From NCBI GenBank assembly GCA_963758295.1, contig CAVWUU010000004.1:480001-544000 (forward strand): a DNA stretch of 64,000 nt, written 5' to 3'. The DNA is from Candidatus Eremiobacteria bacterium. GTDB lineage: Bacteria > Vulcanimicrobiota > Vulcanimicrobiia > Vulcanimicrobiales > Vulcanimicrobiaceae. Shown here piece after piece: positions 1 to 64,000 of the stretch. Below the pieces are notes generated by a model, which worked only from the letters and a program-made list of their open reading frames with translations, had not been told where the DNA came from and ran no database searches. Each line of letters begins with the position of its first letter. Position 1 is the first letter of the stretch. Both the position numbers and the translations under genes were made by a program.

Positions 1-89
1 TCTATTGGTACCAGCTCTTATGGGTCATCGTGACCTCGGTGCTGCTTGGCGTCGTACTCATCGCGACGCGAGATCCGAAAGATGTCTAG
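1..89 (+). CDS. DUF3311-family small membrane protein, 3' part (truncated by window edge)
   Basis: Frame from nt 3 reads YWYQLLWVIVTSVLLGVVLIATRDPKDV*; it overlaps the start of the symporter gene, the usual DUF3311-SSS pairing. Confidence 0.7.
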   Translation, partial: YWYQLLWVIVTSVLLGVVLIATRDPKDV

Positions 90-1557
90 CGGCACGATTA
101 TTCTGATCGTTCTCGTCGCCGCCGTTACGGTGATGGGTTTTCTTGCAGCGCGCTGGGGCACAACCGGAAAGCTTAGTACGCTCGACGATTGGGCGTTAGG
201 CGGCCGGCGCTTCGGTACGGTTGTTTCATGGTTTCTGCTCGGCGGTGATTTGTACACTGCGTACACATTTATCGCCGTGCCTGCGCTGGTTTACGGCGTT
301 GGTGCGCTCGGCTTCTTTGCGGTTCCGTACGCGACTATTGCTTACCCGGTGGCGTTCGTTGTGCTGAGCCGCTTCTACGCAGTTGCGCGCGAGCGAGGCT
401 ACGTCACTTCGGCCGATTTCGTCCGCGAACGATTCGGCAGCCGTACCTTAGAGATCGCCGTCGCAATCACCGGCGTCCTTGCGGCCATGCCATACATTGC
501 GCTGCAGCTCGACGGCATGCAAGCGGTGTTCGCGCAAATCGGCGGCATCTTTTCCGGTGGCGGCGGCCTCGCCGCGCTCGCCATTTCATTCGTGCTGCTT
601 GCGGCTTATACGTACACGAGCGGTCTGCGCGCACCCGCGATGATCGCCTTCGTTAAGGATGCGCTGATCTACGTTACCGTTATTGCGGCGATCGTCGTGA
701 TTCCGGCTAAGCTCGGCGGATGGGCGCACATTTTTAGCGTGTCACAAGCGGCGCTCGCAGCAAAACCGAAGCCGGGCAACATTCTGCTCTCGCCTTCGCA
801 ATATTTTGCGTATGCCACGATGGCGTTCGGCTCGTCGCTGTCGCTTTTCATCTACCCGCATTCCATCACGAGCATTCTGGCGGCAAAGAGCCGCGCTGTA
901 ATCCGGCGAAATGCCGCGCTGCTTCCGGTGTATTCGTTGCTGCTGGGATTCTTGGCTCTGCTCGGGTACTGCGGCCTCGCGGCCGGTATCAAGACGACCA
1001 GTTCAAGCTCGGTGGTACCAATTTTGATCGCGCGATTCTTTCCCGACTGGTTCGCGGGCGTGGCGCAAGCAGCGATTGTAATTGGCGCATTGGTTCCGGC
1101 CGCCATTATGGCCATCGGCTCCGCGAATCTTTTTGCGAGTAACATTTTCAACCAGTACACCGTCGATCGCCGAAGCGGCGAAACACGAACTGCAAAGCTT
1201 TTGACGCTCGCATTTTGCGCGGTGGCCTTGCTAATCGTCTTGTTCGTCCCGGTTCAGTACGCCATTTACTTCCAGCTCCTCGGCGGCGCGTGGATGTTGC
1301 AAGTGTTTCCATCGTTTGTCTTCGGGTTGTATACGCGCTGGTTCAATCGCCGCGCATTACTCGCCGGTTGGTTCTGCGGGATGGCGGCGGCAACGCTTAT
1401 GGCTGTATCGACCGGATTCAATCCCAATATCACGGCGCATGCCGGCGGTTTTACCGTCACAGGCTTTATCGCGCTCTACGCGCTCGCAATCAATCTCGCA
1501 ATTTCCGCAATCGGGACGCTCGCGTTAGGTGGCAATCGTGAAGTTCGTCAATCCTGA
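82..1557 (+). CDS. Sodium:solute symporter (MctP-like monocarboxylate permease)
   Basis: Many TM segments; WALGGRRFG, WFLLGGDLYTAYTF and YIALQL motifs; ATG at 82. Confidence 0.9.
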   Translation: MSSGTIILIVLVAAVTVMGFLAARWGTTGKLSTLDDWALGGRRFGTVVSWFLLGGDLYTAYTFIAVPALVYGVGALGFFAVPYATIAYPVAFVVLSRFYAVARERGYVTSADFVRERFGSRTLEIAVAITGVLAAMPYIALQLDGMQAVFAQIGGIFSGGGGLAALAISFVLLAAYTYTSGLRAPAMIAFVKDALIYVTVIAAIVVIPAKLGGWAHIFSVSQAALAAKPKPGNILLSPSQYFAYATMAFGSSLSLFIYPHSITSILAAKSRAVIRRNAALLPVYSLLLGFLALLGYCGLAAGIKTTSSSSVVPILIARFFPDWFAGVAQAAIVIGALVPAAIMAIGSANLFASNIFNQYTVDRRSGETRTAKLLTLAFCAVALLIVLFVPVQYAIYFQLLGGAWMLQVFPSFVFGLYTRWFNRRALLAGWFCGMAAATLMAVSTGFNPNITAHAGGFTVTGFIALYALAINLAISAIGTLALGGNREVRQS

Positions 1558-1927
1558 ATCTTGGCCGCGCCCCAAAGGCTACTCAAACGGCGTCCTTGCC
1601 GAAGGGCGCTTCTTGGCGATCGCGGGGCAGATCGGCTGGAACGAACGCGGGGAATTCGTCTCCGGCGATTTTGTTGCACAAGCAAGACAGGCGCTGCGCA
1701 ACATCGTTGCCATCCTGACGACCGCAGGCGCTGCGCCGGAACACGTCGTGCGCATGACGTGGTACGTCACCGACAAACGACAATATCTCGCTGCATCGCC
1801 GGACTTAGGTAGAATGTATCGCGAAGTGTTCGGAGCGCACTACCCCGCGATGACACTCGTCGTGGTCGCAGGTCTCCTTGAAGACCGGGCCGTGGTGGAA
1901 ATCGAGGCGACTGCCGTTCTGCCGTAA
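1538..1927 (+). CDS. RidA/YjgF family protein
   Basis: PKGYSNG, AGQIGW and HYPAMTLV...VEIEATA motifs. Confidence 0.9.
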   Translation: MKFVNPESWPRPKGYSNGVLAEGRFLAIAGQIGWNERGEFVSGDFVAQARQALRNIVAILTTAGAAPEHVVRMTWYVTDKRQYLAASPDLGRMYREVFGAHYPAMTLVVVAGLLEDRAVVEIEATAVLP

Positions 1928-1931
1928 GATC

Positions 1932-2735
1932 TCACGCGTGCGTGCGGTTTAGTCTGTCGCCGAATTCGAGCAAAAGTGGTTCACCCGAGTCCGACATGAA
2001 CGCAATCGGCAGGCCTTGGGCCACGCCCGGGTCGGCGAAGGCCGTTTTCTGCGCGTGGATGTGAAGATGCGATTGCGACGTGTTGCCGGAGTTCCCGCAA
2101 AGGGCGATTTCGTCGCCCGCTGACACAGGCGCGCCGGGGCGAACGCAAATGGAACCTCGCTTCAAATGCGCGAGAATGATGTAGCCGCGCGGCGTTTCGA
2201 TGGATACATAGTTGCCGAAGGGACGTCTTCTTTCGCGGTGCTTTGCGGTGGGCGCCGCATCGTCATAGCGGTCTTCCACGTGCGCGATCATTCCGCGGCA
2301 AGGCGCAAGGATGGGCTGTTCCCAGGACGGTCCTTCGTCGTTGAGAAAGTCGTAAGCGAAGTATTGATCGATGACGACCTGATGGTGATTGTGGCGCGGG
2401 TCCGGTCCCCCGGCGACAACCCGCCATCGTCCGTTGAACGGGGGTTGCAACACGATTGCATCAGCGGCCCGGGCGATCCAGCGCGTTGCGTCGTTCTGCC
2501 GGTCGATCCACGCCCACACGCCAATGGCAATCGCGCCTATGAAAGCAGCGCAGTAAGCGAAGAACCTTGCTTGGGGATAAACCACGTCCGCAAAGCCGCC
2601 TATGACGGCAACAAAGATCGTCCCCCAAAGCGCCCGCTGCTGCACTGACCCGAAGCGCACAACCAAGCTGACGGCGATTACGCTCGCGATGTAAAGGACG
2701 AAAACGCCCCAAACGACGCTATTCGACAGATGCAC
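1932..2735 (-). CDS. M23-family peptidase with N-terminal membrane segments
   Basis: GNYVSI...LAHL...GNSGNTSQSHLHIH; start GTG 2735 inferred. Confidence 0.75.
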   Translation of the reverse strand: MHLSNSVVWGVFVLYIASVIAVSLVVRFGSVQQRALWGTIFVAVIGGFADVVYPQARFFAYCAAFIGAIAIGVWAWIDRQNDATRWIARAADAIVLQPPFNGRWRVVAGGPDPRHNHHQVVIDQYFAYDFLNDEGPSWEQPILAPCRGMIAHVEDRYDDAAPTAKHRERRRPFGNYVSIETPRGYIILAHLKRGSICVRPGAPVSAGDEIALCGNSGNTSQSHLHIHAQKTAFADPGVAQGLPIAFMSDSGEPLLLEFGDRLNRTHA

Positions 2736-4344
2736 GTTGGCGAAGTTTAAAGCGCTGCACCTTACCCGTTTCGGTGCGCGGAAGCTCCGCGACGAATTCG
2801 ATTTCCCGCGGTGCCTTGAACGGTGCGATGATCCGCTTGCAGTGTTCGCGTAGCTCTTCGGATTTGGGATCACCGGCGAGCGCCGCATTAACGAGAACCA
2901 CGTAGGCTTTTACGATGTGGGTATCGTGCTGCGGATCCGGTTTCGCCACGACGGCGCATTCGCGAACCTCGGCATGCGTAAGCAGTGCCTGCTCGACTTC
3001 CGGACCGGAAATATTGTAGCCGGCCGAAACAATCATGTCGTCCGTGCGCGCGACGTAGTAAAAATACCCTTCTTCATCCATCCGATACGCATCACCCGGA
3101 TAGTTCCAACCGCTCCGGACGTAAGAAGATTGTCGGGCATCGTCAAGATACTTACAGCCCGTCGGGCCCCTAACGGCCAAACGGCCGACCTCACCGAAGG
3201 GCAATGTATTTCCGTCGTCGTCATGAATTTCAGCGTAATACCCGGGAACGGCGCGCCCGGTGGAACCGGCCTTCACCTCGTCGACGTCACTTCCGATGAA
3301 GATGTGCAGCATTTCGGTGCTTCCGATGCCATCGATGATCTTTATACCGGTCGCGTCGTGAAAGGCTTCCCACACCGGTTTCGGTAGCGTCTCCCCTGCG
3401 GAGACGCACGTATGCAGCGTCGACACATCGTATTTCGACGCTAGCGTCGCGATCGTCCGGTACGCAATCGGCGCGGTAAAAACGGTGGTGACGCCGAACT
3501 CCGCAATATTCCGCAACAGCTCTTCCGGGCCGGCTTTTTCGAGCAACAGCGTCGCAGCACCGGCATGAAGCGGAAAGAGCAGCAGGCCGCCCAAGCCGAA
3601 CGTAAACGCGAGCGGCGGACTGCCGCAGAACAAGTCATCGTGTTTCGGCTTGAGCACGCGCTTGCCGAACGTATCGCACGTAGCCAAGATGTCACGATGG
3701 AAGTGCATCGCGGCTTTCGGCGTGCCGGTCGTGCCCGACGTGAACGCGATAATGGCGACGTCTTGCGCGCCCGTCTGCACGCTCTCGAAGTGCGACGGTT
3801 TAGACGCCATCCGTGTCTCCAAACCATCTGCCGCATCGCTTCGAAAATGAACGGTCGCGATATCGACGTTGCCCGAGCAGGCCATGCCTAATTCGTCTGA
3901 CAGACGCGCGTCGCAAAGCGCGACGGTCACTTTTGCTTTCTCGATCATATGCCGCAATTCGTTCGCCCGATAGAGCGGCATGGTGGTAACGGCAACAGCG
4001 CCGGCTTTGAGCACGGCGAACCAGCACGCTGCCAGCATCGGCGAATTCGCGCCGCGAAGCAGAACCCGTGCTCCGGGAACGACGCCAAGGTCTTCTACAA
4101 GAACGCCGGCAATGCGATTCGAGGTCTCATACAGATCCTGATAAGTCCAATCGATGCCGCCCGGTGCCACGATACACCGGCGAGCGCCGTTGCCTTCGTG
4201 CACGTGACGGTCGAGCAGCCATTGCGCAGCGTTCAACTTATCCGAATAGTGGAGGTCGGGCAGATCGAACAGAAACTCGGGCATTGACTCCGCCGGGGGT
4301 AAGTGCTCCTCCGCGAAGCGGTCGACGTGTCCGCTAAACGCCAC
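2719..4344 (-). CDS. abmG: 2-aminobenzoate/benzoate-CoA ligase (AMP-binding)
   Basis: [20 protein letters not shown] and DGIGSTEM motifs; context with abmA-like gene. Confidence 0.8.
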
Positions 4345-5497
4345 GTTGCTCCTCCAATGTCTGCCGAGCAATGACGAGTTCTTGAATTTCGCTTGCGCCT
4401 TCGTATATGCGAAGAGCGCGTACGTCGCGATAGAGCCGCTCGACGACCTCGCCTCGCGTCACGCCCCGGCCTCCGAAGAGCTGCACCGCCCGGTCGCAAA
4501 TGCGGCCTGCGGTTTCCGTAGCAAAAAGCTTCGCCATCGCCGCTTCACGAGTGATTCGCGCCGCGCCGGTATCTTTTTGCCAGGCCGCCCGATAAACGAG
4601 CAGCGCACTCGCATCGATGCCCGTCGCCATCTTCGCAATCGCCGCTTGCGTCAGTTGGAGCGCCGCGAGCGGCGCGCCGAACAGCGTGCGACTTGCGGTG
4701 TGCTCGAGCGTTTCTTTCATCGCGCGGCGGGCAAAGCCGAGCGCTGCGGCGCCGACCGTACTGCGAAAGACATCTAAGGTAGCCATGGCGATCTTGAATC
4801 CTTGCCCCTCGTCGCCAAGCCGTTGGGTCTTTGGAATTCGGCAATTGCTAAACCGAAGCGTTCCGAGCGGATGCGGCGAGATAGTGTCGATGCGATCGAC
4901 CACTTCGAGGCCCGGATGATATGCGTCGACGACGAAGGCACTCAGGCCCCGCGCGCCTTCCGGTGACGTCCGCGCGAACACGACGTAGAAATCGGCAATT
5001 CCGGCATTTGAAATCCACGTCTTGTCGCCGTCAAGCACGTAGGCGTCGGCGTCGGCTTTCGCCGTCATCGCTAGAGCGGCAACATCGGAGCCGGCCTCGC
5101 GCTCCGAGAGCGCAAACGCCGCAATCGCATCGCCGGCAGCGACTGCCGGCAGGTACTGCGCTTTCATCTCGCTGGACCCAAAGAGCGTAATTGCGCCGCT
5201 TCCAAGGCCTTGCATCGCAAATGCAAAGTCGGCCAGCGCCGAACGATAGGCGAGTGTTTCACGCGCCAAGCACAACGTGCGAACGTCAAGCGTATCGCGC
5301 AAACCGCCATACGCCTTGGGGATACATGCCCGCAGCCAGCCGCCGTCGCCCAGCTCGCGCACCCAAGTTTGGGTGCTGCTATCGGCGTCTTCTTCGTCGT
5401 CGGAGACGGTCGTGCGATTCGTCCAGGCGTCGAGCGAAACCGCGAACTCACGGTGTTCCGGGCCGAAGAACGGCCACGCTAAATCCCGTTCGTTCAT
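4334..5497 (-). CDS. Acyl-CoA dehydrogenase
   Basis: [20 protein letters not shown] and [10 protein letters not shown] motifs. Confidence 0.9.
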
Positions 5498-5501
5498 CCT
5501 T

Positions 5502-6290
5502 CTAGTTCCCTTCGAACCGCGGCTCTTGTTTTGCGACGAACGCTTCGTACGCGCGGCGGAAGTCTTGCGTCTCCATGCATACTGCCTGCGCTTGCGCCTC
5601 GGCATCGATCGCTGCGTCGAGCGGCATCGCCCATTCTTCGTGCAGCATCTTCTTCGTCATCGCATGGGCAAACGTGGGTCCGTGCGCCAAAGTCCTGGCC
5701 ATCTCGACGGCCCGATACTTCACGTCCCCGGGATCGCAAAGATCGTTGTAAAAGCCCCAGTCGAACGCTTGCGTTCCGCTCATCACGCGGCCCGTATACA
5801 GCAGTTCCGACGCGCGCCCGAGCCCAATGATTCGCGGCAACATCGCGCACGCGCCCATATCGCAGCCGGCTAGACCCACACGCACGAAAAGAAACGCCAC
5901 CTTGGAACGCGCCGTTCCGAAACGCAGATCCGACGCCATGGCGAGGATCGCTCCTGCACCCCCGCACACCCCGTCGACCGAGGCGACAATGGGTTGCGGT
6001 GCAGCGCGCATCGCCTTCACTAAATCGCCCGTCATTTGCGTGAACTCGCGCAGCTGGTCCGCGGTGCTTTCGGTGAGCGGGCCAATGATGTCCCGCACGT
6101 CGCCGCCGGAGCAAAAATTCTCCCCTTCGCCGGCGAGGACGACGGCTTTAATGTCGTCGCGAGCGTGCAAAGCCCGGAACCAATCGCGCAATTCGGCGTA
6201 GAGCTCGAACGTGAGAGGGTTCTTTCGTTCGGGCCGATCCAACGTTACCGTCGCGACGCGATCGGCAATCTCGTAGTGAGCTTTCGTCAT
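5502..6290 (-). CDS. Enoyl-CoA hydratase family protein
   Basis: FCSGGDV and [12 protein letters not shown] crotonase motifs. Confidence 0.9.
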
Positions 6291-6296
6291 AGGACG

Positions 6297-6719
6297 CTAT
6301 CGAATCTGGAACGGAAGATCTTCTTCCGTTTCTGCGCCGGCGGTATTTCGCGCAATCACGCGCAAATCGTAACCCCTAATGAAGATCGAGGGCAGATCGA
6401 AGACGTCGACTCTAAAGGCGAAGTGCCCGAAATCGCGGCGTCGCGCATTGATCGAAAAGAGATTGTTTCTTACCTCTACGCTCGCGACGTTGGTGCTGGT
6501 ATCGATCTTTCCTTCCCAAGTGCTTGCACGTCTTACGTCGAGCGAATTAAACCACATCGCCTGAATCTTCGGTGCCGCCGCATTCGGAAGCGCGAGCGCA
6601 CGAACCGCCGGTACGGGCCTTCCAACCCGCGCATTTGGGGGCGGCGGTGGAGCACCGGAGCTGCATGCGCCAAGAGCACCGGCAAGAACGAGCAAAAGCA
6701 CGCGCGGCCATCGATTCAT
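6297..6719 (-). CDS. Hypothetical lipoprotein
   Basis: MNRWPRVLLLVLAGALGAC lipobox followed by Pro-rich linker. Confidence 0.65.
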   Translation of the reverse strand: MNRWPRVLLLVLAGALGACSSGAPPPPPNARVGRPVPAVRALALPNAAAPKIQAMWFNSLDVRRASTWEGKIDTSTNVASVEVRNNLFSINARRRDFGHFAFRVDVFDLPSIFIRGYDLRVIARNTAGAETEEDLPFQIR

Positions 6720-6793
6720 TAGGAGAAATGGTCGGCAGCGCGGCTGGGCGATTCCTGCCTCCCGCGAACAGGGCGCCCACAAAGCATGCTCGT

Positions 6794-7822
6794 ATGGCAC
6801 GCACCATGACGCGACTTGCTTCCCGCAGCTTAGCGTTCGACTACGCCGTGGGCATCTGCAGCGTCTGGATTTCCGCCGGATTTTTCCTCGATGCGTGGGC
6901 GCACGGCCACGTTCCGGTCGAATCGTTTTTCACGCCGTATCACGGCGTCTTCTACTCGGGCATGCTCGCGATGGTGGCGGTACTTGCCGCCTTCTGGCTG
7001 CGTCATCGTGCCCTACCTCCCGGCTACCGCTTCGCCCTGCTCGGCATTCCGGTCTTTCTTCTTGCGGGAATCGGAGACATGTGTTGGCATCTTTTGCTTG
7101 GGATCGAAGAAGGCGTCGACGCACTGTTGAGCCCAACGCATCAATGTCTCGGCCTGGGAATTTTCATCCTCGCGTCCGGTCCGATTCGCTCGGTCATCCA
7201 CGACCGCTTGAACTCGACGACGTTCGGCAAGCAGTTTCCGCTCGTCTTGGGCCTTTCCACGTGGCTCATCCTCGTGCATTTCGGAACCGCGTACGCCTTC
7301 GATCCCGGAGCGGGACGAACGAACGCGCCCCCCGTTGCCGACGCGATGTCGCAGCAATATCTCACGGCGCTCGCGATCGGCTATTACAAAATTTCCATCG
7401 GCGTACTCATCGCCATCTTTCAAGCCATCATGATGACCGCGTTTGCCCTGTGGACGGTCGGCCGGATCCGCCTGCGCCCGGGCTGTTTCACGCTGTTCTA
7501 TCTGATCGGCAACGTCCCGGCCGCTGCGGCATTCACAAATCACACACCGCTGCTCGGCGTAACGCTAGTGCAGTCGCTGGCAGCGGGCATTGTCGCCGAC
7601 TGGCTTGTCTCGCGCTATGACGTGCAACCGGAACTTCCGAAATGGTACCGGATCTTTGCCGTTGCCGTTCCTCTCGCATACATGGGAGCCTATTTGCTGG
7701 GAACGTTGAGTGCCGACGGCCTATGGTGGGATTGGAATGAGGCACTCGGCGCTTGGATGTGGTGCGGCGTCGTGGGCTTCGCTTTAAGTTTGATTGGGAC
7801 GGCTCGCCGAACGCCGGCATGA
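6794..7822 (+). CDS. Multi-pass membrane protein with conserved His (DAWAH, FFTPYH, LLSPTH)
   Basis: Hydrophobic ORF; ATGA overlap with next gene. Confidence 0.75.
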   Translation: MARTMTRLASRSLAFDYAVGICSVWISAGFFLDAWAHGHVPVESFFTPYHGVFYSGMLAMVAVLAAFWLRHRALPPGYRFALLGIPVFLLAGIGDMCWHLLLGIEEGVDALLSPTHQCLGLGIFILASGPIRSVIHDRLNSTTFGKQFPLVLGLSTWLILVHFGTAYAFDPGAGRTNAPPVADAMSQQYLTALAIGYYKISIGVLIAIFQAIMMTAFALWTVGRIRLRPGCFTLFYLIGNVPAAAAFTNHTPLLGVTLVQSLAAGIVADWLVSRYDVQPELPKWYRIFAVAVPLAYMGAYLLGTLSADGLWWDWNEALGAWMWCGVVGFALSLIGTARRTPA

Positions 7823-9345
7823 TCCAGCTGCTCGTCGCGCTCGGCACGCTTGCGCTGCACGTTGCTACGGCGTGGCGTTACGGCTATTTCCGCGACGAAC
7901 TGTACTTCATCGCATGTTCCAAACATCTCACGTGGGGGTACGTCGATCAGCCGCCGCTTGTGGCGGTTGCCGCGCTGCTTGCCGCACCGTTCCACTACGA
8001 TTTGATCGCGCTGCGATTATTGCCCGCTATCGCCGCGGCGCTGACGCCGGTCATCGGCATGCAGATTGTAAAAGAGCTCGGCGGAGGGAAATTCGCGCAG
8101 CTCCTCGCCGGCGTTTCGATCGCCCTCCTGCCCGCGTATTTGCTCCTTGGGAACGTGCTTACGACGACGTCTTTCGAGGGACTGTCGTGGACGCTCGCGA
8201 TCTGGTGCGTGATAAGGATCGTTTGCGCTGAAGATCGCGGGAGGTCGTTTTGGTGGATCGCCGTTGGCGTCGCGGTTGCTTTCGGTCTTTACGGGAAATA
8301 CTCGATGGGACTCTTAGTCGTTGCGTTACTTGGCGGGCTCCTTGCGATGCCGCAGCGCCGATTACTATTCGGTTGGCACTTGGCGCTTGCGGCTTTGATT
8401 GTGTTTGCATTGATCGCGCCGAATCTTTTTTGGCAGGCGCGGCACGGGTGGCCCTTCTTCGAAGTCCTTCAAGGTGATGCTGCGCATAGGCATGCTTTTA
8501 ACACCGGCCTTACGCTTGAGTATCAAAGTTTCTTTCCGAACTTCATCGCTTTCGCGGGGGAACAGCTGCTGTATACCAACCCGATTGCGGTTCCGGTATG
8601 GATAGCGGGCCTGGTTGCGCCGTTCGCATGGCGCAATTTGCGCGATCTGCGATTCCTTAGCATCGCTTACTTCGCGCTTTTCTTGCTCGCGGTACTGCTC
8701 GAAGCCAAAGGGTACTACATCATCGGGATTTACGGCGCGCTACTCGCGACGGGCGCCGTGGCCGTGGAGCGAGCGGCTGCGAGACTTCGTTGGTCTCTCC
8801 TTGCAGCGATTGCCGCCGTTGCCGTTGTAACGCTGCCGCTTTCGATTCCCGTATTGTCTTTGCGGCAGTTCATCGGTTACAGCGCGGCGCTCGGAATGAC
8901 GGGCCGAAACGGCGAACCGGCTCGCCTCGTACAGCCGCTCTATGCCGAAGAATTCGGATGGGACCGCCTCGCGCGAGATGTGGCATCGTTTTACAACGCG
9001 CTTGCGCCCGGGACGCGCGGCCTTACGGCAATCTACGCCGATACTTATGCCGACGCGGGCGCCATCGATTTTTTCGGTCCGAGATACCATTTACCGCCGG
9101 CAATCGGCAGCCAAAACACCTATTGGCTTTGGGGTCCACGCGGATACGACGGAAAGACGCTAATAGCCATCGGTGCAACTCGTATCGGTTTATTGCGCAA
9201 ATACTATCGAAGCGTGCAGCTGATCCGAACTTCCAACGAACCGCTCAAGTGGGCCGTCGAGGGACCATCACCCATTTATCTGTGTAGCGATCCCATCATG
9301 CCGTTCGACCGCATTTGGCAACAATTACGTTGGTACGGTGCCTAA
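7819..9345 (+). CDS. GT39/ArnT-like membrane glycosyltransferase
   Basis: YFRDELYF...WGYVDQPPL motif; many TM segments. Confidence 0.85.
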   Translation: MIQLLVALGTLALHVATAWRYGYFRDELYFIACSKHLTWGYVDQPPLVAVAALLAAPFHYDLIALRLLPAIAAALTPVIGMQIVKELGGGKFAQLLAGVSIALLPAYLLLGNVLTTTSFEGLSWTLAIWCVIRIVCAEDRGRSFWWIAVGVAVAFGLYGKYSMGLLVVALLGGLLAMPQRRLLFGWHLALAALIVFALIAPNLFWQARHGWPFFEVLQGDAAHRHAFNTGLTLEYQSFFPNFIAFAGEQLLYTNPIAVPVWIAGLVAPFAWRNLRDLRFLSIAYFALFLLAVLLEAKGYYIIGIYGALLATGAVAVERAAARLRWSLLAAIAAVAVVTLPLSIPVLSLRQFIGYSAALGMTGRNGEPARLVQPLYAEEFGWDRLARDVASFYNALAPGTRGLTAIYADTYADAGAIDFFGPRYHLPPAIGSQNTYWLWGPRGYDGKTLIAIGATRIGLLRKYYRSVQLIRTSNEPLKWAVEGPSPIYLCSDPIMPFDRIWQQLRWYGA

Positions 9346-9376
9346 CTGGGTGTTTAGGAACGCCGCAAAGGTGACA

Positions 9377-10123
9377 TTAAGCGACGGCTAAGCCTGGAAC
9401 GACGAGCGAAACACCGTTGCGGGTGCCGCAGATAAGGTCCAGTGCGGCGCCGGCGACTTCTTCTACGGTCGCCAAGCGACCACCGGGATTCATTTCTGCT
9501 AGAGTTGAGCGCGCCTGTTCTTCGGTTGCGCCGGTGTGCTTGCAAATTTTGTCGATCGCCTGATGCATCATGTCGGTTTCCGTGTAGCCAGGGCAAATGG
9601 CATTCGCGGTGATTCCGTTTTCCGCGAATTCCGCCGCGAGCGCGCGGGTTAAGCCGATGACGCCGTGCTTACTTGCGGTATAGGCGCAAATGTACGGAGC
9701 GCCCATCAATCCCGCAATGCTCGCGACGTTGAGGATGCGTCCCCATTTCCCGGCGAGCATGTCAGCTGCGGCAAGCCGCGAGCACAAAAACGCGCCGGTC
9801 ATATTCGTTGCGACGATCTTGTCCCACAATTCCTTTGACGTGCGAAGAAGCGGCGCCGAATCCGAGATGCCGGAGTTGTTGACAAGAATCTCAACGGGGC
9901 CATTGATTTTGCGGCACGCATTAAATGCTTCTTGAACCTGCCCTTCGTCCGTTACGTCGGCCGCGGCGGTGACGCATCCTTCGCGTACGCCCGGATGGCG
10001 GCTGATGATGCTGACCCGCGCGCCGTGTGCCGCCAAGGCGTCGGCGATGCCCCGTCCGATTCCGCGCGCGCCACCCGTGACGACGGCGTGTTTGCCGTTC
10101 AGAACCGAAGCATCAAATGGCAT
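9377..10123 (-). CDS. SDR family oxidoreductase
   Basis: [12 protein letters not shown] and YTASK motifs. Confidence 0.9.
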
Positions 10124-12443
10124 GCGAAGCCTCCTGCGCGCGAGCGATCAACCGTTCCAACTGCGATTTGCCGGGTAGATACTGGACGGGCCATTCTGCG
10201 CCGGAATACCCCAGTTGCGCAGCGGCATGAAGCGTCCAGGCGGGATCCGCTAAATGCGGCCTTCCAAGCGCAACGAGATCGGCGCGGCCGGCCGCAACGA
10301 TGGCATTGACCTGATCCGGCTCCGTGACGTTGCCGACGGCCATCGTCGCCATTCCCGTTTCGTTTCGAATCCGGTCGGCATACGGCGTTTGAAACATGCG
10401 TCCGTACACAGGTTTGGCGCCCGGATGGGTTTGGCCGGTCGAGACGTCGATCAAATCGGCGCCCGCGTCGCGGAATGCACGCGCAATCTGCACTGCGTCC
10501 TCGCCCGTGATGCCGCCCTCATACCAATCGGTCGCGGAAATGCGTACGGACATCGGGCGGTCGTCAGGCCAGATTGCGCGCATCGAGGCAAAGATTTCGA
10601 GCGGGTAGCGCAAGCGATTCTCGAGCGAACCGCCGTACTCGTCGGTTCGCTGATTGCTGAGCGGAGTAATGAAACTGGAGAGCAGATAGCCGTGCGCGCA
10701 GTGCAGTTCGAGCATGTCAAAACCGGCTTCGATTGCCATGCGCGTAGCGCGTTCGAACTCGGCACGTATTTTCTGCATTTCTTCGCGATCGAGTTCGCGT
10801 GGAATTTGGTTTGCGGGTGAATAGGGCACGGCCGACGGGCCGACGACGTCCCAATTGCCCGCCGCAAGCGGCTCGTCCATGCCCTCCCACATCAGGCGCG
10901 TGGAGCCTTTGCGTCCGGAGTGACCGAGCTGGAGGCAAATTTTCGCGCCGCTCCAGTCGTGCACGAAGTCAACGAGGCGCTTGAAAGCCGGAACATGTTC
11001 GGGAAGGTACATGCCGCAACAGCCTGGGGAGATGCGGCCCTCACGCGAGACGCACGTCATCTCCGTAAATACCAAACCAGCACCGCCAAGCGCGCGCGCG
11101 CCGAGATGTACGAGATGGAAATCGTTGGGCATACCGTCGACCGCGCTGTACATGTCCATGGGCGACACCACAACGCGGTTGCGCAAGACGAGCCGGCGCA
11201 AGCGGAGTGAAGTGAACATTGGCGGGACCGGCGCTTCGAGCGTCATCTCGCCGTTGGCGCGCGCGGCGGCATGGGCCCGCTGCGCGAACCATTCCTCCAT
11301 CCGTTCGACGTATATACTATCGCGCAACCTCAGGTTCTCGTGACCGATCCGCTGGCTGCGGGTCAGCAAGCTGTACGCAAACTGCTCGGGCGGCAGCACA
11401 GCATAGCGTGCGACGTTCTCGAACCATTCAGTCGAATTGCGCGCCGCGTTTTGGAGCTTCAGCACCTCGATTTTGCGAGCGGCCTCATATTCGCGCATTG
11501 CAAGCGCTACGTCGCCTTCGCGGCCGAGCGCCTCAACGAGGGCGATCGCATCTTCGAGCGCTAGCTTGGTTCCCGAGCCAACCGAAAAGTGCGCGGTGTG
11601 CGCGGCATCACCAATCAGGACCACGTTCTCATGCACCCACGAGTCGTTGCTCACGCGCGTGAAGTTGATCCAGTCCCGCCCTCGCAAGTGCGCGCTATTG
11701 GCCATAAGGCCGTGGCCTTTTAGGTACGGCGCGAATAAACGCTCGCAAAAGTCGATGGTCTCGCTGGTGTCCGCTTTGTCCAGCCCGTGCGCGAGCCACG
11801 TTTCTTCGCGGCATTCAACGATGAACGTGCTCGTGGTTTCGTCGAAGCGATACGCATGCACCGCGAACCAGCCGAACTCCGTCTGTTCGAAAATGAAGGT
11901 AAAAGCGTCGAGCGGCAAGGTGGTGCCGAGCCAGACAAACCGGCAAATCCGGCGATCGAGATTTGGCTTGAACGCGTCCGCGTACGCCGCCCGGATGCGG
12001 CTGTTGATGCCGTCGCTCGCAATAAGCAGGTCGCTCTCCTCGCGGTACGCCGCCACGTTTTCGACGTCCGTTTCAAACGCGAGGTTGACACCCAGTTCTT
12101 CGGCGCGGTCTTGCAGAATGTTCAGCAGCCGCTTGCGCGCGATGCCCGAAAACCCATGACCGCCTGAAATCGTCTTGGTGTCCTTGAAGTTGATCTCGAT
12201 ATCGTCCCAATGTGCGAACGACGACGTGATCGCCTCGTGCGTCGGCGCGTCGGCGGCGCGTAGCTTGTCGAGCGTCGCATCCGAAAAGACAACACCCCAC
12301 CCAAACGTGTCGTGCGGGCGATTGCGCTCGGCCACGGTCACGTCCCAATGCGGAAAGCGCTGTTTCGCAAGGATTGCCGTATACAGTCCTGCGGGTCCGC
12401 CTCCGACACAAGTTACGCGCAGCGGCGCCGACGTCGTCTTCAT
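10113..12443 (-). CDS. abmA: Bifunctional anthraniloyl-CoA monooxygenase/reductase (salicylyl-CoA 5-hydroxylase)
   Basis: N-terminal FAD monooxygenase ([32 protein letters not shown]) fused to OYE domain ([16 protein letters not shown]). Confidence 0.88.
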
Positions 12444-12483
12444 CTCGGTCTAGAATAATCCAAAATCTGCGGGGCGCCTCTTT

Positions 12484-13257
12484 TCACAAGTCGCCGTCAT
12501 ACTCGACGACGAGCGGCGCATGGTCGGAAAAGCGTTCTTCCCGGTACACGTACGCGTCGCGGATACGCGGCCGCAGGTCGGGCGTAACGAGCTGGTAGTC
12601 AATACGCCACCCGCGATCTTTCTCGAACGCCTGCTGGAAGTTGGACCACCACGTGTAGATGCCGGGCTCCGGACGAACCTGGCGCATTGCATCGATCCAG
12701 CCGCTCGAGAGCACGCGTTCCATCCACGCGCGCTCCTGTGGAAGAAATCCGGTGACGCGAATCGCCGCTTTCGGGTTGAAGACGTCGATCTCCCGATGGG
12801 CGACGTTGTAATCGCCGCACAGGATGCGGCTCTTGCTCTCTCTCTTGGCTCGTGTAAGCCACGCCTCGAAGAGATCGAGAAAGTTTTCTTTCCAGCGCTG
12901 GCGCTCGAGTCCCATCGTGCCGGAAGGCACGTAGAGCGATCCGATGGCCAGCGACCCGAACTCGATTTCTACGTAGCGGCCTTCCGCGTCATACTGCGGC
13001 CAGCCGAAACCAACGTTCGTGCGATCGGGCTGCCGTTTACTATAGATTCCGACGCCGCTGTAGCCCTTACGCTCTGCATCGGAAAAGACCGAAAAGTACG
13101 GCGAAAGATGTTCCGCGTCGAAAGGCACTTGGTACTCTTGCGCTTTGGTCTCCTGTAGACAGATAACGTCCGGATCGACGCGCGAAAGCCAGCCGAAGAG
13201 CCCTTTGCGCGAGGCCGAACGGATCCCGTTGCAGTTGAGCGAGACGACGCGGATCAG
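12484..13257 (-). CDS. xth: Exodeoxyribonuclease III, probable CTG start
   Basis: Frame extends past the tracked ORF to (L)IRVVSLNCNGIR...CLQETK; GDYNVAH, WRIDY and SDHAP motifs. Confidence 0.88.
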   Translation of the reverse strand: MIRVVSLNCNGIRSASRKGLFGWLSRVDPDVICLQETKAQEYQVPFDAEHLSPYFSVFSDAERKGYSGVGIYSKRQPDRTNVGFGWPQYDAEGRYVEIEFGSLAIGSLYVPSGTMGLERQRWKENFLDLFEAWLTRAKRESKSRILCGDYNVAHREIDVFNPKAAIRVTGFLPQERAWMERVLSSGWIDAMRQVRPEPGIYTWWSNFQQAFEKDRGWRIDYQLVTPDLRPRIRDAYVYREERFSDHAPLVVEYDGDL

Positions 13258-13925
13258 AGGCCGTTCCGCTTACGAGCCATCAGCAGGCCGTCGCCGATCG
13301 AGAGCAGCGTCGCGTCAACGCGTGTATCGTTGGCGGCCTTGGTGTTGATCGCGCGCAGCGCGGCAGTGTCTTCGTCGTTGTCCTTGTCATCCACCACGGC
13401 GCCGCTCCAGAGCACGTTGTCGATTAGCATCAGGCCGTTCGGCCGAAGCAAACGCAACGCATATTCGTAGTAGTTGTCGACATTGGGTTTATCGGCGTCG
13501 ATGAACGCGATATCAAACGGTGCGCACTCGTCGACCGCGAGACGTTCGAGCGTTTCGAGTGCGGGCGCTATTCGCAAGTCGATCTTTTCTTCGACGCCCG
13601 CTTGGCGCCAATATCGGCGGGCTACGGCGGTATAATCGTTACTGACGTCGCACGCCACGACTTGGGCGTTCGCCGGCATTGCGAGCGCCATTGCGAGCGA
13701 ACTGTAGCCGGTGAATACGCCGATTTCCAGGTATCGCTGCGCCGGCAGCAAACGCGCAAGCAACTGCATGAACTGTCCCTGGTCGGGACCGATCTGCATC
13801 TGCGCGTTCGGCATGGCCGCCGTTTCTTCTCTCAGCGCTCGAAGCGCCGGATGTTCGTCGACCACCATCGTGTCGACGATATATTTCTGAACCTTCGCGT
13901 CCATGAACGCGCTTCGTGCTGTCAT
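13254..13925 (-). CDS. Class I SAM-dependent O-methyltransferase (CCoAOMT-like)
   Basis: LEIGVFTGYS, FIDADK and DNVLWSG motifs. Confidence 0.9.
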   Translation of the reverse strand: MTARSAFMDAKVQKYIVDTMVVDEHPALRALREETAAMPNAQMQIGPDQGQFMQLLARLLPAQRYLEIGVFTGYSSLAMALAMPANAQVVACDVSNDYTAVARRYWRQAGVEEKIDLRIAPALETLERLAVDECAPFDIAFIDADKPNVDNYYEYALRLLRPNGLMLIDNVLWSGAVVDDKDNDEDTAALRAINTKAANDTRVDATLLSIGDGLLMARKRNGL

Positions 13926-15440
13926 GCAAGTACCGCCATATCTGCAACGATCGCGGCAGCCGCGCGTTTTCCGGGAAAGCCGCTTACGCAGCCCCCGGGA
14001 TGCGCGCCCGAACCGCAGAGGTATAAGCCGGCGACCGGCGTTCGCGTCGCGAACCGGTCCTCGTAAATCTGCCCCGGCAGCAGCTCGCCGTGAAAAATGT
14101 GGCCACCGATCAACCCGATGCGTGATTCGAGATCGCGCGCGGAAAGAATTTGACGCGCTTCGATGGCGTTAGGTAAATTCGGCGCGTGCCGGCCGAGCAT
14201 ATCGACGATCTTGTCGGCGGCGCGCTCCTTTGCGCCGTTGCTCCATCCATCCACGCGATCGTACGGAAAGTACTGCGCGAAAATCGACAGGATGTGTTTG
14301 CCGTTTGGCGCGAGCGTCGGGTCCGTCGGCGTTTGTAAGAAACATTCGATCAGCGGCTCCCGGCTTTCGCCGTGTGCGACGGCATCTTCGTATGCGTCCT
14401 GAAGATAGTCGATCGAAGGTGCTAGGTGAATCGTCGCCTTGTGATGCGGCTGCAGCGTTTGTTCCGGGGCGGGCCGTGAAATTCGGAAGCTCGCCCAGCG
14501 CAAGGTTGAGTTTCAAGCACGGACCGTTGGTCTTCCACTCCCGTACTTTATCCGCGAACGCGCCGTCGAGCACGCCTCCGTCGAGCAGGTTCAGAAAAGT
14601 AATGCGCGGATGGGCGTTAGACGCTACGGCTCGCGCGGCAATATCTCGTCCGTCTTCGAGCAGGACGCCCGTCACCCGGCGGTCATAGGTTAGAATTCGC
14701 TCGACACGGGCGTCGGAAAAGATCTGCGCGCCGTACCTTTGCGCGGCCGACGCCAACGCTTGAGCGATGGAGCCCATTCCACCGCGGACGTATCCCCACG
14801 CGCCCTGTTCGCCCATGGCGCGGCCGGCATTATGATGCGCGAGCACGTACCCCGTTCCGCGGTTGCGCGGACCCAAGTAGGTTCCCACTAAGCCGTCGTT
14901 CACGAGACCCGCTTGTAAAACGGGCGTCCTAACGTACCGCTCTACGAGTTCGGCGGCCGACCCCTCGAGCATCGCACGCGTTTCATCGTCGAAGCCGTCG
15001 AAGCGCGGTTCTTCATCGGAAAACGTGTCAAAGAGCGCGCGTCCTAATCGCGCGACGCGTTCTTCGAAGCCATTGAAGCCCGCGACGTCGCGAACGTCGA
15101 ACCGCGAAATTTCCGCAGCGTCGTTTTCGTCGCTTACGCCGAGCAACATCGAGCGCCCATCGAGCAACGGCGTGAATTCCCACGGAAGCTTTCGATAGGC
15201 GTCGTAGCCGTGCGACCGTAACTCTAGCGTGTCGATCAGCCACGGATCGAGCAGGCTTACGACGTACGAGGCAGCCGATACCGTATATCCCGGCCAAACA
15301 TCGCGTTCGCTCACCGACGCCCCGCCTATGCGATCCCTGCACTCGAAGACGGCAACGCGCAACCCGCTCTTGGCCAGCAACGCCGCACAGGCAAGACCGT
15401 TATGACCGGCGCCGACGACCGCTACGTCGAAGGTATCCAT
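13922..15440 (-). CDS. Phytoene dehydrogenase-like FAD oxidoreductase, one frameshift near 14459
   Basis: GAGHNGL N-terminus (ORF 14169-15479) and GGHIFHGEL/GAHPGGCVSG C-terminus (ORF 13922-14503) join if one A is removed. Confidence 0.8.
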
Positions 15441-15473
15441 GGGCTTGTTGTACGAACTGCGTCTAGCACATTC

Positions 15474-15662
15474 ATGCAACGGCGAAATCGAATCATCTTA
15501 GCCGCCATCCCGCTTGCAGCGCTAAGTATTGCCGTGCCCTTCGTCAATAGAGTCGAGCCCAGGATCCTTGGACTGCCGTTCCTGTTGGCGTGGATTGCCT
15601 TCTGGGTCTGCTTGACGCCCTTTTTCATTTGGCAGATCGGCCGCACCGAGGGCCGCTGGTGA
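15474..15662 (+). CDS. DUF3311-family small membrane protein
   Basis: PFVNRVEPRILGLPFLLAW; GTGA overlap with symporter. Confidence 0.8.
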   Translation: MQRRNRIILAAIPLAALSIAVPFVNRVEPRILGLPFLLAWIAFWVCLTPFFIWQIGRTEGRW

Positions 15663-17126
15663 GCTCCATCAGCTCGCTCGGCGTCATCGCGACGATCGTT
15701 ATAGGAACGGTCCTATTCGCGCTCTTGAATGTCCGGCGCGTTCGCATGTCGCCGCAGGAGTACATTGTCGGCGGCCGTGGGTTCGGCTCGGTATTTCTGT
15801 GGGTGCTTCTGGCCGGCGAGATCTATACGAGCTTTACGTTCCTTGGTGCGGCCGGATGGACGTACAGTTTCGGTGCGCCGGCATTTTACATTATGGCCTA
15901 CGGCACAGTGGGCTACGTTCTCGGATATTTCTTGGTGCCGGCGATTTGGCGCGTCGGGAAAGAACGTGGGCTTCTCACGGCCCCGGATTTCTTCGCATCG
16001 GTTTATAAAAGCAAACAGTTGGGCGTGCTGGTCGCCGCAATTCAGTGCGTCGCGGTCATTCCGTACGTCACGTTGCAGTTGAGCGGTTTGCAACTCTTTC
16101 TTACGATTGGCGGGTACGGGAAGATAAATGCGCAAGCCGGCGCGGTGCGTCAGTTTTCTTATAATCATCGCGTTCGTTTACCTTACGGGCTTGCGTGGAA
16201 CGGCGTGGGCCAGCATCGTCAAAGACGCGCTCGTGATCGGCGCACTGCTCTTCGTCGGGCTGGCGATTCCCATTCACTTTTTCGGCTCGCCCGCCGGCAT
16301 GTTCGATCAGCTGCTGCGCGCGCATCCGGCGGCTCTTACGCTTCAATCGGTTACCGGTACGCGAGGCGCCGTTTGGTTCGTTTCAACGGTGCTGTTAACC
16401 GGAATAGGTTTCTACATGGGACCGCATTCGTTCGCAGCGATTTACAGCGCCAAAGACGATACGGCCCTGCGTCGCAACGCGATGTTCTTGCCGGTTTACC
16501 AGCTCGCAATGTTGCTCGTCTTCTTCGCCGGGTTCAGCGCGCTGCTCATCGTTCCGGGCCTGAAAGGTCCCGGCGCCGATCAGTCATTCATGCTGGTGGT
16601 GCAACGCTACTACCCCGCGTGGGTTCTCGGCTTCGTTGCAGCTGCCGGTTCCCTGTGCGCGCTCGTTCCGTCCACGGCGCTGCTGCTCAGCTCGGCCAGC
16701 ATCATGTCGAAAAATATCTTCGGCGATTGCTTCGGAATGGGGCTCGACGATCGCGGACGCGTGGCCATCACGCGCTCGATGGTGCTGGTGATAGGACTGC
16801 TTTCACTAGCCCTGTGGCTTGCGTTCAAAACAACGCTCGTTGAACTGCTGCTGCTCTTTTATAACGGCATCTCGCAGTTTGCGCCTGGTGTAATTCTCGC
16901 GTTCTTGTGGAAGCGGACCACGGCGTGGGGCGTTGGGTGCGGCATCGTAGCCGGCGTAACGCTCGCCCTTTACCTGGCCGCTACGAACGCCGCGCCATTG
17001 GGTTTGAACGCCGGGTTCGTCGGCTTGTGCTTGAACGTCATCGTGCTCGCGTGCGTGTCGCTATTCGAAAAAGAAAAGAGCCCATCGCTCGACGGACTCT
17101 TGCTTCGACAAGCCGGGGATGACTAA
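15659..17126 (+). CDS. Sodium:solute symporter, one frameshift near 16145
   Basis: EYIVGGRGFG and GEIYTSFTFLG in first frame; GLRGTAWASIVKD onward in second frame. Confidence 0.8.
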
Positions 17127-17129
17127 AAG

Positions 17130-17456
17130 CTACCGATAGCTGGCGCGCGACTGGAAACAGTCTCGGCAGTAGACCGGTTTGTCGCCGCGAGGATTGAACG
17201 GCACTTCCGCGGTGTTTCCGCATTGGCTGCACGTTGCTTGGAACATCTCACGCGGGCGGCTCGCACCACGCTCGGCGTCTCCGCCGCCACCGCCGTTCCC
17301 GTTTTGCGATCGCATCGCTTTGCGGGCGTTACGGCAATCGGGACAACGGTTGGGCTTATTCTGGAAGCCTTTTTGCTCGTAAAAGCGTTGTTCGCCCGAA
17401 CTGAACACAAATTGGCGTCCGCAATCAACACAGTTAAGCATTTCATCTACGTACAC
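17130..17456 (-). CDS. Zinc-ribbon / CxxC-x17-CxxC domain protein
   Basis: CVDC...CPDC and CSQC...PVYCRDC; SD GAGGAG. Confidence 0.85.
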   Translation of the reverse strand: MYVDEMLNCVDCGRQFVFSSGEQRFYEQKGFQNKPNRCPDCRNARKAMRSQNGNGGGGGDAERGASRPREMFQATCSQCGNTAEVPFNPRGDKPVYCRDCFQSRASYR

Positions 17457-17551
17457 GGAACGAGAAACTCCTCAAGATTACGTGGTTGCCGGGGACGACT
17501 CTAGTTGAAACGATCCGGTACGTCTGGGAAACCACGCAATAACGTTAATGG

Positions 17552-17983
17552 TTAGCTGTAACGCTTCGATCCGACAATGGAATCGAAAACTTCTTCGAAG
17601 ATGTACAAAGGTCCAATAAGGAGATACACCAGGTTCTCTAAGAACTTGGGTTTTGTGCCTTCCAAACGGTGACCGGCCAACTGGAAAACCCATCCGAGGA
17701 TAAAGGCCCCAAGATTCGCCTGCCACGGTAATCGAATCGCGACCGCATAGAGAATCGCGAAAACGATCAGTGAGAGCAGGGCTCCGCGTAGATCGAGCGC
17801 GGCGTAATAGATGAGGACGGCGATCGCGGCCACAACCGCGAGGTCGACCGGGCCAAGCCGCACGAGCGACATGAGTCCCAAAATCCCCAGCACGATCGAC
17901 GGTATTCCGAACGCATGGCAAAGCCGATTGCGGCGGTCCGAATGGTAGGCACCGTATTCCGAAAAAAGCTCCGACTTGTTCAT
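17552..17983 (-). CDS. DUF962 / Mpo1-like membrane protein
   Basis: YHSDRRNRLCHAFGIP and FQLAGHRLEG motifs. Confidence 0.85.
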   Translation of the reverse strand: MNKSELFSEYGAYHSDRRNRLCHAFGIPSIVLGILGLMSLVRLGPVDLAVVAAIAVLIYYAALDLRGALLSLIVFAILYAVAIRLPWQANLGAFILGWVFQLAGHRLEGTKPKFLENLVYLLIGPLYIFEEVFDSIVGSKRYS

Positions 17984-18086
17984 TCCTGGACTACCTTGCA
18001 AGAACGTGTGCGGGCATCTGCGACTCGTGCGACTTAAGTCCCTGCCCGACGGGGTCCACGTGCGCAAATACAGAATTGCGAGATCC

Positions 18087-19265
18087 ATGACTGCGAGCAT
18101 CACTATTCCTCAGCGGCTGGTAGATGACGTCGTGCTGATCCGGCGCGATTTGCACATGCATCCGGAGCTCGGCTTCGAGGAACACCGGACCGCGGGAATC
18201 GTCGCCGACCGTTTGCGCATGCTCGGCTTCGACGTGCACGAAGGCGTTGGCCGCACCGGAGTCGTCGGAGTGATGCGCGGCACACGTCCGGGCCGCACGA
18301 TCATGCTGCGTGCCGACATGGACGCCTTGCCGATCCTCGAGGAACGCGATCACTCCTACCGCTCGCAGGCCGACGGACGGATGCATGCTTGCGGCCACGA
18401 CGGTCACGTGGCTATTCTGCTCGGCGCGGCGGCCCTAATCGCCGATCGCAAAGGCGATCTCGCGGGCACGGTTTGTCTCGTTTTCCAGCCGGCCGAAGAA
18501 GGCTTGGGCGGCGCGAAAAAGATGATCGAAGATGGGCTCTTCGAGCGGTTTTCCATCGAGCGCGCGTACGGGTTGCATCTCTCGACGAAGTACGCCACGG
18601 GCGTGCTCGGCTTCCGCGAAGGCCCGATGTACGCATCGAGCGATTCCATCGAAATTGAAGTGCTCGGTGTCGGCGGTCATGGTTCCGCTCCGCACGATGC
18701 GGTCGACCCCATCTACACCGCGGCGAATTTCATTACATCGGTGCAGCAAATCGTGTCGCGCCAAGTCGATCCGCTGGAGCCGGCCGTCGTAACAGTCGGC
18801 GCCATCAACGGCGGCACGGTGCACAATGTGATTCCCCGTACCTGCAAGATGCTAGGGACGGTTCGCGCTTTCTCCGACGAAGTTCGCGAAGCGATGCCCG
18901 ACCGTATCGAACGCGTCTTGCGTTCTTGCTGCGATGCTTCCGGCGCTTCGTACAACTTTGAGTACCTGTGGCGCTATCCGGTAACCGCGAACGATGCGCA
19001 ACAGACGCAATTCGCGCGTGCGCTTGCGGCAAAGATCGCCGGTGATTCGATGGTCGTCGATGCCGCCATGCTGATGGGGGCCGAAGACTTCTCCTTCTAC
19101 GCCCAGCGCGTGCCGTCGTGCTTTTACACGCTCGGCTGCAGCGGTGATGAAGAAACCAGCTATCCGCACCACTCGAGCCTTTTCGATATCGACGAAGGCG
19201 CGTTACCGAACGGCGTAGCTATGATGACGGCGTTGGCCTTCGACGCACCGCGCAACGCCCCGTGA
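18087..19265 (+). CDS. M20D family amidohydrolase
   Basis: HPELGFEE, RADMDALP, MHACGHDGH, QPAEE and EDF motifs. Confidence 0.92.
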   Translation: MTASITIPQRLVDDVVLIRRDLHMHPELGFEEHRTAGIVADRLRMLGFDVHEGVGRTGVVGVMRGTRPGRTIMLRADMDALPILEERDHSYRSQADGRMHACGHDGHVAILLGAAALIADRKGDLAGTVCLVFQPAEEGLGGAKKMIEDGLFERFSIERAYGLHLSTKYATGVLGFREGPMYASSDSIEIEVLGVGGHGSAPHDAVDPIYTAANFITSVQQIVSRQVDPLEPAVVTVGAINGGTVHNVIPRTCKMLGTVRAFSDEVREAMPDRIERVLRSCCDASGASYNFEYLWRYPVTANDAQQTQFARALAAKIAGDSMVVDAAMLMGAEDFSFYAQRVPSCFYTLGCSGDEETSYPHHSSLFDIDEGALPNGVAMMTALAFDAPRNAP

Positions 19266-19798
19266 GCGAAGAGTTCGACACGCCGCCGATTCCGGCCGTC
19301 ATCGAACCCTCAGGTCTAAACGACTATTTCGAAGTGATGACGCGCGCCGTTTTCCAGGCCGGCGTTAGCTGGGCGCAAATCGCCAAACGGTGGAATAGTT
19401 ACGGGCGGGCATTCGACAATTTCGATGTCGTGCGAGTTGCCGCATACGATTCCATGGAGGTCGAGCGCGTGCTGGCCGAGCCGGGCATTTTGAGGATGCG
19501 CCGGAAAGTCGATGCAACGATTGCCAACGCTGCGGCGCTTATAAAAGTACAAACCGACTTTGGGTCCTTTCACGATTACGTCGCGTCTTTTGATACGTAT
19601 GAAGCGCTTGCAAAAGACGTAAAGCGGCGCTTTAAATTCATGGGCGACATGAACGTTTGGTATCTGCTCTTCCGCGTCGGGGAACCGGTTCCGCGATTGG
19701 AACCGTGGCTCGCCACGATCGATGGCGAGCACCCGCGTATGCGTGAAATGGTCGAGGCTGCGCGCGCGTCCGGACGTTCGTCCGAACGCGCGCAGTAG
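19262..19798 (+). CDS. DNA-3-methyladenine glycosylase I family protein
   Basis: FQAGVSW and ATIANA motifs. Confidence 0.75.
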   Translation: MSEEFDTPPIPAVIEPSGLNDYFEVMTRAVFQAGVSWAQIAKRWNSYGRAFDNFDVVRVAAYDSMEVERVLAEPGILRMRRKVDATIANAAALIKVQTDFGSFHDYVASFDTYEALAKDVKRRFKFMGDMNVWYLLFRVGEPVPRLEPWLATIDGEHPRMREMVEAARASGRSSERAQ

Positions 19799-19802
19799 CT
19801 TC

Positions 19803-22800
19803 TTACGGCTCGGGTGACGGACTTGCGACGGGTGCAGCGGCCGGCGGCCGTTGGGGACGAACGATGTACAAGCCGAGCGCCTTCGCGTAGTTGACTTCGG
19901 GTGTCATGTAACCGTCGTAGCCGCGTTTGAGCAGGTCGTCCGGCGCTGCTGCCGCGACGCGGCCGCACATCAACAACGCGCCAACCATCGCCGGATCGCC
20001 CGGTACCAGTTCGTAGAACACGTTTCCGCCCTTCGCTTGGTGCGACGAGACCGTCCAGAGCGACGGTTTTACACCATTCGCAAAATAATTTTGCAATTGC
20101 GCGAGGCCTTGGGTAGCCATGTTGCGCAGGTCCGGCGTACAGGTGTCGGCCGCGGTGCGTACTTGGAACGGCTTCGACGGCGGTGACGAAGGCAATGCGT
20201 AGACGCGGAAGCTTTCCTGGCCGGCTTGCGCCTGACGGAACATTACGTAGAGACCGGTTTCCGGCATGAACGTGATTTGCGGTGCGGCAAAGACGCCGTT
20301 CTGCGGCGCGTAAAGGTGCCGCGAGGTGAGATCATCGGGCTGCGCCATGTGCATGGAGAAGCAACCGATGTACGCGCGCATTGCCGTATTACCGCGACCG
20401 TTGCCGCGCGCAGTGCCTGCATTTGAGCCACGTGCAGACGGCGACGGGCTTGGTGCAGCCGCCTGTTCCGACGCGAGGCGTGCCTGCGGCAGCGCGCCCA
20501 GTTTCGGCACGATGGTCAATGCATACGTCGAACCCATGCCGTGATACGTCACCGTCGCATCATCGAGTTGCGGCGACGGCATCGAAGAGGGATAGCCCGC
20601 CGCCGTCTTCGACGCTTCGATTTGAGTTTGATAGGCTTTCAGTTCGCCGGAGATCTTTTGCGCGACGGCCTGAGCGTCGCTCGTGCACAGTTGCGACGCG
20701 GTGTTCACATCGAACGGCGCAGCGGGCGGCGCTGAAGGGAGCGGCTGCAGCAAGTTGCGGAATCCGCCTCCGCGGCCGTTTCCGCCGCCGCCGCCCGGAC
20801 CACCCGGTCCGCCGGGGGCTTCCGGCCCGCCGCGACCGCCGAAGCCGCGTTCGCCGCGGCCAATCGACGGCATCGACGGTTGCGAGAGCGTCTGCGCACC
20901 GGATCCGAACTTCAAGGAATAGGTGAACGGAATAGGTACGCGGCGTGAGCGGACGAGCGACGGTTGCGATGGTCGTGCCGTTCGCCGTGTAGTACGGCAG
21001 CGAGTTCGCGGGACTCGCGAAGATGCCGCCGTAGGCATTCGTGATATTACTCGCGGCGATTGTAAGCGTTCCCTTAGTTAAGTTGCGCGCTTACGCCCGC
21101 ATCGAAAGTGGTGTACGCAGGCAAATTGTTGGGGTTGTTCTTCGCGGTAAATTGGGCGTCGGCGAGCCACTCCAGCATCGAGTGCGGCGATTTGTAGTCC
21201 AGCACTAAACCGGCCTTTTGCATGGGCACGTTCGGCAACTGTTGGCCCGAGATCGTGATGGAGTACGGATTGTCGATGCGCGGATCGTTGGAGATTGCTT
21301 TAGAGATGTTGACGTTGTAATACGGCTGTACGACGAGGTTACCGAACGTCAGGAACCCGCCGATCGACCCGCCCTCGTACATCCGCCGAACGTTGCCCAC
21401 GGGCGAACTGAAGTACAGCTGGCTTGCGTTGAACGGCGTTGCGGCCGAAGCGCCGCATCCGGCCGGCGAGTCGTAAAGCGCTTGCACCTGCCCCAGATAC
21501 GAGGGAGAAATCGTCCCGTTTGCCACGAGCGCGGTGCCGTTGACCTGGACCGGCAGAACGACGCCGTTTTGCGTTTGGCGATACAACTGGAAGTTCAAGT
21601 TTCCGCCGTGGAACGAGCGGGTGTAGCCGACGCGCTCGGAAACCGACGAACTGCCTTCGGGCTCGTCGCCGGGCGCGTTTCCGTATGCCACGTTCCCGTT
21701 GCAATCGAAGCGCAGTGAGGCAGGGTCGGTAAGAATCGTCGAACGGCTCGGCGAGGCAGCGACGCCGCCCAACGAATAGGATCCGGTAAACGCGTCGACG
21801 TTCGTCGGGCGCCATGCTGCGCCCAAGCTTCCGAGCACGCTCGACTGCGATCCCGTCGCGCGGCTTGCGCCGAAGGATTCGCTCAGCGTGAGCTTGTCGT
21901 TCGAATGCACGCTGTCGGTGACTTGCAGCGCGGAGTAGTTCGTGTTCTGCAAACCGGTATAGTAGGGGCGCGCCGAATCGACGAGCGGAGTTGTCGTAAG
22001 GTCGCTCCAGGTTCCGTAACTCTGGATAGAAATCGTGTGCCGCTCGCGCGCCGGCAGCGTGGCGTTCACCGTGAAGCCGTGCGAAGCAGAGTCAGTCGAG
22101 TAGCCGATCGGCGAAGCCTCGCCGTTCACGAAACGGTTCAATTCATCTTGGAGGTTGCTGAAGACATCGGAGTACACTGATGCCTGAATCGTCGTTTCGC
22201 CGACGAGCGCATTGTCCATGAGCGAGTACATTTGCATGTTGCCGTTCGTCGTGTTGTTCGGACCGTATCCGCAAGGCAGCTCGCCGGTAATGCGCAGGCA
22301 GACAAGGTTCGTCGAACGGTTGGAGTCCATGAACGTGCCGGTCAGCGTTTGTGAATCGCTGAACTGATAGCGTAGTTTGGCGAGATTGCCGTAGATCTTC
22401 GAATCGCCGTTGTGCGAATAGTCCAGGCCGCTGGCGTCGGCATACGTCTCGCCGTCCACGAAGCTGGGATTTGCGCGGTAGGTCGTTTGCGCGGCAATGC
22501 CGAGCTTCCCGACCGATCCGCTTTCGGCCACCGAGTAGTTGTTACGGCCGTTGCTTCCTACCGAGACGGAGTCGGTCGAGAGCCAGCTCAGCGTTGGCTG
22601 GATCGTCGAGAAGTTCACGCCGCCGCCGAGGCCGCCGAGTTGCGGTCCGTTGTGTACCGATGCGCCGCTGAAAAGATCGGTGGCGAAGGAGCCGAGATTG
22701 CCGGCGGAACCAGGGGCATTCAGCGGAATGCCGTCCAGCGTCAACTGGGTTTGGCTCGCATCGTGGCCTTCGAGCGACACGGTTTGCGTCGCGTCGCTAT

Positions 22801-23293
22801 CATCGCTCGACGTAGAAACGGAAACGCCGGAAAGTTTATTCAGTGCGTCGGACAGATCGTTCGAAAGTTTGCGTTGCGCAGAATCGGGGCCGATTGACGA
22901 GGTTGAGATGACGGCCGAGGAACGCGCGACGACGGTCCCGATCACTTTCAAACTCGTGGACAACGCAAGTGACACGTTCACGGTGACGTAGCGGCCGTTC
23001 ACCACCTCGAAAGGCACCGACGTTACTAGCTGGTAACCGCTCTTCGCAATGCGCGCGCGATAGATGCCGTCCGGAACGTCGGTAAAGAGCACCTGTCCGT
23101 TTTGGCGCGTCAACTCACTCGTAATAACGGGGCCGTCCAAGACGACGCGAGCTAGATCGATCGGTAGTTTTGCCGACTCGTCCGTGACGACGATTCGAAT
23201 CTGTCCGCTGTCGCTTTGCGCCCATCCCGGCGACGGGAGGATCGTGAGCGCCACAAATATGGAAAAAAGAGCTGCGAAGGTTCGACGCACCAT
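19803..23293 (-). CDS. TBDR-like outer-membrane protein with C-terminal extension; two 1-nt insertions (~21079, ~20927)
   Basis: Signal peptide, carboxypeptidase-regulatory-like domain, plug (LNKLSGVSV, LDGIPLN); corrected frame ...AQLTKGTLTIAASNITNAY...PRTYSVTYSLKFG continues into ORF 19803-21038. Confidence 0.72.
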
Positions 23294-23317
23294 GGTTTTA
23301 GATTTTCACTTGCCCGG

Positions 23318-23335
23318 CTGATAAAAAGCTGAATT
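23318..23335 (-). promoter_or_regulatory. Candidate OmpR-family direct-repeat site upstream of TBDR
   Basis: CTGATAA and CTGAATT at 11-bp period, similar to the repeat upstream of the response regulator. Confidence 0.35.
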
Positions 23336-23337
23336 CC

Positions 23338-24746
23338 TTACAAGGTAATCGTTACGGTCGTTCCGCGCGCGGGAGCGCTCGACAAGCGGATCGTTCCGCC
23401 GGCCCTTTCCACGGCTCGCTTGCTATTGCGAGTCCCAGGCCGCTCCCAGCAATTTCGCCGCGCTGATCGCCGCGATAGAAACGTTCGAACGCGTGCAGTT
23501 GTTCCGACTCGGTCATCCCGGGACCCTCGTCGGCGACCGTAATGGTGGTATGGCCGGCGTTCGCGCCTGCCGCCAAGTGAATGGGTGCCTCCGGCGCATA
23601 TTTCAAGGCATTTTCGACGATGTTCCAAATGGCGTCGCCTAGCTCAACGCGGTCGCCGACGATCGATCTTACGCCATCGACGCTGTAGTCGACGATCCTG
23701 GCTGTCGTCAAGGCGTTTTGCCGCATCGACCTGACTGCGAAGCAGCTCCGACAAATCGATCGTTTCCACGCGAGGAGGCGTGTCCGAATCGAGCCGTGCC
23801 AAGCGCATGAGCCGGTCGATGAGCGTCCGCATGTGTTCTTTCTCGAACGCCATGGTGGCGAGAATCTGACGCGCTATCGTCGGCTCCTCGATTGCGCCCC
23901 GACGCAACACGTCGATGTAGCCGCCGATTACGGTAAGCGGCGTACGAAGTTCGTGTCCCGCATCGGCGACGAATTGCCGCATGCGTTCTTCCGTCCGCTG
24001 CCGTTCGCCATGGCCCCTGCGACGTTTGCTGCAGCGTCGTTATAGGCGGCGGTCAGGGTGCCGATTTCGTCGCCGCCCGGCGCCAAAAAGCGTCGCTGCG
24101 TAAAGTCGCCTTCCGCAAGCGCGCGAAGCGCGTCGGTGACGTCGGCGATTGGGCGCAGGGCCTGGCGCGCGAAAAAGCGCCCGATGAACCAGGAAAGCAC
24201 GATCGAAATTACCGCGAGCGTAACGACGACGCGCCAATACGGTAAGAGCGAAACGAGCAACAGCGGCAACGAAGGTGAGAACGCGACAAAACCGCCGTCC
24301 ACCGCCGTGAGCGCAAACGGCTCCGCGGGCCCGATGGCACGATAACCGCCCGGATGCTGCATCTCCATTGCTTCGCCTAACCGGCTCGTGGGTTCGGGCG
24401 GCGGCAACTCTTCTTTGCCGCTTAGCACAGCATTCAGAACGGGTGGACGAAGCGTCTTATCGCCGGCCAAAAAGCGTCCGCGCTTGTCGAATACCGCGAC
24501 GCGCAAACCGATGCCGCTCAGAGCGTTGACGATTTCCGGCGCGGCTTGCTGGAGCGAGAGCCCCTCGGCTTTGTACTGCTCGGTGAGTATGCGCGCTTCT
24601 TCGTGCTTTGCGATAACGATGTCGCTCGTAAAGTTCGTCAGTTCCATGACGAGCGCGATGCTCGAGGCGAGAATGACGAGCAGAATCGTAATACCAAGAA
24701 GCGTCGCGTACAACCACGACAGCCGGGATGCGAGAGATTGCTTCAT
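23338..24746 (-). CDS. HAMP sensor histidine kinase; three frameshifts (~24005, ~23700, ~23420)
   Basis: TM-HAMP, then DAGHELRTPL H-box, ENALKY and GSGLGLAI in successive frames. Confidence 0.8.
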
Positions 24747-24749
24747 GCG

Positions 24750-25429
24750 TTACTGCGAAAGCCCGTAACCGACGCCGCGAACCGTGCGGATGAAAGAGCC
24801 GGGTTCGCCGGGCCGGTCGATCTTCGAACGCAAGTACGAGATATACGTTTCGACGATGTTCGGGCCGCCTTCGAAATCGTGACCCCATACGATCTCGAGC
24901 AGATGATCTTTGCTGAAGACGCGCCGCGGCTCGCGCATGAAACACCGAAAGCAAATCGAACTCTCGCTGCGTCAGATCGATTGATTCTTTGCCTCGCCAG
25001 GCTTCGCGCGTGGACGGGTTCACGGACACATCGTGCCAGCGAACGATATTTTCTTCGATGAGTTGCGGGCGCCGCAGCTTGGCTTGCAAGCGTGCAATGA
25101 GCTCTTCGAACACAAACGGCTTCACCAAATAGTCGTCTGCGCCGGCGCTCAAACTCGCAACTTTTCCTTCGGTATCGCCCTTGGCGGTTAGCATGAGGAT
25201 CGGCGCTTGCGTGAGTTCGCGGAGCTTTGGCAGCAACGTAATACCGTCGATTTTCGGCATCATGATGTCGAGAACGATCACTTCGGGATCGAAGCGACTG
25301 TACGAGGTCCAGCGCCGCACTACCGTCGGCGGCCGTCTCGACTTGATAGCCTTCGCGAGAAAGCCCCAGTTGGAGCATTTCGCGAATCATGCGGTCGTCG
25401 TCGATCACGGCGACACGAGCGTTGAACAT
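24750..25429 (-). CDS. OmpR/MprA-family response regulator; two frameshifts (~25297, ~24940)
   Basis: VIDDD, LDIMMP, GADDYLVKPF and VETYISYLRSKID...TVRGVGY spread over three frames. Confidence 0.82.
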
Positions 25430-25465
25430 ACCGAGCATTTCTACGGCATATCATCGCGCCTACCC

Positions 25466-25483
25466 CTGAAAGGCAACTGAAAG
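25466..25483 (-). promoter_or_regulatory. Direct-repeat operator (CTTTCAG-N4-CTTTCAG), candidate autoregulatory OmpR-type box
   Basis: Perfect 7-bp repeat at 11-bp period just upstream of the response regulator. Confidence 0.5.
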
Positions 25484-25486
25484 AAA

Positions 25487-25942
25487 TCAAGCGGCGTGCA
25501 GTGGTGAATGCCAGCGGCGATATGTTCCTCCGGAGATGAGCGCCGCTTGACGGATCGCTTCTAAGGGGTGGGAAATGAGCGTCACGCCCGAGCGGCGCAA
25601 TCCGGCGACAAGGACGTCATCCGGGAACCACCGCGCGAACAAGTGCACTTCCGCCGTACCTGCCGCCTCGGCTAGAAGGGCGAGGACGTCGGCGAGGCTG
25701 CATTCGACCCGGGTGAGGAGCCGCTCGACGACTTCAGTGCGGAATCGCGGGCCGTTCCACCCGGCCGCCATGACGAGGACCTTCGAAAGATCCGCTGCCT
25801 CCGTCGACTCGAAGTCGACGAGAGCCGCTTTTACGTTGGCCGCGATCAGCGGATCGGTCTGCGCGTGCAGCGTAGCCCCTGCGATCGTTGCGTGCGGGCC
25901 GGCCGTGAGGAGGGCGCCGGAACCGATGACGTAGTCGTTCAT
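25487..25942 (-). CDS. Hypothetical protein
   Basis: 151-aa ORF with ATG and AAGGG SD, fills the intergenic space. Confidence 0.6.
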   Translation of the reverse strand: MNDYVIGSGALLTAGPHATIAGATLHAQTDPLIAANVKAALVDFESTEAADLSKVLVMAAGWNGPRFRTEVVERLLTRVECSLADVLALLAEAAGTAEVHLFARWFPDDVLVAGLRRSGVTLISHPLEAIRQAALISGGTYRRWHSPLHAA

Positions 25943-25984
25943 GCCCTTAGGATCGCACCGGCGAATGCCAACTGCATGGCATTC

Positions 25985-26016
25985 AAAAATAAAGAGGCGC
26001 CGCTAATCGGCGCCTC
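25985..26016 (-). terminator. Intrinsic terminator after HD-GYP gene
   Basis: GAGGCGCCG-attag-CGGCGCCTC followed by TTTATTTTT on minus strand. Confidence 0.75.
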
Positions 26017-26058
26017 CGCCCACACCCGGTCGCGGGTTTTTCCCTCGAGCGCCGGACG

Positions 26059-27045
26059 TTACGCCGAGGAAAGGTGAAGGTTCGCGTGCGACACGATCGG
26101 CGTTCGCTTTGCGAACATGCCAAGCATCGCGTCGACGACGTCGGGATCCCATTGACGGCCGCGGCCCGCTTCGAGAATCGCAAGCGCTTGCCGCGGAGGG
26201 ATCGGATTGCGGTACGGACGCTCGCTGATCATCGCGTGGAACGCGTCGGCCACGGCCACGATGCGGGCTTCGAGCGGGATGCTCGTGCCGGCCAAGCCGT
26301 CGGGATAGCCGGCACCGTCGTACCGCTCGTGGTGAGCACGAACGATGAGCGAGCAGCGTTGCAGCGTCGGAATTTGATTGAGCACTCGTGCGCCGGCAGC
26401 GGCGTGTTCCCGCATGATGTCCCACTCGTCGGGGGTCAGCGGCCCGTTCTTCAGCAGAATGGAATCGGGCGTCGAAATCTTGCCGATGTCGTGCAGCAGG
26501 GCGCAGAGCGAGATGAACTCGGCCATCTCTTCATGGCATCCCATGGCGAGAGCAAGGCGGCGCGCCCATTCGGCGGTCGCTTTGGAGTGACAGCACGTCC
26601 CATGATCGCGTTCGGACAACATGGCGAGCAGGGCGTTTGTACTTTCGGAATAGCCCGCTTCCCCATGCTCTTCCACTTCGGCGCCGAGGGCGCCGCGCTC
26701 GATTTCCCGTACGAGGACGTCTAGAAACGCCAGCAGGCGACCGTGTTCGACGTCGAACGGCGCGGCCGCAAGAGCGATCGCGTGGACGGCGGCGGCGGAC
26801 ACATCGATAACGCCGGCCTTCCCTAGGGCGGCGGTTTCGCGTTCAGACCAGCTCAGCAAACCGACTGGCTTCGCCAGAGTAAGAGACAGACAAAGCCGGT
26901 CCAGCAAGACTTCTAAGACTTGCTCCGTGCGGCGGTGGCTGGCAAGCGAGGACAAGGTAACGTGCTCGAACGCTTTATGCGCGAGCGCAGAGAGATCTTG
27001 CCCAAGAGCGGCTCCCAGAGCCGAAAGCGTACGAACCGAGGACAT
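26059..27045 (-). CDS. HD-GYP domain phosphodiesterase with helical N-terminal domain
   Basis: LLHDIGK, HHERYDGAGYP, VADAFHAM and RPYR motifs; ATG 27045 inferred. Confidence 0.88.
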   Translation of the reverse strand: MSSVRTLSALGAALGQDLSALAHKAFEHVTLSSLASHRRTEQVLEVLLDRLCLSLTLAKPVGLLSWSERETAALGKAGVIDVSAAAVHAIALAAAPFDVEHGRLLAFLDVLVREIERGALGAEVEEHGEAGYSESTNALLAMLSERDHGTCCHSKATAEWARRLALAMGCHEEMAEFISLCALLHDIGKISTPDSILLKNGPLTPDEWDIMREHAAAGARVLNQIPTLQRCSLIVRAHHERYDGAGYPDGLAGTSIPLEARIVAVADAFHAMISERPYRNPIPPRQALAILEAGRGRQWDPDVVDAMLGMFAKRTPIVSHANLHLSSA

Positions 27046-27077
27046 TGATGGATACCGAAAGCGAAAAGCTGCTCGGG

Positions 27078-27146
27078 TTAGCCCATTCCGGTCGGGGGAT
27101 AGTTGCACGCGACGACAAAGGCGGCGATGGCGAGAAGGGTGATCAT
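27078..27146 (-). CDS. Unannotated 22-aa peptide MITLLAIAAFVVACNYPPTGMG (candidate exported/lipidated signal precursor)
   Basis: ATG...TAA; GAGGAAG SD about 10-12 nt upstream; hydrophobic N-terminus, lipobox-like VVAC, polar tail. Confidence 0.6.
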   Translation of the reverse strand: MITLLAIAAFVVACNYPPTGMG

Positions 27147-27192
27147 GTAATTTGGGCTTCCTCAATAAAAACGAGTTGTCTGCCCAAAAGAT

Positions 27193-27234
27193 AGCCTAGG
27201 CCAATCGGCCCGGTCCCTACTTAGTTTTAAGTAG
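27193..27234 (-). promoter_or_regulatory. Activator-dependent promoter: 18-bp palindrome CTACTTA-N4-TAAGTAG (27217-27234) plus -10 TAGGCT (27193-27198)
   Basis: Perfect 7-bp arms, NarL/LuxR-like; 18 nt from the -10, centred near -41. Confidence 0.6.
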
Positions 27235-27240
27235 AGCCGT

Positions 27241-29874
27241 TTACAGCGCGTCCTCCAAGTACCCCATGCGCCGTGCGGTCGCTATTGCTTCCGCTCTACC
27301 GTGACAGCCGAGCTTCTCTATCAGGTTTTGAATATGGGTCTGAACCGTATAAACGCTACGCTCCATCTCGGCTGCTATATCCTTGGTCGTTAAGCCGCTC
27401 GCCAAAGAGCGAATGATGCGGAGTTCCGAGGGTGTTAGCTTGATGAAGACCTCTTGGGTGTGCGACGACTCGACGTACGTGGCGCTCGCCCGCAGATAGC
27501 GCCCGTAGTTTCCGAAGCCGAAGCTTTCGAGAGCCGCGATTCGCAACGCGATATCGTCCGGCACGTAAGACGCGCTCTTCGCCGCGCGTGACAACTGCTC
27601 GACCGCCTCTCGCATGCATACCATCGCTTCGGTAGAGCAGATCGGCGGCCGCTTCAAGATTCGCTGCGCTGCCGTGTGGCGGCCGCTAAGGGCTTCCGCC
27701 ATCGCGCTCAGCAGCAACGCCGCTTCGTAAACGGCGCTGCCGTATTCCCCCGGTGAACCCGAGGGCAGCTTGTCGAGGACGCCTTCCACGGCCTCGGCGC
27801 TCTCCTTAGCTTTGGAGTTCAGGGCCAGGCACAAGGCGCGGAATGCCGCGGTCGCGGCACGATCGGCGGCATGCGCCGACCGTTCTTGGACGATGCCGAA
27901 GAGACGCGCGGCCTCCGCAAACTCTCCGTTCCACGCATGACGGTGGGCTTGGCTCGCCATGACGTATGGTGCGCGCATGGTGTCGCTCGGCCGGAGATCC
28001 GCCAGCTGACGCTCGATTTGGAGCGAGCGCTCGGCATTGCCGCGCTTGATTTCTTGCGCGAGCATTTGCAGGAGCGAGATCTGCAAATCAAAGTAATCGC
28101 CGGCTTTCGTAGCGGCGGCCGCTGCCTGCTGCGAATACCATGAAGCTAGGCTCGTATCGCCGTCGCCGAGCGCCGCACACGCGGAGAGCGCCTGATACGC
28201 GCGCGAGGCGAGACTCCAGAGGCCGCTCGACGACGCGAGCTCCGCGGCTTTTTCTTGATAGCTCTTCGCACGATCGATATCGCCGCTCTCCTGGCGCGCG
28301 AGGCCGATACGTTGCAAGAGTTTGGCGAGCAGCGGAACCTCGATCACGTCGTCGAGCGATCCCTCCACGACGGTGATGTTTGCGGCCGCGCGCTGAACGT
28401 CGCCCGTGCGCACCGCAAAGACCGCGAGCATTGCGCGCGCTTCCAGTTTCGTTGTATCAGGCGCGTCGCTTTCGAGCAGCGAAAGGAGCAGCTCGTTCGG
28501 ATCGCGTCCCTGATTGACCAAGAACATCGCGAGCCGCAAAACCAGGTCTGCGCGAACTCGCGGATCGCCGCCCAAGCGAATAGCACGCTGCAGATGACGT
28601 TCGCCGGAATCGTAGCGGCCGGCTGCGATTTCGAGGATTCCTTTGAGGCCGTTCAAGATCGCTTCGCGCGCGTGCATCGGCGGCGGAATCGCTTCCAACG
28701 CACGCGTCACGACGTCGCCATGCCCCTGCGTAATCAGATACATGCCGTGCGCGAGCAATAGCTGGACCATGTGTTCCGGGCTGCCGGCATCGACGAAAAG
28801 ATTCAGCGCCGCATCGAAGTCGCCGCGCTTCTGCAGCACGGCGCCGAGCGTTACCCGGCGTTCGAGCGCTACGCGCTTTCCTTGCAACGCCAATTGGTGC
28901 TGGACGAATTCACGGAACAGATCGTGCAGGCGATACCCGGCGGCGTGCTCGTGAATGAATGCAACGCGTTGACGCAAATCTTCGATCATCGCAGCGGCTC
29001 GATCGAAGCCCGCCTCGGTCATCACGTCGACGTTGATCTCGGAAAGCAGCGAAGCGCTCTCGATAAAGCAGCGTTCTTCTTCATTCAGCGTCGCGTAGAC
29101 TTGCTCGGCGAGATAACGGTAGATCATCTCGCGCGTCATCGTCGAGATGTTGCGCAGATCGATCGAACGCGTCGACGAACGCAGGGCGAAACTGATTGCC
29201 GTCGCCCAGCCGTCGGTCAAATGCAGAAGATCGTAAAGCTCTTCGTCTCGCACGCCCAGGCGGAACGTGCGCGCGGCTTCTTTCGCCTCGTCGACGGAAA
29301 ACTTCAGGTCGTGTTCGTCGATGGCAAGGTCGCTATCGCCATACGCGAGCCAGGTGCCGATCGGGAGACCGAGCGTCGAGCGCGACGCAATGATCCATTG
29401 CACGCGCCCCTTCGTGCGTTCGATGAGCGCGCTCAAGAAACGCGTCACTTCGCGGTCTTCTTGCGCCACGTGCAAATCGTCGATGGCGATGACGCCTCGA
29501 TATGACTTCACGTGGGAGTGCATCCAAAGGGCCAGGTCCGCGCCGGGATTGGCAGATCCGGCGTTCTTCTCGTAGGCGCCCGGCAACGTGGCGCGCGCGT
29601 CGGGAGCGATTTCGATCAGCGCGTCGGCGAAGCCGCGCAAAAAGCCGAGCAGTGCCCCGTGGTCGCTTCTCACGTCAAAGCGAACGCACGACTCCTTGCT
29701 TGCCTCCAAGAATTGAGCTAACGCCACCGACTTGCCGTATCCGGCAGGCGCTACGATCAGCACGACACGCTGCATTGCTGCAGACGCGATCCGATCGATT
29801 ACGCGACGGCGCACGATCGGTACAAAAACTCCGCCGGTCTCTATGGTGCCGTCGGAGCGAACGGGCCGGATCAT
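27241..29874 (-). CDS. MalT-like STAND transcriptional regulator (NTPase, TPR-like region, LuxR HTH)
   Basis: APAGYGKS Walker A, IDDLH, TDGWA, YRLHDLF; C-terminal LTPSELRI...TVQTHIQNLIEKLG. Confidence 0.88.
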   Translation of the reverse strand: MIRPVRSDGTIETGGVFVPIVRRRVIDRIASAAMQRVVLIVAPAGYGKSVALAQFLEASKESCVRFDVRSDHGALLGFLRGFADALIEIAPDARATLPGAYEKNAGSANPGADLALWMHSHVKSYRGVIAIDDLHVAQEDREVTRFLSALIERTKGRVQWIIASRSTLGLPIGTWLAYGDSDLAIDEHDLKFSVDEAKEAARTFRLGVRDEELYDLLHLTDGWATAISFALRSSTRSIDLRNISTMTREMIYRYLAEQVYATLNEEERCFIESASLLSEINVDVMTEAGFDRAAAMIEDLRQRVAFIHEHAAGYRLHDLFREFVQHQLALQGKRVALERRVTLGAVLQKRGDFDAALNLFVDAGSPEHMVQLLLAHGMYLITQGHGDVVTRALEAIPPPMHAREAILNGLKGILEIAAGRYDSGERHLQRAIRLGGDPRVRADLVLRLAMFLVNQGRDPNELLLSLLESDAPDTTKLEARAMLAVFAVRTGDVQRAAANITVVEGSLDDVIEVPLLAKLLQRIGLARQESGDIDRAKSYQEKAAELASSSGLWSLASRAYQALSACAALGDGDTSLASWYSQQAAAAATKAGDYFDLQISLLQMLAQEIKRGNAERSLQIERQLADLRPSDTMRAPYVMASQAHRHAWNGEFAEAARLFGIVQERSAHAADRAATAAFRALCLALNSKAKESAEAVEGVLDKLPSGSPGEYGSAVYEAALLLSAMAEALSGRHTAAQRILKRPPICSTEAMVCMREAVEQLSRAAKSASYVPDDIALRIAALESFGFGNYGRYLRASATYVESSHTQEVFIKLTPSELRIIRSLASGLTTKDIAAEMERSVYTVQTHIQNLIEKLGCHGRAEAIATARRMGYLEDAL

Positions 29875-29918
29875 CGAGGGTCTATGCGCTCCTGGGGAAT
29901 CCGGAAGGGCTTTGGGAC

Positions 29919-30251
29919 CTAGGCAAGAGTATCGAGCGGCGCACGATACTCGTCTTCGCCCTCATAATACCCTATTAGCTGCTCCTCGAGAAAGAGCATG
30001 TGCAACTGCCGGTCCAAACGAGCGTATGCCTCGGCGTTTTCAGAGCGGAAGCTCTCCCAAGCGGCCCGGTCTTCCCACACGTCGACGGTGAGGTAGATTG
30101 CGGGATCGCGCCTATGGCGGAATAACCGCGTCCTCACGTAGCCCGGTGATTGCCCGAACAGCTGGGCGAATGGGCCGCCGCTGCCATACGCATGTTCGAA
30201 GGCGCGTGCCTGGGACTGGTGCACGCGGTAGCGGTAAAACACCTCGATCAT
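29919..30251 (-). CDS. Antibiotic biosynthesis monooxygenase (ABM)-like protein
   Basis: AFEHAYG...PGYVRTRL...YLTVDVW. Confidence 0.7.
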   Translation of the reverse strand: MIEVFYRYRVHQSQARAFEHAYGSGGPFAQLFGQSPGYVRTRLFRHRRDPAIYLTVDVWEDRAAWESFRSENAEAYARLDRQLHMLFLEEQLIGYYEGEDEYRAPLDTLA

Positions 30252-33200
30252 CGGCGATCTGCCTCGCCGGCTTGTCCCGGCGCTCCTCGATGCACCGTCG
30301 ATGTCAAAAGCGAAGGCAGCTTCGCGGCGCGCACTTCCTGGTCCAGGGCCTTAACGCGCTGAGCGAATGACGCATACTGCGAGAGCCGGTCTTGCGTTAG
30401 CCGCAGCAGAGCAGCGTCTTCGCCGAGCTGCGCCTGCGTGGGCGGCGCATTGGAATCGAAGTACGTGTCGATCTGGGTTTGCAGCCGTTCGCGCAAGACG
30501 TCGGGCAAGAAGTCGTTGTCCTGATCGTTCAGCGGGTTCGACGTAAACGCCGGAATCAGGGCTCCTGCGGCATCACCGAGTTGCCGGACGTTGGACGCCA
30601 GATCGGCGTGCCCGTCTTTCGCGAGCGCGGCTGCTCGAAGCGGCGCTTCTTGCCTTACCGTGCTCAAGCCGTTGAGCGCGTCGTCAACTTTCGTAAAGGC
30701 ACCGATCAAACGCTCGATCCGCGCGCTGCGCTGAGCCAATTCTTGCGTGCTGTAATGCGTGCGCGTGTCTTGCCGCACGATGATGGGACGCTCGTACGTC
30801 TTTCCGTCTACGTGCAAACGCGCAACGTACCGGCCCGGAACGACGGGTGCGCCGCCGTCGAACGTGCCGCGATTCCAGCGCGGTGCAAACGTCCACTCGT
30901 GCGCGTTTTCCTTCGAGAGGTCCCACGCATAGCGATTCAAGCCCGCCTTATTCTCCACGGTTGCGGTGCGTACGACGTGGCCCGAAGCATCGAGGATGTC
31001 GATGGTCGGAACGATCTTTGCCGGCTTCTCCAAATAGTAAGAAATGAGTGCGCCGTACTCCGGCGCTTCGCCGTCGGGCCTCGTGCCGGAGTAGTTGAAT
31101 AGATTCCACTGCACGGCATCGCGGACCGGAAACAAATACGTTCCTGCGCTGCGAGCCCGCGACAACTGCTGAAGCTGCGTCGCATCGTCGAGCACCCATA
31201 TACCGCGTCCGTGAGTGGCAAGGAGCAGATCGTTCGTATCCGGCTGCAGCGCGATATCCCGCACGGAAACCGGCGGCAAGTTCGACGAAATGCGCTCCCA
31301 CGCCGCGCCGTCATTCCAGGACGCCCACAGCGAGCGTTCCAATCCCAAGTAAAGCACATGCGGCGTCTTTGGATCGGCGAGAATGCTGCGCGCTTCGTCG
31401 TCTTGCGGAAGGCCGGACGCGATTGGGCTCCAATGCGCGCCGAAATCGCGCGTTACGAAAACGTACGGCGTGCGATCTCCCACCATATGGCGGTCGTAAA
31501 CCGCATACGCGACGCCGGCATCGGTTTGCGACGGACTAATCGACGCAAATCTTCCGTACGGCTCGATCCCTTTGGGCGTAACGTTCGTCCAGTGTGCTCC
31601 GCCGTCACGCGTGAGCTGCACCACTCCGTCATCGGTGCCGATCCAAATTTCGCCGCGCCGCGCGTGCGACGGGGCCACGGCCAGAATCGTATCGCTCGTT
31701 TCGGCGCCCGTGCCGTCGAGCGTGATGCCGCCGGTGACCACTTCGTGCGCCGGCACGTTCAGGGTAAGATCGGGGCTAAGCTGCTTCCAGTGCAAGCCGC
31801 GGTCGCGCGTTGCGAAGAGGACGTTGCCCGCCGTGTACGTCACCGAAGGATCGAATGGATCGAAAGCTATCGGCGTTTCCCAGTTGAAGCGATACCTCAA
31901 GTCCTTGGGATCGATGACGTTTTGGTCGCGCATATACGGCGCGACCTCGCGGGTTTCTCCCGTCCGGAAGTTGTGAATCGTTAGGTCTCCCGCGAAGTTG
32001 CCGCCGGCATCGGCTTGCCAAACGAGTTGTTCGTCGCGCGGATCGAACATCGTGAACGTGCCATCGCCCGAGCCGACACGCATCCACTGGCTCGAATTTA
32101 CGCTGAACGCAAGCGGAACCGCAGCTCCGCACCAATTGCCGTTATCCTGTAAGCCGCCGCACACGCGATAGGCCAACCCGCGGGAGTAGCCGATATGGTA
32201 CAGCTGCGAAATCGGCAGCACTTTCTGCCATTGCCACGTTTCGCCGCCGTCGAACGAGAAGTTCACGCCGCCGTCGTCGCCTTCGATCACGCGTTTGCCG
32301 TCGGCCGAGATCCACATCGCATGGTGGTCGCCGTGCGTCCCGCGGCCGGTAATCTTGAAATGTCTGCCGCCGTCGGTGCTCACCGTCATGTGGACCGATT
32401 CCGCGAAGACGCGGTCGGCGTTCGCCGGATCGGCGAAAATTTTGCTGTAGTAAAACGGCCGCTCGTCGATCAGCGGATCGCTTGTGACGAGCGCCCACTG
32501 TGCGCCGCCGTCATCGGACCGCCACAAAAAGCCGTTCTTCGTTTCGATAAGGGCGTAAATGCGCTGCGGATTTGCCGGCGAGATGGCGATGGCAACGCGT
32601 CCGCGTTCTTCGGCCGGGAGCCCGTGGCCGGTGAGTTGCGTCCACGTTGCCCCGCCGTCGGTGGAGCGATAGACGCCGTCTTTGCCGCCGCCGCTTTCCA
32701 AGCTCCAGCCGGTGCGCCGGAACTGCCACATGCCTGCGTATAACAACGCGGGATTTCTCGGATCGGCTACGAGATCCGAAGCGCCGGTTTTATCGTCGAC
32801 GTAAAGCGTCTTCTTCCACGTTGCGCCGCCGTCCGTCGTGCGATACACGCCGCGTTCGCTAGAATCGGCAAACGGGTCGCCGAGGACCGCAACCACGACG
32901 TGTTTGGAATCGTGAGGATCGATAAAGATGCGACTTACGAGCGAGTTACGGACCGGCAAAACTTTCGTCCAATGCGCTCCGCCGTCGCTCGTACGATAAA
33001 TACCGTCGCCTTGCGTAACGTCGTTACGCGGATTCGATTCGCCGGTTCCCACCCAGACGGTTTGTTCGTTTTGCGGATCGATCGCGATGGCGCCGATCGA
33101 CGCTACGTCTTCATCGTCGAACACCGGCGTCCACGTCGTGCCGTTGTCCTTCGTCTTCCACAATCCACCGCCGGCTGCACCAACGTAGTACAACGACGAA

Positions 33201-33370
33201 TCGGAATCCGTTCCAGCGACTGCTCCGGCACGTCCGCCGGAAATCGCCGGACCGATGGATCGCCACTGCACGCCGGCAGCCGCGTCGTTTCCGGATGCGC
33301 GCGCGGGCAGTGAGCCGACCGTGGTGCCTGCAGCAAAGAATAAAGCTGCTGCTACAAAATGAAGACGCAT
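30248..33370 (-). CDS. Secreted VPS10/BNR-repeat glycosyl hydrolase-like beta-propeller protein
   Basis: WRSIGP..GR, many S/T-x-D-G-G-x-T-W Asp boxes, RFNWETP, ATHGRG. Confidence 0.88.
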   Translation of the reverse strand: MRLHFVAAALFFAAGTTVGSLPARASGNDAAAGVQWRSIGPAISGGRAGAVAGTDSDSSLYYVGAAGGGLWKTKDNGTTWTPVFDDEDVASIGAIAIDPQNEQTVWVGTGESNPRNDVTQGDGIYRTSDGGAHWTKVLPVRNSLVSRIFIDPHDSKHVVVAVLGDPFADSSERGVYRTTDGGATWKKTLYVDDKTGASDLVADPRNPALLYAGMWQFRRTGWSLESGGGKDGVYRSTDGGATWTQLTGHGLPAEERGRVAIAISPANPQRIYALIETKNGFLWRSDDGGAQWALVTSDPLIDERPFYYSKIFADPANADRVFAESVHMTVSTDGGRHFKITGRGTHGDHHAMWISADGKRVIEGDDGGVNFSFDGGETWQWQKVLPISQLYHIGYSRGLAYRVCGGLQDNGNWCGAAVPLAFSVNSSQWMRVGSGDGTFTMFDPRDEQLVWQADAGGNFAGDLTIHNFRTGETREVAPYMRDQNVIDPKDLRYRFNWETPIAFDPFDPSVTYTAGNVLFATRDRGLHWKQLSPDLTLNVPAHEVVTGGITLDGTGAETSDTILAVAPSHARRGEIWIGTDDGVVQLTRDGGAHWTNVTPKGIEPYGRFASISPSQTDAGVAYAVYDRHMVGDRTPYVFVTRDFGAHWSPIASGLPQDDEARSILADPKTPHVLYLGLERSLWASWNDGAAWERISSNLPPVSVRDIALQPDTNDLLLATHGRGIWVLDDATQLQQLSRARSAGTYLFPVRDAVQWNLFNYSGTRPDGEAPEYGALISYYLEKPAKIVPTIDILDASGHVVRTATVENKAGLNRYAWDLSKENAHEWTFAPRWNRGTFDGGAPVVPGRYVARLHVDGKTYERPIIVRQDTRTHYSTQELAQRSARIERLIGAFTKVDDALNGLSTVRQEAPLRAAALAKDGHADLASNVRQLGDAAGALIPAFTSNPLNDQDNDFLPDVLRERLQTQIDTYFDSNAPPTQAQLGEDAALLRLTQDRLSQYASFAQRVKALDQEVRAAKLPSLLTSTVHRGAPGQAGEADRR

Positions 33371-33378
33371 AAGGGGGT

Positions 33379-33972
33379 TTACGGCGGCGCGGGAACCTGA
33401 CCTTTACCGGTGAGGCGGCTCAGGAAAAACGCAATTTCGTCTCCCGCCCATTTCAAGCGTGGCGCAAGCCAGCGCTTTTGCGCGTGACAGCTCACTTCGC
33501 CCAGCTCGAGAACGAGCGCACCTCTCCGAGCCCGTACCTGGCGAAATCCGTAGTAATCGCGCAAGCCCTTCGTGAAATTGTCCGGTTGGAACGCGAAGGG
33601 AAACGCCGCACCGTAGAGTGCATGCCATTCTTTAGCGGCGGCGGCGTCGGAAGCGTGATGGTAACCCACCGACGCACCGCTCGAGCACGGAACCGTCGAG
33701 CCGTCGAAGTGGATGAACACGGCAGCGTCCGTGTCGTACGTGCCCGGGAAGTCGGCGGGCAGGCGCGCGACGGTAACGCCGTGAGCACGCAGCATCCGCG
33801 TCGCTTCGTCCGCAACGACCGGCGTCCACTGACGCTCGCCCGCGGCTCCGAGATTGCACTTGCGCCCGGGGTAATGGGCGCACGAAGCCGGGCGGCCTTC
33901 GTGCCCGGCCGAGATTACCACATCGACGTGCGTAACGGCAGTTGTGGCCGCAAGAACCACTGCCGCGATCAC
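33379..33972 (-). CDS. N-acetylmuramoyl-L-alanine amidase (Amidase_3)-like protein
   Basis: SAGHEG...E...IHFDG...LELGE Zn/catalytic pattern; hydrophobic N-terminus. Confidence 0.6.
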   Translation of the reverse strand: MIAAVVLAATTAVTHVDVVISAGHEGRPASCAHYPGRKCNLGAAGERQWTPVVADEATRMLRAHGVTVARLPADFPGTYDTDAAVFIHFDGSTVPCSSGASVGYHHASDAAAAKEWHALYGAAFPFAFQPDNFTKGLRDYYGFRQVRARRGALVLELGEVSCHAQKRWLAPRLKWAGDEIAFFLSRLTGKGQVPAPP

Positions 33973-36810
33973 TGCATCACTAGTTCGGTGAGCGCGCGCG
34001 ACGGTTCTACTTGCAACTCTGCCTGAAGCGTTTCTCGATACGCCCGATACTGCCGTATGGCAGCGGCGCGATCACCTTCTTGCAAATGCGCGCGAATCGC
34101 GATTTCTCGAGCCGTTTCGTCGCATGCGTCGAGCGTGATGAGATGGGTTGCAACCGCCAACGCAAACTCCGTTTCCCCTCGCTGCAACGCGTCGAGCGCG
34201 AGGCGGTGAGCAAGCTCGGTACGCAATTCGCGCAAACGACGTTCGACGGGCTCGAACCATTCCCAATTGTCCCTCGCCGACGGTCTTGCTTCACACAGCA
34301 TCGTCCAAACGCGCCGCAGGGCGCTTCGTTGCGCCTCGGTCAGAACGTCCCGCATGCGAACGCCGCCGGCAATTCGCTCGATTTCCCACAAATCGACCGA
34401 TGCGTCGGCATGCAACGCGTACCCGTCGTCCTGCTTGACAATGAGATCCCGGCGGCCCAAATGACCGCGTGCGCGGTGGAGACACACGCTAAGTGCATTG
34501 AGTGCAGCTGCCGTGTCCAAGTCGGGCCACAGCATCGAAGCCAAACGCGATCGCGAAGTTGCTTCGCGCCGAAGTCCCAGTGCGAGCACAAGTTCGAGTT
34601 CGCGGCCGCTGATTGGCGCGGGCTTCCCTTCCACTTCAACGGTCGCCGTTGTGAAGCGGACGCAAATCGACGGCGCAATATTCTGATGTTCGTCGCTCAG
34701 GTATCGGACGAACGCCGCCAGGATTCCAGCATCTCGATCCGCTGCAATCGCCGCGATGGATTCGTGCAGCTCGGGCGATTCACACCGAGCGGCCGCGTCC
34801 TGCGCAATGGCAAGAAATTCCTCACGCCGGTCGCCATCGATAAGCGCAACGGCAACGGCCGATATCGCGACCAAGAACGGTTTGTGCGTGCGTTGCGCCG
34901 TTCGCAAGGCCGCATGAGCGGCGTGCGCGCGACTCGCTTCATCGGGCGTACTGCCGAGCGAAATTAGAGCACCGAACGTCGCGTAGGTGGGAATATCGCG
35001 GTCCGAAGGCTGCGCGCGCCGCCCTTGAGAAACCGCCGCAAGATACGCGAAGCCATGGATGGCGTACTTCGTAACGACCTCGTCGAGCTTCGATGCATAC
35101 GAAGCCGCAAGCTCTGCTTCACCGGCGAACCATGCGCCCACAAAGGCTTCGGCGTAGTCGAATGCGATGAAATTTGGTAACCGGGTGCGGCGCGCGCGTT
35201 CGAGCGCCCGTTCGATGAAGTGCCGTTCCACCGCACGCTCGCCGCGTACGCGGGCTATGTCGGCGCCGAGCGATAGAAACGTTCCCGAAGCCATTACGTC
35301 GATTTCTTCAATGAACGGCAGCGCGGAATGCAACGCGCGTCTCTGCTTCGGCAAGACGCCCGATACGGGATTGGAGCAAGCCACGGATGTAGAGCAGATA
35401 CGCGCCGAAAAGTTCGTTTAGCGAATCCGTGGCCTGCATCTCTTGCATGAACTCATTGAGGATCGCGAGCGCTTGATCGAAGAGTCCGAGATAGCTCATC
35501 AGCAGCACGCGAAGCACGAAGATGAGATACGTTTCTGCCGGTTTCGTTGCCGAAAGCGTGCGCCACAACGACTCCGCTTCGTCCAGCAGCGTCTCCGTCT
35601 TCACGATAAAGAGGCGGCCGATGGCCGTCATCGCCCACAAGCGGGGGTACCGCTGCACGAGCACGGGATCCAAGGCTGCGAGAACGCGGCCGTACGCATC
35701 GGGTGCCGTTCGGTCTCGCAACACCTGGTGCTGTGCGAGCGTCCGCGCGGCGCTCGCCTGATCGCCGGCCGCGAGCATCAGCTCCGCTCCTCGACAGTAA
35801 TCCTTTTCACGTTCCCGCAACGCGGCTAAACTTCGCAGTAACGTTATACGGCGCGGTCCTTGATGTTCCAAGAGCAACGACGCGAGCAGCGGATTAACGG
35901 TAAATTCGCCGTCGGCGCTGCGCGAGATAAACGGTGATTGTTTCGCGCGTTCCGTGAGATCTTCGATCTGTTCTTCGCTGATTTGCGCAGCGCGCAGATC
36001 GAACTCGGACGCATGAGGCGTCGCAGCACAAACGAAGAGCGCGTCGCGCGTGCCTTCATCGATGCTCGATAGCACTTGATCTTGCAAGTAATCGTGCAAT
36101 TCGGCAAAGGCGATATCATCGAGACGGTCGAGCAATGACGCGACCCGTCCCTCGGTTGCGAAGCGCCGCAACAGCAAGACGGCAATTGGCCAGCCAAGCG
36201 AAACTTGTTTGATTCTTGCGAGCGACTCCGCTTCGTCGATGGCGCCCGCGAAAATCGAACGCATCTCATCATCGTCAAAGGCGAGATCCTCGGCGCGCAA
36301 TACCAGAATTTCATGCGGCGCCGCGTATCGCGTGAGCGAGATGCGGAACGGCTCACGGGTGCAGACGACTAGGCGCCGTTCCGGCGGCCGGTTCGCGAAA
36401 AGCCGCGCGAAGAATTCGCGCGCGATGGGGATATTGGCGAGATGCTCGGCGTTTTCGAAAATTACGGTTCCCGGCACCGGCTCGCGCCATTTCTCGAGCG
36501 CTAGATTAAGGCGCTCCGCCACCGAGAGCGCGCCGTCGTGGAGAATCGCTTCTCCGTCGGGCGAGGGACCGCTTGTACGCAGTTCGCGCAAGGCGTCGAT
36601 CAGCCGGCGGGCTACATCTAGATCGTCGCGGATGTCTCGGCAATTGCAAATCGCAACCGGCCCGGCATCGTCGGGAAGCTGGCGAACGAAGACGCTTTTT
36701 CCGTAGCCGGCCGGGGCCAAGAGCACAAGTACCTTCGGCCGGACCCGTAAGACACGGTCCAGCAGGCGGGTGCGAAGCAGATCCAACGGCTCGGCCGGAG
36801 AAACGGTCAT
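33969..36810 (-). CDS. STAND NTPase regulator with C-terminal wHTH-BTAD (SARP-like); frameshift near 35340
   Basis: APAGYGKS and SLGWP in ORF 35308-36810; MLWPD, DACDE, GDRAAAIRQY and ELQVEPS in ORF 33969-35384. Confidence 0.8.
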
Positions 36811-36848
36811 GCTTAAGTCGTACCTTCACCGCATAGCGCCCCAGACCA

Positions 36849-36887
36849 TGTAATCCATTTGTAAGCAAGCTGTAAGTAGTCCGTAAG
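36849..36887. promoter_or_regulatory. Four (T/C)GTAA(G/T) direct repeats at exact 11-bp period
   Basis: TGTAAT 36849, TGTAAG 36860, TGTAAG 36871, CGTAAG 36882, between divergent regulators. Confidence 0.55.
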
Positions 36888-36954
36888 GCTCAGGAAAGTC
36901 TTTTGTCCTACACTCAGCTTGCCAGCCGAGCCAACGGGAAGGCAATTGGACCAA

Positions 36955-37425
36955 ATGGGTGCTCTTTATTTTCAACAGCCGGCCGCTGTCTATGTAGCCG
37001 GCGATGACGCTATTGTCCGAGATGCGATCGCACGGCTTTTAGCCCTCGATCCGCAGTTCTTTGTGACCGACGCCGGGTCGGGCAGCCGCATCGGCGACGG
37101 CGTGATCGTAGACTTGGGTCTTCTCGAAGACTTGCAAGACGTTTCCGTCCGGGACTTCATCAAAATGGTGAAGTCGATGGCCGGCTCGCCGCCTCTACGT
37201 CATCTGCGGGCGGTGCCGAACGACGACATGCGCCAACTGCTCTCCGAACGCGAGATGCAAGTCGTAAGACTCGTCGCCGAGGGTCTTTCAAATAAGGAAA
37301 TCAGCGCGCGTCTCGAGCTTTCGGACAAGACGGTGAAAAATCACATCTCGCACATCTTGGCCAAGCTGAACCTTTCAGCTCGCACGCAGGTGGCGGTCCA
37401 CGCTTTGCGAGCGGGAATCGCGTAA
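36955..37425 (+). CDS. NarL/LuxR-family regulator with degenerate receiver domain
   Basis: LSEREMQV...GLSNKEI...KTVKNHISHILAKL; start uncertain (36919 or 36955). Confidence 0.85.
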   Translation: MGALYFQQPAAVYVAGDDAIVRDAIARLLALDPQFFVTDAGSGSRIGDGVIVDLGLLEDLQDVSVRDFIKMVKSMAGSPPLRHLRAVPNDDMRQLLSEREMQVVRLVAEGLSNKEISARLELSDKTVKNHISHILAKLNLSARTQVAVHALRAGIA

Positions 37426-37938
37426 GAGCCTTACCGCACCGCTGGTGAAGTCATATACGAGGGCGCCCGTCAACGGCGTTCTCGTTGCTTTCTCGGCCGC
37501 CGCACGGATATGGCGTAGCGCTTCCAGTCGCCGGCCGTCTGCGGGTAACCGGCGAAAGACCAGGGCGTAGTTGTGCCCGCGACGATTCCTAACGATGCAA
37601 TCAAAAGGCGCCGCCTGTGTTCCGATGGCCATGACGTCGTGCAGCCGGAGCGCGGCCAGCCGCGACGAGAGCCTTCCATCGATAAAACGCCGCAATTCAC
37701 GAACGATGCGATCGCGTTCCGCAAAGAGCAACGATGGGCGGATGCCGTTCGGCGCTTCCGTTCCCACCGCGTGCTCGAATCGGACCAGCGCGTTATCCAC
37801 AAGTGCCCTCGGCGTTATGCGTCCGCGTTCGAGCGCAGAGAGCACGGCGTTACGCATGGAGCGTTCGGCTAAGCGAGGCAAGCGGTTTGCGGCGAGCAGT
37901 GGGTCCATCACCATCAGGGTAACGACTCGTCGTGCCAT
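37375..37938 (-). CDS. Hypothetical protein
   Basis: About 187-aa ORF divergent from the TM0106 gene. Confidence 0.55.
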   Translation of the reverse strand: MARRVVTLMVMDPLLAANRLPRLAERSMRNAVLSALERGRITPRALVDNALVRFEHAVGTEAPNGIRPSLLFAERDRIVRELRRFIDGRLSSRLAALRLHDVMAIGTQAAPFDCIVRNRRGHNYALVFRRLPADGRRLEALRHIRAAAEKATRTPLTGALVYDFTSGAVRLLRDSRSQSVDRHLRAS

Positions 37939-37971
37939 GGGTATGGCACGGTGTTGAGCGAAGATTAGACC

Positions 37972-40900
37972 ATGCAGCGCATCGACGACCGCTTCATCTT
38001 CTCCGCAACCGATTTGAACAACGCGCTCGAGTGCGCGCATCTCATCGAGCTAGAACGCCTCGTCGCGCTCGGGCGCGCGAGAGCGGCCCGCTGCGACGCC
38101 GGCCACAGAGTTGCTCGCGCGCAAGGGACTCGATCACGAACTTCATCAGCTCGAGGCGTATCGCGCCCGTTTTGGAAGCGCGCTCGTAGAGTTCGACCCA
38201 AAACTGGAGTGGGGCACCGACGCGTTTCATGCCGCCGAAGGGCGCACCGTCGACGCCATGGCCGCCGGCGCGCCGCTCATCTATCAAGCGACGTTCTTCG
38301 ACGGCAAGTGGCTCGGCCGGACCGACTTCTTACGACGCGTCGATCGTCCGTCGGCGCGCTGGGGCTGGAGCTACGAGGTCATCGACACGAAGCTCGCGCT
38401 CAATCCGAAGCCGTACTATTTGATTCAGCTTGCGAATTACAGCGAACACGTCGCGCGCGTCCAAGGAACGATGCCGCGAGAGATGCACGTCGTGCTCGGA
38501 AGCGGCGCAGAGCGCTCGTTCCGCGTTGACGACTTCTCCGCGTACTACCGTTCGCTGAAAACGCGGTTCCTCGAACGCATGGCCGAAGCCAATGTCGCGA
38601 CATACCCGCTCGAAACGGGGCATTGCACGGTCTGCCGCTGGAACGCGCAGTGTTCGAAGAAACGCAGCGACGACGATCATCTCTCGCTCGTTGCCGGCAT
38701 GCGCAAAGACCAGATTCCAAAACTGGAAACTGGCGGCATCGCAACGATGGCGCAACTTGCCGGCGCGAACGACGGAATGCGGCCGTTCGGCATGGCGGAG
38801 CACTCTTTCGAGAAGCTGCGCGCCCAGGCGGCATTGCAACATCGCGCTCGCGTTGAGGGCGGCAACTTCTACGAACTCTTAGAGCAAGAGTCCGGCACGG
38901 GCTTCGAACTACTGCCGGCGCCCGACGAAGGCGACGTCTTCTTTGATATGGAGGGTGACCCGCTCTACGCGCCCGATCACGGCCTGGAATATCTTTTCGG
39001 CGCCTACTGCCCGTCCGAGGGCTCGTACGTTACCTTCTGGGCGCGCAGCGACCGGGACGAAAAAGCCGCCTTCGAAGCGTTCATGGATTTCATCGTCGAA
39101 CGGCGACGGCGCTTTCCGGCGATGCACGTGTACCATTATGCGAACTACGAACAAGCCGCGATGCGACGGCTTATGGGGCATTACGGAACCCGCGAGGCGG
39201 AACTCGATACGCTCTTGCGCGGCGAAGTCTTCGTCGATCTGTACACCGTCGCGCGGCAAAGCCTTCGCATTTCGCAGCCGAGCTACTCAATCAAGAAGTT
39301 CGAGGCGTTTTACGGCATGAAACGCAATACCGACGTAAAACGCGGCGACGATTCCATCGTCATGTTCGAGACGTGGCTCTTCACGAAAGACGATTCCATT
39401 CTCGAAGACATCGAGCGCTACAACGAAGACGACTGCCGTTCGACGTACCTGCTTCGTGAGTGGATTTTGGCCCGGCGCGCCGAGTACGCCGAGGCCCACG
39501 AAGTCTCGTGGTTCGAACAGCAGCGGGAGCCAGTCGAAGAGACGTCGTCTTCCGAAGAGCTCGTCGCGACACTGCTTGCGGGTTTCGAACCGCCCCTCTC
39601 GTTACGTTCGTTGCGTGCGCAGCCGCCGGCCATCCGTTCGCGCTGGCTTCTCGCACATTTGCTCGACTATGACCGGCGCGAAGCCAAACCGGCATGGTGG
39701 CAGCTTTTCGATCGCTGCAAGAACGTCGATCGCCTTCTCGAGTTCGATCACGAGTCGATCGGCGGCATGGAGTTGCGCGTGGAAGTCGCGCCGGAAAGAG
39801 CGAAGAAGTCGTTCATTTACACCTACAGCTATCCGGAGCAGACGCATCATTTAGACGGCGAAGTCTGGTGCCCGTACGTGGAGAAGCGCGCCGGCACCAT
39901 CGTTTCGATCGATGACGAAGCGCGGCGGGTGCGAATCAAGTTGAGCGGCTCTATCGTGCCTGAAGATCTCCGCGCCGTTATTCCCGGCGGCCCCATTTTG
40001 AATAAAGAACAGAGCAAAACGCTCCGGCGAATCGCGCAAGCGTTCTTAGACGAAACCCTTCAGACTCGGTGGCCGGCGACGCAGGCGCTGCTCTTGGCGG
40101 AGCCGCAGCGCGTTCGCACGCAATCAACTGCGGAAGCGGTCGCAAATCTGGACGGAAGCTATCTCTTCGTCCAGGGTCCGCCCGGTTCCGGAAAAAGCAC
40201 GACCGGGGCGTCGGTCATCGTCGATGCGCTTGCTGCCGGTAAGCGTGTCGGCATCGTCGCGAAGGGTCACAAAGCCATCAACCATCTTCTGCACAAAGTC
40301 GAAGAGGCAGCGGCCGAACGCGGCGTCACGTTTAGCGGACTGAAGAAAGCGACATCTACTAACGAAGATTCCTTTTACCAATCGGCTTTGCAACAGCCGT
40401 TTGTTACGAGCGTTACCGACAACGAGCCCTTCGTAGACGAACCGCATCAACTCGCCGCCGGGACCCCGTGGCTCTTCGCGCGCGAGCAACTCGCCGGCGC
40501 TTACGACTTGCTCTTCGTAGATGAAGCCGGCCAAATCGCGCTGGCCGACGCCCTGGCGTGTTCGGTCGCCGCGCGCAACATCGTCTTGCTCGGCGATCCG
40601 TTGCAACTGGCGCAAGTTTCCCAAGGCTCCCACCCGGTCGGCACGGATCTTTCAATTCTGGAACACGTCCTCGGCGATCGAGAAACGGTGCCCCCCGAGC
40701 GCGGAATTTTTCTTGAATGTTCCTACCGCATGCATCCCGAGATTTGCGCCTTCATCTCCGAGCACGTTTACGAAGGACGCTTACAAGCCGCTTCTAATAC
40801 GGTTCATAATGCCGTTACGATCCACGATCGCCGCTTTACCGGGCTGGAATGGATTCCGGTCACGCACGAGGGCAACAGGCGGGCTTCCGAAGAGGAAGCA

Positions 40901-41377
40901 CGCGCGATCGGCAATGCGATAGGCACGTTACTCGAGGGTTCGGTTACCGTTCGCAACAGCGAACGAACCTTGACATTGGAAGACATCATCGTGGTGTCAC
41001 CCTATAACGCACAGCGCGTCCTGTTGCGCAAAACCCTTGCGTCGATGGGCTATCAAGACGTCCGCATCGGAACGGTCGACAAATTCCAGGGTCAAGAAGC
41101 GCCGGTAGTCTTTTATTCGATGGCAACGTCGAGCGGCGATCATATCCCGCGCGACGTCGCATTTCTCTTCGAAAAGAACCGTTTTAACGTAGCATTATCG
41201 CGTGCGCAGTGCGTAAGCATTCTCGTGTGTTCGCCGGAGCTGCTGGCCGTGCGCTGTTCGTCGCCGGAACAAATGGCCATGGTGAACCTGCTCTGCGCAT
41301 TTACTGAAACGGCGTCGGTCGCACTGTCGCACGTCGCTGCGTCTACTCAAACAATCGAGCGAAGTGCCGCTTCGTAG
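37972..41377 (+). CDS. TM0106-family RecB-like nuclease / RNase H-like / SF1 helicase; frameshift near 38078
   Basis: FSATDL N-terminus, DFL...IDTKLA, FFDMEGDP, YNEDDC, QGPPGSGKS, VDEAGQ, TVDKFQGQE. Confidence 0.85.
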
Positions 41378-41479
41378 GACGATTAGGTGAAGTAGCGCAA
41401 CGTCGCCTGCATTCACTATTGAGCGACCTCCGCTTAAGCGTTCGCCCGTAACGCCGAAACGGTGCTTTGAAAAACGGGT

Positions 41480-41869
41480 ATGCCTACGGACATCATGGAC
41501 AACAACTATAACGCCACCACTTACGACAAAGCTCGCCAAGCAACTGACTCGATTTCCGGATCGATCGAGCGCGGCACGGATACGCCGATCGGACGAATGG
41601 CGCAAGGCATCAGCGAGTCCAACGAACAGCACGATGCGCGCGAACCGATGAACTCGACGATGCGCACGGTCTTGTTGTCCGGGGCCGGCATGGCCATCGC
41701 GGCGTCGCTCGCCATGCAGCTCATGGGACGTAAGCATGAAGCACTGTTCTTTGGACAGTGGGCGCCTACGATGCTGACGATCGCGCTATGGTATCAGTTG
41801 GTCAAAGGCCAGCAGGGCCACGTTCACGGACGGTCACAACCTACGCTGGACCCATCTTTATACCGATAG
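41480..41869 (+). CDS. Hypothetical membrane protein (ALFFGQWAPT motif)
   Basis: ORF followed by a terminator. Confidence 0.65.
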   Translation: MPTDIMDNNYNATTYDKARQATDSISGSIERGTDTPIGRMAQGISESNEQHDAREPMNSTMRTVLLSGAGMAIAASLAMQLMGRKHEALFFGQWAPTMLTIALWYQLVKGQQGHVHGRSQPTLDPSLYR

Positions 41870-41888
41870 GTGCGAACGCTTCACAATC

Positions 41889-41923
41889 GAGGGCCGGGCT
41901 TGCAACCCGGCCCTTCTCTTTTT
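41889..41923 (+). terminator. Intrinsic terminator
   Basis: GAGGGCCGGG-cttgcaa-CCCGGCCCTT followed by CTCTTTTT. Confidence 0.7.
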
Positions 41924-41953
41924 CGGTCCATCGCAATAGCAAGGAGCTTCACC

Positions 41954-42655
41954 GTGTCCGTTTCGCCGATCGTCGAGCTGCGCCAATATACTTTGCATGC
42001 CGGCCGCCGCGATGAGTTGATCGAATTATTCGAGCGCGAGTTCATTGAACCGCAAGAAGCGGTGGGCGTAACGCTGATCGGGCAGTTTCGCGATCTCGAC
42101 AAGCCGGACCGATTCGTTTGGATACGCGGTTTTAAAAACATGACGGCTCGCGAAGCAGCGCTACGATCGTTTTACGGCGGACCGGTGTGGAAAGCACATC
42201 GAGAGGCGGCGAACGCCACAATGGTCGACTCGGACAACGTTCTCCTTCTCCGTCCGGCGAACGCGGAACAAGCGCTTACGCCATCCGCGAATGGTGCGTT
42301 GGGCGGCCTCATTGTCGCGAGCATCTACTACATCGATGCGACGCATGAGCGAGACGTCGTTGCAACCTTCGACCGCTTGATCCGACCGGCATTGGAAGAA
42401 ACCGGCGCAACGGTTCTGCCGTCGCTCGTGACCGAAGGGAGCGAAAATACGTTTCCGGCGCTTCCCGTACGAGAGAACGAGCACGTCTTTGTGACGATGT
42501 CGCGCTTTGATAGCGAAGGCGCATACGAACAGCATGTGGCATTGCGTGCCGCCTCTGCCGCATGTCACGAAGCGTCGCAGCACCTTGCCGGGTTCTTACT
42601 CCGGCCAATCGAAACAGTGCGCCTAGCGCCGACCGCGCATTCCCGCCTACGATAA
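41954..42655 (+). CDS. NIPSNAP family protein
   Basis: VELRQYTL...FYGGPVWK...DSDNVLLL; AAGGAG SD before GTG. Confidence 0.85.
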   Translation: MSVSPIVELRQYTLHAGRRDELIELFEREFIEPQEAVGVTLIGQFRDLDKPDRFVWIRGFKNMTAREAALRSFYGGPVWKAHREAANATMVDSDNVLLLRPANAEQALTPSANGALGGLIVASIYYIDATHERDVVATFDRLIRPALEETGATVLPSLVTEGSENTFPALPVRENEHVFVTMSRFDSEGAYEQHVALRAASAACHEASQHLAGFLLRPIETVRLAPTAHSRLR

Positions 42656-42666
42656 GGAGAACGATC

Positions 42667-43158
42667 GTGTCAAAACACGTTGCCGAAATTTACTGGGAAC
42701 GCGGCGAAAGCGTGTTCTCCGACAATCGATACAGCCGCGGACACCACTGGAGTTTCGATGGGGGCGCCGTCGTCAGAGCGTCAAGCTCACCGGACGTCGT
42801 TCGCCTTCCGTTTTCCGATCCGGCCGGCGTGGATCCCGAAGAAGCACTCGTGGCCTCGATTTCGAGTTGCCATATGCTCGTGTTCTTGAGCCTTGCTGCT
42901 AGAGCCGGTTTCGTCGTCGATTCGTACAAAGATTCAGCGGTCGGCGAAATCGACAAGAACGTGGCCGGGAAGCCGTGGGTCGCCCGCGTCGTTCTCCATC
43001 CGCACATCACGTTCTCCGGCGCCAGGGTCCCGACGGACGAAGCCATCGAGCAGCTCCATCATGCGTCGCATGAAGATTGCTTCATCGCGCACTCCGTGCT
43101 AACGGCGATTTTCGTTGAGGGAACCTGGACGCACGCGGCGGCGGCCGCATCTCACTGA
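42667..43158 (+). CDS. OsmC family protein
   Basis: DPEE...SSCHML...HEDCFIA; AAGGAG SD. Confidence 0.88.
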   Translation: MSKHVAEIYWERGESVFSDNRYSRGHHWSFDGGAVVRASSSPDVVRLPFSDPAGVDPEEALVASISSCHMLVFLSLAARAGFVVDSYKDSAVGEIDKNVAGKPWVARVVLHPHITFSGARVPTDEAIEQLHHASHEDCFIAHSVLTAIFVEGTWTHAAAAASH

Positions 43159-43177
43159 CGAACGCTGCAAAACCCTT

Positions 43178-43949
43178 GTCGCCCTGAGCTTGTCGAAGGG
43201 CAGACGAATCCGGGGTGTCGCTGGTATCCGCCTGTCCTTCGACAAGCTCAGGATGACGGGGGGACAACGTCATGTCGAGTATACGCTCGTCCTTCGACAC
43301 GCTCACGATGACGAAACACAACGTCATGGTGAGCTTGTCGAACCAGAGGCGCATCCGGGGCAATGCGGATATGCGCTCGTCCTTCGACAAGCTCAGGATG
43401 ACGGGGGACAACCGTCATGGTGAGCTTGTCGAACCAGAGGCGCATCCGGGGCGATGCGAAGATGCGCGCGTCCTTCGACAAGCTCAGGATGACGGGGGGA
43501 CAACGTCATGGTGGGCGTGTCGAACCGGAGGCGCATCCGGGGCGATGCGAAGATGCGCTCGTCCTTCGACGAGCTGAGGATGACAAAGGGACAACGTCAT
43601 GGTGAGCTTGTCGAACCAGAGGCGCATCCGGGGCAATGCGAAGATGCCGTCGTCCTTCGACAAGCTCAGGATGACGAAACACAACGTCATGGTGAGCTTG
43701 TCGAACCAGAGGCGCATCCGGGGCGATGCGAAGATACGCGCGTCCTTCGACAAGCTCAGGATGACGGGGGGACAACGTCATGGTGGGCGTGTCGAACCAG
43801 AGGCGCATCCGGGGCGATGCTGATATGCGCTCGTCCTTCGACAAGCTCAGGATGACAGGGGGACAACGTCATGGTGAGCTTGTCGAACCAGAGGCGCATC
43901 CGGGGCGATGCTGATATGCGCTCGTCCTTCGACAAGCGCGTGACGGGGG
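43178..43949. repeat. Tandem array of about 91-bp REP/REPIN-like palindromic units (9 units, one internally deleted)
   Basis: GTCATggTGAGCTTGTCGAA...TTCGACAAGCTCAggATGAC units starting 43178, 43269, 43323, 43414, 43505, 43596, 43686, 43777, 43868. Confidence 0.92.
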
Positions 43950-44510
43950 TCAGGTTTTAGAGCAAGTTTCGGCGGCGTGAACGACGCGCCCGGAAGTCTC
44001 CGTGAACGTCGTGGTCATGGTTTTTTTCGTATCGCTGACCTTTGACATGACTTCGGGCGCATAAGACGCAACGTTGGGTGACCTGCTTTGAATGGCGAAC
44101 GTGTACGTCTTCTTTCCGGACATCGGCTCGGGCGCGGTTGCGACGGAATAACCCCCCAATTCGCCCATGACGATTCGCACCCACCGTTTCGAATACGGGT
44201 CGAACGTATACTTCGTTTGTGACTTGATTTCGCGCGGAATCCATGAGGCCGTATGAACGGTTAGGTCGCGAACGAGCCAATATCCCGAGGGGTCCATTGA
44301 ATACACTTCAGTCGTTTTGAACGGACCAGGACGGCGCGAACTCACATCGGTGCAAGTCCACGTTCCGATGAGAAATTGCATGGAAGAGAAGTCCGGCTTT
44401 GGAGGCACGGGCGGCGGCGTACCCTCGATGTTCGTAGCGGCGATCGCACTCGCGCAGGCGACGAACACCAACCCACCCAGGGCACAGAAGAAACGGCGAG
44501 AAGCTCGCAT
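43950..44510 (-). CDS. Secreted hypothetical protein (beta-rich)
   Basis: Signal peptide, FLIGTWTC motif, AGGAGG SD. Confidence 0.75.
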   Translation of the reverse strand: MRASRRFFCALGGLVFVACASAIAATNIEGTPPPVPPKPDFSSMQFLIGTWTCTDVSSRRPGPFKTTEVYSMDPSGYWLVRDLTVHTASWIPREIKSQTKYTFDPYSKRWVRIVMGELGGYSVATAPEPMSGKKTYTFAIQSRSPNVASYAPEVMSKVSDTKKTMTTTFTETSGRVVHAAETCSKT

Positions 44511-44584
44511 TGGCTAAGCCCTCCTTACAAGATACCCCTTTTCGAACGCAACGCCGCCAATGCCTAGGAGTACGTTGGTACGGA

Positions 44585-45118
44585 CTACGGCGTCCGCGCT
44601 TTATGAATCTCCGCGAGGGCCTCCAGGCGTAGTTCCATTGCGTCGATCACGATGTCTGCAAGACGCTGAAGAATGTCGGCTTGTTGCGGCGAGAACATGC
44701 GTGGCTCTTTATCGATCACGCACAGCGTCCCCAACCGATGTCCACCCGACGTGCGCAGTGAGGCGGCAGCGTAAAACTGCAGTCCGAAAGAACCGCGAAC
44801 CAGCGGATTGGCGAGCGTGCGGGGATCCTGCCGCGCTTCCTCCACGATATAGGGCGTGTCCTGAAGGACGGCCGAAGCGCAAAGTCCAGGATCGCGGCCG
44901 ATCTCTTCGACGCCGTCAATGCCGTAGCGGGACTTGAACCAAATCCGATCTTCGTCGACGAGCGTCACGAGGGCGATGGGTACGTCGAAGAGTTTCGCCG
45001 CGAGTTCCGTAATGCGGTCGAACGCTCCGTCGCGCGGCGTGTCGAGAAGATTAAAACGGCGAAGCTCCGCGAGGCGTGCTGCTTCTTGTGTCGGATCGAT
45101 AAGAAGATCAGTTGACAA
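44585..45118 (-). CDS. Stand-alone GAF domain protein
   Basis: EAARLAEL...LLDT...FDRIT...WFKS...GTLCVID. Confidence 0.85.
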   Translation of the reverse strand: MSTDLLIDPTQEAARLAELRRFNLLDTPRDGAFDRITELAAKLFDVPIALVTLVDEDRIWFKSRYGIDGVEEIGRDPGLCASAVLQDTPYIVEEARQDPRTLANPLVRGSFGLQFYAAASLRTSGGHRLGTLCVIDKEPRMFSPQQADILQRLADIVIDAMELRLEALAEIHKARTP

Positions 45119-46604
45119 ATCGTTTCTCCATGCTCTTGAGTTTCAACGTTACTCGAGTGTGACTTCCGCCTCCGGCTCTCGGCTCTACGCTGAAGCGTTC
45201 GGCAAAATTTGAAATCAAAAAGAGCCCGCGGCCGCCTTCTGCAAAGAGATCGTTAGGAAGTTGGGGAGCGCAGTAAAATCCCTGCCCTTTGTCTAGCACG
45301 TGCAGCACCGGTAATTGCGCGCATTGTAGGATAAACGTTACCGTGCCGGGCGCATGACGTTTGATATTTGCAATAAGCTCGGCAAAAATCATTCGAAAGT
45401 TAAAGAGAGCGCCTTCCTCAATACCGGCCTCAGTTATCAGATGCGATTCTATCTCCGCTCGAGCTCGAAGCGCCACGTCGCTCCATTGTGGATTGAAGCG
45501 CCAACGAAGTATCGGCGCATGTTCGTCTACCGCCACTGAAAGCATTGCAACGTCGTCTCGGGCGTGCAGGGGCAACAGCGTATTGTAGAGATACGTGGCA
45601 ATGCTTCCACCGGTCGGATCGACGGTTGCGAAGGCTTCGTATAGAGCGCGCTCGCCGGCAATGACGTCTTGTGAGTGCTCGATGAGGCCGTCGGTGTAGG
45701 CTAAGAGTACGGAGCCCGAAGGTAGCGACGTGGCCTGGGCCTCAAAGTCGGTATCGAAGTCGAACGGTAAGCCGATCGGCGGTACGCAGGCGCGCAAGGC
45801 TCGTATTTGCCCGTCCTCTTCACGAATGAGCGGAGACGGATGGCCGCAGTTCACGTACGTAAGAATCTGCGTTGCCGGATCCACGACGCCCACGACGAGC
45901 GTGGCGAAGCGTTCGGGATGCTGCGTTCGCATGATGCGGTCGGCAGCTCTAACCATCAACACCGGATTTGCGTACACCTCGGCAACGCCGCGGATGGCTT
46001 GACGCACGGCGAGCATCGCTACGGCGGCATGCAATCCCGAGCCGAGCACGTCACCGACCGATATGACGATCCGGCCGTCGGCCGTCGTAAAGACATCGTA
46101 CCAGTCACCGCCGACTTGCGCCTCGGCCCGGCCTGCTTGATATACCGCATCAAGCCGGTAACCTTGAATCGCAGGTAATTCGGTCGATAAGGCCGCGTGT
46201 TGAAACGCCCAAGAGACATTACGCTCCCGTTCGAAACCTGCAACAATGCCCATGATCGTTGCAGCTCTTTCGCACAACACCACAGCGAAGGCGCGTGCGG
46301 ATTGTTGAGCGGGACTAAGAAACAGCGAGCCGATCGTGAAGCCGTCGTCGATCACCGTGTAGGCTATCGGGGCATGCGCCAACTCACCGGCTACTTCGAC
46401 ACTCCTGCCCGCCAAGGCGTCTGACGGCACAAAGCCCGCACCGGTTGCGTGCGCCGGAACGCAGAAAGAGCACCAGGATCGCACGCAGTCTGCCAGGGAC
46501 TTACAGCGGCTCAGGCGATCGAGCATCGCGTCCAAAACGGCAAACTCGGCGCGCGTCAGAGATTGAACCTCTGCGCGATCGTGCGCCCCGGCGGGCTGAT
46601 ACAT
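45108..46604 (-). CDS. SpoIIE/PP2C phosphatase with C-terminal HATPase_c (anti-sigma-like) domain
   Basis: VGGDWYD, GDVLGSG, YTDGL, DDVA; then ELIAN...EGGRGLFL. Confidence 0.85.
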   Translation of the reverse strand: MYQPAGAHDRAEVQSLTRAEFAVLDAMLDRLSRCKSLADCVRSWCSFCVPAHATGAGFVPSDALAGRSVEVAGELAHAPIAYTVIDDGFTIGSLFLSPAQQSARAFAVVLCERAATIMGIVAGFERERNVSWAFQHAALSTELPAIQGYRLDAVYQAGRAEAQVGGDWYDVFTTADGRIVISVGDVLGSGLHAAVAMLAVRQAIRGVAEVYANPVLMVRAADRIMRTQHPERFATLVVGVVDPATQILTYVNCGHPSPLIREEDGQIRALRACVPPIGLPFDFDTDFEAQATSLPSGSVLLAYTDGLIEHSQDVIAGERALYEAFATVDPTGGSIATYLYNTLLPLHARDDVAMLSVAVDEHAPILRWRFNPQWSDVALRARAEIESHLITEAGIEEGALFNFRMIFAELIANIKRHAPGTVTFILQCAQLPVLHVLDKGQGFYCAPQLPNDLFAEGGRGLFLISNFAERFSVEPRAGGGSHTRVTLKLKSMEKRFVN

Positions 46605-46668
46605 CGAGACGGATTTTTCCCATGCACGCACTGCCTGAAACTCGCTTGCTCCGGGCGGGACTGATTCG

Positions 46669-46702
46669 AAAAAAAAGCCCGGCGATATTTCGCCGGGCTT
46701 TT
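46669..46702 (-). terminator. Intrinsic (bidirectional-type) terminator after rpoC
   Basis: AAAAAAAAGCCCGGCGA-tatt-TCGCCGGGCTTTT. Confidence 0.85.
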
Positions 46703-46717
46703 CTGTTGTAGTGAGGA

Positions 46718-50503
<3,786 letters not shown>

Positions 50504-50694
50504 GGTTACTCCGTATGAGTACGGTGCCGAAGTCTCCAGCCTACGCAGGGCGCATGTCTCACGTTGTCTCGTAAGCAGTCCCACCGTCGCCGGTCACTTT
50601 TGACCCCGGGAAAGCACAAACGCACACAAAAGGACATGGCTCGTCAGCCTTCCTTAGTATGCAAAGTTCTTCTAGGGTCGGGGCACAGACCGGA

Positions 50695-50723
50695 ATTATA
50701 CCACGACCGCCCCTCCATGTCAC
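50695..50723 (-). promoter_or_regulatory. Sigma70 promoter for rpoC
   Basis: GTGACA-17 nt-TATAAT with extended TG. Confidence 0.7.
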
Positions 50724-50732
50724 CACGCGCAC

Positions 50733-50755
50733 CGTCATCCAGAGCCTGTCGAGCG
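50733..50755. repeat. Degenerate single arm of the REP-like element
   Basis: CGTCATCCAGAGCCTGTCGAGCG resembles GTCATCCTGAGCTTGTCGAAGG. Confidence 0.45.
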
Positions 50756-50850
50756 GCCGGCGCGCATCGCGGAGCGTTCGCTCGTGCAGCAGAGCTACCA
50801 AGGCGCCAACCGGCTAGCTCCCCAGCTGGCTGGCCTGACGTATAATGCGG

Positions 50851-51102
50851 TTACAAATGCTGCAGCTTTGAAAGATCCGAGGCGACGTCTCGGTACAACG
50901 TGCGGGTAGCCTGTGCCAATATCTCAAGCACCCGAAAGAGGGCGTCACCCGAAATCGTTATGGCTTGCCAGTCGACCGCCGCGTGACGATGTACGAGCGC
51001 GTAGGTGTCATTGCCTATGTCGAAAATCGCAAATTCGCCTGATTCTGCGATCAACGTTGCGCGATCGAGTACCGTGGCATCGATGCCGGTCACCAGTTTC
51101 AT
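50851..51102 (-). CDS. Hypothetical protein (83 aa)
   Basis: AGGAGG SD before ATG, directly after the oxidoreductase gene. Confidence 0.6.
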   Translation of the reverse strand: MKLVTGIDATVLDRATLIAESGEFAIFDIGNDTYALVHRHAAVDWQAITISGDALFRVLEILAQATRTLYRDVASDLSKLQHL

Positions 51103-51115
51103 ACGTGCCTTCCTC

Positions 51116-52861
51116 CTAGATGTACGGCAAGAGGTCGAAGTATTCTTGATCTTCGTTGGATCCGCCGTAGCCTTCGCCGATGTTCTTCTCGGTCTCAACG
51201 AAGCGAATCTCGCGAATCCATTTAACCATTTTGAAACCGAGCTGGTTTTCGACCCGTAAGCGTATCGGCGCGCCGTGCCCGCGCGAAAGCGGCGCGTCGT
51301 TCATCTCGTAGGCAAGAAGGCACTCTGGCTTCGCAACATCCTGCATCCGTTGGGTGTCGTAGTAAGTCCCTCCAAATGTGCCTTCGCCGAACGAGATAAA
51401 CTGGACGACCCGGGCGCTCGGCAGCGGTTTCACTAGCTCGATAAGGCGCACCATGGAAATGCCTCCCCACTGCGCGATTCCGCTCCAACCTTGAATGCAG
51501 TGATGCAACGACACGTGTTCATCGTGTCCGATTGCGCGGATCTCGGCGATGCTCAACTCGACTGGATTTTCAACACACCCGGTGACGCGCAGGCGATAGC
51601 CGCGAAACTCGTCGGCCGCGAGATGGCTCCATTCATCGCTATCAGGCAGCCGGCCGTTCAGCCAGAAATATGGCGAGACGTCGCTGCGAGTATAGCGTTC
51701 GGCGGGGTTAAAGCGGGGGCAGGCCGCCATGGCGCGCTCGAGCGGGAAGATGAGCGCTTTGTGCGCGCGCTGGATCAAACGCGGGTACTTCCACGCGACC
51801 ACGTGTGCGACAAACCACGAGACGACCACTACACCCAAGCCAACGCAGCCAAGGATGAGTCCGAGCGGGTGCGTGTCGTCGGTGCCCAAAACGATGTGGT
51901 TAAAATTTCGCTGCGCTCCGGTTGAAAAAACAAGGCTTACGTGCACGACCGTAAAGACGGCGTATCCACACAGAAGCAAGAAATGGACCGAGCGGGCACC
52001 TTGACGGCCTCCGAATATCCGTGGATACCAAGGAAAAGCGTTGTCGATTGCGGGCGACATCGCAATACCCGTCAGGATGGAAAGCGGCGCCAATATGAAG
52101 ACGACGCCGAAGTACGAAAGCTGCTGGAGCGCGTTGTACGCGTAGAAGCCGTTCGGCTCGACGGGTAAGTGAACTGTCGCATACTGCGCAAACGTCTGCC
52201 ATGCGTACGGAAGAATGGCCCACGACGTAGGGATCAAGCGCGGCCACCGTCCGCTTAGGAAGAGCATGGCGATATAGACCACACCCGTGAAGACAAAGCC
52301 GTAGTCCGTAACAAAATGCCATGATCTTCCCATTCCGGGCGTGTGCTTGTAGCCGGGCAACGCGATGAGCGGCGAAATGTAGCGAGCGTCGTCTCTCGCG
52401 GTCCACACACGGTCTGTCGGAATATCATTCGGCGTAAAGCGCAACCAATCTGTTCCGGGCGTGCAATGGTCGTTCCAGTACAGTCGTGGATGGTCCATAA
52501 GGATCGATAAGCCACTGCGTATCAGCAGAGCAAGGAAGAACAAAGTCGCAAAGTGTGTCCAGCGAACCCATATCGGAAAGCCGCTCTGCGCCCCGCTTGC
52601 CGTGACCGCGGGGACGTTGTCCAGCGGTGCTAATTTGGAGTGGATCCCAAAGATCAGTACTTGCAACCAAGCCAGCACGATTGGCACCGCGATCATCACT
52701 GCGAGCCAAATGATGCATCGCAGCGACGTAATGGCGACCATGCGACGATCGTCGGGCACATGAAGTTTTCGATGCGCTTGGTCAAAAACGAACATTTGCG
52801 TCGTACTCGAAGAGCAAATCATAGCGCACGGGGACGGCACGTACCCCAAAAGCGCCGTCAT
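51116..52861 (-). CDS. Molybdopterin-dependent oxidoreductase (MsrP/sulfite oxidase family) fused to cytochrome b-like domain
   Basis: TM domain with His; HCIQGWS, LAYEMND, HGAPIRL and GFKMVKW motifs; start uncertain. Confidence 0.85.
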   Translation of the reverse strand: MTALLGYVPSPCAMICSSSTTQMFVFDQAHRKLHVPDDRRMVAITSLRCIIWLAVMIAVPIVLAWLQVLIFGIHSKLAPLDNVPAVTASGAQSGFPIWVRWTHFATLFFLALLIRSGLSILMDHPRLYWNDHCTPGTDWLRFTPNDIPTDRVWTARDDARYISPLIALPGYKHTPGMGRSWHFVTDYGFVFTGVVYIAMLFLSGRWPRLIPTSWAILPYAWQTFAQYATVHLPVEPNGFYAYNALQQLSYFGVVFILAPLSILTGIAMSPAIDNAFPWYPRIFGGRQGARSVHFLLLCGYAVFTVVHVSLVFSTGAQRNFNHIVLGTDDTHPLGLILGCVGLGVVVVSWFVAHVVAWKYPRLIQRAHKALIFPLERAMAACPRFNPAERYTRSDVSPYFWLNGRLPDSDEWSHLAADEFRGYRLRVTGCVENPVELSIAEIRAIGHDEHVSLHHCIQGWSGIAQWGGISMVRLIELVKPLPSARVVQFISFGEGTFGGTYYDTQRMQDVAKPECLLAYEMNDAPLSRGHGAPIRLRVENQLGFKMVKWIREIRFVETEKNIGEGYGGSNEDQEYFDLLPYI

Positions 52862-53379
52862 AATTACGTCGGACGTCTCGTCCCAGACTGTAGTACCTCA
52901 CAGTCATTCGCGTTAGCAATAGCAGGTCAACTCTACCGAGTGGTCGCTGATGAAGGACGCACGAGCGGCGAAAGCACGGAGATTTGATCGAGCTTTGAAC
53001 ATGATGGTATTTGCGGTAGGCTTTTCGCCGGGCGATACGGTCAGATCGGTCCACACCATCGAATTCGGCCCCCCGCATAGTCGGCTGATGCCCTATCTGT
53101 CTTACGGTTTTCAGAACTCGGGTTCATCAAGGCCGTCACCAGGCGCTTTCGATCGGACTTTCGTGACGAAGTCGCGCGCGAGCCCACCCTCATTTTCCAA
53201 GCCGGCAAGAGCGTCTTCCAACGCTTCGGCTTCTTCGCGTTCCATGGAACCTAAACCGATCTGGGCCTATCGACGCGTCCCGAGTGCCGACAGTCCCACA
53301 ACCATTATACATACCAGGCATTCCCAGAAATAAGAAAGAGAGCGCGTAGCGCTCCCTTTCGTTTTCGGCATGCCTGTTT

Positions 53380-53826
53380 CTACGCGCTGACGGTCGCGGA
53401 CATGCGATGCGGGATCGAGCGGCCTTCCTCGAGGTCGAGAAGGTCCGGCCATGTCCTCACGTCTTTACGATCGGGAGCGATCTTGTCCCGCAATTGGTTG
53501 AAATGCTCCAAGGACTCACCCGACGGTGTTTGCGTTAGACAGAGCTTATTAAACTCACCGATCTGCTGCGGCGTCTTTTTCGCAAGGAACCCCTTGACGT
53601 AATTCTCGATCTCGGAATCCTGCTTCGCATTGGTAACGACTTTGAGATACTCAACGTCATTCATCCCGAGGAAATCGAACAGGCCTTTATCCATCGAGGA
53701 ATTATATTCGTATTCGCCGATGGTGCCGTGCGCTGCGGCTTGCGCTTTATCGGTCGTGCGGCCGAGTTGCACAATCCCGAGGAATTTGTCGCGAACGCTG
53801 CGCGGCGTGCCTTTGGTCAGATCCAT
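53380..53826 (-). CDS. DUF5069-family protein
   Basis: DLTKGTPRS...GRTTDKA...GEYEY...DLLDLEEGR. Confidence 0.75.
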   Translation of the reverse strand: MDLTKGTPRSVRDKFLGIVQLGRTTDKAQAAAHGTIGEYEYNSSMDKGLFDFLGMNDVEYLKVVTNAKQDSEIENYVKGFLAKKTPQQIGEFNKLCLTQTPSGESLEHFNQLRDKIAPDRKDVRTWPDLLDLEEGRSIPHRMSATVSA

Positions 53827-53956
53827 ATGGTTTTCTTTTCTGTAAATCACGAGTGCGTTTAAATGAGCACTTGTGCATTCGTAGTGACGTCCGCCACACC
53901 ACGATAAGTTGCACTCGCATCGAGAAAAGAAAAAGTCAATAAATACCAGGTGTTTT

Positions 53957-54340
53957 TCAATGATTGGACGACGTCAAGCGCTCGCCGTGCGACGGAGCCG
54001 GCCCAATCGCCGCGCGCTCGTAACACATACTATCTACGATCTTTACAGCTGAATGGAACGACTCGGCCAGAACCTGTCCGATCTTCTGATTCCATTGCGA
54101 CTGGGCCCACGCGTGCCGCGTCTGCCAGCGCGTAACGATAATAACGCTCGTCTCGTCATCCGCCTCTAATATCTGCGCATCGAGAAAGCCCGGTAGACCC
54201 GCTACGTCGTCCCGGAGGTGTTGCGCCGCGCGCTCTGAGAATTCGCCGCTCTCGTTTGGATTCAAGGTCGCCGCCAACAGATAAACGACGGTTCCGTCTT
54301 TGCCGCTGCTGCGATCGCTCGGAAATTGCTCGGCCATCAA
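53957..54340 (-). CDS. ABM-like protein
   Basis: LPGFLDA...IVTRW; AAGGAG SD. Confidence 0.65.
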   Translation of the reverse strand: MMAEQFPSDRSSGKDGTVVYLLAATLNPNESGEFSERAAQHLRDDVAGLPGFLDAQILEADDETSVIIVTRWQTRHAWAQSQWNQKIGQVLAESFHSAVKIVDSMCYERAAIGPAPSHGERLTSSNH

Positions 54341-54371
54341 TTACTCCTTGTTCTGCGGAATCCGGATAGAC

Positions 54372-55169
54372 TCAGGCCGGTACCTTTGCGCCGTTTGACG
54401 ACGCCTCGCTCGCATTGCTTTGCATGATCTGCAGGAACGGCTTGATGAGGTCGATCGGCATCGGGAAAACGATGGTGGAGTTCTGCTCGCCACCGACTTC
54501 GGTAAGCGTTTGCAAGTAGCGCAGCTGCATTGCCGACGGGTCTCTTGAAAGAATTTGCGCTGCATTGAGCAGGGTCTGCGCGGCTTGAAATTCCGCTTCC
54601 GCGTGAATAACCTTTGCGCGCCGGTCACGCTCCGCTTCGGCTTGCTTTGCGATCGAACGGATCATGTTTTCGGTGAGGGTTACTTCGCGAATCTCGACGC
54701 TGATAACTTTGATACCCCAAGATTCGGTTTGCACGTCCAGCGTTTTCTGGACGTCGGCATTGAGCTCGTCGCGTTTGGCGAGCATCTCATCGAGTTCATG
54801 CTGTCCAAGGACCGAGCGAAGCGTCGTTTGCGCGAGCATATTCGTAGCACCCAGGAAGTTTTCGACTTGGATGATCGCCCTTTCTGCATCTACCACACGG
54901 AAATACAGTATGGCATCGACCTTCAGCGAAACATTATCTCGCGAGATTACATCTTGAGCGGGCACTTCCATGACCACAGTGCGCAAATCAACTCGCACGA
55001 TTTGCTGAACAAGCGGAATGATAAGAATGAGCCCCGGACCCCTGACGGCTTCAAAGCGTCCGAGACGAAAAACGACGGCGCGTTCATACTCGCGGAGAAT
55101 CTTTACGCTCGAAAAGAGCAATATCAACGCGATTACGTAGAGCGGCACGAACAATAGCGATAGAAACAT
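54372..55169 (-). CDS. SPFH/stomatin (slipin) protein
   Basis: EYERAVVFRLG, AQTTLRSVLG and QLRYLQTL motifs. Confidence 0.92.
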   Translation of the reverse strand: MFLSLLFVPLYVIALILLFSSVKILREYERAVVFRLGRFEAVRGPGLILIIPLVQQIVRVDLRTVVMEVPAQDVISRDNVSLKVDAILYFRVVDAERAIIQVENFLGATNMLAQTTLRSVLGQHELDEMLAKRDELNADVQKTLDVQTESWGIKVISVEIREVTLTENMIRSIAKQAEAERDRRAKVIHAEAEFQAAQTLLNAAQILSRDPSAMQLRYLQTLTEVGGEQNSTIVFPMPIDLIKPFLQIMQSNASEASSNGAKVPA

Positions 55170-55242
55170 CGGAGCCCCCTTCGCATGCTTAGACGCTGGC
55201 GGCTCAACGAAATGCGGCGCGGGCGCAAACTGCGGTATCACA

Positions 55243-55284
55243 ATCGTAGCCCTGACGCGTCTTAAGTGGTATCCTGGAATACCC
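55243..55284 (-). promoter_or_regulatory. Near-palindrome GGTATTC-CA-GGATACC plus -10 TACGAT, candidate LuxR-activated promoter
   Basis: Same box-to-(-10) spacing (18 nt) as at 27193-27234; directly downstream of a LuxR gene. Confidence 0.45.
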
Positions 55285-55295
55285 GGAACGTCGAG

Positions 55296-56264
55296 TTAAA
55301 GACCGCTTCGGTGATGGCCCAACACCTTTGCAATTAGCTCGGATCTGTTGCGGGACTCCGTCTTTTCCAGCATGCTCTTAATATGGTCTTGGACTGTTGA
55401 CGATGCGATGTGCATCATCTCCGCAACCTCGTCGAGGGTGGCCCCCCTCAAAAGGTGCGCGAGAGTCTCCAGTTCGCGCGGAGACAGATTGAATGCACGT
55501 GCCGCTCTGTTGAAGACCTGACCGCCCGGCGGACGCTCCAGCAAAACGCCAACGAAAAGTCCTGTGACCCCCGAGAGCGGCTGGACGCGAACGGTGAGAA
55601 ACGGGACGGGCTGTACCACCGCAATGGCCTGCTGGTCGGCGGTCCATGTCTTGATAACGTCGCGTACAGCGTCCTCGATTGCCGGCGGTAAGCGTTGCGC
55701 AAGGCACGCATGAAGCGCAGTAATCGCTGCAGTCCGCCCCTCCTCAGCATCCCAGGAAAGGATGACCGCTAGGTCGCGATCGAGGACGTACATTGCCGTC
55801 TGATCGAGCTTGTGCGCAGGTGCTGTGGCAGGCGACGCTTCCGCGATTGGAAGGCCTGAAAGTCGATCCGTCGACGAGTCTAGGGCCAGGGCGAGCGCCT
55901 GGATTTCTGCGGACGTGAAAGAGCCGAGCTCCTCCGTGCGCAGGAGGCTCAGCAATCCGAATTCCCGTCGCATGCCCGCGAACACGAGCGTGATTCCGCT
56001 GAGATAGGGCTTTTGGAGGGTACGGAGCGTGGCTGCCAGTCGGGGACCCTTAGTCGTCTGTTCCCGCTGCAATCGGAGTTCTGCTCTTAAGTATTCGAAC
56101 TCATCGCGGCGATTCTCGCTCTCGTGGGACGAGATCAACTGATCGTTGGGTCCGGCATCCTTAAAACGCGCGAAGCTCCAATGCGACACGTGGACGACGC
56201 TCAATATCTCGGCAATGAGCACGCGCGCGGGATCATCGTTGGCGAGCGTTTCAATCGCTGCCAC
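55296..56264 (-). CDS. LuxR-type HTH regulator with N-terminal GAF/PAS-like region
   Basis: LSPRELE...TVQDHIKSMLEKT...RSEL; GAGGAGG SD. Confidence 0.8.
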   Translation of the reverse strand: MAAIETLANDDPARVLIAEILSVVHVSHWSFARFKDAGPNDQLISSHESENRRDEFEYLRAELRLQREQTTKGPRLAATLRTLQKPYLSGITLVFAGMRREFGLLSLLRTEELGSFTSAEIQALALALDSSTDRLSGLPIAEASPATAPAHKLDQTAMYVLDRDLAVILSWDAEEGRTAAITALHACLAQRLPPAIEDAVRDVIKTWTADQQAIAVVQPVPFLTVRVQPLSGVTGLFVGVLLERPPGGQVFNRAARAFNLSPRELETLAHLLRGATLDEVAEMMHIASSTVQDHIKSMLEKTESRNRSELIAKVLGHHRSGL

Positions 56265-56474
56265 ATCCGCCTCCTCAAGGCGGATGCGCTTGTCGATGCT
56301 CAGAGTGACGAAGCCTCGAAGCCACGTCTCGTCAAGGCAAGCGCTGCTAAGCTGTCCATGATTTCCACGATTACCACGATTACCAGCATACCAGAACCAT
56401 GAGAAACTACGTGCAGGGCCTCTCTAAGCGCCCTTCCAGTCGCTCTTCGGCGGAGCCGAGAAGTCAAGGAACTC

Positions 56475-56882
56475 ATGGAGCACCTCAGATGTGCCGTTCT
56501 GAGCAGCGACCAAGATGCCACTAACAGATTTAGTTGTGTACTTGTCGAGGCCGGCTACGATCGTCCACGATGCTTGGAAGCTCTTGGCGTTGCAAAACTC
56601 GGGACGTATGAACCATCGGTCTTGATGGTCGACTTCGATCACTTTCGAAGCGATCAGCTGGAGTCGATTAGGCAGCTTCGTTTCGTCTTACCAGATTGCG
56701 CGATCGTGGTTGTGTCGTCGAATCTCCAGAGAACGTGGGCCAGAAGGTGCCATATGGCCGGTGCCAACGCGGTGCTTTCCAGTGGAAGCGGCGCGAAACA
56801 CATGCTCGCCGGCCTTCAGCGCGCAGTCCGTACAGGTTGTTACACCGACCCGGACTTTGCCACTAACGCAGCGGAGCAATAG
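56475..56882 (+). CDS. Stand-alone receiver-like domain protein
   Basis: LMVD, IVVVSS and AGANAVL pattern; AAGGA SD. Confidence 0.65.
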   Translation: MEHLRCAVLSSDQDATNRFSCVLVEAGYDRPRCLEALGVAKLGTYEPSVLMVDFDHFRSDQLESIRQLRFVLPDCAIVVVSSNLQRTWARRCHMAGANAVLSSGSGAKHMLAGLQRAVRTGCYTDPDFATNAAEQ

Positions 56883-57047
56883 CGGGCCGAGTAGTTCCGA
56901 CGTCACAGATTGCAAATATTTTTGCCCGACTCGGCGCGTCATCGCATGCTATGATCGTTGCCAGTTGCCCTATTTCGCTTTGCGGCATTTGCCTTTCCCG
57001 GGCGCGCATAGCACGTAACGAACTCGCACACCGACAAGGAGCGCGCG

Positions 57048-57353
57048 ATGCTCGAGCACCTGACTCAGATTCAGCCGCTGCTGGCAATCGGCGTGATGGT
57101 TAGCACGGCGGCAACCGATGCGGTGTACGTGCTCTTCACGTCAGCGGTTGCGGGACGGCATCGAATTGCCGCCTCAAGCTGGAGCAGCGTGTGGTATTTG
57201 CTTTCGTCGTTCGCTGTAATCACGTACACGCGTGATTGGACCTACGTGGTCTTCGCGGCGATCGGTTCGTGGATCGGTGCATACATCTCGATGACGTTCT
57301 TGCATGCGTCGTCGCAAGCACCGAAGCCCCCGCTCGCCCGGACGCCGCCGTAA
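57048..57353 (+). CDS. Small membrane protein
   Basis: Three hydrophobic segments; AAGGAG SD. Confidence 0.7.
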   Translation: MLEHLTQIQPLLAIGVMVSTAATDAVYVLFTSAVAGRHRIAASSWSSVWYLLSSFAVITYTRDWTYVVFAAIGSWIGAYISMTFLHASSQAPKPPLARTPP

Positions 57354-57476
57354 ACGCGTAGATATTTATACGGGAGAAACACGGCAACATCGAGCTTCGG
57401 AGATTTAAGCGGGACGTCTAACGCCAGCTTGGCGGTTGGCGTAAAGCCGGGCTCCCGGTGGTAAAATCGTTACGTT

Positions 57477-58022
57477 ATGGTAATCGGAATTGTCGGTGCG
57501 GACGATCGCGCGGTGACGATCGCCCGCCAGCTTCGGACCTGCGGGCACACCGTGAGCTTTAGCGACCCTAACGGCGTGGACCACGCCGACAAAGCGGTCG
57601 CGGCGCTAGCCGACCCGGCGGTTACCGCTACGACGACCTACAATCAAGCCGCCACGTGCGAGACCTTGATCCTCGCGATCCATTGGGAAGACATGGACAA
57701 GACGCTAACGCAGCTGGGGGACTATAAGGACGGCGTGGTCATTGACGCCATGCGTCCACCGCACATTGACGGCGCCGAAAATAGTGCGCTCGTGCTCGAG
57801 AAGAAACTCGATAACCGCCATGTGGTGAAAGCCTTCGTCGAAGAGCCGCTGCCTCGCGGTGAAATTCGCGTCGCGTCCGACGACCCCGAAGCGCGCATGA
57901 TGGTATGCGAGTTGATAGACTCTTGCGGCGGCAAAGCGGTTGATGCGGGGGCCCTCGCCGAAGCTCTGCAAATCGAACGCCGTTTTTCGGACGAAACGAA
58001 AGCGATCAGAGGAACCATATAA
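57477..58022 (+). CDS. F420-dependent NADP oxidoreductase-like Rossmann protein (degenerate)
   Basis: IGIVG, VIDA, VVKAF, SDD and AVDAGAL motifs. Confidence 0.7.
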   Translation: MVIGIVGADDRAVTIARQLRTCGHTVSFSDPNGVDHADKAVAALADPAVTATTTYNQAATCETLILAIHWEDMDKTLTQLGDYKDGVVIDAMRPPHIDGAENSALVLEKKLDNRHVVKAFVEEPLPRGEIRVASDDPEARMMVCELIDSCGGKAVDAGALAEALQIERRFSDETKAIRGTI

Positions 58023-58639
58023 GCAGATATACCGGGCTCGCCTGCGTATGCGTTACGCTCAGCGGCGCGCTCCTTGGCAACGTTGCCACCGAGAAACTTG
58101 TCGACGCCGGCCTTTTCGCAGGAAGCGCTTACGACGCTCACCATGAATCGGTCGGTATCGTCATGTTTCTCACTGCGTGCGCGCTCTTTGTGCTCGCGGG
58201 ATCGCTCCTGGGCGCCGATCTTCCATCGTTGCGACGATTGCTCACCGAACAACGATCGGGAGCCGCGGTCGTCGTCGAGTTTTTTCTCGGCGTCGCGGGC
58301 GCCATGTCGGTTATTCTGCTGATGGAAGGCTACGAGACCCATTTCGGCGGGCTCTCACCCTTCGATCCGCATGCGGTGCTCATGCACGATGCGCCGGCTA
58401 CGATCGTCGTCTACATTGCCGTCTTCGCGATCGCGCGATGGCTCATCGATCGCTTCGCTCAAGTAGTCGGCGCAGCCGGCCTTATTCTCGGCGCGGCGTT
58501 CTCGCTTATTCGCCGCAATCGCTCCGGCGGTGCGCCGCTACGGCGCGAGCGTAGCAAACCGGTTCTTTCGCCGGCTCGCAATGTTTGCAGCCGGCAAGGT
58601 GAACTTCGAGCGCCTCCGCGCGCAACCGTGGCCCTTTAA
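58019..58639 (+). CDS. Membrane leader protein ending in RAPP arrest-like motif; possible ATA start 58019 (first ATG 58163)
   Basis: Frame open from 58019; about 4 TM segments, His motifs DAHHES and PHAVLMHD; C-terminal GELRAPP; 24 nt before TBDR. Confidence 0.65.
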   Translation: MSRYTGLACVCVTLSGALLGNVATEKLVDAGLFAGSAYDAHHESVGIVMFLTACALFVLAGSLLGADLPSLRRLLTEQRSGAAVVVEFFLGVAGAMSVILLMEGYETHFGGLSPFDPHAVLMHDAPATIVVYIAVFAIARWLIDRFAQVVGAAGLILGAAFSLIRRNRSGGAPLRRERSKPVLSPARNVCSRQGELRAPPRATVAL

Positions 58640-58663
58640 CACCACGCTGCTCCGGGGTTCGCC

Positions 58664-61408
58664 ATGTCAGGATTCTTCAGACGCGCCTTCGCCGCGTCTT
58701 CGCTCGCATTACTCCTTCCATTTCTTTCGATAGCTTCGATTCGCGCCGCGGAAGCTACGACCGGGACGATCGCGGGAACCATTTCCGACAGCGATCACCA
58801 TCCCGTGGTCAACGCCGACGTAACGGCTACTTCGCCGTCGGCTCGCTTCGAGACGAAAAGCGACGCCGCGGGCCACTTCGCCATCTACGGCGTCGCGCCG
58901 GACACGTACGCCGTCTCCGTGCATGCCGGCGGCTACGACTCCCTTTCACAAGCCGGCATCACCGTTCTCGCAGGAACACGCCAAATGGTGGTCTTTCAAC
59001 TGGTGAAGCAACTCAAGACCATCGCTACGGTCCGGGCGACGGTGCGTGCCTTCACCGCAGGATCGACGAGCGACACATTCACGGTATCCGGGTCCGCCGC
59101 TCGCGCGCAGATGCCGGCCGCCGGAAGCGCCGGTCTTGCAACCTACACCCGAGGCACCGTGCAAGGCGCCATCTCCGGCGTGCCGGGCATCGAACAAGAT
59201 CCGTTCGCCAACGCAATCGTTCGCGGGGGGAAGATTGATGATGCGGTGTTTACCTACGACTCCGTTCCAATTCCCCAAGGACTCGTGGCGGAGCCGGGAG
59301 GCAACGTTGTCGGCGCGCAGCTCGCAACCACCGGCATCGGTGAAACCACGGTTACGCTCGCTGGATTTACGACCCAATCCGATAACGCGCTAGGCGGCGT
59401 GATCAATGAAATCCCGCTTACCGGCGTGTATCCCGGAACGACGGAGGTGCAAACGGCTACGGGCATCGGCTCCGGCAACCGCGAGGTGCAGCTTCGGTCA
59501 CAATGGGCGACGCCGGATCTCAAATGGCGCTACGCATTCGCCGGAACTGCCGGCAGCGAAGATTTTTTATATGGCGACGGACATTCGTTCTATCCCGCGG
59601 AGATCGGAACGTTCGGTCTGGCGCTGTCGACGCGCGCTCAGTGGTCGATGGCCGGAAACGTGCATTACCAAGTGCGTCAGCACGACGATCTTGCGCTGAT
59701 CGGACTCGTAGGCGAAGCGACGTACAATCAATACGGAACGCCCTTTACCGGCGAGACGTACGGGTTTCTCAACGGATCTTCGACGGCATTTCCCGGTGGC
59801 CAACCGGCGGACCGGCAAGTCGACACGCCTTCGATGATTCGCGGAACCTACGATGTTGTGAAAGCGCAGTGGTCGCACGCCCGGCCGAAATCGTTCTTTC
59901 GCGCGCAACTCTACCAATCGCAGTTTGGCGCCGGTGCGAACGGGCCGTTCTGGGATGACAACGGATTTCCGGACGGAGCCATTTCGATCTATCAACGCCA
60001 GGGCGGGCGTCTCACCGGCATTGGCGTCGACGTTCAAGCTGACGCGGGCGAGCGGCACAACGTCTACTACGGCGTCGATTATCGTTCGTCGGCCTCGTGG
60101 CTCGATCAAATCGTTCCGACGGCGGACGAACTGATCACTTCGAACCCAAGCATAATTACGACGCTCGCGTATCTAGGTGATACGTGGAGCATGTCGCCGC
60201 GTTTTGATCTCGGGATGACTTTACGCGCGGTCCATGCGGGCATCGCTCGTAGCGATGGTCCCGGCTACGCCATTGGCGCGCTCGATCCGCATCTATCGCT
60301 CGCGTACCGGTTCGGTGATGCCTTTGCGTTCCGCACGACCTACGATCGCACGACGGTAGTTCCAAAGGGTCTCGAAGTCGACCGCACCGACTCTACAAAC
60401 GTCGATCAACACGGCAACCCGGCGCCGACAACGCAGCTTGCGCCGGAAGCCGGCGACTTCTTCACGTATTCGCTCGAACATAGCGGCGCGACGCGCGCAC
60501 GTTTGACCTACTTCGCGCAACGTGAAACAAATCGCATAGATGTCCTGCCTTATAACTTCCGTCAGGCGATCGCCAACGGGCAGGTGCCGAACGGGCTGGG
60601 CATTCCGAGCAACGCCGGAACGCTGCGCGCTCACGGTCTGGAGTTCTGGATGCAACGCAGCGGCTTTACGTTCGACGCAGACTACATTCGTGCGCTCTCC
60701 TCCAGCGCTTCGCAATTCGCGTATAACGAGCTCAACGCGCCCGCGACCGCTGCCGGACATCTCTTTCCCGCGTCGTACGTTCCGGATCTTGAGGCGTCAG
60801 TATCGTACGAGATTCGTTTAACTCGCAACTTGCGCATCATCCCGTCGCTTTCGTACGAAACCGGATTTCCTTATGGAGTCGGGCGTAAGGTTTGGATTTT
60901 CGACGCTGGCGGGCATCCGATGCAAGTCAACAACGACAATAACGTCAATCCGGGTTACAACTATTACTTCCTGCGCGATCCCTCGCAATCGTTCAACGCT
61001 TTGTCGAACCCTTATATCGGTTCTCTCGGCACTCCCGAGGGCAACGACCCGAATACGCTTCGCACGCCACCGCAAACGCTCGTCTCACTCGAGGCGCGTC
61101 TCGACGTTCATCCGCGCACTTCAATCGTGCTCGATGTCTCTAACTTCTTTGGAACTTCAGCTCCCACCGAACTGACGAGCAATCCATATCTCATTGGACC
61201 ACCGGGCTACACGGGCGGCAAGCCGTCTTATGCCTCCTGGTATCAGCAACAACTCGGCAGCAATAAACCGTACACACTGGGAAACGGCATTCCGACTAGC
61301 AACGGCTACTCGCAAATTCTGCCGTGGACATATGGAACCGCCGGCTACGTCCCATCTTCTTATCCCCTCGCACGCAGCGTTCGATTACGCATCATTTGGC
61401 AACTCTAA
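58664..61408 (+). CDS. TBDR-like outer-membrane protein with carboxypeptidase-regulatory-like N-domain
   Basis: Signal peptide, TTGTIAGTI, plug (SGVPGI, GGVINE), C-terminal beta-strand VRLRIIWQL. Confidence 0.8.
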   Translation: MSGFFRRAFAASSLALLLPFLSIASIRAAEATTGTIAGTISDSDHHPVVNADVTATSPSARFETKSDAAGHFAIYGVAPDTYAVSVHAGGYDSLSQAGITVLAGTRQMVVFQLVKQLKTIATVRATVRAFTAGSTSDTFTVSGSAARAQMPAAGSAGLATYTRGTVQGAISGVPGIEQDPFANAIVRGGKIDDAVFTYDSVPIPQGLVAEPGGNVVGAQLATTGIGETTVTLAGFTTQSDNALGGVINEIPLTGVYPGTTEVQTATGIGSGNREVQLRSQWATPDLKWRYAFAGTAGSEDFLYGDGHSFYPAEIGTFGLALSTRAQWSMAGNVHYQVRQHDDLALIGLVGEATYNQYGTPFTGETYGFLNGSSTAFPGGQPADRQVDTPSMIRGTYDVVKAQWSHARPKSFFRAQLYQSQFGAGANGPFWDDNGFPDGAISIYQRQGGRLTGIGVDVQADAGERHNVYYGVDYRSSASWLDQIVPTADELITSNPSIITTLAYLGDTWSMSPRFDLGMTLRAVHAGIARSDGPGYAIGALDPHLSLAYRFGDAFAFRTTYDRTTVVPKGLEVDRTDSTNVDQHGNPAPTTQLAPEAGDFFTYSLEHSGATRARLTYFAQRETNRIDVLPYNFRQAIANGQVPNGLGIPSNAGTLRAHGLEFWMQRSGFTFDADYIRALSSSASQFAYNELNAPATAAGHLFPASYVPDLEASVSYEIRLTRNLRIIPSLSYETGFPYGVGRKVWIFDAGGHPMQVNNDNNVNPGYNYYFLRDPSQSFNALSNPYIGSLGTPEGNDPNTLRTPPQTLVSLEARLDVHPRTSIVLDVSNFFGTSAPTELTSNPYLIGPPGYTGGKPSYASWYQQQLGSNKPYTLGNGIPTSNGYSQILPWTYGTAGYVPSSYPLARSVRLRIIWQL

Positions 61409-62280
61409 CCCCCGTCATCGTGAGCTTGTCGAACGAGAGGCGCATATCAACACAGGCCATCTCGATCAGCGAAAAACGTAAGGCGATCGCGCAAGCTCAA
61501 GGTGAGATGCGCTTGTCCTTCGACGGGCTCAGGATGACGGGGGTACGTTCATCCAGACGGTGCACTATCGAAAATCGACCTCCGAACACTCTACCCCGTC
61601 ATCGTGAGCTTGTCGAACGAGAGGCGCATATCAATACAGGCCACCTCGACCACCGAGAAACGTAAGGCGATCGCGCAGCTCAAGGTGAGATGCGCTTGTC
61701 CTTCGACGGGCTCAGGATGACGGGGGTACGTTCATCCAGACGGTGCACTATCGAAAATCGACCTCCGAACACTCTAACCCCCGTCATCGTGAGCTTGTCG
61801 AACGAGAGGCGCATATCAACACAGGCCATCTCGATCAGCGAAAAACGTAAGGCGATCGCGCAAGCTCAAGGTGAGATGCGCTTGTCCTTCGACGGGCTCA
61901 GGATGACGGGGGTACGTTCATCCAGACGGTGCACTATCGAAAATCGACCTCCGAACACTCTAACCCCCGTCATCGTGAGCTTGTCGAACGAGAGGCGCAT
62001 ATCAACACAAGCCATCTCGGTCAGCGAAAAACGTAAGGCGATCGCGCAAGCTCAAGGTGAGATGCGCTTGTCCTTCGACGGGCTCAGGATGACGGGGGTA
62101 CGTTGATCCGGACGGTGCACTATCGAAAATCGACCTCCGAACACTCTAACCCCCGTCATCGTGAGCTTGTCGAACGAGAGGCGCATATCAACACAGCCCC
62201 TCTCGGACACCGCAAACCGGAGCGATCGCGCAAGCTCAAGGTGAGATGCGCTCGTCCTTCGACAAGCTCAGGATGACGGG
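61409..62280. repeat. Tandem array of about 186-bp units (5 long hairpins, 4 linkers), same REP-like family as 43178-43949
   Basis: GTCATCGTGAGCTTGTCGAA starts at 61414, 61598, 61783, 61969, 62155. Confidence 0.92.
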
Positions 62281-62410
62281 TCGGAACAAGCCGTCGGCGT
62301 GAGCGGGGGAACGCCTTTTTTGCGTTGGCTGCGTGAAGATCGATACAGTACAGACACTCCGCATCGCGTTGATCGTGATAGTGATGGCGAAGCCGGCCGT
62401 CTTCGCTCAC
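62156..62410 (-). CDS. Possible small His/Cys-rich protein reading into the repeat array
   Basis: GTG just after the cytochrome c stop, AAGGA SD; HHYHDQRDAECLYCIDLH. Confidence 0.35.
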   Translation of the reverse strand: MSEDGRLRHHYHDQRDAECLYCIDLHAANAKKAFPRSRRRLVPTRHPELVEGRAHLTLSLRDRSGLRCPRGAVLICASRSTSSR

Positions 62411-62414
62411 ACGA

Positions 62415-62837
62415 TTAGTCCTTAACGATCGGTGCCTTTGACTTCGTAGCGCTGCTAAAGCTCAGCGGCGATCCGCCGGCCTTGTAACCGTTCTTGCTTA
62501 GGATGAACGCCATGACATTTACGTATTGGTCATGCGAAAGCGACGCAGGCGCGTTCATCGGCATGTTGGTCGTCATGTACGTAAAAATATCGGAAACGCT
62601 CGCGTGCACTTTGGTGCTCAAAGTCTTGAAATTCGGACCGGTAAGCGCCGGCCCGGCACCGCCTTCGAGTGACGCGCCGTGACACATCGCGCAACTCGTG
62701 GCGAACTGCTTCGAGCCCGCCGTGGCTTGTGCTGCCGAAAAGGTTACCGGCGCACCAGCCGCCCGCGGATGCCCCGCTGAAACGGCCGCGACCGCGACGA
62801 GCGCGGCACTCGCGAGAACTGCTGGAATGGCTTTCAC
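62415..62837 (-). CDS. Secreted monoheme cytochrome c
   Basis: Signal peptide, CAMCH, distal MP. Confidence 0.9.
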   Translation of the reverse strand: MKAIPAVLASAALVAVAAVSAGHPRAAGAPVTFSAAQATAGSKQFATSCAMCHGASLEGGAGPALTGPNFKTLSTKVHASVSDIFTYMTTNMPMNAPASLSHDQYVNVMAFILSKNGYKAGGSPLSFSSATKSKAPIVKD

Positions 62838-62844
62838 CTACGCG

Positions 62845-63300
62845 TTATCCTCCGTGCACCTGGCGGTGAACTTCATCGAGGTCTTCAAGCGTATTCAACG
62901 TTACCGCGTCGGAAATCGTCGCGTCTTGAATGCCCGAGGAGCCGCGCATCTTCGTCGCCAGGTCGTCGGCATGGTTGTAGCCATGCACCGCGTCGTTGTG
63001 CTTGCGGATCGTTTCCGGTGAAATCGAGCCGCCGTTCTGCTGGATCACCCATTGCTCGAACTGCATATACGTCGGCTTGTTTTGCCGGACGAAGGCCATC
63101 GTTTTATCGCGGTCGAGATTGAGACCGCTAAGGGTCATCGCATCGAAGCCGTGCCCGCACTCGTCGTAATCGTCGGGCAGTAATCCCTTGCTCGCGAGCG
63201 TCAGCTTCAACCAGAGACGCGGAAGGTGGATCGCTCCGAGCGGACCCGCAGTGTCGGAGCTCATCAATGGAACGATTTTTTGCGACGTTGCGCTTTGCAT
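62845..63300 (-). CDS. DUF5069-like protein
   Basis: GPLGAIHLPRLWLK...FD...PTYMQFEQW...LEDLDE; AAGGAG SD. Confidence 0.7.
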   Translation of the reverse strand: MQSATSQKIVPLMSSDTAGPLGAIHLPRLWLKLTLASKGLLPDDYDECGHGFDAMTLSGLNLDRDKTMAFVRQNKPTYMQFEQWVIQQNGGSISPETIRKHNDAVHGYNHADDLATKMRGSSGIQDATISDAVTLNTLEDLDEVHRQVHGG

Positions 63301-63322
63301 GTAGAGTCTTCTCCTTACTTGA

Positions 63323-64000
63323 CTAGGCGGGAGTAGAAGCGGCGTCGCGCGATCGCGCGCCGTGGCGGGATAGGAACGTTAGCTCCGATACGCCCGATTT
63401 GTCGAGGTTCCCAAGACCCTCGGCTTTCATCGTTTCGTATTGGTCGAACGTCGCTTGCGCAAGCGGAAGCTTCAAGTCGACGTCCTGGGCAAGCCCTAAG
63501 GCGATGCCCGAGTCCTTGGCGGCATGCTCCGCGGAGAAGTACACGTCGTGTTCGCGATTCTGCATGTCTTCGCCGTCGGTCTGGAGCACGCGCGAGTTTG
63601 CGCCGGTTTCCGAAAACACTTCTCGCAGCATCGTCAAATCCAGGCCAAGCGCGTCGGCTAAACCTAAACCTTCGGCGAGACCGGCGGTATTGATGTTCAT
63701 CACCATATTGACCAGCGCTTTGACTTGCGCGGCGCGACCCGCTTCGCCGATGTATTTCAGCGATGAGCTAAGCTCTTTGAGCATTGGCTCCATTTGCTCG
63801 AAAATCTCTTTACGGCCGCCGATCATCAGGTACAGCGTCCCGTTGCGCGCCTGAGGGATCGAGCTCGCCATACACGCTTCGATGGAATGTGCGCCTACGG
63901 CTTCCGCGCGCCGCTGGACCTCTACGTGAATGCCCGGCGTCACGGTGGCCGTATTGATAAAGATCTTGCCCTTGGCGTCTTTCAGTAGTGAATCGCCCGA
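63323..64000 (-). CDS. NAD(P)-dependent oxidoreductase (3-hydroxyisobutyrate dehydrogenase family), 5'-truncated by window edge
   Basis: GTLYLMIGG, KALVN and AKDSGIA motifs. Confidence 0.85.
   Translation of the reverse strand, partial: SGDSLLKDAKGKIFINTATVTPGIHVEVQRRAEAVGAHSIEACMASSIPQARNGTLYLMIGGRKEIFEQMEPMLKELSSSLKYIGEAGRAAQVKALVNMVMNINTAGLAEGLGLADALGLDLTMLREVFSETGANSRVLQTDGEDMQNREHDVYFSAEHAAKDSGIALGLAQDVDLKLPLAQATFDQYETMKAEGLGNLDKSGVSELTFLSRHGARSRDAASTPA

Follow-up and report, generated by a model that had tools for sequence, protein, structure and literature searches.

Locus organization

In the window, the 64,000-nucleotide stretch of Candidatus Eremiobacteria DNA analyzed here, a micro-ORF overlooked by gene callers lies between the gene of a MalT-like STAND regulator and that of a predicted HD-GYP phosphodiesterase (Table 1). 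It translates to MITLLAIAAFVVACNYPPTGMG followed by a stop. The initial annotation had described these genes as a candidate peptide-signaling module, and the ORF, its Shine-Dalgarno (SD) sequence, the perfect inverted repeat and the terminator closing the unit were all confirmed where it had placed them. The domain identities also held: the regulator matches AAA/STAND (AAA_22, AAA_16), TPR_2 and GerE (E 4.5e-13) profiles, with a Walker A motif, APAGYGKS, invariant in A1, and the HD-GYP protein matches HD_5 (E 6.4e-42) with visible HD and HHERYDGAGYP motifs. The 140-aa N-terminal domain of the latter gave no Pfam or Atlas match, and no membrane segment is predicted in the protein as judged from its sequence. 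A TTG-started frame (27165–26059) overlaps the micro-ORF; because its match to HD-GYP orthologues starts at residue 41 in most loci, the HD-GYP start is placed at ATG 27045 and the micro-ORF is separate. No SD sequence precedes this ATG in the window.

Table 1. Features of the regulator–micropeptide–HD-GYP locus
Feature	Position	Strand	Basis or remark
MalT-like STAND regulator, 877 aa: P-loop NTPase, helical-repeat/TPR sensor, C-terminal LuxR/GerE HTH	27241..29874	-	Domain profiles
Putative palindromic operator CTACTTA-N4-TAAGTAG	27217..27234	.	Arms 27217-27223 and 27228-27234; 6 nt past regulator stop; centre ~-44.5 from inferred start
Conserved -10-like hexamer TATCTT	27188..27193	-	Comparison across loci
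5'-UTR stem-loop	27151..27188	-	Arms 27182-27188 and 27151-27157, SD in loop/3' side; -11.9 kcal/mol, z -2.35
Shine-Dalgarno sequence GAGGAAG of micro-ORF	27157..27163	-	10 nt ahead of ATG
Micro-ORF, 22 aa	27078..27146	-	Uncharged hydrophobic N-terminal part and Pro/Gly C-terminal tail
Stem-loop starting 1 nt past micro-ORF stop	27055..27076	-	-8.4 kcal/mol, z -2.36
Predicted HD-GYP phosphodiesterase, 328 aa, ATG start	26059..27045	-	HD_5 match and orthologue homology
Intrinsic-terminator-like hairpin and T run at end of unit	25983..26017	-	Stem 26017-25993, then T run

Conservation of the micropeptide gene and its promoter

Among 71 assessable loci from public Eremiobacterota of the Baltobacteraceae type, 65 carry an intact hydrophobic micro-ORF (20–45 aa) 3′ of the orthologous STAND-TPR-LuxR regulator. 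A strict test searched the 330 nt that follow the regulator stop for an ORF of 16–46 aa with no Lys or Arg, a Pro in the last eight residues and a mean hydropathy of at least 2.0 over residues 2–14. It was passed by 57/71 loci, against 0/71 reverse complements and a mean of 0.1/71 (maximum 1) over 20 shuffles, far more than chance would give. In 21 close pairs, differences at codon positions 1, 2 and 3 number 73, 35 and 132, with pS 0.231 and pN 0.056, and pN/pS over 12 sister pairs comes to 0.33 in the N-terminal part and 0.37 in the tail. These values support the view that the micro-ORF evolves as coding sequence and that its tail is under purifying selection. Three loci (L088, L091, L092) encode identical peptides despite 8–10% DNA divergence. 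Of the 65 homologous loci, 46 have an SD-like motif no more than 16 nt from the start. By its conservation and this pattern of substitution, the 22-aa micro-ORF is a real gene.

The comparison also shows a conserved promoter architecture with a single operator. The palindrome is the sole such site in the genome of the window, and 51 of the 65 peptide-bearing loci passed a strict palindrome test; its arms covary (CTAGTTA/TAACTAG, ATACCCA/TGGGTAG), and both micro-ORF and palindromic promoter site are kept in related uncultured soil bacteria. The spacing from palindrome to −10 is constant: leaving out the TPPDPF clade, all 59 loci have a TANNNT that starts 22–23 nt past the palindrome, 58 of them located by script and one by eye. 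This −10-like hexamer has the family consensus TATCCT/TATCGT/TATGGT. In the window it lies 5 nt downstream of TAGGCT, which had been taken for the −10 previously, so that the palindrome centre moves from −39.5 to near −44.5; the class II operator position claimed with it stands as class-II-like, with this shifted centre. A −35 consensus is absent upstream of the micro-ORF, and a sigma-70 consensus scan gave no full promoter. Together, these features support the palindrome as a promoter element, its position being class-II-like. The TPPDPF clade retains the peptide but no recognizable palindrome.

Regulator, palindrome, micro-ORF and HD-GYP gene form a linked unit conserved across orthologous loci, as the initial annotation had supposed, and the HD-GYP gene follows in 59/71. 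In six loci (L066, L068, L077, L079, L080, L081) just 6–11 nt separate the peptide stop from the HD-GYP start. The hairpin after the micro-ORF stop has no T run in the window; a T run follows it in many clade-A relatives (e.g., L026, L028, L034, L038, L040, L045, L046, L048). A clade without HD-GYP (L084, L088, L091, L092, L095, L099) retains the peptide with a terminator of its own, and one subclade (L086, L089, L093, L098) keeps its regulator intact but lacks peptide, HD-GYP and operator, with no operator-like site in the three genomes searched. Judged by this distribution, regulator and peptide are the core of the unit, and the regulator of the peptide-less subclade presumably has another role or ligand. 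The synteny extends to BNR/sortilin-repeat (BNR) and ABM genes upstream, a response regulator–histidine kinase (RR-HK) pair and a TonB-dependent receptor. These genomes also contain a group of paralogues (31–34% identity) that are followed by a lipoprotein gene and lack the micro-ORF.

The peptides share features that we count as product-level constraint: absence of Lys and Arg (65/66), which bears out an earlier caveat about the missing basic n-region, Pro within the last eight residues (64/66) and Thr or Ser at position 3 (50/65). A PP motif occurs in 45/65 and an acidic residue within the last nine in 39/65. The tail is the common element of the peptides: a PPxIG tail is kept in a clade with acidic, non-membrane-like N-terminal parts (L054, L056, L060, L061, L071, L078), and in L055 a VVPVGGA-type unit occurs three times in tandem. 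The tail also changes fast among close relatives. In L028 and L030 the regulators are 93% and the N-terminal parts 85% identical, whereas the tails match at only 2/7 residues, and mean identity over 100 pairs is 0.80 for the regulator, 0.59 for the N-terminal part and 0.40 for the tail. The initial annotation had suggested scanning regulator flanks for hydrophobic ORFs with conserved or covarying tails and for the palindrome; ORFs and palindrome were recovered at the frequencies given above, but tail change did not correlate significantly with excess sensor-domain change in sister pairs (rho 0.37, p 0.086, n 23; residual test, rho 0.39, p 0.067, n 23). L022/L023 and L033/L049 are counter-examples, with near-same tails at a sensor/NTPase divergence ratio of 3.5–5.2.

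Possible roles of the micropeptide

We tentatively propose, with a probability of about 0.4, that the micropeptide is a pro-peptide resembling the streptococcal short hydrophobic peptides (SHPs), whose fast-changing Pro/Gly tail at the C terminus acts back on the sensor of the regulator and whose circuit has cyclic-dinucleotide hydrolysis as its output. The unit would be a conserved dedicated regulon of Baltobacteraceae-type Eremiobacterota, in which the MalT-type STAND protein would bind one NarL-like palindrome ∼40–45 nt upstream of an activator-dependent promoter and activate rather than repress. The resulting short mRNA would encode the 20–26-aa micropeptide and, in most lineages, the HD-GYP cyclic-dinucleotide phosphodiesterase. 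The micropeptide would be translated and its product would matter as a molecule, most likely as a pro-peptide of the short-hydrophobic-peptide kind, with the uncharged N-terminal part bringing it into or across the membrane. Once processed and released, its active part would presumably be the Pro/Gly-rich C-terminal six to eight residues, often with Asp or Glu first and ending at the free C terminus. Recognition of this tail by the neighboring regulator, in its sensor domain, would close an autoinduction loop, lowering cyclic-dinucleotide levels. The module reading of the initial annotation is to this extent partly supported. Against a ligand role, the peptides have no basic N terminus, which SHPs, Sec signals and lipoprotein signals all carry. 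The organism appears diderm because a TonB-dependent receptor is encoded nearby, so that a released 7–8-mer would need two outer-membrane crossings; the genome encodes M50 site-2 proteases and OppA-type binding proteins, the latter in at least 10 genes, which is counted as permissive only. Furthermore, the post-stop hairpin and the SD-less HD-GYP start are also compatible with a cis-acting role. The non-significant sister-pair correlation with its counter-examples, the regulator kept in the peptide-less subclade and the TPPDPF peptides lacking a recognizable palindrome likewise count against a ligand.

It is somewhat unlikely that the peptide is an output only, one of two products of a regulator that senses something else, with no feedback. 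The ligand could then be, for example, a metabolite tied to the conserved upstream BNR and ABM genes, as maltotriose is to MalT, and the product a small membrane-embedded or surface-active peptide acting with or parallel to HD-GYP in dispersal or membrane-sensor modulation. Regulators of the MalT family are known to respond to small molecules, and small membrane subunits can be strongly hydrophobic without Lys or Arg, as these peptides are; the persistence of the regulator in the peptide-less subclade, the strong sensor divergence even at an unchanged tail, and the conserved synteny of BNR, ABM, RR-HK pair and TonB-dependent receptor all fit. However, the tail is kept where the N-terminal part, with two to four acidic residues or no hydrophobic stretch (L071, L078, L053, L055), cannot span a membrane, its constraint combined with quick shifts among close relatives would be unusual for a structural membrane peptide, and the HD-GYP protein has no predicted membrane segment.

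A cis-acting leader peptide, whose translation controls the gene behind it and which has no role in trans, is unlikely; the initial annotation did not consider it. With a ribosome on the Pro-rich end or the stop, the 5′ arm of the hairpin 1–6 nt downstream would be masked, leading to attenuation or antitermination; alternatively, translation would pass to the SD-less HD-GYP start by termination–reinitiation. The hairpin in the window, its T run in many clade-A loci and the short gaps before HD-GYP in six loci agree with this, as do the PP motifs, which are known to slow ribosomes, and the Ile/Leu/Val-rich character that branched-chain amino-acid operon leader peptides share. Yet the HD-GYP-less clade, where a terminator follows the ORF, retains it and encodes an identical protein despite DNA divergence; the amino-acid constraints (no Lys or Arg, Thr or Ser at position 3, tail pN/pS) exceed what ribosome occupancy needs, and the tail beside the stop, which would touch the ribosome, changes fastest. 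The downstream gene is not for amino-acid biosynthesis, and 17 aligned clade-A sequences gave no conserved alternative RNA pairs, in an alignment that is possibly out of register.

A mini-lipoprotein, cut at VVAC to leave an acylated CNYPPTGMG as first suggested, is very unlikely. A lipobox-like [LVI][ASTVI][GAS]C occurs in the window peptide and 9/65 homologues, and at the more distant orthologue locus L112 (regulator 34% identical) a 44–50-aa ORF follows with a basic n-region and a LAAC lipobox. However, the lipobox is absent from 56/65 homologues, Cys altogether from 38/65, close relatives read AAD or ALD at the position, and no peptide has a basic n-region, so that processing by the lipoprotein pathway is not a conserved feature. 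That the micro-ORF is no gene but a chance frame in a conserved non-coding leader, with the palindrome as a 3′-UTR hairpin of the regulator mRNA, can practically be dismissed: the region does fold as RNA (−15.3 kcal/mol, z −6.1) in the regulator 3′ UTR, but the codon-position pattern, pN/pS and the reversed and shuffled controls point to coding, the palindrome keeps its distance to the −10 and not to the regulator stop (from within the coding end to >40 nt past it), and a conserved stem mismatch, CTACTTA/TCAGTAG (16 loci), is more in keeping with a protein site than with a hairpin.

Comparison with known systems

Like RpfG-type HD-GYP phosphodiesterases, the downstream protein combines HD and GYP motifs in an HD_5 domain, but the receiver domain is replaced by the N-terminal domain without family match. 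The micro-ORF resembles leader peptides (ilv/leu-type, TnaC) as a short Ala/Leu/Val/Ile-rich ORF directly upstream of a gene, with a post-stop hairpin in part of the family; unlike these, it has no biosynthetic operon behind it, outlives the downstream gene, and combines protein-level constraint with variable last residues.

The regulator shares with MalT/LAL STAND regulators the order of P-loop NTPase, arm, helical-repeat sensor and LuxR HTH, with significant homology to MalT in NTPase and arm (NF003420, E 7.1e-40; PDB 8bob, E 6.8e-20). At 136.8 bits, under the 537-bit cut-off, MalT orthology was rejected. MalT activates transcription of a dedicated regulon, as the present regulator would. 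Its ligand is maltotriose and the MalT boxes are asymmetric repeats, whereas the present locus has a NarL-like palindrome as the site and a micropeptide gene as conserved partner.

As in RRNPP systems (Rap, Rgg, NprR, PlcR, PrgX, AimR), a small pro-peptide gene would adjoin a cytoplasmic TPR receptor and the mature part diversifies rapidly; TPR-to-TPR profile similarity to RapF is weak (E 1.6e-4). The portion of the RRNPP account used here gives a signature of 250–500-aa receptors and Sec- or PptAB-type export, and describes such systems for Firmicutes and their mobile elements (PMC10075063). Membership was rejected for the regulator, given its 877 aa with an NTPase module and no detectable homology beyond generic TPR.

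Another close parallel is streptococcal Rgg/SHP (SHP2/SHP3, Rgg2/Rgg3), for which the portion of the account drawn on describes unannotated 22–23-aa ORFs beside a TPR-type regulator, activity in the C-terminal eight residues with Asp first, and an SHP promoter itself targeted by the regulator (PMC3150281). On that portion, both systems have a short unannotated hydrophobic ORF (here 20–26 aa) beside a helical-repeat regulator and an acidic tail residue, the latter here in 39/65 peptides, with a putative operator preceding the peptide gene here. They differ in that Rgg is a ∼285-aa XRE-HTH protein and the candidate receptor here a STAND NTPase with a LuxR HTH; SHPs have N-terminal Lys residues and Ile/Val-rich tails, the present peptides no such Lys residues and Pro/Gly-rich tails; the SHP gene is divergent, the present one co-directional and downstream; and the host here is a probably diderm member of the Eremiobacterota. 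If the peptide is the ligand, the regulator would represent a new receptor architecture for peptide signaling.

The micro-ORF and its setting

One genome per species was scanned for relatives of the regulator, the MalT-like STAND-LuxR protein of the window, and 392 stretches encode one. We kept the best 80 of the 392 (L022-L101); setting aside six in which the regulator C-terminus is missing and three that end too soon after it leaves 71 assessable loci. The related loci belong to Eremiobacterota/Vulcanimicrobiota, mostly Baltobacteraceae-type MAGs, and the counts cover the window together with public records; three loci of unpublished genomes (L005 in G004, L013 in G034 and L015 in G026) enter only as rows of A1, the alignment of regulator orthologues, and in one statement on linkage. 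The genome holding the window (G000) comprises 3.03 Mb in 6 contigs and is 82% complete.

The comparison confirms and much strengthens the observation of the module. The small ORF picked out in the initial annotation is a gene, being intact in 65 of 71 loci with a coding-type substitution pattern. It starts 34-130 nt past the regulator stop in these 65 loci, with 58 ATG, 4 GTG and 3 TTG start codons; it is apparently frameshifted in two further loci (L047, L097) and absent from four (L086, L089, L093, L098). Among 21 close, non-independent pairs, differences at codon positions 1/2/3 number 73/35/132, with pS 0.231 and pN 0.056, and pN/pS over 12 sister pairs is 0.33 for the hydrophobic N-terminal part (N-part) versus 0.37 for the last eight codons. 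The peptides of L088, L091 and L092 are identical although the DNA differs by 8-10%. An N-terminal extension of the HD-GYP protein from TTG 27165, in a frame overlapping the small ORF, is ruled out, as third-position variation tracks the micro-ORF frame. Orthologue homology begins at residue 41 of the TTG-started frame in most loci, so the HD-GYP gene starts at the later ATG and the small ORF is separate. Profile searches of four peptides found no NCBIfam family and one chance match to MgtS (E 0.1).

Features of the module and its surroundings in the window
Feature	Position	Strand	Remark
BNR/sortilin-repeat gene	33370-30248	(-)	
ABM-domain gene	30251-29919	(-)	
Regulator gene, 877 aa	29874-27241	(-)	AAA/STAND, TPR and GerE matches
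Palindrome, perfect 7-N4-7	27234-27217		6 nt past regulator stop
TATCTT box	27193-27188		
5' UTR stem	27151-27188	(-)	
Micro-ORF, 22 codons	27146-27078	(-)	SD GAGGAAG
HD_5/HD-GYP gene	start ATG 27045	(-)	between micro-ORF and terminator-like hairpin
Terminator-like hairpin with T run	26017-25983	(-)	
151-aa gene	25487-25942	(-)	
Two-component pair	23352-25438	(-)	3' of module
Second long ORF	24457-25320		overlaps response-regulator ORF
HAMP ORF	23928-24746		
HisKA ORF	23644-23982		
HATPase ORF	23352-23726		

By its profile matches, the regulator belongs to the MalT/LAL STAND family and is not a MalT orthologue. It contains a P-loop NTPase (AAA_22, E 5e-6; AAA_16, E 2e-5) with Walker A and B motifs APAGYGKS and IAIDDLH, and G45, G47, K48 and D132 are invariant across 15 orthologues. 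Residues 20-431 match the MalT NTPase-arm model NF003420 (E 7.1e-40) at 136.8 bits versus an equivalog cut-off of 537, and PDB 8bob is matched with E 6.8e-20. A LuxR/GerE HTH lies at residues 813-866 (PF00196, E 4.5e-13), with NarL, VraR and GerE chains as its PDB matches. For the putative helical-repeat (TPR/SUPR) sensor between NTPase and HTH, TPR_2 reaches 27.6 bits against a cut-off of 27, no single stretch passing, and the profile matches the TPR proteins PINS, RapF and APC5 (E 5e-6 to 1.6e-4). The downstream enzyme is an HD-GYP protein (PF13487, E 6.4e-42; LHDIGK and HHERYDGAGYP motifs), whose N-terminal domain gave no Pfam or Atlas match.

Neither the own-genome paralogue nor any of 12 regulator copies from relatives, paralogous or remote, has such a micro-ORF beside it, which ties the peptide to a single orthologue group. 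In the paralogue group (31-34% identity), where the micro-ORF is absent, a lipoprotein gene lies downstream; in 8 of the 12 copies, the gene after the regulator is lipoprotein-like and carries ALPG-type repeats. A paralogous STAND-LuxR regulator with a lipoprotein-like gene carrying ALPGDA-type repeats occurs at G000:C3:217889-221400, L104-L110 and L113, with a possible peptidase-like continuation of that gene in the own-genome copy, and looks like a separate conserved pair. The remote orthologue at L112 (G031:C40; 34% identity) lies ahead of an ORF of 44-50 aa that has a basic n-region and a LAAC lipobox and could be related, in a longer form, to the micropeptide gene; this ORF is preceded by a -10-like box and by a sequence that resembles the operator in degenerate form.

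Operator, promoter and linkage

When loci are aligned on the peptide start, nearly all share a leader pattern of AACGG, a palindrome CTAnTnAA-nn-TTnAnTAG, GGAC/AGAC and a TANNNT box (variants TATCCT, TATCGT and TATGGT). The box starts 22-23 nt past the palindrome in 58 of the 59 loci outside the TPPDPF clade (loci with peptides ending TPPDPF and without HD-GYP) by script, and in the 59th by eye. The palindrome passes a strict test in 51 of 65 loci, and its half-sites vary jointly on both arms (CTACTTA/TAAGTAG, CTAGTTA/TAACTAG, ATACCCA/TGGGTAG). The -10 box TAGGCT proposed initially gives way to TATCTT, the conserved box in the window. Assuming that transcription starts about 7 nt past TATCTT, the palindrome is centred near -44.5; a -35 consensus is absent, and a sigma-70 scan yielded no full promoter. 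Judged from sequence, this layout is activator-dependent and class-II-like. The operator half-site appears similar to the NarL heptamer in its 7-2-7 arrangement.

The palindrome could also fold as RNA (-15.3 kcal/mol). A promoter element is favoured, since the palindrome sits at a fixed distance from the -10 box and yet moves relative to the regulator stop, lying within the end of the coding region in L066, L068 and L079 and as far as more than 40 nt past the stop elsewhere. The 5' UTR of the micro-ORF could form a 7-bp stem TTTGGGC/GCCCAAA (-11.9 kcal/mol, z -2.35) whose loop contains the SD; in other clades the stem at this place is a different one (GCAG...CTGC).

The conserved gene order is BNR, ABM, regulator, peptide, HD-GYP, 151-aa gene, response regulator, histidine kinase and TonB-dependent receptor. 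HD-GYP lies 3' of the peptide in 59 of 71 loci, and one more locus stops at a contig edge. Nine of the eleven loci without HD-GYP fall in one clade of the regulator tree (FastTree, 67 of 71 regulators included); L084 and L088 are outside the tree. In six of the eleven the peptide (…TPPDPF) is retained and followed by a hairpin and T run of its own, but no palindrome can be recognised; the ORF of one is degenerate, and four keep the regulator but have lost peptide, HD-GYP and palindrome. An operator-like site was not found anywhere in three of the four peptide-less genomes (G061-G063 searched). A candidate relocated operator at G064/G065 (L116, L117) was rejected as unrelated, its sites lying in TTGACA/TATTAT promoters 5' of BlaI/MecI-like repressor genes. 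In a second lineage (L013 and L015 alone), regulator, operator, peptide and terminator are directly followed by the next conserved gene without HD-GYP.

The 151-aa gene, which has no Pfam family, is always 3' of the module and adjoins the regulator directly in L086, L089, L093 and L098, where peptide and HD-GYP are lost. A conserved TGGCAC/T...GC motif 5' of it resembles a sigma-54 -24/-12 promoter, with a GG-to-GC spacing of 11 nt, not 10. The two-component pair of the window appears broken into frames: HAMP, HisKA and HATPase are three overlapping ORFs, and only the first 41 residues of the response-regulator ORF match Response_reg. These frames are either pseudogenes or indel errors of long-read assembly.

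The operator site is unique in G000. Adjacency, the LuxR-type HTH and joint loss point to the neighbouring regulator as the protein that would bind the palindrome. What is established, namely a constrained gene, the layout of its promoter, a single site and conserved linkage, leads us to infer an activator-dependent operon for micropeptide and HD-GYP. We regard the regulatory wiring of the module as well supported.

The C-terminal tail and the possible role of the micropeptide

Most micropeptides have 20-26 residues (four have 35-45) and typically start M-[LIV]-T, with Thr or Ser at position 3 in 50 of 65, followed by an Ala/Leu/Val/Ile stretch. Pro and Gly account for 25% and 18% of the last eight residues, 37 of 65 peptides end in Gly, and Lys and Arg are absent from 65 of 66. 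Examples from public loci are MLTVLVIAALLVACDMPANPN (L072), MLTLVVVVAALLVAADMPPTGN (L049), MVTALVIAALLVVCDLQANSE (L028), MLTVAVFVAILALILPPIPIG (L081) and MLSLLVALFIALAITPPDPF (L091). One clade has acidic N-parts unable to span a membrane, such as MDSLILDLELIFASTVPPTIG (L071), and the L053 peptide is without a hydrophobic stretch. The 35-aa micro-ORF of L055 (L055:4668-4776), which has no hydrophobic N-part, comprises three tandem 8-9-residue units ending VVPVGGA and looks like a multi-copy pro-peptide. Given these exceptions, the Pro/Gly tail is the sole feature common to all peptides.

A signalling role of the micropeptide is plausible. In our leading reading, to which we give a probability of roughly 0.4, it would act in trans, its active part being the C-terminal tail, which the sensor of the regulator would read. 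The tail is universal, lies at a free C-terminus and is under purifying selection; furthermore, what persists without HD-GYP is the core of regulator and peptide, and the layout mirrors SHP/Rgg. Among close relatives the tail also shifts fast: for L028 and L030, identity is 93% between regulators and 85% between N-parts, but only 2 of 7 tail residues match (Nd 7.7 over 18.3 sites versus Sd 1.3 over 5.7), and 49 of the 58 differing regulator positions fall within residues 351-771. Co-folding of the full regulator (A1) with the 22-aa peptide scored 0.01, for a peptide below the method's calibration range and with no controls, and speaks neither for nor against this reading.

In a fuller and more tentative proposal, a STAND (MalT-type) receptor, and not an RRNPP protein, would be the basis of a circuit autoinduced by peptide in a diderm candidate phylum. 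Pro/Gly tails of 6-8 residues would be lineage-specific 'pherotypes' sensed by the TPR-like domain, and ATP-dependent oligomerisation of the regulator would switch on one promoter, yielding more peptide and HD-GYP enzyme. Cell-cell peptide signalling would then be wired directly to cyclic-dinucleotide turnover.

Several observations count against a tail read by the sensor. Divergence of tail and sensor is not significantly correlated in a sister-pair test (rho 0.37, p 0.086, n 23), with clear counter-examples; a basic N-terminus is lacking, and the host cell probably has an outer membrane. Furthermore, the regulator persists peptide-less in one subclade and the peptide palindrome-less in another. 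The peptide might instead be an output only, with the regulator sensing something else, a reading that we hold somewhat less likely than the leading one.

A cis-acting leader peptide is unlikely. It would fit the hairpin that begins 1-6 nt past the stop and the T runs in many clade-A loci, the gaps of 6-11 nt that precede the HD-GYP start codon in several clade-B loci, and an HD-GYP gene without an SD. Amino-acid attenuator leaders, however, precede a biosynthetic operon, whereas HD-GYP follows here; the hairpin after the stop occurs in only part of the family, and conserved alternative pairing was not found in 17 clade-A leader regions. Their consensus structure has 0 pairs, and the hairpins seen singly probably fall out of register in that alignment. 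A lipoprotein-type peptide, for which the initial annotation had cited a lipobox, is highly improbable: an [LVI][ASTVI][GAS]C-like motif occurs in 9 of 65 peptides, and a basic n-region in none. That the ORF is a mere chance frame is hardly tenable, since a stringent definition (length 16-46 aa, residues 2-14 with a hydropathy of 2.0 or more, neither Lys nor Arg, a Pro among the last 8) fits 57 of 71 loci versus 0 of 71 reverse complements and a mean of 0.1 of 71 over 20 shuffles.

Should the micropeptide be the ligand, peptide signalling would have an independent origin on another receptor scaffold, and STAND sensors would prove able to read short peptides made by the cell itself. A soil phylum that is uncultured and found worldwide would then acquire a communication system open to testing, its promoter, operator and output being defined. 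If the ligand is something else, the module still offers a well-supported 20-26-aa gene family overlooked by annotation and a clean one-operator regulon for the study of LAL-type activators.

Comparison with known peptide systems

Cytoplasmic peptide-sensing transcription factors are described, in the available text of PMC10075063 and PMC9765709, for Firmicutes and their mobile elements. Among the papers listed in our full-text literature searches, there was neither one that links a STAND/MalT-type regulator to a peptide gene nor one on peptide quorum sensing in Eremiobacterota.

The available text of PMC10075063 defines RRNPP systems by a pro-peptide of 10-100 aa encoded beside a receptor of 250-500 aa with an effector domain plus TPRs. 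Export by Sec or PptAB, maturation and binding of the mature peptide to the TPR domain complete the definition. The receptor here has 877 aa and a STAND NTPase module, and the pair is therefore not RRNPP. Of the peptides here, 65 of 66 are without a basic N-terminus, and their lack of Lys and Arg departs from the SHP-type pro-peptides as described in the same available text. The pro-peptide, however, matches, the micro-ORF encoding 20-45 aa beside the regulator in 65 of 71 loci, and by analogy the pair may work like an RRNPP system. In SHP/Rgg, according to the available text of PMC3150281, an unannotated 22-23-aa ORF gives rise to DIIIIVGG, an octapeptide from its C-terminus that is active and begins with Asp; for comparison with this acidic start of the active C-terminal ~8 residues, Asp or Glu is present among the last nine residues in 39 of 65 peptides here.

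Follow-up and report, generated by a model that had tools for sequence, protein, structure and literature searches.

A candidate RAPP arrest leader with four predicted transmembrane helices precedes a TonB-dependent receptor gene in Vulcanimicrobiia

The locus and the leader family

The window, by which we mean the whole 64,000-nucleotide stretch of DNA that was analyzed, contains an F420_oxidored gene, a leader frame ending in a RAPP motif, and a gene for a TonB-dependent receptor (TBDR) (Table 1). A preliminary description of this DNA had read the sequence and its coordinates correctly: the leader frame closes with GELRAPPRATVAL and a stop codon, RAPP is found at 58607-58618 and the receptor ATG at 58664, and the two strands proposed to pair, GGTGAACTTCGAGC and GCTCCGGGGTTCGCC, occupy 58598-58611 and 58649-58663. 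The leader stop codon is at 58637-58639, with the receptor ATG 24 nt downstream.

Table 1. Features of the leader-receptor region in window coordinates
Feature	Position	Strand	Remarks
F420_oxidored (PF03807) gene	57477..58022	+	Stop overlaps leader start; not a switch component in most genomes
AGAGGA SD-like element and ATA candidate start	58008..58021	+	Overlaps TAA of upstream gene (58020-58022)
Leader ORF	58019..58639	+	206 aa counted from ATA; four predicted transmembrane helices
Candidate ligand site, first half	58079..58144	+	N21 (Asp in most homologs), E25, D39, H42
Candidate ligand site, second half	58322..58387	+	M102-E103-x-x-E106, YETHFGG-PFD loop, H123
Anti-SD arm (Gly-Glu-Leu-Arg codons)	58598..58608	+	From MFE fold; under footprint of RAPP-stalled ribosome
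RAPP arrest-type motif, R197-P200	58607..58618	+	Six codons ahead of stop
Inner stem-loop CGTGG/CCACG (58627-58631 with 58642-58646)	58627..58646	+	Spans leader stop; persists with footprint open
TBDR translation initiation region, GGGG SD-like run and ATG	58653..58666	+	Predicted sequestered
TBDR, 914 aa, N-terminal CarboxypepD_reg	58664..61408	+	Only Pfam match PF13620

The 5' end of the 206-aa leader ORF has no ATG, GTG, or TTG codon. The first ATG in frame, at 58163, would yield a 158-aa product, and TM1 is left without a canonical start; the full length requires the ATA at 58019, and with that start the length of roughly 200 aa given in the preliminary description holds. From sequence comparison, we infer that this noncanonical ATA is the leader start codon. 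The start codons of homologs align at its position, and a same-genus genome (G003) carries the identical ATA and SD, with a stop in its frame just upstream. Between the window and G003, codons 1 to 48 are identical in 31 cases, synonymous in 8, and nonsynonymous in 9 (differences by codon position, 5/4/11), and they are more conserved than the remaining codons. Public DNA contigs cover the leader region in pieces only; one run contig spans 58583-58733 with zero differences from the window, and the relative contig that crosses the ATA, which may resemble G003, was not counted as independent support. No RNA run containing the region is listed among the public runs.

The receptor is 54% identical to a homolog that matches PF00593. 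Its structural model (pLDDT, 59.6, with a poor plug region) matches FpvA/FhuE/Fiu-type TBDRs at E values of 1e-21 to 1e-19 and a TM score of about 0.4; Foldseek gave an E value of 2.7e-21 to FpvA and matches to many TBDRs. The Foldseek matches and the PF00593 homolog point to a plug and beta-barrel fold, the plug region of the model being of low confidence. When the TBDR alignment was searched against the sequences of solved structures, only the N-terminal domain gave matches.

In three loci (L200, L216, and L217), the F420_oxidored gene stands directly before the TBDR gene and the leader is absent. Of the 48 loci examined for the same TBDR family, 43 have no leader; a hand count puts the overall figure at about 43 of 104. 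The search for a riboswitch ligand clue upstream of leaderless TBDRs (46 of the 48 loci, two leader-bearing ones being left out) returned one cobalamin riboswitch, on the opposite strand.

The leader belongs to an unnamed Vulcanimicrobiota (Eremiobacterota) family that is present in 185 of 317 genomes, and a TBDR start directly follows the leader in 40 of 43 named loci. Pfam search, helix prediction, and family hydropathy bear out the earlier view of a multipass protein of neither the DUF2946 nor the CxxC type. None of 130 family members matches DUF2946 (PF11162) at an E value of 0.01, nor does any protein in the genome of origin; there is no conserved Cys column for a CxxC or CxxxC motif, and 12 of the 130 contain a CxxC string at any position. 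Rather than the short protein with one export signal represented by DUF2946/CruR and CutF, the leader consists of four hydrophobic helices, and searches of Pfam, NCBIfam, and Atlas did not assign it to a family. It does have the features of RAPP-class uORFs as set out by Fujiwara 2025, namely, RAPP or RGPP near the C terminus of a protein of <300 aa, a localization signal, and a co-oriented downstream gene; the source-data uORF table of that work includes one member of the leader family, ahead of a TBDR. Published work already describes the general logic of a RAPP uORF ahead of a TBDR gene and of an SD hairpin that is opened by a stall.

The RAPP motif and the predicted hairpin over the receptor start

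Conservation of RAPP was confirmed in 42 of 43 named homologous loci. Nonredundant close leaders carry RAPP in 47 of 48 cases and RSPP in 1, and 91 of 102 unselected library matches of 190 to 280 aa terminate in RAPP, RGPP, or RSPP. In the genome of origin, R[AG]PP falls within the last 15 aa in 6 of 6802 frames of at least 150 aa, and against that background the 42 of 43 homologous loci indicate that RAPP near the stop is not due to chance. The distance from E103 to R197 is 94 aa in the window, 91 to 100 aa across 130 members, and 94 to 99 aa to RAPP in 35 diverse members that are 13 to 32% identical to the window protein. In the account of CruR, the spacing between sensor and RAPP is described as mattering (PMC9426467). 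RAPP alone is no guarantee of arrest on a given ribosome: with E. coli ribosomes, six of seven Streptomyces lividans peptides are reported to have been translated mostly to full length (PMC12992588).

A 14-bp stem with one bulge, as first proposed for the RNA, can be written by hand, but the MFE fold retains 11 bp of it (58598-58608 with 58653-58663), together with the inner CGTGG/CCACG stem, which was also correctly described. At -36.8 kcal/mol (z, -2.16; 5 of 200 shuffles equally good), this fold is modest taken alone. With the footprint of the stalled ribosome constrained, the TBDR start region in the window becomes cheaper to open, at 7.5 instead of 14.6 kcal/mol, a release of 7.1 kcal/mol. 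Across 95 loci, which are kin, the median release was 3.0 kcal/mol, with at least 2 kcal/mol in 60 of them, versus a median of -0.01 kcal/mol and at least 2 kcal/mol in 3 of 39 control gene pairs, all from one genome. The release begins sharply at RAPP (median, 0.6 at -6 nt and 3.0 at 0). A stem-loop over the downstream SD is predicted to overlap the stalled footprint, with a weak release (<2 kcal/mol) in 35 of the 95 loci. A terminating ribosome likewise opens the SD by at least 2 in 48 of 89 loci, the window not being among them.

The 14-bp stem did not hold up as a case of simple covariation; in a same-genus relative, the SD pairs instead with the Ala-Pro-Pro codons. Loci do not share the exact stem but appear to share its function: over the 95 loci, with their differing stem sequences, the bases that pair with the SD are most frequent +6 to +23 nt from the Arg codon. 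In 27 of the 95 loci, the native arm outperforms 95% of the arms swapped in. The window arm outperforms all swaps, whereas against synonymous recodings it ranks at the 47th percentile and is no better than they are. Pro codons alone were dismissed as the cause of SD pairing, since the swaps and the synonymous recoding show a partial contribution only. Conservation, footprint release, and arm swaps together lend computational support to the original idea that a ribosome stalled on the RAPP leader would free the TBDR start. No Rfam family was found in the window from 56000 to 63000, and scans for promoters and terminators did not rise above chance.

Predicted topology, the acidic cluster, and the genes behind the leaders

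Transmembrane helices are predicted at about residues 7 to 25, 45 to 64, 84 to 103, and 125 to 145, with both termini inside, a topology based on family hydropathy and on counts of K/R versus D/E in the loops. The AlphaFold2 model (mean pLDDT, 85) has helices at residues 3 to 29, 43 to 64, 81 to 110, and 125 to 168. A Foldseek search with this model gave no clear match (best E, 0.5), and VIA gave a best Z of 7.7 to ABC-permease TM domains, which is within the common helical-bundle range and does not establish a new fold.

The preliminary description had pointed to His motifs, DAHHES and PHAVLMHD, as the sensor. Conservation rules out His-based sensing in that form: H41 is kept in 7, H108 in 22, and H118 in 9 of 48 close homologs, and the near-invariant residues are Asp and Glu. 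Of the His residues quoted, H42 and H123 alone lie on or next to conserved His columns, the rest being mostly not conserved; a His at the start of TM4 occurs in 46 of 48 close homologs, the one in the window being displaced one column to the left. Among 130 members, D21 is found in 117, E25 in 127, D39 in 129, H42 in 70, E103 in 130, and E106 in 129. The near-invariant D/N21, E25, D39, E103, and E106 sit on K/R-poor loops and are predicted to face outward. This acidic cluster, on the evidence of the alignment, is a candidate ligand site, and its outward-facing carboxylates suggest a hard divalent cation (Mg, Ca, or Mn) as the lead signal.

All identified downstream genes encode exported or membrane proteins. 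Paralog leaders stand ahead of genes for LCP cell-wall ligases, for other TBDRs, and in one case for SCO1, with His substituted in; an LCP gene comes next at 30 of the 56 paralog loci that carry RAPP, and distant subfamilies have His at position 21 and other TBDRs, SCO1/SenC, or redoxin downstream. No secA, secDF, or yidC was found after any leader examined, the following gene being a TBDR, LCP, SCO1, redoxin, or unknown gene, and no conserved third gene was found after TBDR or LCP. In a FastTree tree with a midpoint root (96 of 123 leaders retained, no clade test), the LCP-heading clade appears to derive from TBDR leaders, which is suggestive.

Several features of the neighborhood offer weak hints of Mg. 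LCP enzymes are described as Mg dependent (10.1101/2024.10.21.619401), M-box riboswitches occur in four leader-LCP loci, all of one genus, Nramp-like genes occur in 6 of 94 loci, and MgtC immediately follows the TBDR in 2; these Mg-related neighbors are few, are clustered in close kin, and have no background rate. Other neighbors point elsewhere, namely, a ModA-like binding protein in 7 of 94 loci, PCuAC in 1, and cobalamin riboswitches in L089 and L174.

A proposed switch, its precedents, and its alternatives

The reading that we favor, at a probability of roughly 55%, is that arrest of a four-helix RAPP leader opens the TBDR hairpin and that a divalent cation at the Asp/Glu site releases the arrest and turns the receptor off. 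It draws directly on the ORF, the conserved RAPP, the gene order, the acidic residues, and the fixed spacing, and by computation on the four helices, the topology, the hairpin, and its opening by the ribosome footprint. Control of the TBDR by arrest and hairpin is the part that we hold with good confidence; given such control, a metal ion is probably the signal, and given a metal, we lean toward Mg, Ca, or Mn over a softer one. By analogy to SecM, CutF, CruR, and the S. lividans peptides, a ribosome translating the leader would arrest with Pro199 in the P site and, while stalled, would keep the hairpin open and the TBDR ribosome-binding site free, so that the stall corresponds to the ON state. 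In the arrested state, the exit tunnel would hold about 35 to 40 residues. By then, the four helices would all have entered the membrane, and just outside the tunnel would be the amphipathic helix at 146 to 168. Mg, Ca, or Mn bound at the outward-facing Asp/Glu residues would then drive packing of the bundle and pull on the chain, releasing the arrest and turning the receptor OFF.

Known systems share parts of this design. CruR (Bp2923, DUF2946/PF11162) of Bordetella pertussis is described as the first gene before a TBDR (BfrG), with a C-terminal RAPP and a conserved sensor-to-RAPP spacing (PMC9426467), and its arrest is reported as demonstrated (PMC12992588); the ON stall that we propose for the window leader matches its model. 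It differs in being a poorly structured protein of 145 aa, with CxxC, cytoplasmic copper sensing, Rho, and a 162-nt gap according to the same account (PMC9426467), whereas the window leader is of about 206 to 220 aa, with four predicted helices, a candidate Asp/Glu site, a gap of 24 nt, and a hairpin predicted to hide the SD. In Rhodobacter capsulatus cutFOG, CutF is likewise a nascent exported sensor whose stall melts a stem-loop over the downstream SD, and it senses metal extracytoplasmically, as is proposed here; unlike the window leader, it carries CxxxC, a proline-rich motif, and a signal that can be cleaved, and its stall is induced by copper (PMC9973294; bioRxiv 10.1101/2025.02.05.636593). 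The window leader is polytopic with RAPP, and its ligand would release the stall. In SecM, MifM, VemP, and ApcA/ApdA/ApdP, as described, a stalled ribosome also opens an SD-sequestering stem-loop, with a RAPP-class motif, but these precede sec/yidC and sense translocation force (PMC10987492; PMC10951233), and none of the leaders examined precedes sec/yidC. Similar in outline are S. lividans SLIV_18480, SLIV_27375, and SLIV_33595, along with SLIV_33605, with four predicted TM helices, a C-terminal RAPP/RGPP, and arrest reported as demonstrated, SLIV_18480 having a predicted His/Met metal site; they differ in their His/Met or Cys residues and downstream genes, in a comparison made by description only (PMC12992588). 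In the ESM Atlas, unnamed Actinomycetota clusters lie at 0.96 feature similarity to the leader, a lead only.

The same switch might instead monitor membrane insertion or envelope biogenesis, that is, Sec/YidC capacity as with SecM, MifM, and ApcA, the charges at helix ends making the leader hard to insert and the state of the envelope, rather than a ligand, being what the TBDR and LCP genes respond to. Helix insertion pulls on a nascent chain at 30 to 40 residues, and the end of TM4 lies about 54 residues before the P site, beyond that distance. The exported or membrane nature of all identified downstream products, the fact that LCP ligases are envelope enzymes rather than importers, and the precedent of monitoring substrates (described in PMC10987492) agree with such a role, but sec/yidC was not found after any leader examined, and the five acidic positions, nearly invariant and with subfamily-specific exchanges to His that follow the downstream gene, resemble a ligand site; we regard insertion monitoring as unlikely. 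Sensing of external pH or of a cation-bridged polyprenyl phosphate by the acidic/His cluster, with a link to LCP substrate supply, is a rather improbable variant: carboxylates and His are titratable and over half of the RAPP-bearing paralog loci precede LCP genes, whose substrates are given as polyprenyl pyrophosphates (10.1101/2024.10.21.619401), but there is no outward-facing conserved Arg for phosphate binding, and the LCP clade seems to have arisen from TBDR leaders. Arrest could also govern Rho-dependent termination, the hairpin being secondary, as in the model described for CruR (PMC9426467). The leader-TBDR interval has no convincing intrinsic terminator and the hairpin release is small in many loci; the gap of 24 nt as against 162 and the partner-specific SD pairing that recurs beneath the footprint make this improbable. 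Decay of the window leader to a nonregulatory 158-aa, three-helix product, with the TBDR read independently, is very improbable, since despite the ATA being the sole start available, the loss of the leader in same-genus L200 with retention of the xTA-TAA gene end, the broken second paralog, and N21 in place of the usual Asp, codons 1 to 48 are better conserved with G003 than the remainder, and E25, D39, H42, RAPP, the spacing, and the hairpin are intact.

More speculatively, and doubtful as a whole, a single expandable four-helix scaffold in Vulcanimicrobiia may sense periplasmic ions cotranslationally and be coupled to a RAPP brake. Its carboxylate branch, including the window gene, would be a Mg/Ca/Mn sensor controlling a TonB importer and recruited to LCP ligases, and the His branches would have been adjusted to sense transition metals in the control of other importers and of SCO1. 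If true, this would be the first arrest peptide to read a hard divalent cation outside the membrane and the first case in which the attachment of wall polymers is tied to control by arrest. For leaders that do not serve as Sec/YidC monitors, the release of RAPP arrest is described as an open question (PMC12992588). The family offers a natural series for testing arrest release, with a predicted rigid scaffold, a fixed lever of 91 to 100 residues to RAPP, and subfamilies that vary in outward-facing residues (Asp/Glu or His) and target genes (TBDR, LCP, SCO1, and redoxin). Should the carboxylate branch sense Mg, Ca, or Mn, arrest peptides would extend past copper, and periplasmic ion reporters could be built. 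The second paralog in the genome of origin, frameshifted and truncated, lies at C2 178858-179350.

RAPP conservation and candidate start of the leader

The leader frame that opens at position 58019 runs for 206 codons and closes with the C-terminal sequence GELRAPPRATVAL, and a 914-amino-acid ORF begins 24 nucleotides 3' of its stop codon. The coordinates in the preliminary description were checked against the sequence, and every one is correct. For background, R[AG]PP occurs near the C terminus of 6 of 6,802 frames in the same genome. Relatives of the leader were encoded in 43 of 45 candidate stretches from a named genome collection (40 labeled Eremiobacterota, Vulcanimicrobiota or Candidatus Cybelea, and 3 with other depositor labels). 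The expectation that homologs would keep RAPP ahead of a TonB-dependent receptor (TBDR) was borne out, as the motif was C-terminal in 42 of the 43 loci, the remaining one being truncated, and the same kind of TBDR start came next in 40. Among 48 nonredundant close leaders, with one truncated row dropped, 47 carried RAPP and one RSPP. Library proteins for the 130-member family alignment were chosen with a RAPP-type motif required, so its invariance there is no evidence; without that selection, 91 of the 102 library hits between 190 and 280 amino acids long had RAPP, RGPP or RSPP within the last 40 residues. The RAPP leader is a real and conserved feature.

Across 317 genomes from the phylum, a profile of the 130 members had matches in 185, a tally that takes in one genome flagged as unpublished (G059), on which no other result depends. 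There were at most 7 matches per genome, and all matching genomes fell within three families of the window's class, with no match in 16 other families searched in the same phylum. NCBIfam and Atlas searches returned no named family for the leader.

No ATG, GTG or TTG codon of the leader lies 5' of the first transmembrane segment (TM1). The ATA at 58019 aligns with the start codons of homologs, overlaps the stop codon of the upstream gene, and has AGAGGA 5 nucleotides 5' of it. The arrangement is identical in a same-genus relative (G003), with an in-frame stop just 5' of the ATA. Across codons 1 to 48 the two genomes have 31 identical, 8 synonymous and 9 nonsynonymous codons, a pattern indicating that this region is apparently under selection. 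We consider it fairly probable that the leader is translated by reinitiation at the ATA. Of the 42 relatives whose leader starts with ATG or GTG (L007 to L067), none had GGAG, GAGG or AGGA in the 20 nucleotides upstream, and many had a TA-rich element 6 to 14 nucleotides 5' of the start, which suggests, at the sequence level, leaderless mRNAs in these relatives.

Predicted hairpin over the receptor start

Of the 14-bp hairpin proposed to cover the TBDR start, folding of 58585 to 58675 retained 11 bp (58598 to 58608 with 58653 to 58663) and the inner CGTGG/CCACG stem; the other pairs were lost. The fold had an energy of -36.8 kcal/mol (z = -2.16), and 5 of 200 shuffles were equally stable.

The hairpin was surveyed in 95 of 104 leader loci; 5 of the others lacked a usable start and 4 belonged to another or an uncertain class. 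A ribosome footprint of 28 nucleotides around Pro199 was kept unpaired, and the resulting drop in the energy needed to open the start region of the downstream gene was taken as the release. The median release was 3.0 kcal/mol, with at least 2 in 60 loci, at least 4 in 32, and a weak release (<2 kcal/mol) in 35. For 39 ordinary gene pairs of the window's genome the median was -0.01, with at least 2 in 3 pairs and at least 4 in 1; the significance of this difference is overstated because the 95 loci are kin. The window gave a release of 7.1, and its start region, at an opening cost of 14.6, was more closed than that of any of the 39 controls. Release was about zero with the footprint at least 18 nucleotides upstream and full from RAPP onward. 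Partners of the Shine-Dalgarno (SD) sequence peaked 6 to 23 nucleotides past the first base of the Arg codon, and the stem sequences were unrelated among loci. In 27 of the 95 loci the native arm did better than 95% of swapped arms, and in 76 it exceeded the average of its synonymous recodings. The window's own anti-SD arm sits further 5' than is usual in the family and showed no gain over its synonymous recodings, and the idea that its stem is conserved or covarying failed, the same-genus relative being without that arm. A terminating ribosome likewise opened the downstream start in 48 of 89 loci, and therefore dwell time, not position, must carry the signal.

The leader is best described as a predicted SD switch of the CutF and SecM type with a CruR-like target. 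The switching mode resembles that of CutF (PMC9973294; 10.1101/2025.02.05.636593) and SecM (PMC10987492; PMC10951233), and the TBDR target that of CruR (PMC9426467). By analogy with CruR, the simplest logic for an importer would be that stalling is the ON state and ligand releases the stall. By sequence, the leader belongs to the RAPP uORF class and lies outside DUF2946, which none of the 130 members matched. In the available passages of PMC12992588, TBDRs are the top class downstream of RAPP uORFs, nearly all of which have a signal sequence; arrest is shown for four-TM S. lividans peptides and CruR; and LCP (LytR-CpsA-Psr) proteins are absent from the 30 enriched RAPP classes. Its uORF table holds one family member, MBV8344835.1 (our L024), before a TBDR, with no comment in those passages, and its tables may hold further members or LCP pairings. 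A literature search, with most subscription papers outside it, found no paper on this leader family or on a RAPP leader before LCP. New here are the leader family, the candidate carboxylate site, the modular spread and the LCP link.

Leader anatomy and downstream genes

An AlphaFold2 model of the leader showed four long helices (mean pLDDT 85), with the chain unstructured beyond about residue 169; residues 146 to 168 form an amphipathic helix. On family average, the loops that follow TM2 and TM4 hold the K/R residues and those that follow TM1 and TM3 the D/E residues, a distribution from which both termini are predicted to lie inside. Conserved polar residues on the predicted outer face (n = 130, window numbering) are D21 (117), E25 (127), D39 (129), E103 (130), E106 (129) and H42 (70), position 21 being Asn in the window. 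Under this topology they would converge into one candidate site. The Arg comes 94 residues after E103 in the window, 91 to 100 in the family and 94 to 99 in a distant-subfamily alignment (n = 35). Another conserved His marks the start of TM4 in 46 of 48 close leaders; in the window it lies one residue earlier. The other His residues singled out previously are variable (H41 in 7, H108 in 22 and H118 in 9 of 48).

Pfam assigned the 914-amino-acid product an N-terminal CarboxypepD_reg domain only. It shares 54% identity with a homolog that has a PF00593 barrel, and its model (pLDDT 59.6) matches solved TBDRs (E about 1e-20); by sequence and modeled structure it is a TBDR. Structural and sequence matches gave no indication of its substrate. 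The TBDR family is present in 107 of 214 genomes, and by hand count the leader adjoins 61 of 104 evaluable copies. For the 48 copies with no adjacent leader among the listed matches, the upstream DNA contained no leader in 43 and a leader in 2, with a contig end in 3. The receptor therefore works without the leader. In L200, from the same genus, an oxidoreductase gene lies directly 5' of the TBDR; an F420_oxidored gene abuts the TBDR with no intervening leader there and in L216 and L217, and the leader was therefore lost or gained at these junctions. The window's genome has 19 TBDR-profile matches, most over the N-terminal part only, and a genome scan found a RAPP-like leader plus long ORF at the window's TBDR only. 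Elsewhere, L100 has two tandem leader-TBDR units, and L047 a His-type leader directly 3' of a TBDR.

Paralogs were studied at 60 loci hand-picked among 150 listed of 438 profile matches. They gave 61 leader hits, with RAPP in the best frame of 56, followed by the same TBDR family (23), LCP (30) or other genes (3). Pfam confirmed LCP in 20 of 22 non-TBDR downstream genes tested. A tree of 96 out of 123 leaders, rooted at its midpoint, placed LCP leaders in a single clade (0.94) among TBDR leaders, which suggests a single recruitment from the latter. Distant subfamilies, from ten fully searched genomes, have His at 21, a D-x-x-H or H-x-H loop, and RAPP, RGPP or RPPP ends; their 24 downstream genes were TBDR-like (19), SCO1/SenC, redoxin and LCP (1 each) or without assignment (2). 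Variants in L161, L162 and L170 end in ANRPPP, not RAPP, with His at 21 and 42, and two precede genes without a Pfam match. The window's genome also holds a truncated, frameshifted paralog with a WLGGP loop of LCP type and RAPP+4. The genome, which is 82% complete, yielded no LCP gene; some 1.4 kb downstream of the paralog is a PstS-like gene, recognized by eye.

Candidate signals and other features

Oxygen-rich ligand sets prefer Mg, Ca, Mn and Fe over Cu. Of 52 leader loci scanned, 4 had an M-box riboswitch; all 4 were leader-LCP loci from a single genus. Nramp-like genes lie near the M-box in L122, L124 and L127, and were found in 6 of 94 loci; MgtC is directly 3' of the TBDR in 2 loci that are close kin. 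LCP transferases are described as Mg dependent (10.1101/2024.10.21.619401). Other neighbors point to other signals, and none is conserved. As the leader's signal, Mg, Ca or Mn has the standing of a lead rather than of a result.

The window's TBDR is followed by several near-identical repeats, which show up as recurring peptide strings in overlapping ORFs and are probably REP-like elements.

Coordinates of features in the window and in related loci
Feature	Location	Strand	Remarks
M-box magnesium riboswitch	L122:3810-4013		Few kb from leader-LCP unit
M-box magnesium riboswitch	L124:5598-5764		Few kb from leader-LCP unit
M-box magnesium riboswitch	L126:1743-1912		Few kb from leader-LCP unit
M-box magnesium riboswitch	L127:570-746		Few kb from leader-LCP unit
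Cobalamin riboswitches	L089:3860-3982 and 6525-6643		Next to this TBDR family; before a second TBDR
Cobalamin riboswitch	L174:1204-1376		Opposite strand, upstream of TBDR of same family
His-type leader	L047:11326-11985
Leader paralog, own genome	G000 C2:178858-179350	-
Repeats	window 61400-62150
Small ORF	window 53383-53850	-	DUF5069 (PF16798) match
Small ORF	window 62845-63300	-	Make-up similar to 53383-53850; no Pfam family
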